This document shows, piece by piece, positions 1 to 64,000 of a DNA stretch of 64,000 bases. The stretch is taken from assembly GCA_024763075.1 (NCBI GenBank), contig JANTGF010000004.1, forward strand, positions 10,755 through 74,754. The letters are read 5' to 3'. The stretch's first letter is position 1; each line of letters begins with the position of its first letter. The translations under genes were made by a program, and so were the position numbers. The notes under the pieces are model-generated. The model was not told the origin of the DNA, did no database searches, and worked only from the letters and a program-made list of their open reading frames with translations. The DNA comes from Bacteroidales bacterium. Its GTDB lineage: Bacteria > Bacteroidota > Bacteroidia > Bacteroidales > VadinHA17.

Positions 1-797
1 CGGTAGCAAATGCCGGAGCAGACAAGGAAGTTTGTGGTAATGTATCGAATATGGATGCAATTCTTAATTTTGGAAAAGGCTTTTGGAGCGGACCTGCAGG
101 AATCATTTTTGCAGATCCTTCTAATCCCAATTCTGAGATAACTTCCTCTGCAGAGGGAGAATATCAGTTAACATGGACCACCTCAAACGGGACCTGCCTC
201 TCTGTAACAGATGACGTACTGCTGAAATTCTGGGATAAGCCTACAAAAGCTGTTATGTTCCCGGGGAATGATACCACGCTGACGGCCTTTGCAACTGAAA
301 TTGACCTGAAAGCAGTATTTTCCGGTGACTTAATTGGTGAAATCTCATGGTACTCTTCCACTCCGCAAGTGATCTTTTCACCTCCTGACGGGGTATCTAC
401 AACAGCTTCGCAGTTGAACTGGGGCAAAAATGAAATTAAATTGAAAATTAATAATGGTTCATGTCCCACTGAAGAAGATAAAATTGTGGTTACAGTGCTG
501 GAAGGACTTGCTATTCCTAAGGGGATATCTCCCAGATCCAGCTATGGCCAGAATGATTATTTCGCCATTAAAAATATTGGAAATGTTGATAATGAGCTGA
601 GCATTTTTACAAGGAGCGGATTATTGGTTTTTCAAACGGAGAACTTCCAAAGAGATGGTAATTTCCCCAATGGTTGGGATGGTACCGATAAAAAAGGGAA
701 CCCTCTTCCGGATGATACATATTATTATGTAATTAAAGTCATGGGTGAGAATCCACGAACATATACGGGATTTGTCGTAATTAAAGGAAACAGATAA
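1..797 (+). CDS. T9SS type-B cargo protein (gliding-motility-associated/CHU C-terminal domain), 5'-truncated by the window
   Basis: Frame is open from position 3 (VANAGADKEVCG..., an Ig-like repeat start). C-terminus IPKGISP..GQNDYF..LSIFTRSG..WDG..LPDDTYYY..GFVVIK matches a type-B CTD. Immediately followed by a PorP/SprF gene. Confidence 0.88.
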   Translation, partial: VANAGADKEVCGNVSNMDAILNFGKGFWSGPAGIIFADPSNPNSEITSSAEGEYQLTWTTSNGTCLSVTDDVLLKFWDKPTKAVMFPGNDTTLTAFATEIDLKAVFSGDLIGEISWYSSTPQVIFSPPDGVSTTASQLNWGKNEIKLKINNGSCPTEEDKIVVTVLEGLAIPKGISPRSSYGQNDYFAIKNIGNVDNELSIFTRSGLLVFQTENFQRDGNFPNGWDGTDKKGNPLPDDTYYYVIKVMGENPRTYTGFVVIKGNR

Positions 798-798
798 A

Positions 799-1755
799 GT
801 GAGAAAAACAGGGATCATAGGACTAATTTTATTGGCATTGTCGGTTTTTTCCGGCTTCGGCCAGCAAAAAGATGTCTTTTTCAGTCAGTACTGGGTGAAT
901 GGCCTTGCACTGAATCCTGCCTATACGGGAAGTCGTGAGGTTTTTACGCTTTCTACACTTTATCAGAAAAAATGGACAGGGATTGATGGAAGTCCGGTAA
1001 ATTATACTTTTAGTGCACATACCCCCATGAAGAATGAAAAAGTGGCACTGGGTTTATTTGTCATGAATCAGAGTTATGGTGTGCATAGAAATACTCAGGT
1101 CCATTTTAATTATGCATACAGGTTTAATCTGGGTAATGGTAAATTTTCACTGGGATTGAGAGGAGGTGCCTCTTTTATTAATGAGGATATGGCCAGGTTA
1201 ATGAGTGGGCTGGATGATCCAACTGACCCTGTGTTTGCTGCTATAGACCAGAATTATGTTCAACCCGATTTTGGCTTTGGGGCCTATTTTTACAATCCTA
1301 AATACTTTGTAGGGTTTTCCATACCCAATATGTTAAATTACCAGTTGGATACAGCCTCCTTTAAGTATTCACCTTCTGCCTCACCTGATACCTACTCCTA
1401 TACTTTGACAGCGGGTATATTGATAGGGAAACAGAATGCATTCCTGAAATGGAAGCCTTCCTTCCTGGTCGTTTATAATCAGGCTTATTCGTCTTTAAGG
1501 TATGATATAAACAGTAATTTCATTTTATTTAATGACTTCCTTTGGGTAGGGGTTTCATATCGGTCGGGAGGTTATTATCCAAGTCCTGTTTTGATTGGGA
1601 ATATTGAGCTGCACCTTACGAAACAATTTATGCTGGGTTATTCGTATGATTATAATATGGGTACTATAAATAATGCCTTGAATGGTACACATGAAATTAT
1701 GCTGAGATATGAATTCGGGTTTACGGTAAATGCATCTGATCCAAGATATTTTTAA
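799..1755 (+). CDS. PorP/SprF family T9SS membrane beta-barrel protein
   Basis: Signal peptide; SQY..N.L.LNPAYTG; Y.K.W.GI.G.P; C-terminal GYSYDY...GTHEIMLRY; GTG start. Confidence 0.92.
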   Translation: MRKTGIIGLILLALSVFSGFGQQKDVFFSQYWVNGLALNPAYTGSREVFTLSTLYQKKWTGIDGSPVNYTFSAHTPMKNEKVALGLFVMNQSYGVHRNTQVHFNYAYRFNLGNGKFSLGLRGGASFINEDMARLMSGLDDPTDPVFAAIDQNYVQPDFGFGAYFYNPKYFVGFSIPNMLNYQLDTASFKYSPSASPDTYSYTLTAGILIGKQNAFLKWKPSFLVVYNQAYSSLRYDINSNFILFNDFLWVGVSYRSGGYYPSPVLIGNIELHLTKQFMLGYSYDYNMGTINNALNGTHEIMLRYEFGFTVNASDPRYF

Positions 1756-1761
1756 GGTTTA

Positions 1762-3213
1762 ATGAATGTAAATAAAAAACATATTGTTGTTGTACTGGTC
1801 TTGGTTCTGGCTTTTATAAAACCGGTAAAAGCACAGGATAGCAGTTTGTACAAAGTACAAAGACTCCCTTTCAATACCCGTTCATATTCAGAATATGCAC
1901 CGATGATTCTGGATGATGGTCTGGTGTTTTGTTCAAATATGAAACTATTTAAAAATTTCCCGAAAGATTATAAAACAAAAAATGGGTACCGGCCTTATAA
2001 CTTATTAAAAGTTATTCAAAAAGACAGCCTGAAATGGACTTCTCCAAAGGTTTTTTCCAAAGATATTTTCTCTAAAGTGAATGAAGGGCCTTCTTCTTTT
2101 TGCGATTTTACAAAGACATTATTTTTTACACGAAACCTTTTAACAAAAAATACCTTTGCTGTGGAAAATAATACACTGGGAATTTTTTATACCATGTGGA
2201 GTCCCAGTATTCTGATAAGTATCAGTGATTTCCCTTTTAATAAACCGGATTATAACATTGTTGATCCCAGTATCAGTGAAGATGGTACCATTCTATATTT
2301 TGCCTCAGATATGCCCGGAGGCTTCGGAAGTTTTGATATTTACAGAAGTTATCTGAAAAGAGGTGTATGGACAACTCCGGAAAATCTTGGGCCCTCCGTA
2401 AATTCTGCCGGAATGGAGAGATATCCTTTTATATATCAGGATAACCGTTTGTACTTTTCATCGGATACACATACTTCAATGGGTGGGTTGGACGTTTTCC
2501 TGACTATTGAAAAAGACAGTACCTGGACAAAACCGGAACCACTTGATGTTCCGATAAACAGTACTGCTGACGATTTTGCATTTGTAGCTGATTCTGGCCT
2601 GGCTACCGGATATTTCTCTACAAACCGTCTGGGAAGCGATGATATCTTTTCTTTTACTAACCTGATGCCTTCCCTGGTTGGATGCAGCGAACAAAGAGAA
2701 AATAAATATTGTTTCCGGTTTAAGGACAGAAAAGTAGCTGATGATGTTGATTCAATTCCTAATTTGATTTATAAATGGGATTTTGACGATGGAACCAGTG
2801 ACAATGGAATCAGGGTTAGGCATTGCTTCAGCGATTCTGGCGTTTATAAAGTAAAACTTACCATCACTGACACACTTGGGCCGGATGTCTTTTATTCAGA
2901 GGAAATTCTTACTGTTGTTGCGAAACCCTGGGAACAGGTTTATATTAATACACCAAATATCGATACTGTTGGATTTGCTGGCGAACCCGTACAGTTTGAT
3001 GGATCATCCTCCTATTTGCCTGAAATAGCACCTTCAGAATTCCATTGGTTTGTGAATGAAAATATGGTCTCGGATAAGGTAAACATGGCTTATGTATTTG
3101 ATCAGCCCGGTGAGTATGAAATTAAGTTGGTTATTAAAGGGATGGATTCAAAGAAGGAGGAAAAGAAGGAATATTGCAGTTTGGTTAAGCTGGTAATTGT
3201 TGAACGAAAGTAG
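1762..3213 (+). CDS. Secreted PD40 (WD40-like) propeller plus PKD-domain protein; PorE-like but without an OmpA domain
   Basis: LYFASDMPGGFGSFDIY, NLGPSVNS, LYFSSD..MGGLDVF, PINSTADDF; PKD motifs YKWDFDDG, GVYKVKLT, VQFDGSSS, PGEYEIKL. Confidence 0.8.
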   Translation: MNVNKKHIVVVLVLVLAFIKPVKAQDSSLYKVQRLPFNTRSYSEYAPMILDDGLVFCSNMKLFKNFPKDYKTKNGYRPYNLLKVIQKDSLKWTSPKVFSKDIFSKVNEGPSSFCDFTKTLFFTRNLLTKNTFAVENNTLGIFYTMWSPSILISISDFPFNKPDYNIVDPSISEDGTILYFASDMPGGFGSFDIYRSYLKRGVWTTPENLGPSVNSAGMERYPFIYQDNRLYFSSDTHTSMGGLDVFLTIEKDSTWTKPEPLDVPINSTADDFAFVADSGLATGYFSTNRLGSDDIFSFTNLMPSLVGCSEQRENKYCFRFKDRKVADDVDSIPNLIYKWDFDDGTSDNGIRVRHCFSDSGVYKVKLTITDTLGPDVFYSEEILTVVAKPWEQVYINTPNIDTVGFAGEPVQFDGSSSYLPEIAPSEFHWFVNENMVSDKVNMAYVFDQPGEYEIKLVIKGMDSKKEEKKEYCSLVKLVIVERK

Positions 3214-3224
3214 AATAAATAGAA

Positions 3225-4202
3225 ATGAAAATTTATAAATTCCTGATTCTAGCTCTCTTTGCAAGTCTTTCTACAGAAATGCTGCTGGCACAGCCAGTTC
3301 CTGCTAAAGTTGAGAATATCCCGAATCTGGTGACTTTTGGGAATGAGGCAGAAACTTACTGGGGAGACGATGATTTTAGCCAGGTTTTCTTTTTCATCAT
3401 ACCTGCAGAGTATTCCGATCCGGTGTACATAAGGGTTTTTGATCCTGACTGTGGCGGAAAAGTGGATGAGATAAATATGGGATTTAATACGCGTACGGAG
3501 TTTTCTGTTTATGGTGGAGCCTCATGCTGGTCGGATAGGGATGCCCAGGGAACACAACCTATAGGGAATTATAAGAGCGGAAATCTCCTGGCCTCAAAAA
3601 TTTTTGGAATCGACCCAAAATGGGATAATAAATGGTACACATTCGGACCTTTCGATCCGCATGATGGTGAATTTTCAGAGGAATTTAATGGATATTATTT
3701 TAAGATGATTACTGAAGGAATTTCCGGAAATGACGGAAACCTGTATCGGTATTACCTAAGTACAGAAGAAGACAGAAATGTAAGTGTGGAAGGTGGAAAT
3801 GCCTTCACTTATGAATATACTTTCAGGCTTTGGAATGATACGGTTAATATCTCCCACATTTACCCTTATGTTGAGGAGGGAACGGTCAGGGTTAAACAGA
3901 GGAATTTTGACTGGGACAGCGATGGTAGAATTGATATATACTCTGTAACCCGGAACAATTCATCTGCTGCAGTTTCGGGTGAGGACTTCTGGTCTGAATC
4001 AGAAATTGTTATTATGGAGGGTGAAATTGGAAAATCCCTTGATTTTCAGTTTGTAAAAAGGAAAAATCCTATGGTAGTCAACAATAACGTTGTGATTACC
4101 ACGATGAACCAATATGAAGAAAACTTAAGATTTTTCACCAAACCTATCGGAGGAGTGCCAAAATATAAATCCGAAGCAATAGTGGAGCCCGACGATAATT
4201 AA
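3225..4202 (+). CDS. Secreted protein of unknown function (TFG..WGDDD / RVFDPD.GG motifs)
   Basis: 325-aa ORF with signal peptide, acidic and beta-rich, operon-like spacing. Confidence 0.8.
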   Translation: MKIYKFLILALFASLSTEMLLAQPVPAKVENIPNLVTFGNEAETYWGDDDFSQVFFFIIPAEYSDPVYIRVFDPDCGGKVDEINMGFNTRTEFSVYGGASCWSDRDAQGTQPIGNYKSGNLLASKIFGIDPKWDNKWYTFGPFDPHDGEFSEEFNGYYFKMITEGISGNDGNLYRYYLSTEEDRNVSVEGGNAFTYEYTFRLWNDTVNISHIYPYVEEGTVRVKQRNFDWDSDGRIDIYSVTRNNSSAAVSGEDFWSESEIVIMEGEIGKSLDFQFVKRKNPMVVNNNVVITTMNQYEENLRFFTKPIGGVPKYKSEAIVEPDDN

Positions 4203-4222
4203 TAACAATAATCAATTATTTC

Positions 4223-7200
4223 ATGTATATTCGTAACTACATGTTCAGAAGTTACCTGTTAATTTTTTTGGTAGTTGGTGTAATTCAGGGTGCATCTTCA
4301 CAGGACTCTTTTTTCAGAAACTTTTCTACTGATACGGACCCGGCTTTAACAAATCGTTTTATCAACACAATTATTGAAGATAATAACGGTTTTTTGTGGG
4401 TAGGAACAGGTTCCGGATTAAACCGCTTTGACGGACTGAATTTCAGATCGGATTTTTTACCGGATTCGTTAAGTGAGATTAACATCAATTGCAGTTTTAA
4501 GGATTCTGATAATAAACTGTGGTTTGGGAGTAAAAATGGTCTGGTGCTGGTCTTTGATGGTACCGGATTTTCAATTTTATCACTCAGGGATTTTACTTCA
4601 AATGCAGTTACAGGATTTGTGGAGACTGAAGATCAGTTTGTTGTTATTTCAACACAAAATAAGGGATTGGTCATTACAAATATGGCAAACCCGGGAGAGC
4701 TGAGCCACATACTGCTTGATCAAAAACTTATTACATCCATTGGGAAAGCTCCTGACGGAAAACTTTTAGTTGGTTCAAATGATGGCTTATATATTTATTC
4801 CATGCCGGTTGGAAAACAGGCTCCTCAATTCATACGCAAAAGTGCTGAGATTCAGGAAACAACCATTCAGCTGATAAATTCAGGAAATACACCGGGGATT
4901 GTTTTTATTGGAACTGCTGATAGGGGGGCGTATATCCTTCATACCGGAAAAAATGGCAGGGGTTTCGAAGTATTTCCACTTGCATCTGATGAAGAATTAG
5001 CACAGATTAATGTAAAATCATTGATTGAAGACAATGACCATAATATTTGGATTGCTACCTCCCGGCAGGGGCTGTTGAAAATTAAAACGCCGTGGAATAA
5101 TCCTGAGAAATTAAATGTTAAGTGGTATGATAAGCAAAACGGCCTGGAAAGTAATAATACACGTGCCCTGATTCAGGATTTTGAGGGAAATATCTGGGTG
5201 GGGACCTATGGAAAAGGATTGTGTATGTTCCTTGACGAAGCCCTTTCATTTAAGAAGTTTGATAAAGACATCCCCGGAGAAAGCATAACTGCAGTGGCGG
5301 AAGATGAAGCTTATTTTTATTTTGCAGGGGATAACGGAATACAGAAGGTTGATAAAAAAACAAACCTTGAAGTCAGTAATTATTCTGTAAAGAATGGTTT
5401 GCCGGAAGATGTTATTACCTCATTGTATATGGACAGTACCCTGGGAGTTTTGTTCATTGGTACTTCCTCTGAAGGAGTTTACAGTATTTTAGTCCGAACC
5501 GGGAAGGTAAAACGATTTTTTGTTTCCAGAGATAAAAATGAGCGGTCAGTAAATTACATAACGGGAAAAGGTCATTCTTTGTGTGTTGCAACCGGGAACG
5601 GACTTTTCCTTTTCGATCTTAATACGGGAAAAAAAGATCACCTGTCGGTTTCTTCCGGACAACTTCCACATAATGATGTACATCAGGTTTTCATAGAAAG
5701 CAATAATAAAATCTGGCTTTCTACTTCAAGCGATGACCTGTATTACCTGGAAGGAAGTGAACATATATTGAAAAAGTCAGGATTATTCAGAAAAAACGTG
5801 AGGTTTGATATAAATGCCATAAAGATTGGGGAAAATGGAGATGTCTGGGCCGTTACAAATGGTTTAGGTCTGATTCACATGTCGAAGGATTCGACAAACT
5901 TCATTACAACCCGTACCGGCCTGATGTCGGATTATTGTTACAGCCTGGTAATCGGTGGTCATAACGATGTTTGGGTGGGACACAGAAAAGGTTTTAGCAG
6001 GATAACCCGGAAAGAAAATGGTTACATGATACAGACTTACGGTAAAAATCAGGGCCTGACGGGTGATGCCAACGCAAATGCTTCCATTCGTATCCATGAC
6101 GGAAGATTATTTTTTGGAACTACAAAAGGTCTGGTGATTTATAACGGGGAGAATGAAAATAAAAGTCTGAATCCACCAAAGGTGAATATTTTGTCACTTC
6201 AGTTTACAAGCGATAGAAATAATCTTAAACTGGAGATGTTACCTGAGGATAGACGAGTCTCATTGCCCTATGCCAGTTATAAGCTCCGTATTGACTATGT
6301 GGGGATAAGTTACAGGAATCCCGGGAAAGTTCAGTATCAGTATAAGCTTGAAAATTACGATTCAGACTGGTCTGGTCTTACTTCGGCAACTTCGGTTGAA
6401 TTTCCAAGGCTTGATGATGGTGAATACACATTTTATTTAAAGGCCTTTAATTCAGAATACCAGACAACAGATCAACCGGCTAGTTTTGTGATTGTGGTGG
6501 TTAAAAAACCTTTTTGGAAAAGATGGTGGTTCTTTACAATTTTAGCAGTTGGATTCCTGGTTCTTGTGGTCGGGATCATTCGTATACGGGAGAGAAATCA
6601 CAGATTAAAAGAGGAACGACTTGAAAAGGAACTGGATATAAGGACAAAAGAAGTAATCGAAAAGAAAGAAGAGCTGGAAGTTAAAAACCGTGAAATAACG
6701 GATAGTATTAATTACGCACAAAGAATTCAGGCAAGTATTTTGCCACCAACTTCAATACTCAAAGAGGGGTTTAAGGGTTCATTTACCTATTTTAAACCCA
6801 GAGATATTGTAAGTGGTGATTTTTACTGGTGGCATCAGACCGGAGCAGACAAGTATATTGTTATTTGTGCGGACTCTACCGGGCACGGGGTACCGGGTGC
6901 TTTCATGTCAATGATCGGTTCTACCCTCATTAAGGATATCGTGAATAGAAATCCGGGAATTAAACCCTCCGAATTACTGACCCTCCTGGATCAGGATGTT
7001 GTCGAATCTCTCAATCAAAGAATTGGAGAGGGTAAAGATGCCATTGATAATGAACATTTCTCCACAAGCGATGGAATGGATATAATTGTGTGTGAGGTGA
7101 ATATAAAAACAAGGGTTCTCAGGTTCGCCTCCGCTATGCGCCCTATTGTAATGTATCATCAAGGAGAACAGTTATATATACGTGGAAACAGAAGCGCAAT

Positions 7201-7474
7201 AGGAGGGGATGTTTTCCGGGATAAAATCTTCGATGATCAGGAGTTTCAGTTGGAAGAGGGAGATATTATCTATATGTTCAGCGATGGTTACCCCGATCAG
7301 TTTGGTGGCCCCATGGGTAAAAAGTTTAAAATGGCAAGGTTACGGGAGTTGCTGAATGAAATTCATAAACTTCCCATGGATGAACAATATAACATCATTA
7401 AGAAAAGTTTTGAGGACTGGCAGGGGGACCTGGACCAGGTAGACGATGTTTTGTTTATGGGAATCCAGATATAA
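4223..7474 (+). CDS. Membrane sensor phosphatase: Reg_prop beta-propellers, Y_Y_Y, TM, coiled coil, SpoIIE/PP2C
   Basis: Repeated LW.GT..GL propeller motifs; YQYKLENYD..W; KPFWKRWWF plus TM; SINYAQRIQ, PRDIVSGDFYW, ADSTGHGVPGAFMS, DGMD, SDGYPDQFGG, QVDDV. Confidence 0.93.
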   Translation: MYIRNYMFRSYLLIFLVVGVIQGASSQDSFFRNFSTDTDPALTNRFINTIIEDNNGFLWVGTGSGLNRFDGLNFRSDFLPDSLSEININCSFKDSDNKLWFGSKNGLVLVFDGTGFSILSLRDFTSNAVTGFVETEDQFVVISTQNKGLVITNMANPGELSHILLDQKLITSIGKAPDGKLLVGSNDGLYIYSMPVGKQAPQFIRKSAEIQETTIQLINSGNTPGIVFIGTADRGAYILHTGKNGRGFEVFPLASDEELAQINVKSLIEDNDHNIWIATSRQGLLKIKTPWNNPEKLNVKWYDKQNGLESNNTRALIQDFEGNIWVGTYGKGLCMFLDEALSFKKFDKDIPGESITAVAEDEAYFYFAGDNGIQKVDKKTNLEVSNYSVKNGLPEDVITSLYMDSTLGVLFIGTSSEGVYSILVRTGKVKRFFVSRDKNERSVNYITGKGHSLCVATGNGLFLFDLNTGKKDHLSVSSGQLPHNDVHQVFIESNNKIWLSTSSDDLYYLEGSEHILKKSGLFRKNVRFDINAIKIGENGDVWAVTNGLGLIHMSKDSTNFITTRTGLMSDYCYSLVIGGHNDVWVGHRKGFSRITRKENGYMIQTYGKNQGLTGDANANASIRIHDGRLFFGTTKGLVIYNGENENKSLNPPKVNILSLQFTSDRNNLKLEMLPEDRRVSLPYASYKLRIDYVGISYRNPGKVQYQYKLENYDSDWSGLTSATSVEFPRLDDGEYTFYLKAFNSEYQTTDQPASFVIVVVKKPFWKRWWFFTILAVGFLVLVVGIIRIRERNHRLKEERLEKELDIRTKEVIEKKEELEVKNREITDSINYAQRIQASILPPTSILKEGFKGSFTYFKPRDIVSGDFYWWHQTGADKYIVICADSTGHGVPGAFMSMIGSTLIKDIVNRNPGIKPSELLTLLDQDVVESLNQRIGEGKDAIDNEHFSTSDGMDIIVCEVNIKTRVLRFASAMRPIVMYHQGEQLYIRGNRSAIGGDVFRDKIFDDQEFQLEEGDIIYMFSDGYPDQFGGPMGKKFKMARLRELLNEIHKLPMDEQYNIIKKSFEDWQGDLDQVDDVLFMGIQI

Positions 7475-7482
7475 GTTGGGTC

Positions 7483-8076
7483 TCATGAACCAATTTCTTC
7501 CATCGTTACAAGCCCGTTTAGTATAGCGTAAACCGTTTGACCGGATACAGTTTTAATCCCTAATTTTTGTGAAATGTTTTTTCTGTGGGTAATAACTGTG
7601 TGTGTGCTGATAAAAAGTTTATTGCCGATTTCTTTGCTTGTAAGGCCAAGTGCAATATGTCTCAAAATACTCTTTTCACGCTTACTCAATCCGGTTGATG
7701 TCACTTCCCTGGGTTTCCCGGATGTATATTTTAATACAATTTGACTAAACTGTTCTGTTAAATTGTTTTTGTCTTTGTAAAGGCTTATTATCTCATCACA
7801 AAAAGCTGGAGTATTTATGTGTTCATCGGTTTTAAGAAAAATAATTATGGGTTTTGTTTTTCCGTGTAGTTTCTGTATTTCCTTTAAATTTTTCTGATTC
7901 ACTATTTCACCGGACAATATAACAAAGTCCGGTTTGTTTTTAATTATGGAAGCCAATAGCTCCTCTACCTCCGTATTCCAGACAACATCAATATCCTCTG
8001 ATTCCTTCAGAACAAAGTTGAGTCCTTTAAGAATAATATAGGAAGTAGAAGCAATCAATACCTTTATTTTTCCCAT
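7483..8076 (-). CDS. LuxR-family transcriptional regulator with degenerate receiver domain
   Basis: C-terminal LSKREKSIL..IA.G.TSKEIG.KLFIS.HTV.THRKNI..KLGIK HTH. Confidence 0.9.
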   Translation of the reverse strand: MGKIKVLIASTSYIILKGLNFVLKESEDIDVVWNTEVEELLASIIKNKPDFVILSGEIVNQKNLKEIQKLHGKTKPIIIFLKTDEHINTPAFCDEIISLYKDKNNLTEQFSQIVLKYTSGKPREVTSTGLSKREKSILRHIALGLTSKEIGNKLFISTHTVITHRKNISQKLGIKTVSGQTVYAILNGLVTMEEIGS

Positions 8077-8091
8077 AACTTCGAAGTCAGA

Positions 8092-8823
8092 TTAGATAGC
8101 ATTTGTTGTATGGATTGCCTTTTCCATTAGAATAACCTTGGGTATCAGTACATTATCTTCTATTCTGCTATGATCATTCATATCCTGTTCCAGAATAAAT
8201 AAGGCAGACAAAACTTTGGAACAAAGTGCCTGGTTTTCCGGGGATGGAAGGTATTTTATTATTATATTTTTCAGGTCAAATAGTTTCTCCTCAATGTTAT
8301 TATGCTCAGAACGATATTCGTCAATATGATATCCTTTTTGGGAAATCTGTTTTTGTTTGCTCTCCTTTTTTGAAAGATAGGCATTTTCCACCTCTGATGC
8401 ATAAGGGAATACCGTTTCATCTTCTCTTGAAATATGACTGATCAGCTCTTCTTTGTATTCTTTGAAAAACGACCGGAGTAAATGAGCATGCTTATGATGG
8501 CCATAACATTTATTTACCATCTGATCTATAAGCTGTTCGATTTCAGGAATTTTTTCTGTCAGATAGTATTGATGGGTTTTACTCAGATAATCAATAATTA
8601 ATTTGATAGAGAATCCCTGCAAATGTTTCCCAGGGAAATACTCTTTATCATGAAAAGAATTAACAATCTCCAGAAAAAACTCAGTATTTACGGAGTTTTC
8701 TTTACAAACCTCAGCAATGGTTTTATCCCCGAATCCCAGCCGGATATCAAACCGGGTTATTACCGATACGAGCAGATAATTCAGATGTATCAGGTCAGCC
8801 ATTTTTTTATCGGCGGTAATCAT
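8092..8823 (-). CDS. Hemerythrin/HHE-domain (RIC/ScdA-like) protein
   Basis: N-terminal RFDI.LGFGDKTI.EVC; H..Y, H..RED..VFP, EH.NIEEKL, H..IED.VL.P iron-ligand motifs. Confidence 0.88.
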   Translation of the reverse strand: MITADKKMADLIHLNYLLVSVITRFDIRLGFGDKTIAEVCKENSVNTEFFLEIVNSFHDKEYFPGKHLQGFSIKLIIDYLSKTHQYYLTEKIPEIEQLIDQMVNKCYGHHKHAHLLRSFFKEYKEELISHISREDETVFPYASEVENAYLSKKESKQKQISQKGYHIDEYRSEHNNIEEKLFDLKNIIIKYLPSPENQALCSKVLSALFILEQDMNDHSRIEDNVLIPKVILMEKAIHTTNAI

Positions 8824-8884
8824 AGGTTTTCGTTTTGTTTGTCAGTTTTATTAAATATTATTCAAGGCAGTCCTTAAGAGAAAA

Positions 8885-9397
8885 CTAATTTTTAATTTCA
8901 GGCAGGATAAAGAAAGGAGTGGACACAACATTACTTTCATGACCGGCCCGGTCTTTGATGTAAAAGTCGTATGATATAGTATCGTATGGAAAGGCAATAT
9001 ATAAAAAATCTACTTTTATAATTCCTTTTAATGATGGATCCTGACTTTCAGGTTCCAGATAAGGGATACGGTAATTGAGGGGTTGTTCAAGTTCCGGTTT
9101 AATGAGCTCACCCTTAACCATGGCCCACAAGGTGAAAAACATGTTGTAATAAGTGGTATCCTCCGGGTCTGTATCGTCCACAGGTTGTTTTAGCCCAATG
9201 TCTCCGTCACCATCTACAAAACTGAAAGAGACCTGGCCAACCAGCCCTTTATTTCCCAAAAGGTCAGTTGTATCCCTTAAATCAAAACTTTTGTATTCAA
9301 TTTCGGGGATGATTGAATATACCTGTGTTTTTCTACAGGAGAAAAACAAAATCAATAACAATGAAATAAAAAATACAATGCCTGCTTTTTGTCGCAT
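8885..9397 (-). CDS. Hypothetical lipoprotein
   Basis: Lipobox LFFSC; SF.DGDGDIG and YIKDRAGHESN motifs. Confidence 0.8.
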   Translation of the reverse strand: MRQKAGIVFFISLLLILFFSCRKTQVYSIIPEIEYKSFDLRDTTDLLGNKGLVGQVSFSFVDGDGDIGLKQPVDDTDPEDTTYYNMFFTLWAMVKGELIKPELEQPLNYRIPYLEPESQDPSLKGIIKVDFLYIAFPYDTISYDFYIKDRAGHESNVVSTPFFILPEIKN

Positions 9398-9461
9398 TTT
9401 ACAAATTTACAATTTATCCTTAAAAACCCAGCAAAAACCATACCCGATGCCTTCCGGAAAA

Positions 9462-10766
9462 TCATTTTTTTCTGAAAAAAATCTGAATGGGGACCCCTGT
9501 AAAATTAAAATTTTCCCTTATTCTGTTTTCGATATATCTTTTATAGGGCTCTTTGACATGCTCTGGATAGTTACAAAACAAGGCAAATGATGGTGCATGT
9601 GTCGGAAGCTGGGTAACGTATTTAACTTTTATTTCATGTCCCCTGTATGAAGGTGGATGATGTGTTTTTGTTGCCTCCAGTAGCAGATCATTTAGTTTGG
9701 ATGTTGGGATTTTTTGCATCCGGCTTTTATAGACTTCCATGGCAGTTTCCAAAACTTTCTGAAGTCTGAGTTTGGTTAATGCAGAAGTAAATATGATGGG
9801 TACATCCTGAAAAGGAGCAATCTTTTCCCGTATTTTATTTTCAAATTGAACAGCAGTTGCTGTTTCTTTTTCAACCAGGTCCCATTTGTTTACAAGAATG
9901 ACTACTCCCTTACGGTTTCTGTGTATCAGATTGAGGATGTTGAGATCCTGTGATTCAAATCCCAGTTGGGCATCCACCAGCAACAGACAGACATCAGAAT
10001 TCTCAACTGCCGTAATAGCCCGCATTACCGAATAAAACTCAAGGTCTTCCCGGACTTTTCCTTTCTTACGCAAACCGGCTGTATCCACCAGATAAAAATC
10101 ATGATTGTATTTATTGTACCGGGTGTAAATTGTGTCCCGTGTGGTTCCCGAAAGGGGTGTGACTATATTCCTTTCCTGGTCCAGTAATGCATTAACCAAA
10201 GAGGATTTTCCTACATTTGGCCTTCCTACGATTGCAATCCGGGGGAGTTGGAGTTCTTCCTCCTCCTTTGCTTCAGGCAGTTCTTCCACTACTTTGTCCA
10301 GCAGATCTCCGGTTCCGCTCCCGTTTGCCGAGGAAATGGTAAATAACTCTCCAATTCCCAGCTTATAAAACACATTTGCATCATACTGACGAATATGATT
10401 ATCCACTTTATTCACTACTACAAAAATCTTTTTATCCGTTTTGCGAAGGATCTTTGCCAGCGCTTCATCAGGTTCCGTAATCCCTGTTTCTACATCTACC
10501 ATAAAAAGGATGACTCCGGCTTCATCCATTGCTGTGATCACCTGTTTCTTAATTTCGTCTTCAAAGATATCATCTGATTTACTCAGATATCCGCCCGTAT
10601 CAATCACCGTGAATTCCTGCCCGTTCCAGTCCGATTTTCCGTAATGCCTGTCCCTGGTGACTCCGCTGGTTTCATCAACGATGGCTTTTCTGCTTCGTGT
10701 CAGCCGGTTAAATAAAGTGGATTTACCTACATTTGGTCTTCCTACTATTGCAACTATATTTCCCAT
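9462..10766 (-). CDS. der: Ribosome biogenesis GTPase Der (EngA)
   Basis: Two GRPNVGKS G-domains, DTGG/DTAG, NKVD/NKWD, C-terminal KH-like domain. Confidence 0.98.
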   Translation of the reverse strand: MGNIVAIVGRPNVGKSTLFNRLTRSRKAIVDETSGVTRDRHYGKSDWNGQEFTVIDTGGYLSKSDDIFEDEIKKQVITAMDEAGVILFMVDVETGITEPDEALAKILRKTDKKIFVVVNKVDNHIRQYDANVFYKLGIGELFTISSANGSGTGDLLDKVVEELPEAKEEEELQLPRIAIVGRPNVGKSSLVNALLDQERNIVTPLSGTTRDTIYTRYNKYNHDFYLVDTAGLRKKGKVREDLEFYSVMRAITAVENSDVCLLLVDAQLGFESQDLNILNLIHRNRKGVVILVNKWDLVEKETATAVQFENKIREKIAPFQDVPIIFTSALTKLRLQKVLETAMEVYKSRMQKIPTSKLNDLLLEATKTHHPPSYRGHEIKVKYVTQLPTHAPSFALFCNYPEHVKEPYKRYIENRIRENFNFTGVPIQIFFRKK

Positions 10767-10830
10767 TTGTTTTCTCTAATTATAACCTAAATAGCGGGCT
10801 TTATGGTCATTAATTAGCCCGTATATAAAG

Positions 10831-10959
10831 TTAGTGCTTTATTCAGAATGTTCGAGTTCGAGGCCTGTGAAGTCTTTAAAACCAAGGAGTTTACTCTTGT
10901 AAATGACTGTTTTGAAGACGAGTATAACAATGAAATCGGACATTATGGACAAGCACTAA
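10831..10959. mobile_element. MITE-like short element (129 bp) with terminal inverted repeats
   Basis: Ends TTAGTGCTTTATTCAGAATGTTCGA and TCGGACATTATGGACAAGCACTAA are imperfect inverted repeats; homologous to the element at 55107-55290. Confidence 0.7.
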
Positions 10960-11834
10960 TTATAACCCCATTGTTTAAGGTATCTTTCATTGTCCTTCCA
11001 GTCTTTTTTTACTTTCACAAACAATTCAAGAAAAACCTGTTTGCCAAAAAATGCTTCAATATCTTTTCTGGCCTCCGTGCCCACTTTTTTTAATGACTCT
11101 CCTCCTTTTCCTATAATAATTCCTTTTTGTGAATCGCGTGCAACAAATATTTTTGCTTCAATTCGAATTAGTTTCTTGTCTTCTTTAAAGCTTTCCACCT
11201 CCACCTCAACAGAGTAAGGGATTTCCTGCCGGTAAAACATTATGATCTTTTCCCGGATTATCTCAGAAACCAAAAATCTTTCTGTTTTATCCGTAAGCTG
11301 GTCATCAGGGAAATATGGCGGCGATTCAGGTAATTGTTTCAGAATTTCAATTAAAACAACATCCAGATTCACTTTTTTCAATGCAGAAACGGGTATGATC
11401 TGAGTATCCGGAAAAATCTCCATCCATTTATCAACAACTTCCTTTAGATTCGTATCTGCCTTAAGGTCTATCTTATTGACAAGCAGAATGATAGGAGCAT
11501 CAACCTGTTTCAGTTTATAAATGAAATCTGTATTTTTGTCAGGGTCATCCAGATAATCCGTTACATACAAAATTACATCGGCATCTTTTAGTGCTCCGGT
11601 AGAGAACCTCAGCATGCTTTCCTGAAGCTTGTATTTTGGTTTCAGAATCCCGGGTGTGTCAGAATAAATGATCTGATAATCATCACCGTTTACAATCCCC
11701 AGAATCCTGTGCCGGGTTGTTTGTGCTTTTGAGGTAATGATGGATAATTTATCTCCAACCAGGGCATTCATTAGGGTTGATTTGCCCACATTGGGATTCC
11801 CTATAATATTTACAAAACCTGATTTAAACCCCAT
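10956..11834 (-). CDS. era: GTPase Era
   Basis: GNPNVGKST, QTTR, DTPG, NKID, EIPYS, GIIIGKGG KH domain. Confidence 0.98.
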   Translation of the reverse strand: MGFKSGFVNIIGNPNVGKSTLMNALVGDKLSIITSKAQTTRHRILGIVNGDDYQIIYSDTPGILKPKYKLQESMLRFSTGALKDADVILYVTDYLDDPDKNTDFIYKLKQVDAPIILLVNKIDLKADTNLKEVVDKWMEIFPDTQIIPVSALKKVNLDVVLIEILKQLPESPPYFPDDQLTDKTERFLVSEIIREKIIMFYRQEIPYSVEVEVESFKEDKKLIRIEAKIFVARDSQKGIIIGKGGESLKKVGTEARKDIEAFFGKQVFLELFVKVKKDWKDNERYLKQWGYN

Positions 11835-11856
11835 GTTTGAGTACTTTATTTTTTTG

Positions 11857-11864
11857 CAAAGATA
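11857..11864 (-). promoter_or_regulatory. Bacteroidota -7 promoter box for era
   Basis: TATCTTTG (TAnnTTTG) on the minus strand just upstream of the start. Confidence 0.6.
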
Positions 11865-11929
11865 ACAAATATACCAAGATACTTTAAATGTATGATCTGG
11901 GTTCAGACGTTCGTGGTGCTTAAGAGATT

Positions 11930-14419
11930 TTACATCTTGAAACTTAAGGTAAATTTAAAAGCAAAATTATCAATGGTCTTTGGCAGTGTGTACGGACCAT
12001 AGCGATAAAAAACTCCAAGTCCGTAACCGATAAAAAACTGGTTGAGCAGATTGTTGATCAGGATGCCCGACTCATAATAGCCTTTATCCATTATTTTGAA
12101 CTGAATGTCAGAATGATACTCAGGATGAGACAAATAACTTACACCAAGGTTTGAAACAAGCAGGATATCCGGCTGAAACCAACCGGCCTTGAATAGCAAT
12201 TTTCCAAAATTCTGTCTGAAAAAGAAAGAGAAAAACCTGTCCGATAAAAATTCATTCATACGCATGGTTCCGAAACTGTTTTCAGTTTCAATGGTGAAAC
12301 TTTTGTAGCTGCCTCTTCCGTTATACATTACAGAATAAGGGGCATTCCCTTTCATGATGCCTGCATCAATACTCAGGCTTGTTGTTCCCAGTGAACGGGT
12401 GGTGAATTTTTGTGTAAGTCTGAATTCAAACTTACTGTAATTAAATTCTCCGTTTAAAAAGTTCAGGCCCTGAATGTAGTTCCCGTAAAAGACCGGATAT
12501 TTTGTTCCCAGCGAAATTCTGCCCTGGGATGATTGAAAGAAATTTTCCTTATAGGCAAAACGCAAGCGTATGCCGGCTTCGGTGAATGTCCCCTGGTTGA
12601 TGAATTGCGGTGGTTGCGACCCGGGGATATGGTATAAATATGGATACCAGAAGGTAGTTTGCGAATTAGAGAAAAATAACCGTGCCCGTACATATTGAAA
12701 CATACGGAAACCAAAGGAGGCTTCCCATAAACTTACCCTGTCCATCTTTTCAATCAGAAATTGCCTGAAAAAGTCAGAATCAAAGCTTCTGGTTGTCTTG
12801 TAGAATTTATAAGATCCTGATTCCCTGACATCATCCAGATAACTTGCCTGCAAATCCATTTCCAGTTTTTTCGAAAGGACCCATTTTGCATTTAACCCGT
12901 ATTTTATCTCCTTGTCTTTGAAGCCATAGGCAAAATGCCCTCCAAAAAAGATCCGGTCTGATAGTTTGTCATTGGTAATTCCGCCTATTCCAAGCCTGAA
13001 TCCTTCATAACTGTTATAGTTGAGGATTGATCCAATATCAATATTGAAAATGGAAACCGGAATATAGCCATTAATTAAAGTTTTTGTCATAAATAACATC
13101 CGGTCAAAATGCTCCGCCTCTCCAAGGCTGTCAATTACCTGGTAAGTAGTGCTGTCTTTGGAGCTGAGAGGTGCATTTCTGTAACTGCGCCAGAAGCTCT
13201 CATTCTTATAATATGCATTTTTGTTTACTTCCAGTACAACACTGTTAAATTTATTATAATCCAGATCGGGATACAGAGTGATGTCCTGAATATAACTTTT
13301 TCCAATTCCGATCACCTTAACTTTTTTTCCTTCTGACTCTGCAGTATGCGAGGGCCTTGTATCTTCCGGGTCGATTAAGATAATGTCTGTATTTAATTGA
13401 ACAGGAAACCATTGCTGATGGTCCAGAAACTCATATTTTTGCTGGATCTTTATTTTAAATAAACCTCTGTTTTCGGCTGCTTCAGCAACTACATTCTGAA
13501 TGCCATACATATTGGAATTCACATACATAAACCCTTTGAGTCCTTCAAAGTTTTTTCCTTTTTTAGGCTGAAATGAAATAATAAACAGGGTATCATTTGT
13601 TTCTGTGAACAAGGTATCTCTTAAAATGAATAAATACTTGTTTTTACTGTTTTTACTGATTGGACTCAAAAATTTATGATCAAGAATAGTTATAAAATCA
13701 TTGTAAAATGAAAAAGACTGCAGCTGACTGGCCAAGAGAATAAATGAAGGACTCTGGAAACCTGAAACTTTGGATGCGATAACATTTTCATAATTTTTAT
13801 CAGGGTAAATATAATCCCGTTTGCTTACAGATTCCATTAGGAAGAGATGCTGTTTGTCAATCAGGTTTTGCAGTTGAACCATTACAGTGTCTTTTTTAAC
13901 CGAATCAACTGAAGAATGAAGTGAATCCCCTGGCTCAGGAGGGAGATCCAGTGTGAAATACAATTTGTTATAGGAGGTATATGAAAAGGAGCGGATTTTT
14001 TCAGGATTGTTTATTTCTCTGTATTTGTAAACCTGATCAATAATTCTGTGCGCCGGATTTATACCGGGAATAACCTTGATTTCATCAATGCTATAAGCTT
14101 TTTTCTGCATCCGGATGATCAGCCCTTTTCTTTTAGTTCCCGGATCAAGGACCAATGTTTCATAGCCTATGTATGAGAATTTTAACCGGGTAACCGGAAC
14201 CCTTGTGTGCAGCTCAAAAACGCCATCAATATTACTTGTGGTACCTTTTCCGGTATCATTGTAAGTAATATTTACAAAAGCCAGTTGTTTTCCGGTACCG
14301 GAGTCCACAATCACCCCTGAAACAAACTCTTCTTCCTGAGCCTTCAGTGCAAATGCATTAAGCATAAGCACCAGAGGTAGCAGTAAGTAAATTTTGGATT
14401 TGTGATTTGTTCCGCTCAT
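11930..14419 (-). CDS. Carboxypeptidase-like regulatory domain plus DUF5686-type outer-membrane protein
   Basis: G.IVD..TG..L.FVNI..GT.SN.DG.F..FSYIGY; NPAHRII; YNSYEGFRLG; C-terminal GLGVFYRYG...F barrel end. Confidence 0.85.
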   Translation of the reverse strand: MSGTNHKSKIYLLLPLVLMLNAFALKAQEEEFVSGVIVDSGTGKQLAFVNITYNDTGKGTTSNIDGVFELHTRVPVTRLKFSYIGYETLVLDPGTKRKGLIIRMQKKAYSIDEIKVIPGINPAHRIIDQVYKYREINNPEKIRSFSYTSYNKLYFTLDLPPEPGDSLHSSVDSVKKDTVMVQLQNLIDKQHLFLMESVSKRDYIYPDKNYENVIASKVSGFQSPSFILLASQLQSFSFYNDFITILDHKFLSPISKNSKNKYLFILRDTLFTETNDTLFIISFQPKKGKNFEGLKGFMYVNSNMYGIQNVVAEAAENRGLFKIKIQQKYEFLDHQQWFPVQLNTDIILIDPEDTRPSHTAESEGKKVKVIGIGKSYIQDITLYPDLDYNKFNSVVLEVNKNAYYKNESFWRSYRNAPLSSKDSTTYQVIDSLGEAEHFDRMLFMTKTLINGYIPVSIFNIDIGSILNYNSYEGFRLGIGGITNDKLSDRIFFGGHFAYGFKDKEIKYGLNAKWVLSKKLEMDLQASYLDDVRESGSYKFYKTTRSFDSDFFRQFLIEKMDRVSLWEASFGFRMFQYVRARLFFSNSQTTFWYPYLYHIPGSQPPQFINQGTFTEAGIRLRFAYKENFFQSSQGRISLGTKYPVFYGNYIQGLNFLNGEFNYSKFEFRLTQKFTTRSLGTTSLSIDAGIMKGNAPYSVMYNGRGSYKSFTIETENSFGTMRMNEFLSDRFFSFFFRQNFGKLLFKAGWFQPDILLVSNLGVSYLSHPEYHSDIQFKIMDKGYYESGILINNLLNQFFIGYGLGVFYRYGPYTLPKTIDNFAFKFTLSFKM

Positions 14420-14457
14420 GATTCAGCTCTGGTAATCGGTTTACTCAGGATTTGGAA

Positions 14458-15288
14458 TTATTTATACGAGCCTCGTTTTAAGATGGAAATCTCTTTGTCT
14501 GAAAGGTATCTCCATTTACCCCGGGACAATCCTTTTTTTGTTAAGCCTGCAAAATATACCCTGTCCAGCTTTTCAACTTTATATTCCAGAAATTCAAAGA
14601 TACGCCGTATGATCCGGTTTCTTCCGGAATGGATTTCAATTCCGATTTGTCTTTTGTCTTCCGGGTCAATATAGTGAATGGAGTCAGCCTGAATAAAGCC
14701 ATCTTCCAATGTGATTCCTTCGGCAATTTTTTCCATATCCTTCCGGAGGAGCTGTTTATTAAGGCTTACCTGATAGATTTTTTTCTTCTGATGGCTTGGG
14801 TGAGTCAATTGTTTTGTAAGGTCACCGTCGTTCGTTAAAAGTAAAACTCCCGTTGTCATTCGGTCAAGCCGGCCCACCGGATAAATTCTGGCATTCGGAG
14901 CCGATTTTATGAGAGAGAGAACCGTTTTTCTACCCTGTGGGTCATCTGTTGAGGTGATCACATCTTTGGGTTTGTTTATAAGGATGTATATTTTTTTTTC
15001 AGGTTCCAGGTCTTTTCCTTTAAACCTGACTTTGTCTGAGGAGGTAATCTTCGTTCCCAGTTCCGTAACTTTCTTTCCATTAATGGTAATGAATCCCGAT
15101 TGAATGATCTCGTCAGCTTCACGGCGGGAACACAAACCTGAATTTGCTATATATTTATTAAGTCTGATCCCATTTTTTTGTGAATTAACCACATTTTCCC
15201 CCTGGGATTGTTTTCCCTGGGAGTGAACAGACTTGCCTGTCCTTCTCTTACGGGGCTTATTCTCACTGCCTTTAAAAGTTCTTTTCAT
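14458..15288 (-). CDS. rluB: 23S rRNA pseudouridine synthase (RluB/RsuA family)
   Basis: S4 domain RLNKYIA..G.CSRREAD; YPVGRLD catalytic motif; SGRNRIIRR. Confidence 0.9.
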   Translation of the reverse strand: MKRTFKGSENKPRKRRTGKSVHSQGKQSQGENVVNSQKNGIRLNKYIANSGLCSRREADEIIQSGFITINGKKVTELGTKITSSDKVRFKGKDLEPEKKIYILINKPKDVITSTDDPQGRKTVLSLIKSAPNARIYPVGRLDRMTTGVLLLTNDGDLTKQLTHPSHQKKKIYQVSLNKQLLRKDMEKIAEGITLEDGFIQADSIHYIDPEDKRQIGIEIHSGRNRIIRRIFEFLEYKVEKLDRVYFAGLTKKGLSRGKWRYLSDKEISILKRGSYK

Positions 15289-15436
15289 TCATCTGAGTAT
15301 TACAATTTTTTATACTATTTTTGGATTCAAATTTAGCATTTCAAAAATGAATTAAAGTATAATACTGCATTCGTTTAGTTAAAGCGTATATTTTTTATGT
15401 AATTTTTGAAATGAAGTTTAATCAATAAATACATTT

Positions 15437-16822
15437 ATGACCTTAATTAAGTCTATTTCTGGAATTCGTGGAACCATTGGAGGGGATCAGGGAACAAACC
15501 TTACTCCACCGGATGTGGTAAAATTTGTAACTGCCTATGGAAGATGGCTTAAAGAGAGAAATAAGAAGCCAGGGTTAAATGTGATTGTGGGAAGAGATGC
15601 ACGGATATCCGGGCCCATGGTAAGCCATCTGGTAACAGGTACTTTAATGGGAATAGGTGTGGATATTACCGAGATAGGGATGGCTACAACTCCAACGGTG
15701 GAAATGGCAGTGATCCATGAAAAAGCAGATGGGGGAATAATCATTACTGCCAGTCATAATCCGGGAGAATGGAATGCCTTGAAACTTTTAAATGAAAAAG
15801 GAGAATTTCTTTCAGCTGGGGACGGAGAAAAAATCATACAGCTGGCATCAATGGAAAATCATAATTTTGCCGGAGTAGGTGAGCTGGGAGTTGCATTTCA
15901 CCCGGGAGCCTGGCATAAAAAGCATATAAATAAAATTCTGGATCTTGCATTGGTTGACATGGAAGCGATCAGAAAAGCTGATTTTACAGTAGCCATTGAC
16001 TGTGTAAATTCTGTTGGAGGTCTTGTGATACCGGACTTGATGGAAGCATTGGGTGTTACAAAAGTGGTAAAACTATATTGCGAAGCAAATGGGGAATTCC
16101 CCCATAATCCGGAACCATTACCGGCGAATTTGAAGGATATTTTTAACCTTGTTAAAACTACCGGGGCAGATGTCGGTTTTGTTGTGGATCCGGATGTGGA
16201 CCGGTTAGCAATTGTAAATGAAAATGGTACGTTTTTTGGCGAAGAATATACTTTGGTTGCTGTGGCTGATTATATTCTTCAAAATACACCGGGAAATACA
16301 GTTTCCAACCTGTCTTCAACCCGTGCACTAAAAGATGTTACGGAGCCTTACGGAGGCAGATATTATGCTTCAGCCGTTGGAGAAGTAAATGTGGTGGAAG
16401 AAATGTATAAACAAAATGCTGTTATTGGCGGAGAAGGAAACGGAGGCGTGATTTATCCGGAATTACATAGTGGCCGTGATGCATTGGTTGGGATTGCTTT
16501 GTTTCTTTCACATCTGGCTAAATCAGGTCTGAAATGTTCGGAGCTCAGGAAAAAATATCCGGATTATGCGATTACAAAAACAAAAGTAGAATTAAGTGAG
16601 GATTTGAATTTTGAAGAGGTGGTTTCGGCCATTCAGGATAGATATAAATCCAGTAAAATAACTACGATCGACGGGGTTCGGGTTGACTTTGACAAGGAAT
16701 GGTTTCATATTAGAAAATCTAATACTGAACCTATTGTTCGCATCATTGCAGAAAGCATTTCTTTGGAAAGATCTGGAGCCTTGGTTGAAGAAGTAAGAAA
16801 AATATTTGACAGTTATAAATAA
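15437..16822 (+). CDS. glmM: Phosphoglucosamine mutase / phosphohexomutase
   Basis: SISGIRG, ITASHNP, DPDVDR, GGEGNGG, RKSNTEP. Confidence 0.9.
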   Translation: MTLIKSISGIRGTIGGDQGTNLTPPDVVKFVTAYGRWLKERNKKPGLNVIVGRDARISGPMVSHLVTGTLMGIGVDITEIGMATTPTVEMAVIHEKADGGIIITASHNPGEWNALKLLNEKGEFLSAGDGEKIIQLASMENHNFAGVGELGVAFHPGAWHKKHINKILDLALVDMEAIRKADFTVAIDCVNSVGGLVIPDLMEALGVTKVVKLYCEANGEFPHNPEPLPANLKDIFNLVKTTGADVGFVVDPDVDRLAIVNENGTFFGEEYTLVAVADYILQNTPGNTVSNLSSTRALKDVTEPYGGRYYASAVGEVNVVEEMYKQNAVIGGEGNGGVIYPELHSGRDALVGIALFLSHLAKSGLKCSELRKKYPDYAITKTKVELSEDLNFEEVVSAIQDRYKSSKITTIDGVRVDFDKEWFHIRKSNTEPIVRIIAESISLERSGALVEEVRKIFDSYK

Positions 16823-17106
16823 AATATACTTTTCCAGGAATAAAACAAAAAAAGCAAAGGTCTAATTAAACAAACCTGGTAGGAATTGTTAAATATTCTT
16901 AAAAAGCGATACTGCAGGGTGAAATGGTTTTTATTTATAAAAATTATATCATAGCTTCGGCACTTTGTTAAATGTTGCAAGCTTCCGGTATAAATTGGTC
17001 GTTAATTGCATGTGATTTTAAAATATATTTTCACCTGATAATATCTTGGGAGATAGTAAATTAAAGAAATTTTCGGAATAAATTTTTATTAAAAAACAGA
17101 CAACAG

Positions 17107-18567
17107 ATGAAAAAATCATTAATTATAATTCTGGCTGTAGTTGTTGTGGCAATAGTTGGACTCGTTGTTTTTAACCGTTTAACCAGGAAAGATGACATTA
17201 CGCAACTTGAAGCAGAGGTTATGCAGGGGGAGTTTGAGATTTTGGTTACGGTTACCGGAGAACTACAGGCTGAAAATTCTCAAAAAATTATGGGGCCGAC
17301 TGAGTTGCGTACCAGCCGGGGACACAGGTTCTCACAAATTAAAATTCAGGACCTTATCCCCGAGGGAACGGTTGTTGATTCAGGAGATTATGTGGCAACA
17401 CTTGACCGGTCGGATGTGACAAACCGTATCAAAGATATGGAAGATGAACTGGAAAAAAAGCAAACAGCTCTGATGACAACACGTTTGGATACAACCATGC
17501 AGCTTAGAAACCTCAGGGATGAACTGGTAAATCTGAGGTATAATATGGAGGAGGCTGAGATTACCCTGGAACAGTCAAAATATGAATCTCCGGCTGTTAT
17601 CAGACAGGCACAAATTAGTTCTGATAAGGCAAAACGGGCTTATGAGCAGGCACAGAAGAATTATAAGTTAAAGGTGATCCAGGCAAAAGCTGATATGCGA
17701 AATGCTGAGATAAATCTTGCAAGGGAGCAAAGAGACTATGAGGATATGCAAAAGATCATAAATAAGTTTGTCATCCATGCACCTTCGGCAGGTATGGTGA
17801 TATATCAAAAGGAGTGGGGTGGGCAAAAACGAAAGGTGGGGTCTATGATCAGCCCGTGGGACCTTACTGTTGCTACATTGCCTGACCTTTCTTCCATGAT
17901 TTCCAAGACCTATGTTAACGAGATTGATATAAGTAAGATTAAAGTTGACCAGCATGTAAGAATTGGAGTGGACGCCTTTCCTGAAAAAAGCTATGAAGGA
18001 AAGGTTTTTGAGGTTGCAAATATTGGAGAACAACTTCCGAATACTGATGCAAAGGTTTTTGAGGTGTTAATAAAGCTTGATGGAATTGATCCCATACTGC
18101 GTCCGGCAATGACTACAAGTAATCAGATAATTACTGCTGTATTTGAAGATGTCCTTTATATTCCGCTGGAAGCTGTACAGTTTGAAGACAGCATCCCTAT
18201 TGTTTATAAGAAAAACAAGACAAAGAGTGTTGTACTCCTGGGTGAATCGAATGAAAATGAAGTGATTGTTGAACAGGGGCTGGAAGCAGGGGACAAGATT
18301 TTATTATCCACCCCTGATAAACCCGAAGAGTATAAATTGATAGGAGAGGAACTGATACCTGTATTTAAGGAACGTGAACGTCAGAAAAAGCTCCTGGAAG
18401 AGAAAGCCAAAGCTGATGCGAATAATAAAAATCAACAGCAAATGAAACGAAGGCCGGGTAAGATGCCAAAAGGGATGACCAGAGAACAAATGAAAAAAAT
18501 GAGATCTAAAAATTCTTCCGGCAAGAAACCACAAGTGGTTGTGAAAAAGACGGAGTCGGGAAACTGA
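17107..18567 (+). CDS. Efflux periplasmic adaptor (MacA-like)
   Basis: N-terminal TM, EGTVV..GD, long coiled coil, I.AP..G.V, VNEIDI.KIK, LRPAMT. Confidence 0.9.
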   Translation: MKKSLIIILAVVVVAIVGLVVFNRLTRKDDITQLEAEVMQGEFEILVTVTGELQAENSQKIMGPTELRTSRGHRFSQIKIQDLIPEGTVVDSGDYVATLDRSDVTNRIKDMEDELEKKQTALMTTRLDTTMQLRNLRDELVNLRYNMEEAEITLEQSKYESPAVIRQAQISSDKAKRAYEQAQKNYKLKVIQAKADMRNAEINLAREQRDYEDMQKIINKFVIHAPSAGMVIYQKEWGGQKRKVGSMISPWDLTVATLPDLSSMISKTYVNEIDISKIKVDQHVRIGVDAFPEKSYEGKVFEVANIGEQLPNTDAKVFEVLIKLDGIDPILRPAMTTSNQIITAVFEDVLYIPLEAVQFEDSIPIVYKKNKTKSVVLLGESNENEVIVEQGLEAGDKILLSTPDKPEEYKLIGEELIPVFKERERQKKLLEEKAKADANNKNQQQMKRRPGKMPKGMTREQMKKMRSKNSSGKKPQVVVKKTESGN

Positions 18568-18631
18568 TTTTCGTGAACCGGATTTATCTTAAAGTTCTCA
18601 CTGAATTTGTAAAAATTGTAAATCAATATAC

Positions 18632-19993
18632 ATGAAGCGTTATTTTCATGACATTGTTATCGCATTTGAAAGTATCCTGTCAAATAAATTGAAGTCAGTA
18701 CTTACTGCTCTGGGTATAATTTTTGGAGTGGCTGCTGTAATTAGCATGCTTGCCATTGGCAAAGGTGCCCAGCAGGAGATTCTGGACCAGATAAAAATGG
18801 TAGGAGTAAACAATATAGTAATTACACCAATTGTAGAGGAGAAATCAGCGGATAATGAGAGTGATAGTGGAGATAATGGTGAACAAAAAAAGGAAAAATT
18901 TTCCAGAGGGCTCTCCTTGAAAGATGCGGAATCCATATTACAGATTATTCCTTCTGTTCAGAAAGTCAGCCCTGAAGTTTCTCTGAATTCGTTTGTAATG
19001 CAGTCGGGTAAGCGGTCTCCGGCAAAAATCATTGGTATTTCAAAAGACTATTTTGATTTGTATAATCTTAGTTTACAGGAAGGTACTTATTTTAATGATT
19101 ATCAGGAGGATCATGGCATTCAGGTCTGTATAATAGGAGCCAATATTAAGTCAAAATTTTTCAGCCAGTCCGATCCGGTTGGACAATACCTTAAATTTGG
19201 AAATATCTGGCTGAAAGTTGTTGGAGTTTTGAAGAAAACAAATGTATCCCTTACCTCTTTTGAAAATTCCGGTGTAAATGTGTACAATGATAATATTTAC
19301 ATTCCTGTTAAAACAATGTTAATGCGTTTTCAGAACCGGGCATTGGTGAATACCAGGAATATGCAATCGGTTTCTATGGTTGTGATGGGAGGCTTTTTCT
19401 CTATGCGGAGCACCAGCCCCAGCCAGAATACCAGCAGTAATTACCATCAGTTGGATAAAATTATTGTTCAGGTTGCTGAAACCGAGCAATTAACTCCTAC
19501 AACAGAGTTGCTTAGCCGAATGATACTGAGAAGGCATTCAGATGTGAAAGACTTTGAGATTACTGTTCCAGAACTTCTGTTAAAACAGCAGCAGAGAACA
19601 AAGGATGTATTTAATATTGTACTGGGAGCCATTGCAAGCATATCTCTGATTGTTGGGGGAATTGGCATAATGAATATCATGTTTGCTTCTGTTATGGAGC
19701 GAATTAAAGAGATCGGCACCCGCATGGCAATTGGTGCCAAGAAAAAAGATATTGTTGTGCAGTTTCTTTCAGAGGCAATTTTAATTAGTGTTACCGGAGG
19801 GTTTATTGGGGTGTTTCTGGGAATTGTAATTTCTAAGCTAATTACTTCTTTTGCAGGGATACTGACCATTGTTTCACCTTTTTCGGTATTGGTTGCTTTT
19901 GGTGTTTCAGCCATCGTGGGTGTAATATTTGGTTATTCCCCTGCGCAGCGGGCTGCCGAAAAAGATCCGATAGAATCATTACGTTACGAATAA
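18632..19993 (+). CDS. ABC transporter permease (MacB/FtsX family, no NBD)
   Basis: LTALGIIFGVAAVI; ASISLIVGGIGIMNIM..SV.ER.KEIG.R.AIGA; PA.RAA..DPIESLRYE. Confidence 0.93.
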   Translation: MKRYFHDIVIAFESILSNKLKSVLTALGIIFGVAAVISMLAIGKGAQQEILDQIKMVGVNNIVITPIVEEKSADNESDSGDNGEQKKEKFSRGLSLKDAESILQIIPSVQKVSPEVSLNSFVMQSGKRSPAKIIGISKDYFDLYNLSLQEGTYFNDYQEDHGIQVCIIGANIKSKFFSQSDPVGQYLKFGNIWLKVVGVLKKTNVSLTSFENSGVNVYNDNIYIPVKTMLMRFQNRALVNTRNMQSVSMVVMGGFFSMRSTSPSQNTSSNYHQLDKIIVQVAETEQLTPTTELLSRMILRRHSDVKDFEITVPELLLKQQQRTKDVFNIVLGAIASISLIVGGIGIMNIMFASVMERIKEIGTRMAIGAKKKDIVVQFLSEAILISVTGGFIGVFLGIVISKLITSFAGILTIVSPFSVLVAFGVSAIVGVIFGYSPAQRAAEKDPIESLRYE

Positions 19994-20003
19994 ATTTATA
20001 ATA

Positions 20004-21494
20004 ATGAGCAAGAAATCATTTGTTTATCTGTTCACAATTTTAACTTTTTTAGGTTTCTCGTTTCAGGGGATCTCCCAAACACAAAAGGTATTAACGCTGG
20101 ATGAAGTTTTGAAAATTGCAAGGGATCAGTCCCCTCAGGCAATTCTGGCCAGGCACAAATTCCTTGGTCAATACTGGTCTTTCAGGACTTTTAAAGCAAA
20201 GTACAAACCTGCGTTGAATATGAATGCCACCCTGGCGGACTTTAACAGATCACTGGAGAAAGAATATGACTTTGGTACGGGTGAGGAATATTATGTCCAG
20301 AAGTTTTCCAACAACTCTTCATTAGGTTTAAGCCTGAGACAAAACGTTGGTGCAACCGGCGGGACCGTTTTTGCAACATCTTCATTGAGGAGGTTTGACA
20401 GATTCGGAGAGAACTCCAGTTCTCAGTATATTACAGTTCCGGCAAGCGTTGGTTTTTCCCAGCCTGTTTTTCAATTCAATCCGTTAAAGTGGGAGAAGAA
20501 AATTGAACCCATTAAATATGAAGAAGCAAAAAAATCTTATATAGATGATATAGAACAGGTAAATCAGAGAGCTGTAAATCTTTTTTTTAACCTTGCTTTG
20601 GCTCAGCTGAATCTGGAAATTGCAAATATGAATTATTCCAATGCCGATACGCTGTATAAAATTGCTATGGGTAGATACAATATTGGAACAATTGCTGAAG
20701 ACGAACTTTTGCAGATGCAATTGAAATTTTTGAACGCAGGAGCTGATTTGAACCAACGTGAAATCGACCTGCAAATTCAGGAATTTCAGCTTCGGTCTTT
20801 TTTGGGTTATAACAATAATGTCCAGTTAACTTTACTGATTCCGAATGAAATCCCGGAATTAACAATTGATTTTGATCAGGCACTGGCACTGGCTTACGAG
20901 AATAATCCCGATATTCAGGGTATGGAGCGACAGCTCGTTGAAGCTGACCGGGATGTTGCCCAGGCAAAAGGAGAGAAAGGTCTGCAAGCTGACATCTTTG
21001 GTTCATTCGGATATACGGGGAGTGCAGATCAACTGGATGCTTCCTATAAAAATTTACTGGATGAACAAAAATTCAGGATCGGGTTAAATTTCCCCATTAT
21101 GGAATGGGGCCTTGGCAGAGGGAGATTGAAAATGGCCCAGTCGAACAGAGAGGTTGTAAAGGTAAACGTAAGGCAGGAACGAATTGACTTTGATCAGAGT
21201 GTGTTGCTTTCGGTTGCACAGTTTAATTTTCAGGATGATCAGGTAAAGATTGCCGCAAAAGCAGATACCATTGCCAGGAAAAGGTATGAAGTTTCCAAAC
21301 AACGTTTTTTTATTGGAAAAATTGACGTACTGGACCTGAATGTAGCAGATTCGGAAAAAGATGTTTCCAAAAGAAACTACATTAGTACGCTCAGAAACTA
21401 CTGGTCTGATTTCTATATGGTAAGGAGGCTCGCCCTCTATGACTTTCTGAAACAGGAAAAACTTAGCGCAAACTTTGACGAACTGATAAGATAG
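20004..21494 (+). CDS. TolC-family outer-membrane efflux protein
   Basis: Signal peptide, LTLDEV, two OEP repeats, RF.IGKI..LDL. Confidence 0.9.
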   Translation: MSKKSFVYLFTILTFLGFSFQGISQTQKVLTLDEVLKIARDQSPQAILARHKFLGQYWSFRTFKAKYKPALNMNATLADFNRSLEKEYDFGTGEEYYVQKFSNNSSLGLSLRQNVGATGGTVFATSSLRRFDRFGENSSSQYITVPASVGFSQPVFQFNPLKWEKKIEPIKYEEAKKSYIDDIEQVNQRAVNLFFNLALAQLNLEIANMNYSNADTLYKIAMGRYNIGTIAEDELLQMQLKFLNAGADLNQREIDLQIQEFQLRSFLGYNNNVQLTLLIPNEIPELTIDFDQALALAYENNPDIQGMERQLVEADRDVAQAKGEKGLQADIFGSFGYTGSADQLDASYKNLLDEQKFRIGLNFPIMEWGLGRGRLKMAQSNREVVKVNVRQERIDFDQSVLLSVAQFNFQDDQVKIAAKADTIARKRYEVSKQRFFIGKIDVLDLNVADSEKDVSKRNYISTLRNYWSDFYMVRRLALYDFLKQEKLSANFDELIR

Positions 21495-21761
21495 GCTGTC
21501 TCCCTATCCTATAAGAATCATAGGAATACCTGAAATTTTCCTGACGATATTTTTGTTTATCACTTATCTGAGTCGAAGCCTGGCCTGGCATTTCATAAAA
21601 TTTGTTAAAGGAGAAACAAAAATTCCAATATGTGTTTTACGACATATAATTAATGATCAATTTTAATTACTTTCGTAGCATGGTTGAAAAATAATGGATT
21701 TTTTTTAATTGGAAAGTACAGACAAGATATAATAAAATAACCTGTTTTAAAATTTAAAAAG

Positions 21762-22709
21762 ATGAAAATAACTGTTATTGGTGCAGGAAATGTTGGGGCA
21801 ACCTGTGCAGATGTACTCGCCCATAAGGAATTGGTAAAGGATGTGATTCTTCTGGATATTAAGGAAGGTATGGCCGAGGGAAAAGCCCTGGATATGTGGC
21901 AGGCAGCTGCCATAGAGAACTATGATACCCGTGTCACAGGGGTAACGAATGATTATGAAGCCACAGCCGGCTCCAGTGTGGTGGTAATTACCTCAGGAAT
22001 CCCCCGTAAACCGGGAATGTCCAGAGATGACCTGATTTCAACCAATGCAAAAATTGTTAAGGACGTTACTGAGAATGCAGTTAAGTATTCTCCTGATGCA
22101 AAAATTATTGTGGTTGCAAATCCATTGGATGTAATGACTTATACTGCCTGTCTTGCATCTGGTAAGGATACCCGAAGTGTTTTTGGAATGGCCGGAATAC
22201 TGGATACAGCACGGTTTAAAGCTTTTATTGCAACTGCGCTTAACTGTTCACCCAAGGATGTTCAGACTTTATTAATGGGAGGTCATGGCGATACAATGGT
22301 GCCGCTTCCCAGATATACAACAGTTAGTGGAATTCCTTTGACAGATCTTATGGACAAGGAAACCATTGATGCAATTGTTGACCGTACCCGTAAGGGCGGT
22401 GGAGAGTTGGTTAAGCTGATGGGAACTTCCGCCTGGTATGCTCCGGGTGCTGCCGCCGCCCAGATGGCCGAATCTATTATCCGTGACCAGCACAGAACCT
22501 TCCCGGTTTGTGTCGGGTTAAAAGGTGAGTATGGAATTCATGATATTTTTCTGGGTGTTCCGGTTAAATTAGGTTTAAATGGTATTGAAGAGATTATTGA
22601 AGTGGAACTGACGGATGATGAGAAAAAATTGCTGGATGAATCTGCAAATGCAGTGAAAGGCGTAATGGGAATCCTGGACGACATGAAATTCTTTAGCAAT
22701 AAGTGCTGA
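21762..22709 (+). CDS. mdh: Malate dehydrogenase (LDH-like)
   Basis: GAGNVG, GIPRKPGMSRDDL (Arg specificity residue), NPLD, LDTARF, GGHGD. Confidence 0.97.
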   Translation: MKITVIGAGNVGATCADVLAHKELVKDVILLDIKEGMAEGKALDMWQAAAIENYDTRVTGVTNDYEATAGSSVVVITSGIPRKPGMSRDDLISTNAKIVKDVTENAVKYSPDAKIIVVANPLDVMTYTACLASGKDTRSVFGMAGILDTARFKAFIATALNCSPKDVQTLLMGGHGDTMVPLPRYTTVSGIPLTDLMDKETIDAIVDRTRKGGGELVKLMGTSAWYAPGAAAAQMAESIIRDQHRTFPVCVGLKGEYGIHDIFLGVPVKLGLNGIEEIIEVELTDDEKKLLDESANAVKGVMGILDDMKFFSNKC

Positions 22710-22739
22710 CCCTCAGATAGAAATATTGCTTTTTAGGGT

Positions 22740-22769
22740 AGAAGTGTCCTCTCAGGGCACTTCTTTTTT
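22740..22769 (+). terminator. Intrinsic terminator after mdh
   Basis: AGAAGTGTCC-tctca-GGGCACTTCT followed by a T-run. Confidence 0.8.
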
Positions 22770-22808
22770 ATTCAAATTAAAAACACAAAAAATTCTAAAA
22801 AAATTTAA

Positions 22809-22816
22809 TATCTTTG
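22809..22816 (+). promoter_or_regulatory. -7 promoter box for secDF
   Basis: TATCTTTG. Confidence 0.6.
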
Positions 22817-22876
22817 CCCGACATTTTAAGTACCTTTTATTTAACTAAGTTTAAGAGAATTTAACAATCATTAGAA

Positions 22877-25800
22877 ATGCGAAACAAAGGAGCTATTTTA
22901 TTTTTAATCGTTACGGTAACAATTGTTATTATATATCATTTATCATTTACCGTTGTTACATCCCTGGTGAAGAAGGATGCTGCTGTCTATGCGGGGGGAG
23001 ATTTGGTCAAAGAGTCGAATTATCTGGATTCCATAGCCAGTCTTACAAAAGATGAGTGGAGCTATCTGGGAAATACCTACAGGGAATGCCAGGAAAAAGA
23101 GATCAACCTTGGTCTTGACCTGAAAGGAGGGATGAACGTAATTCTGGAGATTTCTGTTGTTGATATCATAAAATCCTTGTCAAATTATAGTACGGATACA
23201 ACTTTTGTTAAGGCCTTAAATCTGGCACAGGCTTACCAGAAAAACAGCCAGGAAGACTTTGTTACCTTGTTTGGAAGAGCCTTTGAGGAAGTTGATCCCA
23301 ACGCAAGGCTTGCTGCAATTTTCAATACCATTGAATTGAAAAGTAAAATTGATTTTAATTCTACAAATCAGGATGTGCTGAATGTCATAAGAGATGAAAC
23401 TGAGTCTGCAATTAGTAACTCTTTTAATATTCTGGAAAGCAGGATTAACCGTTTTGGTGTTGCACAGCCAAGCATTCAGAGAATTGGAAATCAGGGGAGA
23501 ATAATGGTTGAATTGCCAGGTGTAAAAGACCCGGAAAGGGTTAGGAAACTACTCCAGGGAACAGCTAATCTTGAATTCTGGGAAACATATGAAAACAGTG
23601 AAGTCTCACAGTACTTAATGCAGGCAAATACCAAACTTAAGTCAATTCTCGGAACTTCACAGGCAAAGGATACAACTTCAGCAACTGAAGTAGCCGGCAC
23701 GGATGAAACTAAGACTGAGACTGCAGACACATCAAAATCCCTGCTTGATATGATAGAGGCTGATTCCACGAAACAGCCGGAAGAAACACAGGATATTTCT
23801 AAATTTAAAGAAGAAAATCCTCTGTTTGCTGTTTTATACCCCAATACAACACGTGACGGACAATTTGTACCTGGTTCTGTTGTAGGATTTAGTCATTACA
23901 GAGATACGGCTTTGGTGAATAAATATCTTAATATGGAACAGATTCATGCCATTTTTCCCCGAGATCTGAAATTTGTCTGGCACTGGAAACCGTATAAATA
24001 TGATGAAACACAAAATTTATTTGAACTTCATGCAATAAAAGTAACTACCCGTGATGGTCGTGCTCCGCTTGACGGGGACGTGATTACTGCTGCCAGGGAA
24101 GAATATGACCAGACAACCGGTGATGCTCAGGTTTCAATGAACATGAGTACCGAAGGTGCAAAAACATGGGCAAGAATGACCAGAGAGAATGTGGGGCGTT
24201 GTATTGCCATTGTCCTGGATGGTTATGTTCGTTCAGCTCCCCGTGTAAATCAGGAGATTAAAGGAGGAAGCTCACAGATTACCGGTGATTTTACCATAAC
24301 AGAAGCCCAGGACCTTGCAAATATTCTGAAATCAGGTAAATTGCCTGCTCCTGCAAAAATTGCACAGGAGACGATCGTAGGCCCTAGCCTGGGTAAGGAA
24401 GCTATTCAGGCAGGTTTGAACTCATTCCTGATCGCATTTGTTATTGTACTTCTTTATATGATTTTTTATTACAGTCATCGCGCTGGAACTGTTGCCGACA
24501 TCGCACTTGTTGCTAACATGTTTTTTCTGATGGGGGTTTTGGCTTCTCTGGGTGCAGTCCTTACTTTGCCGGGTATTGCCGGTATTGTTCTTACAATAGG
24601 TATGTCGGTGGATGCGAATGTGCTGATCTATGAACGGATTAAGGAAGAATTACTGGCAGGGAAAGGAATTAAACTTGCCATAAAGGAAGGATATAAAAAT
24701 GCAAACTCAGCCATTATAGATGCAAACGTAACCACTCTGATTACCGGTGCTATTCTTTTCTTCTTTGGTACCGGCCCCATCAAGGGTTTTGCTACAACTT
24801 TGGTTATTGGTATTCTTACTTCTTTGTTTTCAGCCATTTTTATCACCAGAATTATTTTTGAAAAACTTTTGGATAAGAATGCCAAATTCTCCTTCTCAAC
24901 AAAACTTACCGAGAATGCATTTAAGAATGCTCACATTAAATTTATTGAAAAAAGAAAAATATTTTATGTTGTTTCAGGTTCACTTGTTATAATAAGCCTT
25001 ATTGCATTGTTCACCAGAGGATTAAACCAAAGTGTTGATTTTACAGGAGGTAGAACTTATGTGGTTCGGTTTCAGGAACCACATTCTACAGTTGAGGTTC
25101 AGGGTCTTTTGAGAGATGCGTTTGGGGAAGCTCCGGAGGTTAAGGTGTTTGGGAATGACAGGCAACTGAAGATTACTACCCAGTATCTGATTGATGAGTC
25201 TGAAGCAGATGACCAGGTTGAAGAAAAATTGTACGAAGGGCTGAAGCCTATTTTAGGACCTGATGTCAGCAAGGAAACCTTTCTGTCTGATTACAGAGAA
25301 AGTTCTCAGACAGTGGGGCCAACAATTGCCGATGATATCAAGGTCAGGGCTGTTTGGGTGATCGGACTGGCACTGATCTTTATGTTTATCTATATCGTAA
25401 TAAGGTTCAGGAACTGGCAGTTTGGGATGGGTGCTATTCTGGCTCTTATGCATGATAGCCTTATTGTCCTGGGTATATTCTCTCTTGCAGATGGATTTTT
25501 GCCATTCTCACTGGAAATTGACCAGGCCTTCGTAGCAGCTATTTTAACTGTGGTTGGTTACTCCGTAAACGATACGGTGGTCGTGTTTGACAGAATCAGG
25601 GAATACGTGGGCCTTTACAGAAAGCGGGAAAGGTCGGAAATATTAAACCTGGCATTGAACAGTACACTTAGCCGGACGGTAAGTACCTCATTAAGTACAT
25701 TTGTTGTGCTTCTTACAATTTTCATCTTTGGTGGTGAAGTCATTCGTGGATTTACATTTGCCTTAATGGTTGGTGTTGTTGTTGGTACTTATTCATCCTT

Positions 25801-25879
25801 GTTTGTTGCTACTCCTATTGTTTATGATACAATTAAAAAAGCTGAAACAACGCGTGTGTTGAAAGGAAAACGGAGGTAG
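22877..25879 (+). CDS. secDF: Fused protein translocase SecDF
   Basis: LGLDLKGG, VELPGV, GPSLG, LTLPGIAG.VLTIGMSVDANVLIYER, VDFTGG, GYSVNDTVVVFDRIRE. Confidence 0.98.
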   Translation: MRNKGAILFLIVTVTIVIIYHLSFTVVTSLVKKDAAVYAGGDLVKESNYLDSIASLTKDEWSYLGNTYRECQEKEINLGLDLKGGMNVILEISVVDIIKSLSNYSTDTTFVKALNLAQAYQKNSQEDFVTLFGRAFEEVDPNARLAAIFNTIELKSKIDFNSTNQDVLNVIRDETESAISNSFNILESRINRFGVAQPSIQRIGNQGRIMVELPGVKDPERVRKLLQGTANLEFWETYENSEVSQYLMQANTKLKSILGTSQAKDTTSATEVAGTDETKTETADTSKSLLDMIEADSTKQPEETQDISKFKEENPLFAVLYPNTTRDGQFVPGSVVGFSHYRDTALVNKYLNMEQIHAIFPRDLKFVWHWKPYKYDETQNLFELHAIKVTTRDGRAPLDGDVITAAREEYDQTTGDAQVSMNMSTEGAKTWARMTRENVGRCIAIVLDGYVRSAPRVNQEIKGGSSQITGDFTITEAQDLANILKSGKLPAPAKIAQETIVGPSLGKEAIQAGLNSFLIAFVIVLLYMIFYYSHRAGTVADIALVANMFFLMGVLASLGAVLTLPGIAGIVLTIGMSVDANVLIYERIKEELLAGKGIKLAIKEGYKNANSAIIDANVTTLITGAILFFFGTGPIKGFATTLVIGILTSLFSAIFITRIIFEKLLDKNAKFSFSTKLTENAFKNAHIKFIEKRKIFYVVSGSLVIISLIALFTRGLNQSVDFTGGRTYVVRFQEPHSTVEVQGLLRDAFGEAPEVKVFGNDRQLKITTQYLIDESEADDQVEEKLYEGLKPILGPDVSKETFLSDYRESSQTVGPTIADDIKVRAVWVIGLALIFMFIYIVIRFRNWQFGMGAILALMHDSLIVLGIFSLADGFLPFSLEIDQAFVAAILTVVGYSVNDTVVVFDRIREYVGLYRKRERSEILNLALNSTLSRTVSTSLSTFVVLLTIFIFGGEVIRGFTFALMVGVVVGTYSSLFVATPIVYDTIKKAETTRVLKGKRR

Positions 25880-25907
25880 TAAAAGAATTTACCATTAAAT
25901 ATTTAAT

Positions 25908-25941
25908 AACCCTGCATTAAGTTTTTGTGCAGGGTTTTTTT
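25908..25941 (+). terminator. Intrinsic terminator after secDF
   Basis: AACCCTGCA...TGCAGGGTT followed by a T-run. Confidence 0.8.
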
Positions 25942-25999
25942 ATTCCCTCTAACTTTCGTAAATTCGCAGAGGATAATTAAGGATTTAAGTTACAGAAAA

Positions 26000-26227
26000 A
26001 TGAGTAATTTATTATTTATAAGCGGGGGTGAAATCTTTATTGTAATGGTGGTTGTCCTGTTGTTATTTGGTGCCAACCGGATTCCGGAGATAGCCAGAGG
26101 TTTGGGTAAAGGCATGAATGAGTTTAAGAAGGCTACGGAAGATATAAAAAAGGAAATTAACGACAGTTCAGAAGGTGTGGTGGATGATATCAAAGAAATA
26201 AAAGACACCTTTGACGATATCAAATAA
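26000..26227 (+). CDS. tatA: Twin-arginine translocase TatA/TatE
   Basis: [30 protein letters not shown]; ATG at 26000 preferred, since the upstream extension overlaps the terminator. Confidence 0.93.
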
Positions 26228-26287
26228 CTGAAAAGCAATATTAATTTCTATCTTTATTCCTTTTAATTTCAAATCTGATCTCAAAAA

Positions 26288-27232
26288 TTGGAGCTTCATT
26301 CTTTTATTGAACTTATTGGAGGATTGATCTTATTACTGGGAGGTGGTCATTACCTTGTTTCCGGAGGCGTATGCCTTGCGCGAAGGTTAAATGTGTCCAC
26401 GCTGGTGGTTGGGCTTACGGTTGTTTCTTTGGGGACCTCTGCCCCTGAACTTCTGGTGAGTTTGCATGCTGCAATATCCGGCCATCCCGATATATCGGTT
26501 GGGAATGTTGTTGGCTCCAATATTTCAAATATTGGCCTGGTCCTCGGTTTGTCGTCTCTTATATTTCCACTTGTTGTTCGGTCCACTTCCATTAAATTTG
26601 ACTGGCCGGTGATGATGTTAACCGGAGTTTTGTTATACTGGTTCGGTTTTGATGGGGAAATCAGCCGCTTTGAGGGAATGATTTTTTCGCTGGGACTTGC
26701 CCTGTTCATTGTGTATTCATTTGTTAAATCCGGAAAAGATAAAACGATTAAACCCGATGTCAGGGTTAAGTATAAAATGTCATTGCCAATGGCAATCTTT
26801 ATTATTTTGGTTTCTTCTGCCGGGCTTTTATTCGGGGCAAGGATTCTTGTGAGGGGAGCAACGGATATAGCCCAGTATTTTCATGTGAGTGAAAGGGCCA
26901 TCTCCCTTACTGTAATTGCAGTTGGGACCAGCCTTCCTGAACTGGCTACCTCGGTTGTTGCTGCTTTTAAAAAAGAAGCTGATATTTCAATAGGGAATAT
27001 CATTGGTTCCAATATCTATAATACGTTTGGGATTCTTGGTCTTACGGCAGTAGTTAAACCGATTAAGAATATAAGTGAAGATATTATGAAAGAGGATATC
27101 ATGTGGATGCTGGGTTTCTTTGTATTGCTTTTTCTTTTTATTCTTCCCATAAAGGGTGGAAAGATTACACGGTTAAAAGGAGTAATCTTTTTATTGATTT
27201 ATGGTGCGTATATTTACATGGTCTTTAAATAA
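26288..27232 (+). CDS. Calcium/sodium antiporter (YrbG family)
   Basis: Alpha repeats [15 protein letters not shown] and [15 protein letters not shown]. Confidence 0.93.
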
Positions 27233-27900
27233 TGAAAAATAAGGAAATGATTGTTGCAAGGAATATCGTTAAATCATTTGGTAGCTTACAGGTTCTTAAA
27301 GGGATTGATCTTAAGGTTGAAAAAGGTGAAATTGTTTGTATTATTGGTGAAAGTGGCGCAGGTAAAACAACTTTTTTGCAAATTTTGGGTACACTCGACC
27401 GACCGGATTCAGGGGAAATATTTTACAATGATATAAACGCTATGAACCTGAAAGAGAAGCAGCTTTCAAAGTTCAGGAATAAGAATATAGGTTTTGTTTT
27501 TCAGTTTCATCACTTATTACCTGAGTTTACAGCCCATGAAAATGTTTGTATTCCAGCATTTATTGCAGGTATGTCCAGGTCTGTAGCTGAGAAAAAAGCA
27601 AAAGATATTCTTCATTTTTTTAATCTGGATGATCGCCTGGATCATAAGCCATCCGAACTTTCGGGTGGTGAGCAGCAAAGGGTGGCAGTTGCCAGAGCAC
27701 TGATCAATGATCCGGGGCTTATCCTTGCCGATGAACCTTCTGGAAACCTGGATAGCAGGAATAAGAAAGAATTGCATCAGTTACTTCTTAGTACCCGCGA
27801 TAAATTTGATCAGACCATTGTCATCGTTACTCATGACAGGGAGGTGGAAAAGATTTCAGACAGGATTCTTACGATGAAAGACGGTGTAATTCTCCGATAA
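27232..27900 (+). CDS. lolD: ABC ATP-binding protein, LolD-like
   Basis: [45 protein letters not shown]. Confidence 0.8.
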
Positions 27901-27909
27901 CCCGCCCCC

Positions 27910-28680
27910 ATGGATGTCATCGAAGATTTGAAAGAATTTCTGGAAGGAAAGGCAGCCTTTTACAACCGGCCTGAATTTATTGAATCGGACCCCATACAAA
28001 TTCCGCATAGATTTGAAAGAAAGGAAGACATTGAAATTGCGGCCTTCTTAACTTCTGCAATTTCATGGGGGAGAAGAACCATGATCATTAAAAAAGCAGG
28101 GGAGTTAATGGGATTGCTGTACCACAACCCTTTTGAGTTTTTAATGAATGCAACAAAAGCAGATTTTCATCTGTTCCGTGATTTTCAATATCGTACTTTT
28201 AAGGATGGGGATGGCGGATATTTTATTAAATCACTACAGAATATTTATCTGAACTATGGGGGTTTACACGAGCTGCTTGCAAAAGGTTTTCATGACTCAG
28301 GAAGTATTAATGGGGCACTGGCCATATTCAGGGAAATATTTTTAAGTAAGTTTCCTCCACAACGTACTTTAAAACATGTGGCAGATGTAAACCGTGGCTC
28401 TGCTGCAAAAAAGCTGAATATGTTCCTGAGATGGATGGTCAGAACGGATAATCATGGAGTGGATTTTGGTATCTGGAAAGACATCCCTCCTTCTGCATTA
28501 ATGATGCCATTGGATGTACATACGGGAAATGTGGCCAGAAAGCTGAATTTGCTGACCCGTAAACAAAACGACTGGAAGGCGGTGGAGGAAATAACCGGAA
28601 ATCTCAGAGAGTTTGATCCTGATGATCCGGTAAAATATGATTTTGCCTTGTTTGGGCTGGGCGTTTTCGAAAATTTTTAA
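27910..28680 (+). CDS. TIGR02757/DUF2400 family protein (HhH-GPD-like)
   Basis: FI..DPIQIPH, SA.K.LNMFLRWMVR..VDFGIW, PLDVH, DPVKYDFALF. Confidence 0.92.
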   Translation: MDVIEDLKEFLEGKAAFYNRPEFIESDPIQIPHRFERKEDIEIAAFLTSAISWGRRTMIIKKAGELMGLLYHNPFEFLMNATKADFHLFRDFQYRTFKDGDGGYFIKSLQNIYLNYGGLHELLAKGFHDSGSINGALAIFREIFLSKFPPQRTLKHVADVNRGSAAKKLNMFLRWMVRTDNHGVDFGIWKDIPPSALMMPLDVHTGNVARKLNLLTRKQNDWKAVEEITGNLREFDPDDPVKYDFALFGLGVFENF

Positions 28681-28690
28681 AAATACATGG

Positions 28691-29404
28691 ATGAGTAATA
28701 GCTGGTTTCGTTTTAAGCAGTTTTTAGTGAAGCAGGGCAGATCGTCAATGAAGGTAGGAACGGATGGAGTTTTGCTTGGTTCCTTTGTCGATGTGGCAAA
28801 TTCCAAAAAAATACTTGATGTAGGAACCGGTACGGGTTTGATTGCCCTCATGCTGGGCCAGCGGTCCATAGCACAGATTGATGCGGTAGAAATTGATGAA
28901 AATTCTTTTCTTGATGCATTTGAAAATACAGAAGCATCTCCATGGAAAGACAGGATAAATGTTTACCATTCCTCTTTTCAGGAATTTGCCCGTAATTTTC
29001 CTCCCTCAGAGGAAAAATATGATCTGATTGTATCAAATCCTCCTTATTATCACAAATTACAAGAAGCACAACTTACAGGCCGGCAGATCGCACGCCATCA
29101 GCAATTATTACCTGAGAGGGATTTGTTGTATTATGCAGATAGGATTCTTAAGCCGCAGGGGAATTTATGGGTAATTAAACCCTATGAAAGATATGAGGAA
29201 TTTAAAGAATCAGGCAAGAAATATCATTTGTTTCCTGTTTCTGAATTATTGGTACGTTCAGCACCGGAAAAAGAAGTGTCCAGGATCATTCTTAGGTTTG
29301 CCAGAGAAAAGAAAAGGGTGGAATCCGGAGAATTGATTATTCAAAAAGAGAACAGGGAATATTCGGACGAATATGTCAGGCTTACACAGGAATTTTATTT
29401 ATAA
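28691..29404 (+). CDS. tRNA1(Val) adenine-37 N6-methyltransferase (YfiC-like)
   Basis: F.FKQF...MKVGTDGVLLG, LDVGTGTG, VSNPPY; start taken at ATG 28691. Confidence 0.92.
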   Translation: MSNSWFRFKQFLVKQGRSSMKVGTDGVLLGSFVDVANSKKILDVGTGTGLIALMLGQRSIAQIDAVEIDENSFLDAFENTEASPWKDRINVYHSSFQEFARNFPPSEEKYDLIVSNPPYYHKLQEAQLTGRQIARHQQLLPERDLLYYADRILKPQGNLWVIKPYERYEEFKESGKKYHLFPVSELLVRSAPEKEVSRIILRFAREKKRVESGELIIQKENREYSDEYVRLTQEFYL

Positions 29405-31345
29405 AACCGGCCCTGCAGCTTCTTTTTTCTCAAGCTCCAGCGTAACTTTTTCCCATTCATCAATTCTGTTCGCAAGGTCATTTTTTAACTGATCGTATTC
29501 TGTATAAAAAGCGGGCTCAAAAACCATTGTTCCGGTATTATGGGCATCCTGCAACTGCTTATCTTTGCTTTCTATCATACTTTCCAGTTTTTCTATTTCA
29601 ACCTCAAGAAGTTGAACTTTGTTCCGGAGTTTGCGAAGAGCCTGTTCATGCTTTTTCCCTGCCTCATACCGGGCTTTGGATGTTTTGTTTTTAGATTGTA
29701 CAGGCTTTGCAGTTTTATTTTTATTCAGTTCACCCAGGGTATTCAGGTTCCGTTTTTCAAGGAATTCAAAGATACCTCCAAAATGTTCTTTAACCTGTTT
29801 ATTTTTGAATTCAAAAACTTTTTGAACCAATCCATCCAGAAAATACCGGTCGTGAGATACCAGGATTAGTGTTCCGTTGTAATTGAGCAGGGCCTGTTTC
29901 AGAATATCCTTAGACTGAATGTCAAGGTGGTTGGTTGGCTCATCCAGTACCAGTAGGGATGTGGGTTTTAAAAGTAATTTTATCATAGAAAGCCTGGACC
30001 TTTCACCTCCGGACAGTACTTTCACCTTTTTGTCTGCATTTTCGCCTCCAAACAAAAAAGCACCCAGGATGTTCCGTATTTGTGTTCTGATCTCTCCCGT
30101 GGCTTCGTCATCAATTGTCTCGAATACAGTTTTATTTTCATCCAGCAGTTCATCCTGGTTTTGAGCATAATATCCTATACTTACATTGTGCCCAATCTTG
30201 CAGATACGGGTATGTTCCAGTTTTTCACTTATGATTCTTGCAAGGGTGGTTTTCCCCTCACCGTTTTTCCCGACAAATGCCACCTTTTCTCCTCTCTCAA
30301 TCGTAAGGCTTACATCTTTGAGTATAAGATCCTGTCCGTATCTCTTGGATAAGCCATTGACTCCAACCACGATATCCCCTGATCTCGGTGCAGCAGGGAA
30401 CCTGAAATGAATACTTGATTCGTGCTCTTCAATTTCTATTCTTTCCAGTTTCCCGAGTTGCTTAACCCTGGATTGAACCTGATTTGCTTTTGTGGCTTTG
30501 TAACGGAACCTTTCAATGAAATCTTCTGTTTTTTCAATGAGCTTTTGCTGGTTATTATAGGCAGCCTGTATCTGTTCTTTCCGTTCTTCCCGTAGTATCA
30601 GGTATTTTGAATAGGGCACGTTGTAATCATTGATTTTGCCAAGGCTTATTTCAATGGTTCTGGTGGTTACCCTGTCAAGAAATGTACGGTCGTGTGAGAT
30701 CAGCAATACTGATTTCGGATAGTTTATTAAAAAGTTTTCAAGCCAGATGATGGATTCAATATCCAGATGATTGGTAGGTTCATCCAGAAGCAAAACATCC
30801 GGCTTGCTGAGAAGAACCTTTGCCAGTTCAATCCTCATTCTCCATCCACCACTAAATATTGCCGTAGGTTTCTCCAGATCGCCTTTCTTAAATCCAAGAC
30901 CAACCAGGGTTTTTTCGACTTCTGCCATCATATTACCGCCTCCCAAAATGTCAAATCTTTCATGAGCTTCCGTCAGTTGATGGATTGTTTTCAGATAGGC
31001 TTCAGATTCATAGTCATCTCTTTCCTTAAGTTTCAGGTTGAGTTGATGTATCCGTTTTTCAAGGAATCTGATTTCTTCAAATGCGCTGATTGCCTCTTCG
31101 AGAACAGTACCCTGATTATTGAGAACCATTTTTTGAGGTAAATAGCCTGTAACGTACTCCTGAGGAACAACTACTTCTCCCACATCAGGAGAAATCAGTC
31201 CTTTAATGAGTTTTAGAATGGTGGATTTGCCTGCGCCGTTTCTTCCTGCCAGGGCAACTTTCTCCCTGTCCCTGATCATAAACGAAACCTTGCTGAATAA
31301 AGGAATGCCTCCAAAACGAATTGTTACATTGTCAAGTGAAATCAT
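29399..31345 (-). CDS. ABC-F family ATPase (Uup/YheS-like)
   Basis: Two NBDs (GRNGAGKST, SGGWRMR, DEPTNHLD; GKNGEGKT, LSGGE), no TM segments, C-terminal coiled coil. Confidence 0.95.
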   Translation of the reverse strand: MISLDNVTIRFGGIPLFSKVSFMIRDREKVALAGRNGAGKSTILKLIKGLISPDVGEVVVPQEYVTGYLPQKMVLNNQGTVLEEAISAFEEIRFLEKRIHQLNLKLKERDDYESEAYLKTIHQLTEAHERFDILGGGNMMAEVEKTLVGLGFKKGDLEKPTAIFSGGWRMRIELAKVLLSKPDVLLLDEPTNHLDIESIIWLENFLINYPKSVLLISHDRTFLDRVTTRTIEISLGKINDYNVPYSKYLILREERKEQIQAAYNNQQKLIEKTEDFIERFRYKATKANQVQSRVKQLGKLERIEIEEHESSIHFRFPAAPRSGDIVVGVNGLSKRYGQDLILKDVSLTIERGEKVAFVGKNGEGKTTLARIISEKLEHTRICKIGHNVSIGYYAQNQDELLDENKTVFETIDDEATGEIRTQIRNILGAFLFGGENADKKVKVLSGGERSRLSMIKLLLKPTSLLVLDEPTNHLDIQSKDILKQALLNYNGTLILVSHDRYFLDGLVQKVFEFKNKQVKEHFGGIFEFLEKRNLNTLGELNKNKTAKPVQSKNKTSKARYEAGKKHEQALRKLRNKVQLLEVEIEKLESMIESKDKQLQDAHNTGTMVFEPAFYTEYDQLKNDLANRIDEWEKVTLELEKKEAAGPVL

Positions 31346-31478
31346 ACATGCAAATTTGACCTGGCAAATATAGCTAAATCTGATAAGATGAAACCGGTAT
31401 TTTTGAAAGATAGTTTCAGATCTGCAGTTTTTAGAAAAACATTTAATTTATCTCTATCTTTGCATAAAAATAGTTGTT

Positions 31479-32903
31479 TTGGGACGAAAAAGGAAAAAAA
31501 TGCCTCTGCTGGAACAGGTTGGGGTAACAGATATAGGAGCGGAGGGAAAATCGATTGCACGTATAGATGAAAGAGTAATCTTTCTTACAAATGCGATTCC
31601 GGGTGATGTGGTGGACATTCAGGTAAACCGGAAGAAAAAAAACTTCATGGAAGGATATCCGGTAAAATTTTACAAATATTCTGAGGACAGGGTAGAACCT
31701 TTCTGTGAACATTTTGGGGTTTGTGGTGGGTGTAAATGGCAGCAGTTGCCTTATGAAAAGCAATTGTTTTATAAGCAAAAACAGGTGGCTGACCAGCTTC
31801 AAAGGATTGGGGGTTTGAAAGAAGAAGAACTTAAAATGATGCAACCAATTTTGGCATCACCGAAAGACAGATATTATCGGAATAAGCTTGAATTTACTTT
31901 TTCAAATAAGCGATGGGTCACTAAGGAGGAACTGGAATCCGGCGAAGAAATTCATGAAAGAAAAGGATTGGGCTTTCATATTCCGAAGATGTTTGATAAA
32001 ATCCTGGATATTCAGAATTGCTACCTGCAACCGGAACCATCCAACGAAATACGTGCCTGGTTCCGGGAGCATACAAAAGGTGCGGAATATTTTGATATAC
32101 GCGAGCATAAAGGATTGATGCGAAACCTGACAATACGTACAGCAAATACGGGTGAAGTGATGGTGATGGTGGCCTTTTATGAGAATAATGAATCTTACAT
32201 TCAATCATTGCTTTCATCATTTGTAAAAGATTTTCCACAAGTTAATTCGGTAATGTATGTGATAAACTCAAAGGCGAATGATACGATTCTGGATCAGGAT
32301 ATTTTATTATTCTCGGGAAAGGATTATATTGTTGAAAAAATGGAAGATCTGGAATTCCAAATCGGGCCAAAGTCTTTTTATCAGACCAATTCAGAGCAGG
32401 CTTTATCACTGTATAAAACAGCCAGGGATTTTGCCGGTTTAAAGGGGGATGAAGTTGTGTATGACCTTTATACAGGTACAGGGACCATTGCTAACTTTAT
32501 TGCAGGCTCAGCGGCAAAAGTGATTGGAATCGAATCGGTTCCGGAGGCAATTGAAGATGCAAAAGAGAACTCAGCCAGGAACCATATTTCAAATACTGTT
32601 TTTCTTGCAGGGGACATGAAAGATGCTTTTGATCCTGAACTGATGCAGGAACACGGAAAACCTGATGTTGTAATCCTTGACCCTCCCAGAGCCGGGGTGC
32701 ATCAGAATGTAGTTGATAATCTGATTCATGCAGCTCCTCAGAAGATTGTTTATGTAAGTTGTAATCCTGCTACGCAGGCCCGGGATATTAAATTGCTTGC
32801 CGGTCATTATTCCATTACGGGAATACAAGCAGTAGATATGTTCCCACAGACCCATCATGTGGAAAATGTTGTTCTGCTGGAACGGGAAAAAGACAGGGAA
32901 TAA
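31479..32903 (+). CDS. rlmD: 23S rRNA (uracil-1939-C5) methyltransferase
   Basis: TRAM domain; C.HFG.CGGC; YRNKLEF; SFYQTN; DPPRAG; YVSCNPATQARD; VDMFPQT.HVE; TTG start; TATCTTTG box at 31455-31462. Confidence 0.96.
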   Translation: MGRKRKKMPLLEQVGVTDIGAEGKSIARIDERVIFLTNAIPGDVVDIQVNRKKKNFMEGYPVKFYKYSEDRVEPFCEHFGVCGGCKWQQLPYEKQLFYKQKQVADQLQRIGGLKEEELKMMQPILASPKDRYYRNKLEFTFSNKRWVTKEELESGEEIHERKGLGFHIPKMFDKILDIQNCYLQPEPSNEIRAWFREHTKGAEYFDIREHKGLMRNLTIRTANTGEVMVMVAFYENNESYIQSLLSSFVKDFPQVNSVMYVINSKANDTILDQDILLFSGKDYIVEKMEDLEFQIGPKSFYQTNSEQALSLYKTARDFAGLKGDEVVYDLYTGTGTIANFIAGSAAKVIGIESVPEAIEDAKENSARNHISNTVFLAGDMKDAFDPELMQEHGKPDVVILDPPRAGVHQNVVDNLIHAAPQKIVYVSCNPATQARDIKLLAGHYSITGIQAVDMFPQTHHVENVVLLEREKDRE

Positions 32904-32945
32904 CTGATATCTTCCCACTCCAGCCGGATTTCGGAGTCTGTTTTA

Positions 32946-34661
32946 TCAAACCGGAGTTTTTACTCCCGGGAAATTTTTCTTAAAATCAACCCAGTAATCC
33001 TTTATAGATGTTTTTATTTCTTTATGAAGCAGAAGGAGACCTATGAGGTTTGGAATAGCCATTAATACAATGGTAATATAAGATAAAGACCAGATGATGG
33101 TTGTATCGGTAAAGGATGCAAAGAAAAATCCTGCAACATATAAAAAACGGTAATAAATTACATAATTTGGTCCTGCGAGATAAGTAATTGCCCTTCCTCC
33201 GTAATAAGACCACGAAATGGCTGTGGAAAAAGCAAATAACAACAAGCCAATAGAAACAATGTATTTACCATAATCACCCAAAAAACTGTGTCTGAAAGCT
33301 TCAGTAGTTAGTGGTGCACTGTGGATCAACGATTTCCCTTTAACAACAATTTCTCCTGACTGGTTGTCCAGTTTGCCGTTTTTTACACTAACCTCACCGG
33401 TCATCAGATCTTTCCCGTAAAAATATTGCACATCCTCGGCAACTGAACGGGAATTAATGAGGGTAACGGCATTTGTCATTTTCCCTTCTTCAATATTCAA
33501 TTTGCCGGTATATAAAGGAAGTGATTCTTTGTGAAATAAGAAATGGTTCAGCTTTTCCTGGTCAGTTGGGATTTTATCGTTAAAGGTTCCGTCCAAAAAA
33601 GTCATGTCGGTTACCTGAAACTGATTTTCAATTTTTTGATTCCAGACTCCGGATGAAAGCAAAACCAGTCCGGTGAGCGTACAAATTATTATGGTGTCTA
33701 TAAAAGGTTCAAGAATAGCGACCATTCCTTCCGAAACAGGTTCATGTGCCTTGGCAGCTGCGTGTGCTATGGGTGCTGAACCCTGCCCGGCTTCATTGGA
33801 AAAAAGTCCTCTGTTGGCACCCCTGTTAAATACAAAGGCAAAACTGGCGCCCAGAAATCCCCCGACCGCTGCCTGTCCGGTAAAAGCATACCTGAAGATT
33901 GAAAGAAAAGAAGGAATGATATTCTCATAATTTGAGAATATAACAAAAGCTGCTCCTAAAAAATATAAAATAGCCATGGCCGGTACCAATCGGGAAGTTA
34001 CTTTGGCAATTCTTTTGATCCCGCCAATTATTACCATTCCAAGCAAAACGGATAGAATTGCTCCGGTAATTATTTGTTTTAAACCAAAGGTCGTGAAAAC
34101 AGAGTTGGAAATACTGTTAATCTGCGGTAAATTACCGGTTCCGAAAGAAGAAAGAATAGTAGCAACGGCAAAAAAACCACCCAGCCATTTTCCTGTCTGC
34201 AAAACTTTATTGTTCTTTAGTTTAATATTTAATCTTTTTTTCATGTAATACATGGGACCTCCGGAGATGGATCCGTCGGGCAGGATGTCCCGGTATTTAT
34301 GAGAGATGGTGACTTCAACAAATTTTGTAGTCATTCCAAAAAAAGCAGTAACAAGCATCCAGAAAAGTGCGGCTGGCCCTCCCAGGTGAATGGCCAGTGC
34401 TACCCCGGCAATATTCCCGGTACCAACTGTTCCGGACAGGGCTGTAGATAAGGCCTGGAAGTGAGAAGTATCTCCTACATCCGTTTTTTTATCAAATTTC
34501 CCTTTTACTATGTTTATGGCATGTTTAAAATAGCGAATCTGAGGGAACCCCAGATAAATAGTGAAAAAAATTCCGGTACCCAGAAGAAGAAATACAAACC
34601 ACCAGTGTCCGCCCATATAAGAGTCGAGCTGGATTAAAAATGCATTTGCCTTTTGAATCAT
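32946..34661 (-). CDS. Sodium:alanine/glycine symporter (AGCS/AlsT family)
   Basis: [50 protein letters not shown]. Confidence 0.95.
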
Positions 34662-34689
34662 TAAGCTTGGTTTTTTAGGATTAAGGAAA

Positions 34690-34697
34690 CAAATGTA
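34690..34697 (-). promoter_or_regulatory. -7 promoter box for the symporter gene
   Basis: TACATTTG on the minus strand, about 30 nt upstream of the ATG. Confidence 0.6.
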
Positions 34698-34754
34698 ACA
34701 ATAATGATAAAAATACCGAATGTAACTTTGAGAATTTGAAGGATAAAACGGATA

Positions 34755-34788
34755 TAAAAAAAGAGTTTCCGGAAACCCGGAAACTCTT
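34755..34788 (-). terminator. Intrinsic terminator of the putative sRNA
   Basis: Minus strand AAGAGTTTCCGG-gttt-CCGGAAACTCTT-TTTTT. Confidence 0.85.
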
Positions 34789-34866
34789 AACCCCTAACTT
34801 TATCCCCAACGGATAATTTAAACAACCAATTAATTTATAAGAAATCGGTTTTTATTATTTAACCCG
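34755..34866 (-). ncRNA. Putative sigma54-dependent small RNA (about 110 nt)
   Basis: Bounded by a -24/-12 box and a 12-bp terminator stem with a U-run; internal hairpin TTATCC-gttgg-GGATAA; no ATG-initiated ORF. Confidence 0.6.
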
Positions 34867-34876
34867 ATAAGTTAAA

Positions 34877-34892
34877 TACAATGATTGTGCCA
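34877..34892 (-). promoter_or_regulatory. Sigma54 (RpoN) -24/-12 promoter
   Basis: Minus strand TGGCAC-AATCA-TTGTA versus consensus TGGCAC-N5-TTGCW; correct spacing, one mismatch. Confidence 0.65.
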
Positions 34893-35142
34893 TAAATTGC
34901 AATGTGCATAATATCAATTCTATACGGGTAATTGCGAAAATTTCCATGTTTTCAAATACGTACGGTTATGATACAATGGAAGTTCGATTTCGTACAATTT
35001 GAACAAAGTTTGAAAGATTTGCCGGGGGGTTGAATATTCGATATTTAAATAAATATAATAACCCAACTACATTGCCGGGGAAAACCAACTATAACCTTTT
35101 TCAGGGTATTTCGTAAACTAATTATTAAAACAAATTGACTTC

Positions 35143-35352
35143 ATGAACCTGATTAGGAAAATATTCATTATTATCCTTACTTTTTCTATGGTTTCCTGTG
35201 TGACCATCTCCATACAACCAAAGAAAAAGAAAAAGAAGCGATCACATTTCCAGCATGTGGAAACTACCCATCTTGGGAAAAATAAATATTTCTTTTCAAA
35301 AGATTATCAGCGAAAGCTGTCAAAACGTGCAAAGAAGAACCGTAGAAAGTAA
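35143..35352 (+). CDS. Small, very basic putative lipoprotein (69 aa)
   Basis: Signal peptide with lipobox MVSC, poly-Lys tract, followed directly by a hairpin. Confidence 0.65.
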   Translation: MNLIRKIFIIILTFSMVSCVTISIQPKKKKKKRSHFQHVETTHLGKNKYFFSKDYQRKLSKRAKKNRRK

Positions 35353-35379
35353 ACCGAATCTGAAAAACAGATTCGGTTC
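35353..35379. terminator. Hairpin between convergent genes (likely terminator)
   Basis: AACCGAATCTG-aaaaa-CAGATTCGGTT. Confidence 0.7.
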
Positions 35380-37230
35380 TTATTCTAATTTAACTGTTTT
35401 ATTGTAAATTTCCTCCAGATACCGTGCAGCTCTCAGGTAATATACCCTTGATTCCGGATCGCTATCTTTGAGAAGAGCACTGATATCGTCCTTAAATAAA
35501 ATCCTTATATCCTGGGGTAAATTCGTAATAATATTTACGGCCCAGAGTTTAACCAAATCATTTTTGTTTTTTAGTTCTTCTCTTAAAACTTTAACACCAT
35601 CCCTTGTATCAGGCGAATAGCACAAAATCTCAGCGGCTGTCATTTTAACCATATCCGAAGGATCACTCAGCGCCTTTTGAACTGCAACAATACATTTCTC
35701 ACATTGTTTTTCCAATAGTTTTAAACCGTAAATAGCCCAATAACGGATAATTTGGTTCGGGTCATTTAATTTATCAAGGAATACGGTAATATTTTCAGGG
35801 TTTTGCATACTAGCTATATTGGCAAGATCCAGAATTTCTGGTAAAGGGTAATTATTCGTCCGGGTGAAGTCTGCAATGGCTGTTTCTTTTGTAATTTCAC
35901 TAAGTTGTGGTTCGGGAATAAATCCACTGTCATAAATATTCAGGATATACTCATTACAGGCATTCCTCATGCTTTCCAATACCTTTTTATAACCGGGGTT
36001 ATCAGCCAGGTTATTCACTTCCCACGGATCAAGGGAAGTATTGTACAATTCCTCCGGTGGTTTTGTTCTCCAGAACATGCTTTGGATCTCATTACATTTG
36101 CCATTGAGGTAAGCTTTTTCCCAGGAACGGACTGACGGAGCTCTCCAGAGATAGTTAAGGTGCTGTCCGTAAATCCGGTCCGGCATATAATTCCTGATGT
36201 ACCTGTATTGTTGACTACGTACGGCCCGGCTCATGTCATATCTTTCGTCCATTCTTCCCCTGTACATAAATATGTAATCCTTGTGTTTTGTTTTATACTT
36301 TTTAAGAAAAGCTTTTCCCTGCATATAATCCGGTGGTTTGATTCCGGCAAGGCTGAGGACAGTGGGCGCAAAATCTACAAAACTGACCAGCCTGTCAGAA
36401 ACTGATCCGGGTTTGCCGGGTGCAAGTTTACGGTATTTTTCAGGAAAACGGATGATAAAAGGTACATGGGTGCCAGTCTCATATACAAAACGTTTGCTCC
36501 GGGCGAGCACACCGCCATGGTCTGCATAATAAAATACAATAGTGTTTTCTGCCAGACCTTCATCTTCCAGTTTTTTTAAAAATTTACCGATTTGCTCATC
36601 CATGGCAGTAACCTTATCATAATATTGTGCCCAGTCATGTCGCATTTCCGGAGTATCGGGGTGGTAGGGGGGGAGTTTTACTTTTTTTGGGTCATGCTTC
36701 AGGGGTTCCTCCCATTTATGAATCTTTGATTCATGTGTAATATTGAAATTCTGAACGTGAAAAAATGGTTTGCCATCAGGGCGGTTAAGGTAGCTTGCTT
36801 CACGGCTTGACTCATCCCAGATATCCACTCCTTTCCATTGAGTATTATAATCTTCTTTGGCATTATTTGTACAATAATATCCGTTTTCCCGCAGAATCTG
36901 CGGAAAGAAACGAATATTTTCCGGGAGAGAATACTGACTGCGCATGTGCTGTGTACCCAGTGAGCTTGCATAACAACCGGTAATAAGTGTGGATCTTGCC
37001 GGTGCACATACCGGAGTATTGGCATAGGCATGTGTGTAACGCACTCCCTCTGCTGCCATTTTGTCCAGGTTGGGTGTTACCGCAAAAGAATCGCCATAGC
37101 AACCTAAAAAAGGGCTATTATCCTCACTTACCAGCCAGATAATATTGGGGGGTTCTGCCGGAGTATATTTATTACTACAAGCTGAAATAACTAAAAATAA
37201 AATGTTGAAATAGAAAATGATTGGTTTCAT
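35380..37230 (-). CDS. Sulfatase (S1 family) lipoprotein with C-terminal HEAT-like repeats
   Basis: Lipobox ISAC; PNIIW..ED; CAPAR..LITG; DHG; LVSFVDFAPT; EELY...DPWE..NLA. Confidence 0.93.
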   Translation of the reverse strand: MKPIIFYFNILFLVISACSNKYTPAEPPNIIWLVSEDNSPFLGCYGDSFAVTPNLDKMAAEGVRYTHAYANTPVCAPARSTLITGCYASSLGTQHMRSQYSLPENIRFFPQILRENGYYCTNNAKEDYNTQWKGVDIWDESSREASYLNRPDGKPFFHVQNFNITHESKIHKWEEPLKHDPKKVKLPPYHPDTPEMRHDWAQYYDKVTAMDEQIGKFLKKLEDEGLAENTIVFYYADHGGVLARSKRFVYETGTHVPFIIRFPEKYRKLAPGKPGSVSDRLVSFVDFAPTVLSLAGIKPPDYMQGKAFLKKYKTKHKDYIFMYRGRMDERYDMSRAVRSQQYRYIRNYMPDRIYGQHLNYLWRAPSVRSWEKAYLNGKCNEIQSMFWRTKPPEELYNTSLDPWEVNNLADNPGYKKVLESMRNACNEYILNIYDSGFIPEPQLSEITKETAIADFTRTNNYPLPEILDLANIASMQNPENITVFLDKLNDPNQIIRYWAIYGLKLLEKQCEKCIVAVQKALSDPSDMVKMTAAEILCYSPDTRDGVKVLREELKNKNDLVKLWAVNIITNLPQDIRILFKDDISALLKDSDPESRVYYLRAARYLEEIYNKTVKLE

Positions 37231-37529
37231 TTATTTATGTTTTATTGTCCAATGATGTATGGTCTTTTAAAGTATCAGATATGGAATGCTCTAATCAAAA
37301 ATAAAAATAGGCAATTTAGAAGACCTCTCCAAAATGAAAAAATAGTATTGGCTTGTTTGTTTGAAATTGCAATACTGAATGCGTCATAAATCCCTGGATA
37401 GATTATATTTTACAAGTTTGTGTTAAGGAACATATTACAGACTGATCGAAAGGGAGGAGAATTATGTAATTTTGTTTTTGTGAGTTTCCTGGATAAACAG
37501 ATGTAAATCAATCTGAAAAAGAACTTATT

Positions 37530-37946
37530 ATGGATACAAAAAAACTCAGGACGGATAAAATAAAATCTATTGCTGTAAATCTTTTTTTATTTGCTTTCCT
37601 GTATCTGTCTGTTTCATTCAATAAAGAATATATCCGTCCGGTTTATGGGAATATGCCTTTTTGGGGAATTATTACGGGTAGTTTTTCGAATTTTATGGCT
37701 GCTTACATAATTAGCATGTTTTCTCTGGCTCCCATAGTTGCTAACAGAGTTAAGTTGGTAAGAGCAAGGCTCATCTTTTTTTCGATTTCGGTGCTGGCAT
37801 TTATTATCCTAACCATCGAAGAAGTCAAACCTTTTGTGGATGCCAGTAAAGTTTATGATACTTATGATATTATCGCAAGTGGCATAGGTTCCCTTTTTGC
37901 TATTCTTACATTTGAGTTGTGTTTTAGTAAAAAGTTGAAAGAATAA
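37530..37946 (+). CDS. Hypothetical 4-TM membrane protein
   Basis: Hydrophobic segments; GS..NF, EE, YD.YDIIAS..G motifs (VanZ/DUF2809-like, uncertain). Confidence 0.7.
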   Translation: MDTKKLRTDKIKSIAVNLFLFAFLYLSVSFNKEYIRPVYGNMPFWGIITGSFSNFMAAYIISMFSLAPIVANRVKLVRARLIFFSISVLAFIILTIEEVKPFVDASKVYDTYDIIASGIGSLFAILTFELCFSKKLKE

Positions 37947-38020
37947 TCGTAAATTCACACTTCATTAATGCAGAGATGAAGAGTATTCCTTCTTTTTACA
38001 AAACATAGATTTATAACAAT

Positions 38021-38482
38021 ATGCTAACAAAAAATATACTTGATAAACCCTTTGGGCCTGCAGGAACCTTTGCCGGAATACTTATTTTTATTGTTGGTTT
38101 ATATGCAAGTGTCATGTTTTCGCTTAATGGTTTGTTTCTGGTACTCATCGGGGCATTTTTTGGTTTTACCTACACAAGTACGGTCATTGATTTTGAAAGA
38201 AAACGGGTTAAATTCCAGAATCATCTTTTTGGGATCATACCTTACGGGCAATGGTTGGATATTAAACCGGAAATGAAGCTCGGATTAAAGAGATCAAACA
38301 GGACTTACAGTGCTTACAGCCAGAGTAACCGTACTCTTGATATAAGTGAAAAAGACATTAGATTAATACTGTTTGACAGGAATAATAAGCAATTGATTCC
38401 CCTGGAAAAGTATAAAACTAAGGAATCTGCAATAGAAGGTCTGAAGGAATATTGTAAGAATTTGGGCTTAAAAGGTGTTTAA
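38021..38482 (+). CDS. Hypothetical membrane protein (2 TM plus soluble domain)
   Basis: 153-aa ORF; two N-terminal TM segments; LFGII..G.W motif. Confidence 0.75.
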   Translation: MLTKNILDKPFGPAGTFAGILIFIVGLYASVMFSLNGLFLVLIGAFFGFTYTSTVIDFERKRVKFQNHLFGIIPYGQWLDIKPEMKLGLKRSNRTYSAYSQSNRTLDISEKDIRLILFDRNNKQLIPLEKYKTKESAIEGLKEYCKNLGLKGV

Positions 38483-38483
38483 A

Positions 38484-39689
38484 ATGAGATTTCTATTTTT
38501 AGTGATCACCATTGGGACTTTAATTTTATTCGCCTGTAATGAGGCAAATAAAGAAGAAGTGAGCCAGACTGAAGTAAATGGCAAAATGCTGCCATTGTTA
38601 GGCTTTGAAGATGTGAAGGATTCTGTTTCCCTTTCTCTTTCGGCTCTGATTAAAGATGCTGAATTTGTAAAACTGGAAACCCGTCAAGATGCGCTGATTG
38701 CCAATGCTCAATGGATTGTTGGCGAAAAATATATCATTGCATTTTGTTACAACCTGGGCCTGTACCAGTTTGCCAGAGATGGGAGTTTTGTGAGAAAGCT
38801 GGCGTTTATTGGACGTGGCCCACAGGAAATCCAATATCCGGTTTTCACTCTTTCAGAAAGAAATAAACTGTTATATCTGGTTGAAAGGAATGGTCCGGAG
38901 AGTATTAAATGCATAGATCTGAAAACCGGAGAATTCAGGAGTGATATTCCGCTTGCAATATCGGGCCGTTTACAAAATTTCATAATTACAGACGATACAA
39001 TAATCAATTGTGCTCCTCTTGTTGATTCGGGCCAGCCTTCCGGTAAATATTATTTTTTCAGACAAACCACTTCAGGGAATTTTATTGATGGTATATTGAC
39101 CGGAAATGAGAAAGGAGAATCTTATGATAATGGGGAGAAATTACTTTACAGAGTTGGTGGATTGATGCATTACAGGCCGGTAAACTCCGATACAGTATTT
39201 TTGATCAGGAGAGACCATATGGAACCATTTTTTATTTTTGATGCAGGAAACAATGAACTTGGCCCTGATATACAGATAGGCAGAACTACTTTCACCATAC
39301 TTGAAGAAACTCCTGACTTTTTCATTCTTAAGACTTTTACAATTACCACAAAAGAACAAATGGGAGAAAAAGCTTTTCGTTATAAGGGTAAAAGACGTCT
39401 CATTTTAGTGGATAAAGTGAAGAAGCAGGCACGATATATTTCACCCTTTACCAATGACTTTACAGGTGAAAAACTTAATCCGTATTATGCTAAATTTCAA
39501 TCGAATGGCATTTTCTTTATGTCCATAGATGCTTTTTCTTTTCTGAAGAAAGCTGAAAAAATAAAACCCAATCCGGGCCTGGAAATAAAAAACAGGGATC
39601 GCTTTCTTAAACTTTCAGAGGAACTGACTGAGAATGATAATCCTGTTTTACTGATAGGGAATGTCAGGGAGCTTAATAAAAGAAAATAA
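38484..39689 (+). CDS. 6-bladed beta-propeller lipoprotein (DUF4934/DUF5128-like)
   Basis: Lipobox LFAC; LS.L...EFVKLET..ALI; F..DG.F..K...GRGPQE; C-terminal L.E.DNPVL. Confidence 0.85.
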   Translation: MRFLFLVITIGTLILFACNEANKEEVSQTEVNGKMLPLLGFEDVKDSVSLSLSALIKDAEFVKLETRQDALIANAQWIVGEKYIIAFCYNLGLYQFARDGSFVRKLAFIGRGPQEIQYPVFTLSERNKLLYLVERNGPESIKCIDLKTGEFRSDIPLAISGRLQNFIITDDTIINCAPLVDSGQPSGKYYFFRQTTSGNFIDGILTGNEKGESYDNGEKLLYRVGGLMHYRPVNSDTVFLIRRDHMEPFFIFDAGNNELGPDIQIGRTTFTILEETPDFFILKTFTITTKEQMGEKAFRYKGKRRLILVDKVKKQARYISPFTNDFTGEKLNPYYAKFQSNGIFFMSIDAFSFLKKAEKIKPNPGLEIKNRDRFLKLSEELTENDNPVLLIGNVRELNKRK

Positions 39690-39718
39690 GTTTACCTTTG
39701 CTTCAGTGAAGTGGCCGT

Positions 39719-40606
39719 ATGATGAATAAACTCAGATCTTATTTAAAACAACCTTATCCGATTGATACCAGGGGAAACTGGAGAATTGCTCTTTTAACAG
39801 GTATTTTCATATCATTGTTTATGGCAGGCTTTGAACCATTTGGACTGAGCAGGGTGCAAATTGATCATAAGAAGTTAATCTTCGCAGGTTATGGCGCTGT
39901 GACTCTTATTATTTTGTTTTTAGTCATTGTAGCTTTACCCCTTACATTTCGGAGCTATTTCAATGAAAAGCATTGGAATATTGGAAAACATATAATTTAT
40001 TTTCTTTTTATTTTCTTTACTATCGGTCTTGCTAATCTGATTTATAGTGGTTTGATCTTTCACTTTTCACCATTGAACTTTAAGAGATTTATTTTCTTCG
40101 AAATCTTTACACTTATTGTTGGTAGCATACCGGTAAGCTTTATTATTTTGTGGAAGTATAATAAATTCTTAAAACAAAACCTGCAATCGGCAAATGAGCT
40201 TTCATCTCATCTGGATAAGGACAAATCTTCTATGAGATCACAGAGCCCTTTATTATTTGAATTTAGCTCCCATAATGACAAAAACAGGATAAGAATTCAT
40301 AGTGACCATCTTCTTTTTATTGAGTCCGATGGAAATTATTGCAATATTTATCATGTTGAAGGGGAAAAAGTTAAAAAATCTGTTTTACGTACCACACTGA
40401 AAGGAATAGAGAATACTCTTCCGGAAGCATCAGGTCTATATAAAACGCATCGTGCATATATCATTAATCCCGATAAAGTTGAAAAGATAAAAGGGAATGC
40501 ACAGGGTTACCGTCTTGCATTTCATAACCTGAATAAGGAAGCAGCTGTCTCCCGACAGTATATTGCTGAATTCAGGAAACGGATGCAAAAACAAGAATCT
40601 TTCTAA
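39719..40606 (+). CDS. Membrane-anchored LytTR-family transcriptional regulator
   Basis: Four N-terminal TM segments (F.PFG motif); LLFIESDGNY, LR.TLK.IE, HRAYIIN..KV, GNAQGY.L, VSR; TACCTTTG box at 39693-39700. Confidence 0.92.
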   Translation: MMNKLRSYLKQPYPIDTRGNWRIALLTGIFISLFMAGFEPFGLSRVQIDHKKLIFAGYGAVTLIILFLVIVALPLTFRSYFNEKHWNIGKHIIYFLFIFFTIGLANLIYSGLIFHFSPLNFKRFIFFEIFTLIVGSIPVSFIILWKYNKFLKQNLQSANELSSHLDKDKSSMRSQSPLLFEFSSHNDKNRIRIHSDHLLFIESDGNYCNIYHVEGEKVKKSVLRTTLKGIENTLPEASGLYKTHRAYIINPDKVEKIKGNAQGYRLAFHNLNKEAAVSRQYIAEFRKRMQKQESF

Positions 40607-40641
40607 AATATCTCGCTAAAAAACCCTGACAGGCCTTTGAT

Positions 40642-40712
40642 ATTCGTCCCCAAAATTTGTTAACTATCACACTCTAATGCATTTCATCACAAAAGCATGC
40701 GATATGTCCCGT
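40642..40712 (+). promoter_or_regulatory. Array of four putative LytTR-binding direct repeats
   Basis: Cores GTCCC (40646), ATCAC (40666), ATCAC (40686), GTCCC (40706), exactly 20 bp apart. Confidence 0.65.
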
Positions 40713-40809
40713 TTATGATTATTTTTTTGCGAAATAACCTAATATTGTTGTGAATTCATACAGTAAGATTTCACGTGAGATTATGTTTAACAAATTAAAA
40801 ATTAGAAAA

Positions 40810-41115
40810 ATGAAAAAGTATTGGATTTTATTAACAGCAATTATTTTAGTTATTACAGGAGTTGTTCTTCAGTTATCCGGAGTTTCTGTATTATCAGCAG
40901 ACCAGTTTGCTATGAATTATTTTTCAGCCGGGCAGTTTTCCTGTGGTGTTTTTTCGGCAGGGATATTTTCGATTGGTATTTTCTCCATTGGGATATTTTC
41001 GATTGGTATTTTCTCCATCAGTATTTTCAATATAGGTTTATACACAATCGGGTTCTTTATTTTGGGATGGAAAAAACGTTTGCCAGCTATGTTTACTCAG
41101 GAAAAAACTGAATAA
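40810..41115 (+). CDS. Small membrane protein with GIFSI pentapeptide repeats
   Basis: N-terminal TM, then about 9 G-[IV]-F-S-[IA] type repeats; ATG at 40810 after an A-rich leader. Confidence 0.8.
   Translation: MKKYWILLTAIILVITGVVLQLSGVSVLSADQFAMNYFSAGQFSCGVFSAGIFSIGIFSIGIFSIGIFSISIFNIGLYTIGFFILGWKKRLPAMFTQEKTE
40960..41018 (+). repeat. 30-bp tandem duplication inside the GIFSI gene
   Basis: GGGATATTTTCGATTGGTATTTTCTCCAT(T) twice. Confidence 0.85.
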
Positions 41116-41221
41116 ATCATGCTTAGAGCTTGTTCTCAGTTATCTATTGACAGTATATCTCCAGGGTAAGTATAAAATATGATGCAATAAAATAAAAGGG
41201 CATAAAATATTTTATGAATGG

Positions 41222-41262
41222 ATAATTTTACCCGAAAGCAAAGCGTTTTTGGGTAAAATTAT
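41222..41262. repeat. Intergenic inverted repeat / hairpin
   Basis: ATAATTTTACCC...GGGTAAAATTAT, perfect 12-bp arms. Confidence 0.7.
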
Positions 41263-41358
41263 GCAAAAGCGGAAATCTTTTATTAAAAAGAGAGGTATAT
41301 TTGTAAGGAATAAAGAAGAAGGCCAGAAGTATTTTATCAAACATAAATTTCTAAACCA

Positions 41359-43530
41359 ATGAGAACATTATTATTTTCTTTTTTGCTCTTTATTAGTATT
41401 GAAGCTTTTTCAACCAATTATTATGTTGATTCAAGTGCAACAGGTGCTAACGACGGCACCAGTTGGGTAAATGCATTTGACAGCCTGCACATGGCACTTG
41501 CTGTGGCTGTAGATGCAGATACCATTTTTGTTGCTGAAGGTACTTACCGACCTGCGAATGGAACTGACAGGACGAAGTATTTTGTAATGCCCTCCGGTGT
41601 GAAATTGCTGGGAGGATATCCTTCCGGAGGAGGATGGCCAATGGTGGATGAGCATAAAACCATTCTGTCAGGTGACATAGGTGTGCTGAATGATGACAGC
41701 GACAATACCTATCATGTTATATTCTGTAACATGACCAACCCCCAAACAGAAATAGCACGCTTTTATATTACCGGTGGATATGCGGATGGAGATGGGGATG
41801 ACAGCAAAGGAGGTGGAATTGCCGTGAAGACAAATTCTTCCAGATATTACGGAGTATCAATCCGGGACTGTCGTGTATATGGGAACTATGCCAAATATGG
41901 TGGCGGGATTGACATCACACGGAAAGGGGATATTTTCAATTCGATTATCGAAAACAACCGGTGTCTTGTTTCAGGTGGGGGGTTGTACATAAATACAGAT
42001 GGAAGGGCATATAATACGATTATTCGGAATAATTATTCCGCCGGTACGGGTGGTGGTGTATATATCGGAGGATTCAATCTGGCCCCGGGGCTTGTAAATT
42101 GTTTAATTGCCAACAATGAGTCTGTAAGTTTCGGGAGTGGGATAGATCAGTATGAATCTTATGTAATCAACTGTACTATTGTTAATAATAAAGGTCCCGG
42201 AGGGGTCTATCAGAGTTCGATTTATTCAATAATGAGAAATTCTGTGATATGGGGGAACAAACCGTATCAGGTTCAAAATCCGGTTCTTTCAAAATTTGAC
42301 CATTGTGCGATTGCCGATCCGGATGTGGATTTTTCCTCCACAACCAATTTTTATATTGATACATTAAATGCAGGGTTGACGGATACGGTTAATTATCCTT
42401 ATTTTCGTTCTCCGGCAGATTCAGTTGGAAATGTTTCTACTCCTGAGGGATTGCAAAATATGAAGGAAGCAGACTGGTATATTGATCCCGGATCTGCCTG
42501 TATCAACGCAGGGGATAAAGATCTCTATCCTGCTGCTGCTCCCGCATATGACCTTTTGGATAATCCGAGAATAATTCTTGACACCATTGACATTGGGGTC
42601 TCCGAAGCTTTGATTGATGTAAGCACTGACACTGCAATTGTTATTGATGACAGGGTAAATCTTTACGGCACTGTTCTTTTTTCCATTGATCTCAACTTAA
42701 CCAAAAGAGGTTTTCTTTGGGGGGACAGTCCGGATAACATGGATCATAATATTGAAAATTCTACAAGTGGTTGGTACCGGTTTATGGATACAATACAGCA
42801 AATGCCCTCGCCTGGTATTTATTATTACCGTGCCTGGGGTATGGTTGGACCAAAGATATATCGTGCCCCCGTGAGGAGTTTTGTGGTTTGCTCAAGTGAT
42901 ACTTCTTTTGAAAACGTCCGGATATGCAAAGGAGAAAGTTATACATTTCCTGATGGAAGTACCTGGGACAACATATCTGCCGATGGAGAATATATCAGTT
43001 ATCTTTCTTCACAAACAGGATGTGACAGCCTTGTGATGACCAGTATCAGTGTCAGTGTGATAGATACATCTGTTAGCATTGACGGGATCATACTCACGGC
43101 TAATGCAGCGAATGCAGATTATCAATGGGTGAACTGTGATAATAATTATGAGATGATATCCGGGGCTACAGACCAGAGTTTTACTGCCTCACAAAACGGT
43201 AGTTATGCTGTGATAATCAATGAAAACAATTGCACCGATACTTCTTTTTGTTATGAGGTAACTACTGTTGGTATAAGAGAAACTGATTTTAAAGGTTCTT
43301 TTGAAATTTTCCCGAATCCGGTGAAAGACCAGTTAAATGTCAGATCAGGTGATGAAGACTTTTCCGGACAAATTGAACTTTGGAGTGTGCTGGGGAAGAT
43401 GGTTTACAGCCTGGGGGTGAAGGATGCCCGCACCATAAATATTTCCATGCCTGGTTTCAGGCCTGGAGTGTATTTTCTGAAAATACATGGGGAAAAGGAA
43501 ACGGCTGTATTCAGGATTCTGAAAGAATAA
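41359..43530 (+). CDS. T9SS type-A cargo: right-handed beta-helix (pectin-lyase-like / choice-of-anchor Q) protein
   Basis: YVD..ATG.NDGTSW.NAF, I.VAEGTYRP, GGG..N repeats, S.CINAG, D.L.NPRI...IDIG..E; CTD IFPNPV...G.YFLKI; TATATTTG box at 41296-41303. Confidence 0.9.
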   Translation: MRTLLFSFLLFISIEAFSTNYYVDSSATGANDGTSWVNAFDSLHMALAVAVDADTIFVAEGTYRPANGTDRTKYFVMPSGVKLLGGYPSGGGWPMVDEHKTILSGDIGVLNDDSDNTYHVIFCNMTNPQTEIARFYITGGYADGDGDDSKGGGIAVKTNSSRYYGVSIRDCRVYGNYAKYGGGIDITRKGDIFNSIIENNRCLVSGGGLYINTDGRAYNTIIRNNYSAGTGGGVYIGGFNLAPGLVNCLIANNESVSFGSGIDQYESYVINCTIVNNKGPGGVYQSSIYSIMRNSVIWGNKPYQVQNPVLSKFDHCAIADPDVDFSSTTNFYIDTLNAGLTDTVNYPYFRSPADSVGNVSTPEGLQNMKEADWYIDPGSACINAGDKDLYPAAAPAYDLLDNPRIILDTIDIGVSEALIDVSTDTAIVIDDRVNLYGTVLFSIDLNLTKRGFLWGDSPDNMDHNIENSTSGWYRFMDTIQQMPSPGIYYYRAWGMVGPKIYRAPVRSFVVCSSDTSFENVRICKGESYTFPDGSTWDNISADGEYISYLSSQTGCDSLVMTSISVSVIDTSVSIDGIILTANAANADYQWVNCDNNYEMISGATDQSFTASQNGSYAVIINENNCTDTSFCYEVTTVGIRETDFKGSFEIFPNPVKDQLNVRSGDEDFSGQIELWSVLGKMVYSLGVKDARTINISMPGFRPGVYFLKIHGEKETAVFRILKE

Positions 43531-43583
43531 TCTGTTATGTTGTATGCTTTTTTTAAATTACACCAAGAAATAGAAAAAATGTC

Positions 43584-43614
43584 TTTGATATTTGAAATAC
43601 ATTCTTTTACTTTG
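43584..43614 (+). promoter_or_regulatory. Putative trp operon promoter (-33 TTTG / -7-like TTACTTTG)
   Basis: TTTG at 43584, 19-nt spacer, imperfect -7 box just upstream of leader 1. Confidence 0.45.
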
Positions 43615-43632
43615 CAATGCAAACGAAAAGAA

Positions 43633-43692
43633 ATGCACAAGAATTCAAATAAAAACTGGTGGTGGCACAACGATTTTGACCAAACGTTGTGA
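43633..43692 (+). CDS. trpL: trp leader peptide 1 (MHKNSNKNWWWHNDFDQTL)
   Basis: 19-aa ORF with TGG TGG TGG upstream of trpE, followed by a terminator. Confidence 0.88.
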   Translation: MHKNSNKNWWWHNDFDQTL

Positions 43693-43714
43693 TAAGGCCT
43701 GTATATAATAATCT

Positions 43715-43746
43715 AAAAGCCTGTTGTGATCACAACAGGCTTTTTT
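43715..43746 (+). terminator. Attenuator terminator 1
   Basis: Perfect palindrome AAAAGCCTGTTGTGATCACAACAGGCTTTT plus TT. Confidence 0.9.
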
Positions 43747-43773
43747 AATGAAAGAGATAAATTATCAGAACTT

Positions 43774-43848
43774 ATGAGTAAAATATTAAACATACGGATC
43801 ATTTCAGGAAAAATGTCAGCATGGTGGTGGCAATGGAATGGAACATAA
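43774..43848 (+). CDS. trpL: trp leader peptide 2 (MSKILNIRIISGKMSAWWWQWNGT)
   Basis: 24-aa ORF (alternative ATG at 43813) with WWWQW, followed by a second terminator. Confidence 0.85.
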   Translation: MSKILNIRIISGKMSAWWWQWNGT

Positions 43849-43880
43849 ATTTAATGGGTGAAAACGGAAAAAGATGCACT

Positions 43881-43921
43881 AAGAGCGGCTTCCGGACACC
43901 CGGAAGCCGCTCTTTGGTTTT
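43881..43921 (+). terminator. Attenuator terminator 2
   Basis: AAGAGCGGCTTCCGG-acac-CCGGAAGCCGCTCTT then TGGTTTT (interrupted U-tract). Confidence 0.8.
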
Positions 43922-43955
43922 AAGAATATAGTTTTAGACTTTTATATTTACACAA

Positions 43956-45359
43956 ATGAAAAACTACTATTTTAAAATAAACACAAAAGAAATACTGGCA
44001 GACATCCTGACTCCTGTGGCAGTTTACCTTAAACTCAGGGATGTCTTTCCAAATTCAATTCTTCTGGAAGGGGCTGACTTTAAAGCAGGTGAAAATCAAT
44101 ATTCCTTTATTTGCCTGCAAGCCCTGGCAGGAGTTAAAGCTACCGGAAATATGCTGGAAACAAGATTTCCGGATGGACAACATGAAAAAATTGAGATGAC
44201 AAATCACAGGGAGGTTACGGATGTTTTAAGTGAGTATGCAAAAGTTTTTGTACCTGAAGAAGACATCAGCCATCTTCCTGCTACCGGACTTTTTGGCTAT
44301 TCAACTTATGAGGCGGTTACCTATTTTGAAGACATTCAGTTAAAAAGACCGGATAAAAACATGGTAATTCCGGATTTGTATTACCAGTTCTATAAATACA
44401 TTGTAGCTTTTAACCACACAAGCAATAAGATCATGCTCATTGAGCATCTGTTCAATGAGGATGCTTCCGGACTGCAATTTATTGAGGATCAGTTATTCAA
44501 TCGAACTTTTGCAGTATATCCCTTTCATCCGGTAAACGGGGAAACTTCCAATCTGACGGATGAAGAGTACAAAAATATAGTTACCAAAGGAAAACAACAC
44601 TGCCTGCGGGGAGATGTGTTTCAGATAGTATTATCACGGAGTTTTAGCCAGCAGTTTACCGGAGATGAATTTAATGTTTACCGTGCACTACGTTCAATTA
44701 ATCCTTCTCCCTACCTGTTTTATTTTGATTTTGGGAATTTTAAATTGTTTGGATCTTCTCCGGAAGCCCAGTTAAAGACCGGTTATGGAAAGGCACATAT
44801 CAACCCGATTGCAGGTACTTTTATGCGAACAGGGAATGATAAAGAAGACAGGGAGCTGGCGAAAAAATTATCGCTGGATCCTAAAGAAAACAGTGAGCAT
44901 GTAATGTTGGTCGATCTTGCCAGGAACGACCTGAGTCGAAATGCCGATGAAGTAAAACTAAATTATTTCAGAGAAATCCATTACTACTCTCATGTTTTGC
45001 ATATGGTTTCTGAAGTGGAAGGGAAGATTAGAGAAGGTACGGATCCTATACGGATTTATGCCGATACTTTTCCGGCAGGAACTTTATCAGGGGCACCAAA
45101 ATACAGGGCTATGGAACTGATTGATAAATATGAAAACCAGGCCCGTGGATTTTACGGAGGTTGTATTGGAATTATTGGCTTAGAAGGAAAAATTAACCTG
45201 GCTATTACCATACGTTCATTCATGAGTAAAGACAATACACTGCATTATCAGGCGGGAGCCGGGATTGTTGCAGAATCCTCTGAGGAAAGTGAGCTAAAAG
45301 AAGTAAAAAATAAACTGGCAGCACTGAAGAAAGCCATTGTTGAAGCAACTGAAATTTGA
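43956..45359 (+). CDS. trpE: Anthranilate synthase component I
   Basis: D.LTPV, GDVFQIVLSR, LRSINPSPY, SSPE, PIAGT, EH.MLVDLARND, PAGTLSGAPK, QAGAGIV. Confidence 0.97.
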   Translation: MKNYYFKINTKEILADILTPVAVYLKLRDVFPNSILLEGADFKAGENQYSFICLQALAGVKATGNMLETRFPDGQHEKIEMTNHREVTDVLSEYAKVFVPEEDISHLPATGLFGYSTYEAVTYFEDIQLKRPDKNMVIPDLYYQFYKYIVAFNHTSNKIMLIEHLFNEDASGLQFIEDQLFNRTFAVYPFHPVNGETSNLTDEEYKNIVTKGKQHCLRGDVFQIVLSRSFSQQFTGDEFNVYRALRSINPSPYLFYFDFGNFKLFGSSPEAQLKTGYGKAHINPIAGTFMRTGNDKEDRELAKKLSLDPKENSEHVMLVDLARNDLSRNADEVKLNYFREIHYYSHVLHMVSEVEGKIREGTDPIRIYADTFPAGTLSGAPKYRAMELIDKYENQARGFYGGCIGIIGLEGKINLAITIRSFMSKDNTLHYQAGAGIVAESSEESELKEVKNKLAALKKAIVEATEI

Positions 45360-45386
45360 AATGTTTAGTCATAATAAATATAACCA

Positions 45387-45959
45387 ATGAAAAAAATTTT
45401 AGTGATCGATAATTACGATTCGTTTACCTATAACCTTGTTCATTACATAAAGGATGTTACAGGGGAACTTCCGGATGTATTCAGAAATGATAAAATTACC
45501 GCCGGAGAAGCCAGGGAATACGACAAGATTTTACTATCTCCAGGACCGGGGATCCCGGATGAGGCGGGTAATCTTAAAGACATTATTAAACAGTGTGCTC
45601 CCCAAAAGAGTATGTTTGGTGTTTGTCTTGGTTTACAGGCAATTGCTGAGGTATTTGGCGGTACTTTGTACAATATGAATAGGGTTTATCACGGAGTTTC
45701 ATCGCCCATTATTATAACCAAAGAGAAAGATCCGGTTTTTGAAGGTATGCCTAAAGTTTTTGAAGGGGCCCGTTATCATTCATGGATAGTGAACCGGGAA
45801 GGGCTGCCTCAAACACTGAAAGTAACTGCCATTGATGAGGAGGCACAGATCATGGCGCTGAAACATACGGAGTTTGATGTGAAAGGGGTGCAATTTCACC
45901 CGGAGTCTATTTTAACCGAGAATGGAGCCAGAATCATTGAAAACTGGATAAATAACTAG
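45387..45959 (+). CDS. trpG: Anthranilate synthase component II (glutamine amidotransferase)
   Basis: IDNYDSFTYNL, SPGPG, GVCLG, RYHS, QFHPES. Confidence 0.97.
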   Translation: MKKILVIDNYDSFTYNLVHYIKDVTGELPDVFRNDKITAGEAREYDKILLSPGPGIPDEAGNLKDIIKQCAPQKSMFGVCLGLQAIAEVFGGTLYNMNRVYHGVSSPIIITKEKDPVFEGMPKVFEGARYHSWIVNREGLPQTLKVTAIDEEAQIMALKHTEFDVKGVQFHPESILTENGARIIENWINN

Positions 45960-45985
45960 AAAAAACAAACCTAAAATCACTTACC

Positions 45986-46990
45986 ATGACGGAAATGCGA
46001 CAAATAATTACCCATTTATCTGCGCACAAAACTTTAACCAGGGAAGAGGCGAGGAAGATACTTTCAGATATTGCCAATGGAATATACGATGAAGTGGAGA
46101 TGGCTTCTTTCATGACTATCTTTCTGATGCGGAGTGTTACTGTGGAAGAGCTTTCGGGGTTCAGGGATGCACTCCTGGAGCATTGCCTGCAGGTTGATCT
46201 GGCCTGCGATTCCCTGATTGATCTTTGTGGTACAGGAGGAGACGGGAAGGATACCTTTAACATTTCCACACTGGCGTCTTTTGTAACTGCCGGTGCCGGA
46301 GCTAAAGTTGCCAAACACGGTAATTATGGCGTTTCTTCTACCTGTGGTTCCTCAAATATTCTGGAGTTTTTCGGTTACCGGTTTACAAACAATCAGGATA
46401 ATCTCAGGAAACAGATTGAAAAAGCCGGAATTTGCTTTTTGCATGCCCCCCTGTTTAATCCGGCTATGAAAAATGTCGCCCCTGTCAGGAGAGGGCTCAG
46501 GGTAAAAACCTTTTTTAATATGCTGGGACCAATGGTAAATCCTGCCTTTCCACAAAAACAACTGGTGGGTGTTTTCAGCCTGGAGCTGGCACGTATTTAC
46601 AGCTATATTTATCAACAAACCGAAAAGGATTTTGTAATTATCCATAGTCTGGACGGGTATGATGAAATATCCCTGACCGGTGAATTTAAAATGATTAGCA
46701 ATAAAAAGGAACAATTAATTGATCCGGAACAGCTGGGATTGGAAAAGGCAAGAGCAGAGGATATAAAAGGTGGATCAACAATAAATGAATCTGCAGATAT
46801 TTTCAAAAAGATTCTGGAGGGGAATGGCACACCTTCACAGCAAAGTGTTGTTGCCGTAAATGCTGCCTACGCTTTGCAATGTTATTTTGAAAAAGATTTG
46901 GAAGAATGCCTGGCCATGGCGAATGAATCGATAAACAGTGGGAAAGCGAAACAGGCTTTTGAAAAATTAATAGAAGTATCGAATAGTTAA
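45986..46990 (+). CDS. trpD: Anthranilate phosphoribosyltransferase
   Basis: D.CGTGGDG..TFNIST, AKHGN..VSS..GS, DGYDE. Confidence 0.97.
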   Translation: MTEMRQIITHLSAHKTLTREEARKILSDIANGIYDEVEMASFMTIFLMRSVTVEELSGFRDALLEHCLQVDLACDSLIDLCGTGGDGKDTFNISTLASFVTAGAGAKVAKHGNYGVSSTCGSSNILEFFGYRFTNNQDNLRKQIEKAGICFLHAPLFNPAMKNVAPVRRGLRVKTFFNMLGPMVNPAFPQKQLVGVFSLELARIYSYIYQQTEKDFVIIHSLDGYDEISLTGEFKMISNKKEQLIDPEQLGLEKARAEDIKGGSTINESADIFKKILEGNGTPSQQSVVAVNAAYALQCYFEKDLEECLAMANESINSGKAKQAFEKLIEVSNS

Positions 46991-46999
46991 GTGAAGGAG

Positions 47000-47788
47000 A
47001 TGGAAAATACAATTCTTAATGAAATCATCCTGAGCAAGCAGAAGGAAGTGGAACTATTAAAAACTTCTGTTCCGATGAAGATGCTGTTGAAAAAGCAAAG
47101 AACCCGGGGGCATTTCTCCATAAAGGAGTTTTTATCGAAAATAGGTGCAAGCGGGATTATTGCAGAGTTCAAGCGCAGGTCTCCTTCCAGGGGCTGGATA
47201 AACAAAGAAGCAGAACCTGCTATTGTATTACCTGCCTATCAAGAGGCCGGGGCAAGTGCGGTGAGCATATTGACGGATCATCATTTTTTTGGAGGCAGTC
47301 TCTCTGACCTGGAGCTGGCAGGTGAACAAATTGATTTACCTGTTTTGAGAAAGGATTTTATTATTGACGAATATCAGATTGTTGAGGCGGCAATTGCAGG
47401 GGCAGATGTCATCCTCTTAATTGCTGCAAACCTGTCCACCGGAATGGTAATGCAGCTGGCTAATACGGCAAAACAACTTCAACTGGAGGTGCTGCTTGAG
47501 ATTCATAATCAGGAAGAACTCGGCCATATTTGTGAGGATGTCGACCTGGTTGGTGTGAATAACAGGAATTTGCATACTTTTAAAACAGAATTACAAACCT
47601 CCGTAGATCTGAGTACAAAAATCCCTGATCAATTTATGAAAATATCTGAAAGTGGCATTGATCATCCGGATGATATTAAGTTTTTAAAAAAACATGGTTA
47701 TAAGGGATTTCTGATAGGAGAACGTTTTATGAAAACAAATAATCCCGGAGGAGCGTGTGGTAAGTTTGTAAAAGAATTGGGTCCATGA
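47000..47788 (+). CDS. trpC: Indole-3-glycerol-phosphate synthase
   Basis: IIAEFKRRSPS.G, LRKDFII, GVNNRNL, ISESGI, FLIGE; start either ATG 47000 or GTG 46991. Confidence 0.97.
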   Translation: MENTILNEIILSKQKEVELLKTSVPMKMLLKKQRTRGHFSIKEFLSKIGASGIIAEFKRRSPSRGWINKEAEPAIVLPAYQEAGASAVSILTDHHFFGGSLSDLELAGEQIDLPVLRKDFIIDEYQIVEAAIAGADVILLIAANLSTGMVMQLANTAKQLQLEVLLEIHNQEELGHICEDVDLVGVNNRNLHTFKTELQTSVDLSTKIPDQFMKISESGIDHPDDIKFLKKHGYKGFLIGERFMKTNNPGGACGKFVKELGP

Positions 47789-47816
47789 GTAATAGATGAA
47801 GCATCCATGAAAAACG

Positions 47817-47900
47817 CCTGCCTGAATGAATTATTTGAGCAGGTAATGGGATGATAATAAAAGCCCCCGGTGGGGCGTGATGTATATAACCAGGGCTTTT
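47817..47900. repeat. Cluster of small GC-rich hairpins (REP-like) in the trpC-trpF spacer
   Basis: CCTGC...GCAGG (47817-47843); GCCCC-cggt-GGGGC (47863-47876); AAAAGCCC/GGGCTTTT (47859-47900). Confidence 0.45.
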
Positions 47901-48039
47901 AAGTAGGGGGGATGACAAAATATAAAACATTGACAAACTAAATGTAACAAAAATATAGGCAGGTGAAGATATATTATCTTTTAAAACTTGTTGAATTTGG
48001 GCTTGTCTTAAAATTAATTAATTATTTAATAGATTTATA

Positions 48040-48651
48040 ATGGGATTAAAGATTAAAATATGTGGAATGCGTGAAGAGGAGAACATCCTTCAGACAGATG
48101 CATTGAAACCGGATTATCTGGGTTTTATTTTTTATCCCCCTTCCCCCAGGTATATTGGTTCTGTTTCCCTTCCGGATGTGAATGCAAAAAAAGCGGGTGT
48201 GTTTGTAAATGAACCACTCCACTCCCTGCTTCAGAAGGCGGCTGTTTATAATCTTGATGTGATTCAGTTGCATGGGGAAGAGTCACCGGAGACATGTAAG
48301 GTGCTTCGTGAATTTAATTACGAGGTGTGGAAGGTTTTTAAAATAGGAGAGGATACAAATTCCGATATGGTAAAACCTTTCGAGGGACTTTGTGAGTATT
48401 TTTTATATGATACAAAGACAAACGGACATGGTGGTTCCGGAAAAAAGTTTGATTGGACAAAGCTAAATGAACTGTCATCACTGGGTCCGTTTTTGCTGAG
48501 TGGAGGCATCGGACCGGAAGATGTGGAGAGAATAAAGAATCTGAATATTGAGAATCTTGCAGGAGTAGATGTGAACAGCCGGTTTGAGGCAAGTGCTGCT
48601 GTAAAAGATATTGCAATGCTGTCAGACTTTATCAATGCAATAAGGAACTAA
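48040..48651 (+). CDS. trpF: Phosphoribosylanthranilate isomerase
   Basis: KIKICGM, GFIFY..SPR, GVFVNE, QLHGEES, GGSG..FDW, LSGGI, DVNS.FE. Confidence 0.97.
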   Translation: MGLKIKICGMREEENILQTDALKPDYLGFIFYPPSPRYIGSVSLPDVNAKKAGVFVNEPLHSLLQKAAVYNLDVIQLHGEESPETCKVLREFNYEVWKVFKIGEDTNSDMVKPFEGLCEYFLYDTKTNGHGGSGKKFDWTKLNELSSLGPFLLSGGIGPEDVERIKNLNIENLAGVDVNSRFEASAAVKDIAMLSDFINAIRN

Positions 48652-48668
48652 TAGATGAACTGTTTGTT

Positions 48669-49910
48669 ATGGATTATTTTGTAAATAAAAAAGGATATTA
48701 CGGAAAATTCGGTGGGGCTTATATTCCTGAAATGCTTTATCCGAATGTAAAAGAGCTGGAAGAGAACTATTTGAAAATTATGGAGAGTGAGGCTTTCAAA
48801 AATGAGTTTGCAAGCCTGCTTAAAAATTATGTTGGCAGGCCTTCTCCTTTGTATTACAGTGAGAGGTTATCAGGTAAATATGGAGTTAAGCTATATCTGA
48901 AAAGAGAGGACTTGAATCATACCGGCTCTCATAAAATAAATAATACCATCGGCCAGATACTGATGGCTCGTTTTCTTGGGAAGAAGAGGATTATTGCTGA
49001 AACAGGAGCCGGCCAGCATGGAGTGGCAACCGCTACGGTTTGTGCCAGGGAGGGAGTGGAATGCGTGGTTTTTATGGGTGCTACCGATGTTGCCCGCCAA
49101 AAACCCAATGTGGAGAAAATGGAAATGCTGGGTGCCACTGTAATACCGGTTGAATCGGGCAACAAAACACTTAAGGACGCGACCAATGATGCCATTCGTC
49201 ACTGGATAAGCCATCCGGATGAGACACATTATATCATAGGTTCTGTTGTGGGCCCTCATCCATACCCTGATATGGTGGCACGTTTTCAATCAGTGATTAG
49301 TAAAGAAATGCGTTCCCAGCTTAATAAACAAACGGGGTCTCCTTTACCGGACAAGATCATTGCCTGTGTGGGTGGGGGGAGTAATGCTGCAGGAGCTTTC
49401 TATCATTATCTGAACGAAAATAAAGTAGAATTGATAGCTGTTGAGGCCGATGGACTGGGTCTGGAAACCGGCCATACAGCTGCAACAACGGCAGCAGGTA
49501 CTCCGGGAATTATTCATGGAAGCATGACCTTGCTGATGCAGACCGGGGATGGACAGATCATTGAACCTTATTCTATTTCCGCCGGACTGGATTATCCAGG
49601 AATTGGTCCATTACATGCACATCTTTTTGATGTGAACAGAGCCGGGTTTTACCGGGCGACTGATCAGGAAGCTCTGGATGCTGCTTTTGAACTTACGCGT
49701 CTGGAAGGGATCATTCCTGCTCTTGAATCAGCACATGCATTGGCCGCTCTTCCAAAAATAAAATTCGGGAAAGGAGAAGTAGTTGTGGTGAATATCTCTG
49801 GTAGGGGAGACAAAGATATGGAAGCGTACAGGAAACATCTGTTAGCCGAAAAAAGGATGAAATTCAAAAAAGAAAGATTTAAATATTTATTTTGGAAATT
49901 TATAAAATGA
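48669..49910 (+). CDS. trpB: Tryptophan synthase beta chain
   Basis: LKREDLNHTGSHKINN, AETGAGQHG, GGGSNA, SAGLDYPG, GIIPALES, SGRGDKD. Confidence 0.98.
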   Translation: MDYFVNKKGYYGKFGGAYIPEMLYPNVKELEENYLKIMESEAFKNEFASLLKNYVGRPSPLYYSERLSGKYGVKLYLKREDLNHTGSHKINNTIGQILMARFLGKKRIIAETGAGQHGVATATVCAREGVECVVFMGATDVARQKPNVEKMEMLGATVIPVESGNKTLKDATNDAIRHWISHPDETHYIIGSVVGPHPYPDMVARFQSVISKEMRSQLNKQTGSPLPDKIIACVGGGSNAAGAFYHYLNENKVELIAVEADGLGLETGHTAATTAAGTPGIIHGSMTLLMQTGDGQIIEPYSISAGLDYPGIGPLHAHLFDVNRAGFYRATDQEALDAAFELTRLEGIIPALESAHALAALPKIKFGKGEVVVVNISGRGDKDMEAYRKHLLAEKRMKFKKERFKYLFWKFIK

Positions 49911-50680
49911 ACAGAATTACAGAGCTCTTCAATAAGAAAAAGAGAAACGTTCTTTCTTTCTATTTTACAGCAGGTCATCCGGAGCCGGACTCCACTCTTT
50001 CTATCCTCAAATCCCTGGAAAAAAACGGAGCAGATATGGTTGAGATCGGGATGCCGTTTTCCGATCCTCTGGCAGATGGTCCTGTGATTCAGCAAAGCAG
50101 CCAGATAGCTCTGAAAAACGGAATGACAATTAAAAAGTTGTTAGCAGCCCTTGAATCTGTCAGAGAGGAGGTTACTATTCCGCTTTTGTGTATGGGGTAT
50201 TTTAATACAGTGCTGCAGTTCGGAATGGAAAACTTTTGCAAAACAATCAGTCAAATTGGTATTGACGGGGTGATATTGCCAGATTTACCCCTGGAAGTTT
50301 ATTCGGAGAAATATCAGGCCATATTTGAAAGGTACGGCATTATCCCTGTTTTTCTGATTACTCCGGGAACTTCTGATGAACGTATCCGGCAAACTGAAAA
50401 GTATTCCAAAGGGTTTATCTATATGGTATCTTCGGCCTCGGTAACAGGAGCAAAAAAAGGCTTTGGCAATGAGCAACTTGCTTACTTTAAGCGGATAAAG
50501 GAAATGAATCTTTCAGTTCCGGTGATGGCCGGCTTTGGTATATCCGATAAATTTACCTTTAATCAGGTTTCAGATTATGCTGCCGGTGGGATTATAGGCA
50601 GTGCTTTTGTTTCTCACCTTCAAAAAGAAGGTGCTTCTGAAAATAGCATAGGGGAGTTTATAAAAAGGATTGTGAAGTAG
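49907..50680 (+). CDS. trpA: Tryptophan synthase alpha chain
   Basis: EIG.PFSDPLADGPVIQ, MGY.N, PDLP, VTG, GFGIS, GSA; ATGA overlap with trpB. Confidence 0.97.
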   Translation: MNRITELFNKKKRNVLSFYFTAGHPEPDSTLSILKSLEKNGADMVEIGMPFSDPLADGPVIQQSSQIALKNGMTIKKLLAALESVREEVTIPLLCMGYFNTVLQFGMENFCKTISQIGIDGVILPDLPLEVYSEKYQAIFERYGIIPVFLITPGTSDERIRQTEKYSKGFIYMVSSASVTGAKKGFGNEQLAYFKRIKEMNLSVPVMAGFGISDKFTFNQVSDYAAGGIIGSAFVSHLQKEGASENSIGEFIKRIVK

Positions 50681-50743
50681 CTTATGTTATTACTAAAAAC
50701 CCTGTGTTCATCTCTTAAGTAAGCTGGTAATTATATACAGGCA

Positions 50744-50801
50744 CTTCCAACCTTTCAACCCTCCATCTCTCCAATCTTCCAATTTTCCAATTTTCCAATC
50801 T
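50744..50801 (+). repeat. Degenerate 8-bp tandem repeat (YTTCCAAY, about 7 copies)
   Basis: cttccaac ctttcaac cctccatc tctccaat cttccaat tttccaat tttccaat. Confidence 0.75.
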
Positions 50802-50936
50802 ATCCGGAATATATCCATTCAATACGTGAACCGTTAAATTTTGTTAAAAAACAAAAACAGGGTATCATGGGAAAGGCGAATTATATAAATTTGCGCTGCG
50901 ATATAACTATTTTTCTTTAACCAAACGTTTTTAATC

Positions 50937-51866
50937 ATGAATATTCAGGTTGAGAACCTAACAAAAGTTTACGGGCCGCAAAGGGCAGTTGACAGGATCT
51001 CCTTTGAAGTCAAAACCGGGGAGATTCTTGGATTTCTGGGTCCGAATGGTGCAGGTAAAACTACTACCATGAAAATGATTACCAATTATCTTTCACCTAC
51101 TGCCGGTAATATCTTATTTGACGGAAAATCTTTGTTTGAGGATGAGGAGTATGTGAAAAAGCATATTGGTTACCTCCCGGAAAATAATCCGCTTTATCTG
51201 GATATGCCTGTAATTGACTATCTGGAATATTGCGCAAAACTACAGGGCATCCAAAAAGAAAGAGTGGATGAAAGAATTCGGGAAATGGTAAGGGTTTGTG
51301 GCCTGCATTCCGAAAAACATAAGAAAATTGGAGAACTGTCGAAAGGTTTCCGGCAAAGGACCGGGTTGGCCCAGGCGATGATCCATGATCCTGATATTTT
51401 GATACTGGATGAGCCTACTACCGGTCTTGACCCAAATCAGATTGTGGAAATAAGGAAGCTTATCCGTGAATTGGGTCGTGAAAAAACAGTTATTCTCAGT
51501 ACGCATATCCTTCCTGAAGTGGAAGCAACCTGCGACCGTATCCTGATCATTCACAATGGGAAAATTGTGGCCGATGGCACCTCCGATACTTTGCGTAAAC
51601 AGGCAGAGGGTCAGGAGCTCCTTAAGGTAAAGATTGAGGATGGGGATCCCAACATTATCATTCAGTCCCTGCAGGAACTTCCTACTGTAAATATGGTCGA
51701 TTTTAGTGGCAGAGAGTCAAATCGTTTTGAGGTACAGAGTAAGCCCGGGGTAAGTTCTAAAAGAGAGGTCTTCCAAACCTGCGCAAAAAACGGATGGATA
51801 CTTACAGAATCCATTCCTATAGAAACAAAACTTGAAGATATTTTCAGAGATCTTACAATGAATTAA
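50937..51866 (+). CDS. gldA: Gliding-motility ABC transporter ATP-binding protein
   Basis: GPNGAGKTT, GYLPE.NPLY.DM, LSKGFRQR.GLAQA, DEPTTGLDPNQ; upstream of gldF/G; TAAATTTG box at 50886-50893. Confidence 0.88.
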   Translation: MNIQVENLTKVYGPQRAVDRISFEVKTGEILGFLGPNGAGKTTTMKMITNYLSPTAGNILFDGKSLFEDEEYVKKHIGYLPENNPLYLDMPVIDYLEYCAKLQGIQKERVDERIREMVRVCGLHSEKHKKIGELSKGFRQRTGLAQAMIHDPDILILDEPTTGLDPNQIVEIRKLIRELGREKTVILSTHILPEVEATCDRILIIHNGKIVADGTSDTLRKQAEGQELLKVKIEDGDPNIIIQSLQELPTVNMVDFSGRESNRFEVQSKPGVSSKREVFQTCAKNGWILTESIPIETKLEDIFRDLTMN

Positions 51867-51885
51867 CAATTTTATATAGAAACAA

Positions 51886-52611
51886 ATGAAACAAATCTGG
51901 ATTATTTCAAAAAGAGAGTTGGATTCATTTTTTAACTCGTTGATAGCCTATATTATGCTAATCCTGTTCCTGGGCTTCAGTGGATTTTTTACCTGGCTTT
52001 TCGGATCGGATATTTTTATGGTTGGGCAGGCAAGTCTCGGTTCCTTCTTTAGCATCGCTTACTGGACTTTGTTTTTCTTTATCCCTGCTTTAACTATGCG
52101 CTTACTTGCCGAAGAAAAACGGTCAGGAACAATTGAACTTTTACTGACAAAACCGGTAACCGACAGGCAGGTTGTAATAGGTAAATTTCTATCAACCCTC
52201 TTCCTTATTGGTATCGCACTTTTATTTACGCTCCCCTATGTAATTACAGTTGCTAAACTGGGTAACCTGGATATAGGGGCTGTAATTTGCGGTTATTTTG
52301 GTCTTCTTTTAATGAGTGGTGTATATATAAGTATTGGGTTATTTGCCAGTTCTGTTACGCAGAATCAGATTGTAGCTTTTCTGACAGCCCTTTTTATTGG
52401 ATTATTCTTTCACCTGATTTTTAATGTTCTGGCCGGTAGTTTTACTGGTACAATAGGTCAGGTTTTTGATTATTTAAGTATGTCAACCCATTTTCAGAGT
52501 ATTTCAAGGGGAGTTATTGATACCCGTGACCTGATATACTTTGGTACATTAATGGTTTTCGGCCTGTACTTTGCTGAATTATCCCTTTCCAGAAGAAATG
52601 CAAATAATTAA
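51886..52611 (+). CDS. gldF: Gliding-motility ABC transporter permease
   Basis: REL.SFF.S.IAY, PALTMR..AEE.RSGT.ELL.T.P, S.TQNQIVA, RGVID.RD. Confidence 0.88.
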   Translation: MKQIWIISKRELDSFFNSLIAYIMLILFLGFSGFFTWLFGSDIFMVGQASLGSFFSIAYWTLFFFIPALTMRLLAEEKRSGTIELLLTKPVTDRQVVIGKFLSTLFLIGIALLFTLPYVITVAKLGNLDIGAVICGYFGLLLMSGVYISIGLFASSVTQNQIVAFLTALFIGLFFHLIFNVLAGSFTGTIGQVFDYLSMSTHFQSISRGVIDTRDLIYFGTLMVFGLYFAELSLSRRNANN

Positions 52612-52623
52612 CAGATAAGAAAA

Positions 52624-54129
52624 ATGAAAGCGAAAAGTTTTTATACGACTGCAATATTGATCACGGCAATTCTGATCATTCTAAACCTTGTATCTGATCA
52701 ATTTTTTGTGAGGCTTGATTTCACTGAAGATAAGCAATATACGCTTAGCAAGGCAACGAAGGATATCCTTAAAGAGCTGGAAGAACCTGTTACTATAAAG
52801 GCTTATTTTTCAAAGGATCTTCCACCATCTATTGTTAAAACACGGAAAGACTTTTTGGACATGCTGGTTGAATATGCAAGCATTTCAAAAGGAATGCTGG
52901 TTTATGAGTTTAATGATCCAGGAAAAGATCCTGAGACTGAACAAAAAGTTATGCAGGAAGGAATACAGCCGGTGATGATCAATGTGAGAGAAAAGGATCA
53001 GATGAAACAGCAGAAGGCATATCTGGGTGCTATTGTATCAATGGGAGAGAAAAAGGAAGTCCTTCCTTTTATCCAGCCGGGAGCTGCAATGGAATACGAT
53101 CTTTCTACTGCAATAAAGAAACTTTCTGTTAAGGATAAACCCGTGGTTGGTTTATTGCAGGGGCACGGTGAACCCGGATTGCGTGATCTTCAGCAGGTAT
53201 ATCAGGGATTAAGTGTACTATATAATTTCGAACCGGTAACTCTGACCGATTCCACAACCATCCCTGATAATATGAAAACCATAGCTATTATACGTCCTGC
53301 AGATAGTATCCCTGTTGATCAACTGAAACAGCTGGATGACTTTCTTGCATCGGGAAGAGGGATTTTTGTTGCCTTGAACAGGGTGAAAGGTGACTTGCAA
53401 AATGCCTACGGGACTACCCTGAACACAGGGCTGGAAACCTGGCTTGCAAATAAGGGAATACAGGTTGAACCTGATTTTGTGGTTGATGCCCAGTGTGGTT
53501 CAGTAACTGTTCAGCAGCAACAGGGGATGTTCCGGTTCTCTTCAAATGTAAATTTCCCCTATCTGCCGATAATTCATTCATTTGCAAAACATCCGGTAAG
53601 CGAAGGTCTGGAATCGGTAATTCTACAGTTTGCCAGTTCAATAAGTTATACAGGAGATACCTCAAAAACATATACTCCTGTTGCATTCACATCTGATAAA
53701 TCCGGAAGTCTTCGGGCTCCGCAGTATTTTAATATTCAGAAGAAATGGGGGAATGCTGATTTTCCAAAAAAGAGCATTCCTGTAGCAGCTGTGTTGCAGG
53801 GTAAACTTGTAGGAAATCAAATCTCAAAGATGGTGATTGTTTCAGACGGAGATTTTCCGATTGGGCCTCAGGGTCAGCAGATTAATCCGGATAATGCAAA
53901 TTTAATGGTCAATGGAATTGATTTTCTTTCGGATGATACCGGACTAATAAGCCTGCGTACCCGCGCGGTAACTTCACGGCCTATAAAAGATTTGGAAGAT
54001 GGCACAAAAACTTTATTGAAATATCTGAACTTCCTGCTTCCTATTCTTCTGGTTATTTTTTACGGATTGTTCAGGTTCCAGAAAAGTCGTAATACAAGAG
54101 CAAAACGCCTCGAAGAAAACTATTTTTAA
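52624..54129 (+). CDS. gldG: Gliding-motility ABC transporter auxiliary component
   Basis: RLD.TEDK.YTLS..TK, EY.L..AI, GHGE, D.DF, C-terminal TM. Confidence 0.88.
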   Translation: MKAKSFYTTAILITAILIILNLVSDQFFVRLDFTEDKQYTLSKATKDILKELEEPVTIKAYFSKDLPPSIVKTRKDFLDMLVEYASISKGMLVYEFNDPGKDPETEQKVMQEGIQPVMINVREKDQMKQQKAYLGAIVSMGEKKEVLPFIQPGAAMEYDLSTAIKKLSVKDKPVVGLLQGHGEPGLRDLQQVYQGLSVLYNFEPVTLTDSTTIPDNMKTIAIIRPADSIPVDQLKQLDDFLASGRGIFVALNRVKGDLQNAYGTTLNTGLETWLANKGIQVEPDFVVDAQCGSVTVQQQQGMFRFSSNVNFPYLPIIHSFAKHPVSEGLESVILQFASSISYTGDTSKTYTPVAFTSDKSGSLRAPQYFNIQKKWGNADFPKKSIPVAAVLQGKLVGNQISKMVIVSDGDFPIGPQGQQINPDNANLMVNGIDFLSDDTGLISLRTRAVTSRPIKDLEDGTKTLLKYLNFLLPILLVIFYGLFRFQKSRNTRAKRLEENYF

Positions 54130-54147
54130 CCTTTTATTTGTAATACA

Positions 54148-55110
54148 ATGGCTGGAAAAAATAATAATAAAACGCTTGTAATTGTTTTCGCTTTTTTGTT
54201 GGCTGTTTTTCTTTTTGGAAAATATTTCAGACAAGGAAAGAGAGAAAATACTTTGAAAAAGAATGCAATCGAACTGGACACATCCCTGGTGACAAAAATT
54301 GATTTGTATCCGGTAGCTGAAAAGGGCAATGTTTTGAACTTCTATAAGAAAGGAGAAGTGTGGAGAGTAAAGAAGGGGGATGTGGATGCACCGGTTGAAA
54401 AAGAACGCGTCTTGAGTTTACTGACTGAAGCAGTCCGCATAAAACCGGGTCAACTGGTTGCAAAGAGTAAAGGTAAATGGACAGAATACCATGTGGATGA
54501 TTCCCTGGGCACCCGTGTTCAGTTTTTATCCGATAAAAAAAAGCTGATGGATTTATACATTGGTAAATTTACCTATAAGCAAACGCAGAGTCCTTACGGA
54601 GGGTCTCAGGGAGGCAATATCGTGGGAACTTCTTACTACAGAAAAGCGAAGGAAAAGGAAGTTTATGCTACGGATGGTTTCCTGAGTTTTACTTTTAATC
54701 AGGATTTCAATTCATGGAGGGATCAGCGACTTTTACAATTAAATAAGAAGGATATCACCCGCCTGAACTTTGATTATTTTGCTGACAGTAGTTTTACAGT
54801 GCAGAAAGCCGATAGTATATGGTTGATAGGTTCTCAACAGGCAGATTCCTTGAAAATGGATAATTATCTGGGAAAACTTGGAAATCAACGAAAATCTGAT
54901 TTTATAGATGATTTTCGTCCGGAAAATCAACCTGCCTGCCAGCTTACCATTGAGGGTAATAATATGAATACAATAGTGTTGAAAGCGTATAAAGATAAGG
55001 GTGAATGGATCTTTAATTCCAGCCTGAACCCGGAGTCTTATTTTGTAGATAAAGATAGGAGTCTGGCTTCGGAATTATTGATTACTAAGGAAGATCTGTT
55101 CAATAATTAG
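54148..55110 (+). CDS. DUF4340-like protein
   Basis: N-terminal TM; typical position after gldG; L.IGK, Y.R....VY, WRD..L motifs. Confidence 0.8.
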   Translation: MAGKNNNKTLVIVFAFLLAVFLFGKYFRQGKRENTLKKNAIELDTSLVTKIDLYPVAEKGNVLNFYKKGEVWRVKKGDVDAPVEKERVLSLLTEAVRIKPGQLVAKSKGKWTEYHVDDSLGTRVQFLSDKKKLMDLYIGKFTYKQTQSPYGGSQGGNIVGTSYYRKAKEKEVYATDGFLSFTFNQDFNSWRDQRLLQLNKKDITRLNFDYFADSSFTVQKADSIWLIGSQQADSLKMDNYLGKLGNQRKSDFIDDFRPENQPACQLTIEGNNMNTIVLKAYKDKGEWIFNSSLNPESYFVDKDRSLASELLITKEDLFNN

Positions 55111-55290
55111 TGTGTGTCCATAAAGTCGAGTGTTTGAACTTTAAAGTTTGAGATCAAGCCTCGCCTTCCTTAATATAAAGTACGGCGGACAAGGCCCTGA
55201 GAGAATTTTAAACCACAGTCCTGAAAATCGGGATGAGGATTTGAAATTTGAACAACAACGCAGATATCGGACTTTAAAGACAAACACTAA
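55107..55290. mobile_element. MITE-like element (184 bp), same family as 10831-10959, with nested palindromes
   Basis: TIRs TTAGTGTGTGTCCATAAAGTC / GACTTTAAAGACAAACACTAA (18 of 21 match); TAATTAG at both junctions. Confidence 0.75.
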
Positions 55291-55444
55291 TTAGAGTTTT
55301 GGATTGCTGATTAATAGTGTTTTGCAGTGTTTTGCATTTCGGTTTGGGAATGCTTATTTGTATTTTTTCTAAATAAGTGTTAATTAATTAGGAATAATTT
55401 TTAATTTTGCAAAAATGAAATTAATAAATTAAAATTTAATTAAA

Positions 55445-55900
55445 ATGAAGAAAATCACTATTGTTTTTGCGTTTTTAATGATGTCTGCTTTAATTTTTGC
55501 ACAGGGGGAAGCCCCTCTTGCCAAAGGCGAGAAGCAGATGAATTTTGGTATTGGATTTGGGTCAGGAATTCCTCTCTACTGGGGGATGGATTGGGCTGTA
55601 CACCCTGATGTAACTGTAGGTGGTGTGGCTGCGGTTAATTTACAAGATTTTGACTGGATTAGTCTGAATGCGAAAGGTGACTATCACTGGAACCGATTGA
55701 TTGGAATTCCAAGCAACTGGGATTTTTATGCAGGCGCCGGACTTGGTTTTCAAATTGGATTTAATGGTGGCTCAACCGGCTTCGATTTTGATATTCATGT
55801 TGGTGGCCGCTGGTACTGGAGTGAGAAATGGGGCCTTAACCTCGAAATTGGCGGAGGAAATGGTTTTGGTACAACTTTAGGCCTGACGATGAAGATGTAA
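55445..55900 (+). CDS. Small outer-membrane beta-barrel protein
   Basis: Signal peptide, alternating Gly/aromatic strands, D.YAG.GLG, VGGR.Y; TAATTTTG box at 55402-55409. Confidence 0.85.
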   Translation: MKKITIVFAFLMMSALIFAQGEAPLAKGEKQMNFGIGFGSGIPLYWGMDWAVHPDVTVGGVAAVNLQDFDWISLNAKGDYHWNRLIGIPSNWDFYAGAGLGFQIGFNGGSTGFDFDIHVGGRWYWSEKWGLNLEIGGGNGFGTTLGLTMKM

Positions 55901-55922
55901 ATATTATATAGAACCATAAAGC

Positions 55923-55955
55923 AAAGCCATTTGTCAATTGACAAATGGCTTTTTC
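55923..55955 (+). terminator. Intrinsic terminator
   Basis: AAAGCCATTTGTC-aatt-GACAAATGGCTTTTT. Confidence 0.85.
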
Positions 55956-56198
55956 TATTTTAGGGATGAAAGCTTTCTGCCTTAATCTCAGTTGTGTGAC
56001 CATTTTCAGAATAAACTCAAATTTTATTTTAGAAACAAGTGAAGTCCTTATTGAATATAGCCCCAATCTTTCAAATTTAGTGATTATTAGGAGATTTATT
56101 TATTTGGTGAAATTACTTGATAAATAACTGTTGTATTCATACATTTGTGGGACAGTGAGAATTATTTGGGACACATTAGTTCTGTAAAAAATGAATCG

Positions 56199-57656
56199 AT
56201 GAGACACACAATGTTAAATTCAGTTTTCGCATTTCTTTTTATCCTGGTAAATATGATATTTACAGGATGTGTACAACAATCGGGAAAACCGGAAAAACCA
56301 AACATCATTTTTATATTTGCGGATGATCAGTGTTATCAAACCATACATGCGCTGGGTAATGATGAAATTATAACACCCACGCTGGATAAGATGGTGAAAG
56401 AAGGCGTAACATTTACACATGCTTATAACATGGGTGCCTGGAACGGAGCTGTGTGTGTTGCCAGCAGAGCTATGCTAAACTCAGGCCGGTTTGTGTGGCG
56501 GGCACTTAAAATGGAAAAAGATTTTAAGCAACGTGCAGAAGATGGGAAAATGTGGGGTAACCTGATGCAAAAGGCTGGCTATAGCACATATATGACTGGG
56601 AAATGGCATGTAAAAGTAGATCCTGCTCAATGTTTTAATTATGTAGTCCATCAACGTCCCGGGATGCCAAATCAGACGCCGGAAGGTTATGATCGTCCAA
56701 AAAATGAGAATGATACGGTTTGGGAACCATGGCATAAAAAATACGGAGGTTTCTGGAAGGGTGGGAAACACTGGAGTGAAGTACTTAAGGATGATGCCCT
56801 GGCTTTTATTGATTCTGCCTCGAAAAAGGATGATCCGTTTTTTATGTATCTGGCATTTAATGCTTCGCACGACCCCCGGCAATCACCTAAAGAGTACGTG
56901 GATATGTATCCCCTGGAAAATATCTCCGTTCCTAAAACTTTTATGCCCGAATATCCTTATCAGGATCAGATAGGGTGCGGTAAAAATCTGAGGGATGAAC
57001 GGCTGGCTCCGTTCCCCAGAACAGAATATGCCGTCAGAGTGAATCGTCAGGAATACTATGCCATAATTACACACATGGATGAGCAGATTCGTCAGATTTT
57101 GGAAGCGATAGAAAAGAGTGGGAAAGCAGATAATACCTATATCTTTTATACTGCCGATCATGGTCTTGCCGTTGGAAATCATGGATTAATGGGGAAGCAA
57201 AACATGTATGATCATAGTATACGGCCGCCAATGATTGTGATTGGACCGGATATTCCCAAAAACAAAAAGGTAGATGCCGATGTGTATTTGCAGGATATTA
57301 TGGCAACAGCGCTGGAGCTTGCCGGTATAGAAAAACCAGAATATGTGGAATTCAATAGCTTGCTGGATCTTGCAAAAGGCACACAAACCAAAAGTTATTA
57401 TGATGCCATTTATGGATGTTATACCAGGAAGCAGCGTATGATCCGAAAAAATGGCTTTAAGTTAATTGCTTATCCTGATGCCGGTAAAGTATTACTTTTT
57501 GATATGAATAAGGATCCGCTCGAAATGAATGACCTTTCAGAGTCTCAAGAATATTCAGCAAAGAAAAAGCAACTTTTTGATGACCTGCTTAAGTTGCAGG
57601 CAGACATGGACGATGAACTTGATTTAAAACCACTATACAACACTGTTCTTCAGTAG
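56199..57656 (+). CDS. Sulfatase (S1; choline-sulfatase-like) lipoprotein
   Basis: Lipobox FTGC; PNIIFIFADDQ; CVASR; GKWH; ADHG..GKQNMY; start moved downstream because a TACATTTG box lies at 56140-56147. Confidence 0.92.
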   Translation: MRHTMLNSVFAFLFILVNMIFTGCVQQSGKPEKPNIIFIFADDQCYQTIHALGNDEIITPTLDKMVKEGVTFTHAYNMGAWNGAVCVASRAMLNSGRFVWRALKMEKDFKQRAEDGKMWGNLMQKAGYSTYMTGKWHVKVDPAQCFNYVVHQRPGMPNQTPEGYDRPKNENDTVWEPWHKKYGGFWKGGKHWSEVLKDDALAFIDSASKKDDPFFMYLAFNASHDPRQSPKEYVDMYPLENISVPKTFMPEYPYQDQIGCGKNLRDERLAPFPRTEYAVRVNRQEYYAIITHMDEQIRQILEAIEKSGKADNTYIFYTADHGLAVGNHGLMGKQNMYDHSIRPPMIVIGPDIPKNKKVDADVYLQDIMATALELAGIEKPEYVEFNSLLDLAKGTQTKSYYDAIYGCYTRKQRMIRKNGFKLIAYPDAGKVLLFDMNKDPLEMNDLSESQEYSAKKKQLFDDLLKLQADMDDELDLKPLYNTVLQ

Positions 57657-57663
57657 GAAAAGG

Positions 57664-59124
57664 ATGAAAAGCAGATTCAGTAGCAATAAAATTAAATCCA
57701 CAGGCATTTTAGCATTAGCTTTTATTCTACTTATTATATGCTTTTCCTGCAATTCTTCATTAAGGAAGAATAAGAATACAGACAAACCAAACATCATACT
57801 TATTATGGCCGATGATATGGGCTGGGGTGATCCTGCTTATAACGGTAATCCATTAAGCAAAACTCCTGTCCTGGATAAAATGGCTTCGGAGGGAATTGTG
57901 TTTAACCGTTTTTATGCTTCATCCCCTGTCTGCTCCCCAACACGTGGAAGTTGTATTACCGGAAGACACCCATATCGTTATGGAATTTTTTATGCCAATG
58001 TAGGTCATATGATGGATCGGGAAGTTACCCTGGCGGAGGCTTTGAAAACCAAAGGATATGTTACCGGGCATTTTGGAAAATGGCATCTGGGTACATTAAC
58101 GAAAACTATAAAAGATGCGAACAGGGGAGGAAGACCTAAAGATACAGTGAACTATTCTCCCCCCTGGGAAAATGGTTTTGATGCCTGTTTCTCGACCGAA
58201 TCAAAAGTGCCCACATGGAATCCAATGATAACTCCACCAAGAAGTGCTCAGGATGTGGGTCAACGTGTGGAAGGGGAAGCTTTTGGAACATTTTACTGGA
58301 CCGGCCCGGGACAAATAGCAAGTGAAAATCTTGAAGGTGACGATTCACACGTTATAATGGACAGGGTAATCCCTTTCATTGGGGCAGCAGTAGAAAGTAA
58401 AAAGCCTTTTTTTACGGTCATTTGGTTTCATACGCCTCATTTGCCGGTTATTACAGGTGAAAAGTATAAACAACTGTTTAGTGAGTATTCCGAAGATGTT
58501 CAGCATTATTACGGTGCGATCTATGCAATGGATGAACAAATAGGAAGGTTGCAATCTTTTTTGAAAGAAAAGAAAGTGAAGGATAATACCATTATTTTCT
58601 TTACCAGTGATAATGGTCCGGAGGGCAAGAAAAGAAAAGGGAGAACACAGGGTACTGCTGGAAAATTCAGGGGCAGAAAACGTTCTCTTTATGAAGGAGG
58701 TGTGAGGGTACCGGGGCTGATGTCATGGCCGGCGGTTATTAAAGAACACAGAACAACGGATATCCCGTTCAGTACGCTGGATTATTTTCCAACGATTATG
58801 GATATTGTTGGCTTTTCCGTACCATCACAACCGGAGCCTTTGGATGGGATAAGCATGATGCCGTTTATTGAACATAAAATGGAAGAGCGTCCGGCTCCTA
58901 TTGGTTTTGAATCCCGTAATCAGCAGGCATTCATGAATAATAACTACAAGATATACAGCAGTGATAACGGAGCGCATTTCGAGCTTTATGATATAGTTAA
59001 TGATCCGGGAGAAACAAAAGATATCTCTACAGAGTTTCCGGAAATTGTTAAGGAATTATCGGAACAATTGACCCGTTGGAGAGAATCCTGTAAAAATAGT
59101 TTCCAGGGGGTGAATGAAAAATAG
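57664..59124 (+). CDS. Arylsulfatase A-like sulfatase (S1) lipoprotein
   Basis: Lipobox CFSC; PNIILIMADDMGWGD; CSPTR; GKWHLG; SDNG; G.KRSLYEGGVRVP. Confidence 0.94.
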   Translation: MKSRFSSNKIKSTGILALAFILLIICFSCNSSLRKNKNTDKPNIILIMADDMGWGDPAYNGNPLSKTPVLDKMASEGIVFNRFYASSPVCSPTRGSCITGRHPYRYGIFYANVGHMMDREVTLAEALKTKGYVTGHFGKWHLGTLTKTIKDANRGGRPKDTVNYSPPWENGFDACFSTESKVPTWNPMITPPRSAQDVGQRVEGEAFGTFYWTGPGQIASENLEGDDSHVIMDRVIPFIGAAVESKKPFFTVIWFHTPHLPVITGEKYKQLFSEYSEDVQHYYGAIYAMDEQIGRLQSFLKEKKVKDNTIIFFTSDNGPEGKKRKGRTQGTAGKFRGRKRSLYEGGVRVPGLMSWPAVIKEHRTTDIPFSTLDYFPTIMDIVGFSVPSQPEPLDGISMMPFIEHKMEERPAPIGFESRNQQAFMNNNYKIYSSDNGAHFELYDIVNDPGETKDISTEFPEIVKELSEQLTRWRESCKNSFQGVNEK

Positions 59125-59187
59125 TTAGTGCTTCTAAGAAAACTATCTATTTTTAAGTTAGAGTTTTCACTATAAAATTGTAACAAT

Positions 59188-60330
59188 ATGGACAGAAGAT
59201 TTTTTTTGCAATCTTCCGCTCTTGCAGCATCCTCTTTTCTTATTCCATCTTTTTTGGACTCATGCAGGGCAAACAATGTTCCTTCGTATCTGAGAGGATA
59301 TGATGCTGAATTTAAGGAAAATCCAAGACTGGCAGCCTTACATTGGTTCAGGGATGCAAAATTCGGATTGTTTATGCATTATGGACTCTATTCCCTTTTA
59401 GGCAGGGGTGAATGGGTGCAATTCAGGGAGAAAATTCATGTGGCGGAATATGAAAAATTAATGAAAAAGTTTACAGCAGAACATTTTGATGCAAATTTCA
59501 TAACAAATCTGGCCGTTCGAGCAGAAATGAAATATGTAAATATCACCACCCGGCATCATGATAGTTTTTGCCTTTTTGATACAAAAGCAACGGATTTTAA
59601 CAGTGTAAAATCGGCTGCAAAAAGAGATCTGGTGGGAGAGCTTGCTAATGAATGTGCAAAAAAAGGACTGGGACTTTGTTTTTATTATTCTCATGGACGT
59701 GACTGGCGTTATCCCGATGCTCCCAATAACGATGTTTGGGGAGGGAGTGCACGGCCAAAATACGATGAACCAGAACCTTACTACAATTATGGAGAAGCAC
59801 ATGATCTGAATAGATACATTGATTTTATGCATGAGCAGCTTACAGAATTATTAACCAATTATGGACCGGTAGCCAGTATCTGGTTAGACGGATATTCTAC
59901 CCCAATGAATGGACCTACGGAAAAATTCAGAATTCCGGAAACCTATGATCTTATTTGGAAATTACAAGCTCAGACGCTTATTTCATCAAAATGGGGATAT
60001 ATTGGTACAGAAGACTATTTTGCACCTGAGTACCACTGGCTGGAAAGGAATCCAGGGAAAACAGAAGAAATGATGAAAACAGGTAAACCTGTGGAATTAT
60101 GTACGGCAATTGCCGGCTGGGGATACAATAAAAAGAAGGATGGAAAACACAGAGGTGCTGATTCAGTATGGGAAAATATTGAGTATGCAGCAAAATATCA
60201 TGCTAATTTATTACTCAATATAGCTCCCCGGTCTGATGGGAGTATTGATCCTCAGGACATTAAAACATTAAAAGAGATTGGACAAAGGATCAGAAGTGAC
60301 GGCTGGCCGGATACCAAAACTTCCTTTTAA
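59188..60330 (+). CDS. Alpha-L-fucosidase (GH29) with Tat signal
   Basis: MDRRFFLQ; WF.DAKFGLFMHYGLYS; T.HHD.F.L; YYS..DW; ELLTNYG..IWLDG; NLLLNI.P..DG. Confidence 0.93.
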   Translation: MDRRFFLQSSALAASSFLIPSFLDSCRANNVPSYLRGYDAEFKENPRLAALHWFRDAKFGLFMHYGLYSLLGRGEWVQFREKIHVAEYEKLMKKFTAEHFDANFITNLAVRAEMKYVNITTRHHDSFCLFDTKATDFNSVKSAAKRDLVGELANECAKKGLGLCFYYSHGRDWRYPDAPNNDVWGGSARPKYDEPEPYYNYGEAHDLNRYIDFMHEQLTELLTNYGPVASIWLDGYSTPMNGPTEKFRIPETYDLIWKLQAQTLISSKWGYIGTEDYFAPEYHWLERNPGKTEEMMKTGKPVELCTAIAGWGYNKKKDGKHRGADSVWENIEYAAKYHANLLLNIAPRSDGSIDPQDIKTLKEIGQRIRSDGWPDTKTSF

Positions 60331-60484
60331 CCAGAATTCTGAGATAATTGATAGAATCAGAGGCTTTAAAAAGAAATTTTTATTATTTGCAATCGAACAG
60401 GTTTATAATGTCGATCATTTATTAAATATTAATGTTTCGCAGGTAATGCAGTTTGGCATAATACATTGATATCAAGGCTGTTGG

Positions 60485-60589
60485 CTTTAGTGGGCCCTTT
60501 GTGGTATCCTTTGGGGACTTGGTGGTTAAAATTGGATACTCTATATTACCACTAAGGAACACTAAGGAATGCACAAAGTATCACAAAGT
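60485..60589. repeat. Imperfect inverted array of short CACAAAG/CACTAAG units
   Basis: Left arm CTTTAGTG..CTTTGTGG..CTTTGGGG..CTTGGTGGT; right arm ACCACTAAGG-AACACTAAGG..CACAAAG..CACAAAG. Confidence 0.7.
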
Positions 60590-60716
60590 AAAAAGTTCAA
60601 AAATGGAAATATTAAGTAATTATTTATCTTGGGTATAATTTAATTATGGATTATATAACTTATTTAATATCATACAACTACCTTTAAGTGCGAAACATTT
60701 GTTAAATACTAAACCA

Positions 60717-61475
60717 ATGAAAAAGTTAAAACTTTTATTTATTCCGTTTGTTTTGTTGTTTTCAATGACCTTTTTAAATCAGTGTTCAAAAAACAAAGAA
60801 AAAACCAAAGTGCTGATAATTACCGGTGGCCATGATTTTGAAAAACAGGCTTTTTATGACGTCTTTCGAAGTTTTTCCAATATTGATTTCGATACGATTT
60901 TCCAACCTGAAGCCAATAATGTTTATGCATCGGATAGCATTGATAAATACGATGTGCTTGTGTTTTATGATATGGTACAGGAGATTACAGAACAGCAAAA
61001 GAATGATTTCATTAAAATGCTGAACAAGGGAAAAGGAATCTTATTCCTTCATCATTCACTGGCTTCTTATCAGAAATGGAGTGATTTTGGGGAAATTATC
61101 GGGGGCCGTTACCTGCTTCAGCCCATAGAAAAGGACGGGGTGATTTTTATGCCGGCATCAGACTATAAACACGACCAGGAAATTCCGGTGAAGGTTGTTG
61201 ACAGGGAGCATCCGGTAACCCGTGGGATAACAGATTTTACCATTCATGATGAAACCTATGGCAATATAGTTACCACCGGATCCATTCATCCCCTGATGCG
61301 TACGGATCATCCCCTGAATGGGAAGAACATTGCCTGGGCAAATGAATGGGGAAATTCCAAAATCATTTATCTGCAATTAGGTCACGATCATTTTGCTTTC
61401 GGGAATCCAAATTTCAGAAAGATTGTTGACCAGTCTATCGTCTGGTTGGCAGGAAAACAAGATTTTACCAATTAA
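60717..61475 (+). CDS. ThuA-like (class I glutamine amidotransferase fold) secreted protein
   Basis: VLIITGGH, YDVLVFYD, G.G.L.LHH, HPVT.G..DF...DE.Y, Y.QLGHD. Confidence 0.88.
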   Translation: MKKLKLLFIPFVLLFSMTFLNQCSKNKEKTKVLIITGGHDFEKQAFYDVFRSFSNIDFDTIFQPEANNVYASDSIDKYDVLVFYDMVQEITEQQKNDFIKMLNKGKGILFLHHSLASYQKWSDFGEIIGGRYLLQPIEKDGVIFMPASDYKHDQEIPVKVVDREHPVTRGITDFTIHDETYGNIVTTGSIHPLMRTDHPLNGKNIAWANEWGNSKIIYLQLGHDHFAFGNPNFRKIVDQSIVWLAGKQDFTN

Positions 61476-61498
61476 TGTTATCCTAAGGTATAATTCTT

Positions 61499-64000
61499 AT
61501 GATTATAAAAAAGACAAAGAGTGGGGAGGAGTACCCGGTGGGTGCAATTTATGTTGATACATCAGTAGCTTTGCATGGATTAAAAATCTTCCTTGTATTT
61601 CTGCTTCTTACATTCTCTTTCAGTAGTTTTTCCAAAGACATTCAGGGAGTGGTATATTTAGATAAAAACAACAATGGAATCAGGGATAAAGAGGAACCCG
61701 GACTTAAAGGGATTGTCGTATCTGATGGTTTCAGTGTGGTAAGTACAAACGGTGAGGGGAGCTATGTGATTCCCCGGAATAAAAGAGCCCGCATGATAGT
61801 CGTTCACCAGCCGGTAGGATATTATGTTAAACATTATTTTAAACAGATCACGGGTGCTTCAGGGAGTTATGATTTTGCCCTGCTTCCCCGGGAGAAAAAG
61901 ACTTCTTTTTCCTTCATTCATATCACAGATACGGAAACCTATCTCATGAAGGACTGGGTGAATAACCTGAAAGATTATATTGCCCGGCAAAATATTGCAT
62001 TTCTTATTCATACCGGTGATATTTGTTATACTAAAGGCCTGAAATGGCATGCCCGGAATGTTAATGACAGTACTATGGATTGCCGGGTATATTATACCAT
62101 TGGTAACCATGATTATGTGGATGGAGATTATGGTGAGCAGCTTTTTGAAAATATTTTAGGCCCGCTTACTTATTCTTTCGAAGTGGGTAAATTTCTTTTT
62201 ATCGGGACTCCCATGGGATATGGAGATAAAAAATCTACTTATAAGCCGGAGGATACCTATCGCTGGTTAAGGAAATTACTCGAATTTTTTCCAAAAGACC
62301 AGCCCAAGATCATTTTCAATCATAATCTGCCTGTGCAAACAGAGCAATTTATACTGCTTGAGGGCACAGAAGATGAACTTGATCTAGATGAATCTAATTT
62401 AAAAGCATGGATCTACGGTCACTGGCATGTTTCGATGAACCGGGAACATACTCCAGGCGGCACCCGTTCAATTTGCAGCAGTGTGGCTACACACGGAGGA
62501 ATTGATTCCTCACCCGCCTATTACCGGGTAATACATGTGGATGAAGAGGGGAATTTTACTTCGAAGATACGCTATACCTACATTCATCGAAAAATTGCAA
62601 TTGTATCCCCTAAGAAAGGGAGCATTCCAAAAAATCCGGACGGAAGCTATACTGTTTCCGTAAATGTATATGACAGTGGTTCGGAAATTGATTCGGTGCG
62701 TTGCTCTATCCTGGATAATGCCCATGGAATAGGCTGGAAAACCAGGTATGAAGATGAAAACTGGCAAGACCTTCAACAAAAAACTGACTGGAACTGGTCA
62801 GGACACTGGACACCTTTAACAGATACCATTTCCGATTATACGATCCTGGTAGAAGCCTACACATCAGACAACCGGGTGATCCGGGAAAAATTAAAATTTC
62901 GGTTTTCTCCGGAGACACGGGAAGGGAAACCTGTTACAGACTGGACAAATCTGGGGGGAAATCCTGTTCATGATGCACGAACAGATGCTTCCCTGAAATT
63001 GCCATTACAAATGTTATGGGTGCAAAATGCAGGCTCCAATATTTTCATGACATCGCCGATAGTGGAAGATGGCAGAGTGTTTATTGCGACTACGGATGAC
63101 AACAACTCAACAGAAAACAAAATCCTTGCTTATGATGCAAAATCAGGAAAGGAATTGTGGCAGTTTACAACCAGGTATTCGATTAAAAACACCATTATCG
63201 TTTCAAATGGGAGGATTGTGGCTACCGATAACCTTGGATACACCTACATTCTGGATGCTGCAACAGGTAAATTATTACATGATATTGATATTGGATTTAA
63301 ACGTTTGCCAGGTTTTTCATACGGAATTGTTCAACAGGGAGATACTGTTTTTGCAGGCTTTGGGCAAAGTCTTTCCGCAATTAAGATATCTACAGGAAAA
63401 ATACTATGGAAAAATAAGGACTGGAGGGGTGGAGAAGGAAGCATTCCCACGATGACACTGGGTGACGGGGTACTGGTAACTTCCTCTAACTGGAGAGCCT
63501 TATACGGACATGACAGTAAAACAGGGAAATTGCTCTGGGCAAAAAAGGATGAGGGTATAACTGCAAGGCAGGGAACTGCAAGCTGGCAGGATGGAAAGTT
63601 TTACGTTTGTTCGGCTAACCGGATTTTTGTAATGGATCCGAAAACAGGTGAAACCCTGAAAAGTATTCCAACGGAATTTTCTTTTTCTGCTGCTTCAGCT
63701 CCGCTGGTCACAGAGAACCTGATAATAGTAGGAACAGGGGATAGAGGGCTGGTTGCTTTTGATAAAGAGACTTTTCATCCGGTGTGGCAGGTGGAAACCG
63801 GAACCTCTGTTGTTTATACAACTCCTTACCATGCAGACGGGGAACAAACTGTGGAAAGCAGTCCGGTACTTGCAGGAGAGCTGGTGTTGTTTGGGGCTTC
63901 AGACGGGTTTCTATATGCGGTGGACAGTAAGGATGGATGTATTAAATGGAAGTTCAAAACCGGTGCTCCGGTCTTTTCTTCGGTGGCAATCTCAGGGAAC
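61499..64000 (+). CDS. Calcineurin-like metallophosphoesterase fused to a PQQ-like beta-propeller; 3'-truncated and absent from the ORF track
   Basis: Hand translation: G.VY.DKN.NG.RD..EPG..G..VSDG (MetallophosN), HITDTE, HTGDI, GNHD, GHWH, then SPIV..GRVF, LW, SSPV..G propeller repeats; same frame reaches the window end; start codon uncertain. Confidence 0.88.
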   Translation, partial: MIIKKTKSGEEYPVGAIYVDTSVALHGLKIFLVFLLLTFSFSSFSKDIQGVVYLDKNNNGIRDKEEPGLKGIVVSDGFSVVSTNGEGSYVIPRNKRARMIVVHQPVGYYVKHYFKQITGASGSYDFALLPREKKTSFSFIHITDTETYLMKDWVNNLKDYIARQNIAFLIHTGDICYTKGLKWHARNVNDSTMDCRVYYTIGNHDYVDGDYGEQLFENILGPLTYSFEVGKFLFIGTPMGYGDKKSTYKPEDTYRWLRKLLEFFPKDQPKIIFNHNLPVQTEQFILLEGTEDELDLDESNLKAWIYGHWHVSMNREHTPGGTRSICSSVATHGGIDSSPAYYRVIHVDEEGNFTSKIRYTYIHRKIAIVSPKKGSIPKNPDGSYTVSVNVYDSGSEIDSVRCSILDNAHGIGWKTRYEDENWQDLQQKTDWNWSGHWTPLTDTISDYTILVEAYTSDNRVIREKLKFRFSPETREGKPVTDWTNLGGNPVHDARTDASLKLPLQMLWVQNAGSNIFMTSPIVEDGRVFIATTDDNNSTENKILAYDAKSGKELWQFTTRYSIKNTIIVSNGRIVATDNLGYTYILDAATGKLLHDIDIGFKRLPGFSYGIVQQGDTVFAGFGQSLSAIKISTGKILWKNKDWRGGEGSIPTMTLGDGVLVTSSNWRALYGHDSKTGKLLWAKKDEGITARQGTASWQDGKFYVCSANRIFVMDPKTGETLKSIPTEFSFSAASAPLVTENLIIVGTGDRGLVAFDKETFHPVWQVETGTSVVYTTPYHADGEQTVESSPVLAGELVLFGASDGFLYAVDSKDGCIKWKFKTGAPVFSSVAISGN

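Follow-up and report, generated by a model that had tools for sequence, protein, structure and literature searches.

Leader-peptide attenuation is a textbook mechanism that, to our knowledge, is always drawn with one sensor. The region upstream of trpE in the Bacteroidales bacterium studied here raises the question of whether a single trp operon can be governed by two such sensors, placed one after the other and reading the same signal. A sequence-only reading of this DNA had proposed two tryptophan-rich leader ORFs, each with its own terminator. We examined the locus within its window, i.e., the whole 64,000-nt stretch of DNA analyzed, which, among public sequencing runs, was listed for three DNA runs of one study and for no RNA run. 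In our main reading, to which we assign a probability of about three in four, one transcript passes two serial ribosome-mediated Trp attenuators before reaching trpE.

All the coordinates and peptides previously given for the two Trp leaders and two terminators before trpE proved right (Table 1), and the order of the downstream operon was confirmed by Pfam (Anth_synt_I_N plus Chorismate_bind, GATase, Glycos_transf_3, IGPS, PRAI, PALP, and Trp_syntA). Both units combine a run of Trp codons with an intrinsic terminator lying between the leader ORF and trpE. Leader ORF 2 has an inner ATG at 43813, and the T run of terminator 1, taken with the stem's own T's, amounts to TTTTTT. The whole 336-nt leader folded better than 100/100 shuffles (z, -5.4). 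A search of the whole 4.59-Mb genome for short ORFs with residue runs returned 1480 candidates, 17 of them with a terminator within 90 nt; three of these were of the W type, two being the adjacent trpE units and the third having a weak hairpin. As this pair hence accounts for the only good cases of a W-run ORF plus terminator genome-wide, its presence before trpE is not a matter of chance.

Table 1. Elements of the trpE leader region and downstream operon (positions in the window)
Feature	Position	Strand	Description
trpE upstream gap, 425 nt	between Por_Secre_tail-domain protein gene (41359-43530) and trpE (43956)		Five elements in order
Promoter-like site	43584..43614	+	TTTG 43584-87, 20-nt spacer, TACTTTG 43608-14
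Leader ORF 1	43633..43692	+	MHKNSNKNWWWHNDFDQTL, 19 codons, WWW 43657-43665, stop TGA 43690-43692 inside region 2
Unit 1 region 1, anti-antiterminator arm	43666..43672	+	CACAACG directly 3' of the Trp codons; pairs with 43685-43691
Unit 1 region 2/antiterminator arm	43685..43698	+	CGTTGTGATAAGGC; 43686-93 with 43729-36, 43695-98 with 43719-22
Terminator 1	43715..43746	+	13-bp stem 43715-27/43732-44, 4-nt loop, T run; -17.8 kcal/mol
Leader ORF 2	43774..43848	+	MSKILNIRIISGKMSAWWWQWNGT, 24 codons, WWWQW, W codons 43822-30 and 43834-36, stop TAA 43846-48
Unit 2 antiterminator arm	43856..43869	+	GGGTG AAAA CGGAA; pairs with CACCC 43896-43900, TTCCG 43890-94
Terminator 2	43881..43921	+	Hairpin 43881-43914, 15-bp G+C-rich stem, loop ACAC, interrupted tail TGGTTTT; -30.3 kcal/mol
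Operon trpE-trpG-trpD-trpC-trpF-trpB-trpA	43956..50680	+	trpE, 43956-45359

Elsewhere in the same genome, outside the window, a 24-codon ORF (MILKVTINSCCCFCKLFRKAGLLL, with four Cys in five codons) followed by a terminator was noted at G000:C123:3633-3761 (L193 634-762). A serine-acetyltransferase-like gene (Hexapep, weak SATase_N) follows 18 nt downstream, together with a gene for a PALP enzyme; the ORF and its terminator are a candidate for a single leader-peptide attenuator of the cysteine type. On contig C88, short ORFs rich in F were rejected as leaders and attributed to chance, the neighboring genes being on the other strand. Within the operon, the 250-nt trpC-trpF gap (47789-48039) has no plus-strand ORF of ≥60 aa and contains a GCCCC/GGGGC hairpin without a T run.

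The alternative structures of each unit were folded with and without an imposed ribosome footprint, assumed to extend from -15 to +12 nt around the A-site codon; these folds are thermodynamic snapshots of a termination decision that in reality is kinetic. In this check, which the sequence-only reading had suggested, both units switched as the model needs, and each had, in silico, an antiterminator that depends on ribosome position and excludes the terminator. For unit 1, the claimed choice between a 1:2 hairpin and an antiterminator was borne out. The 1:2 hairpin (CACAACG/CGTTGTG) has -7.6 kcal/mol and a duplex p of 0.012 (500 shuffles), and the antiterminator, folded intramolecularly, has -10.6 kcal/mol. 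The duplex of the antiterminator arm with the terminator apex reached -11.8 kcal/mol (z, -2.8; 1/200 shuffles as low) and was specific for the cognate terminator, the same arm giving only -4.0 kcal/mol with terminator 2. With a ribosome stalled on the W codons, the antiterminator was the minimum-energy fold; with no ribosome, the fold comprised the 1:2 hairpin (43666-72/43685-91) and the terminator apex. Because the 1:2 hairpin forms without a ribosome, unit 1 should terminate when untranslated, i.e., its predicted default state is off.

The antiterminator claimed for unit 2 (GGGTG..CGGAA) also held. Its duplex had -15.4 kcal/mol (z, -4.5; 0/200 shuffles as low), compared to -6.7 kcal/mol for the same arm with terminator 1. 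As two bare helices it has only -0.8 kcal/mol; the addition of a small inner hairpin makes it the most stable structure of the nascent transcript (-15.2 kcal/mol, minimum-energy fold) once 5 nt of the right arm have emerged, and the nascent RNA of a canonical single unit (L034) behaved alike (-16.0 kcal/mol). An anti-antiterminator was sought in unit 2 against shuffles and none was found (p = 0.44, 0.66). With no ribosome, the antiterminator forms, there being no 1:2 partner; it was also the best fold with a ribosome stalled on the W codons, and terminator 2 can nucleate at its apex when the ribosome is at the stop codon. A stall on the W codons leaves the arm free; under the assumed footprint, a ribosome sitting at the stop codon hides no more than about 3 nt at the start of the arm. 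Lacking a 1:2 partner, unit 2 is expected to terminate solely upon arrival of a ribosome at its stop codon, i.e., its predicted default state is on. The pairings described for each unit hence hold in silico, but the logic of unit 2 is unlike that of unit 1, and in our model the two units are not equivalent, one having an anti-antiterminator and the other lacking it. The 1:2 hairpin is dispensable for some attenuators.

In both units, the terminator is far stabler than the antiterminator (-17.8 versus -10.6 kcal/mol in unit 1; -30.3 versus about -15 kcal/mol in unit 2), so that read-through depends on kinetics. According to the model, transcription would start near the promoter-like site, and in each unit the ribosome translating the leader would report how much charged tRNA-Trp is available. 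Stalling on the Trp codons would leave the segment at the stop codon or just 3' of it free to pair with the terminator loop and upper arms, resulting in read-through, whereas a ribosome at the stop codon would cover this segment, the terminator hairpin would form, and transcription would end. With unit 1 off unless translated and unit 2 on unless its leader has been read through to the stop codon in time, expression of the operon would be the product of two read-through probabilities set by the same signal, provided that both leaders are translated, both terminators work, and their effects multiply. Serial units would then lower the basal level and steepen the response, and may constitute the sharper, lower-leak Trp switch that had been suggested for this locus. 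Folding, comparison with relatives, and context conjointly support the prediction of two complete ribosome-mediated Trp attenuators in series. No match to Trp_repressor (PF01371) was found in the 96%-complete genome, in a search to which control genomes responded; since no TrpR-type repressor was found, two-stage attenuation could supply the range that E. coli achieves by repression plus attenuation.

To place both units among known designs, trpE loci were gathered from species-representative genomes, relatives of the window's genome, and metagenomes, and a family alignment was built from 86 non-redundant single-unit Bacteroidota trp leaders. Conserved in these leaders are the ATG, the TGG run, the terminator, and a TCGTGA segment at or just before the stop codon, complementary to the TCACGA formed by the terminator loop and the top of its 3' arm. 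In the resulting antiterminator helix, 75.8% of the cells were paired versus 67.8 ± 0.9 in shuffles, and 60 were double-change cells versus 22.8 ± 6.9, neither value being reached by any of 500 shuffles, with the caveat that related sequences can beat shuffles without structure. We regard the helix as real because slid registers scored lower (0.03 to 0.18 versus 0.276 for the true register) and the helix sequences visibly differ. Over 197 units, the duplex that the post-Trp segment forms with the apex of the terminator had p ≤ 0.05 in 67% (5% expected by chance), with median values of -11.3 kcal/mol for its energy and 5 nt for the distance by which the start of the arm precedes the stop codon; in the 30 tandem loci described below, pairing was better with the cognate terminator for unit 1 in 28 and for unit 2 in 20.

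The window's unit 1 conforms to the family helix with TTGTGA/TCACAA versus TCGTGA/TCACGA, i.e., a compensated C-to-T plus G-to-A change. A covariance model, R1, built solely from the 86 single-unit leaders, matched both unit 1 (43625-43752, 75.5 bits) and unit 2 (43786-43919, 30.8 bits), both of which keep a GTGA-type antiterminator core that pairs with a CAC-containing terminator loop. Based on the R1 matches and this shared GTGA/CAC core, an old duplication followed by divergence is plausible. The sequence-only reading had seen no evident shared sequence apart from the Trp codons and hence no simple recent duplication; the former has to be corrected, as the units are related, but the duplication would be an old one. 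A further R1 match, at 25824-25946, was rejected as a leader, being the terminator after a 1000-aa ORF.

How widespread the doubled layout is was addressed by a survey of related trpE leaders, also proposed by the sequence-only reading. From an input of 179 loci plus the window, 15 were dropped and 165 retained, with the TrpE N terminus and at least 400 nt upstream. Two units, each a W-ORF plus terminator, were found in 30 of the 165, one unit in 129, and none in 6, counts that are not independent because the loci are related to one another. The 30 are a lower bound, since an extra tandem in L022, whose distal unit has a GTG start, was left uncounted. A TrpE tree of 161 rows, made with FastTree, placed every one of the 30 tandem loci in one supported Bacteroidia clade of 63 rows, an adjoining clade of 76 rows having single units only, and the tandem label changed at least seven times, six of these changes being forced by starred branches. 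Among 151 genomes sampled evenly across the order, at least seven have a tandem including that of the window, six others showing adjacent same-strand pairs among the matches listed. Five of these six genomes were inspected, and each proved to have two units of W-ORF plus terminator; in four genomes the units precede trpE, in the fifth a TrpB-like PALP gene. These five verified tandem loci belong to other families of the order.

Judged by R1 score, the doubled layout exists in at least three configurations. The window and L002 combine a canonical distal unit (75.5 and 79.8 bits) with a divergent proximal one (30.8 and 55.8 bits). In the Prolixibacteraceae-type configuration, it is the proximal unit that is canonical (approximately 69 to 93 bits), and the divergent one is the distal unit, whose peptide reads ..NTIWLPWWGLLT (36 to 52 bits where reported); a related group (L003 to L008 and L111 to L115) is intermediate, both units having approximately 42 to 74 bits. 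In L084, both units are canonical (82 and 85 bits).

Several loci of these types showed features of their own. The distal units of Prolixibacteraceae- and Mariniphaga-type tandems (L009, L016 to L018, L024, and others; e.g., L009:1187-1326) contain an invariant 10-nt pair, CAATATGGCT ... AGCCATATTG, whose long-range helix encloses the Trp codons and antiterminator arm and was observed in neither unit of the window. In the Mariniphaga-type loci L004, L007, L113, and L115, the post-Trp segment of unit 2 prefers the apex of terminator 1 (-14 to -18 kcal/mol) over its own terminator, which may reflect either cross talk between the units or a side effect of sequence similarity. In L019, L014, and L121, which are nested among tandem loci, the distal unit is gone and another coding sequence ends right at the remaining leader, so that the first attenuator looks to have been lost by insertion; the inserted ORF is, we presume, reminiscent of a HepT/DUF86-type toxin. 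In L197 (G120:C71:12800-15400, minus strand), two serial Trp units precede not trpE but a TrpB-like PALP gene that stands alone, downstream of which lies a DHQ_synthase gene.

The closest TrpE relative of the window, L001 (73% identity), has a single unit, to which unit 1 is orthologous, as it is to unit 1 of L002 (71% TrpE identity): in the alignment, the ATG of leader ORF 1 coincides with the leader ATGs of both loci and terminator 1 is homologous to the terminator of L001 and to that of unit 1 in L002. Unit 2 is orthologous to unit 2 of L002 (peptide MTTNLNNTAKWWRWQNTCFMW), with a conserved antiterminator arm. In an alignment read by eye, three stem pairs of terminator 2 are changed on both sides relative to L002 and are still paired, and one pair is broken. 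In L002 itself, the unit 1 antiterminator was no better than shuffles (p = 0.22), and the unit 2 arm bound the other terminator about as well (-13.1 versus -13.9 kcal/mol). The TrpE tree is compatible either with loss of unit 2 in L001 or with its never having been present there. No closer relatives with a TrpE N terminus above 62% identity were found in a metagenome scan, L134 (76%) being devoid of the 5' end; hence, L002 has the only unit 2 orthologue in the collections searched. The TrpE of the window shares 71 to 73% identity with that of two metagenome-assembled genomes labeled Bacteroidetes bacterium and Salinivirgaceae bacterium but only 50% with that of G002, a genome of the same genus. 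Lineages may have exchanged the trp operon.

Whether the two units act on the same transcript depends on where transcription starts. The promoter-like block that precedes unit 1 resembles the -33/-7 consensus of Bacteroidota and, in the alignment, is shared by L001 and L002 as a conserved element. A motif scan found a -7-like motif upstream of unit 1 in 12 tandem loci, including the window, and none between the window's two units, where a separate promoter would, according to the sequence-only reading, speak against serial action. The distance from the end of terminator 1 (43746) to the ATG of leader ORF 2 (43774) is 27 nt, or 31 nt from the script-called hairpin end; across the 30 tandem loci, the median hairpin-to-ATG gap is 24 nt, with ≤40 nt in 21. 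Given the 27-nt gap and the lack of a promoter motif within it, the two units most likely act in series on one transcript. The possibility that terminator 1 merely ends the upstream gene was considered and rejected, as it is preceded by a promoter-like block that is conserved, by a leader with WWW, and by an antiterminator cognate to it.

A second promoter, situated between the units or after terminator 2, could still cause most trpE mRNA to bypass unit 1 or both units. Downstream of terminator 2 there are indeed a sigma-70-like match (TTAAGA, 17 nt, TATATT, at 43920-43948) and a near -7 motif (TATATTTA), and 3 of the 30 tandem loci (L003, L005, and L006) have -7-like motifs between their units. 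However, the sigma-70-type promoter scan was no richer than shuffles (5 sites versus 4.6 ± 2.2), the sequence 3' of terminator 2 is not conserved in L002, and the gap between the window's units is too short for a separate -33/-7 promoter plus untranslated leader, which makes a bypassing promoter very unlikely. Most unlikely, in our view, is that unit 1 chiefly encodes a trans-acting attenuator RNA or peptide, leaving control of the operon to unit 2. Unit 1 would give a discrete RNA of about 125 nt, and the available portions of the literature on Sinorhizobium describe such a trans-acting attenuator RNA and leader peptide, rnTrpL and peTrpL (PMC6614838, PMC7298713). Nothing here, however, indicates a trans target, and the sole attenuator of L001, which must control trpE in cis, is the orthologue of unit 1; a trans function would, besides, be compatible with cis control in series.

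There is more to be said for the idea that only one unit is a working Trp sensor and the other a copy in decay, no more than a partial terminator, or an insulator against read-through from the upstream gene, an explanation that we nonetheless consider rather unlikely. L001 has a single unit, several Prolixibacteraceae-type loci (L019, L014, and L121) have lost the distal one, unit 2 scores just 30.8 bits with the family model and has an antiterminator that is weak as bare helices, and no good terminator was found directly after the upstream secreted-protein gene, so that terminator 1 may end that transcript too. A plain terminator, however, needs no Trp run, stop codon placement, or cognate antiterminator, yet both units keep a Trp run, a stop codon beside the antiterminator arm, and an antiterminator specific for its own terminator, most of which is found in L002 as well. 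Moreover, both units are kept in 27 of the 32 loci of the type B plus C clade. These features argue for two sensors in series, our preferred reading.

Compared with the E. coli trpL type (PMC3641672, in part), the locus shares the Trp-codon leader ORF, the mutually exclusive antiterminator and terminator hairpins, the intrinsic terminator before trpE, and, in unit 1, the 1:2 anti-antiterminator. It differs in having two complete serial units, in the lack of a 1:2 hairpin in unit 2, in that no TrpR-type repressor was found, and in that the antiterminator arm pairs with the terminator loop and upper arms, not mainly the 5' arm. In Bacteroidota, a Trp-codon leader upstream of trp genes is represented by Rfam family RF01692 (Bacteroid-trp), a single-unit leader predicted in 2010 by Weinberg et al. 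(PMC2864571, in part). Its best match in the region is unit 1 (43613-43725), but at 29.3 bits, below the 49-bit cutoff, and unit 2 gave no match; nor was there any match at E ≤ 1 in 15 related loci. As a scan of positions 43000-44500 yielded only subthreshold Rfam matches (Bacteroid-trp, 29.3; Thr_leader, 29.9; trpB motif, 26.9 bits), these are unusable for classification. In the main text of that study, as far as available, "tandem" is applied only to motifs other than Bacteroid-trp.

The nearest precedent for a doubled leader is that of Salmonella mgtCBR, where, according to the sections available, tandem attenuators contain ORFs that sense ATP and proline (Lee and Groisman 2012, PMC3641672). 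As here, one leader holds two short ORFs, each of which governs a choice of RNA structures and thereby whether transcription continues into the coding region; unlike there, both ORFs here carry Trp runs and each has its own intrinsic terminator, so that the locus falls outside the mgtCBR type as defined in those sections. The same sections call mgtCBR a singular example responding to different signals, contrast it with a leader with two intrinsic terminators, and state that a biosynthetic operon is normally under a single attenuator.

Tandem T-boxes precede the trp operons of some Firmicutes. Like such T-boxes and same-signal tandem riboswitches, the present locus places two complete sensor-plus-terminator units for one signal in series; unlike them, in which RNA senses a metabolite or tRNA directly, the sensor here would be the translating ribosome. 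Tandem riboswitches have been linked to "more-digital" regulation (PMC2864571, in part), and tandem T-boxes are described as existing with modes of action unknown (PMC7583486, in part). The sequence-only reading knew of no described tandem leader-peptide trp attenuator, and our literature search, with subscription journals and supplements largely outside its scope, likewise found no natural same-signal tandem leader-peptide attenuator of any kind, the only tandem attenuators encountered being Salmonella mgtCBR and synthetic RNA circuits. Two comparative attenuator surveys make no mention of tandem leader peptides in the portions available. The single unit is of a known kind (Bacteroid-trp type), and the doubled same-signal layout is one for which no published description was found.

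A broader proposal, which we advance tentatively and at somewhat less than even odds, is that same-signal tandems are a repeatedly evolved, undescribed Bacteroidales design in which unequal stages would square the dynamic range, check transcription-translation coupling, and replace a TrpR-type repressor. As the two stages are predicted to differ in default state and several configurations exist, the family would provide a ready-made comparative series for the kinetic control of termination in Bacteroidota, a phylum whose signals for transcription and for translation are unlike those used by E. coli. In terms of annotation, Rfam's model misses these leaders. A natural, conserved same-signal pair would permit a direct test of how stacking affects leakiness, steepness, and noise, as for tandem riboswitches, and suggests how bacteria without a Trp repressor may reach a wide regulatory range.
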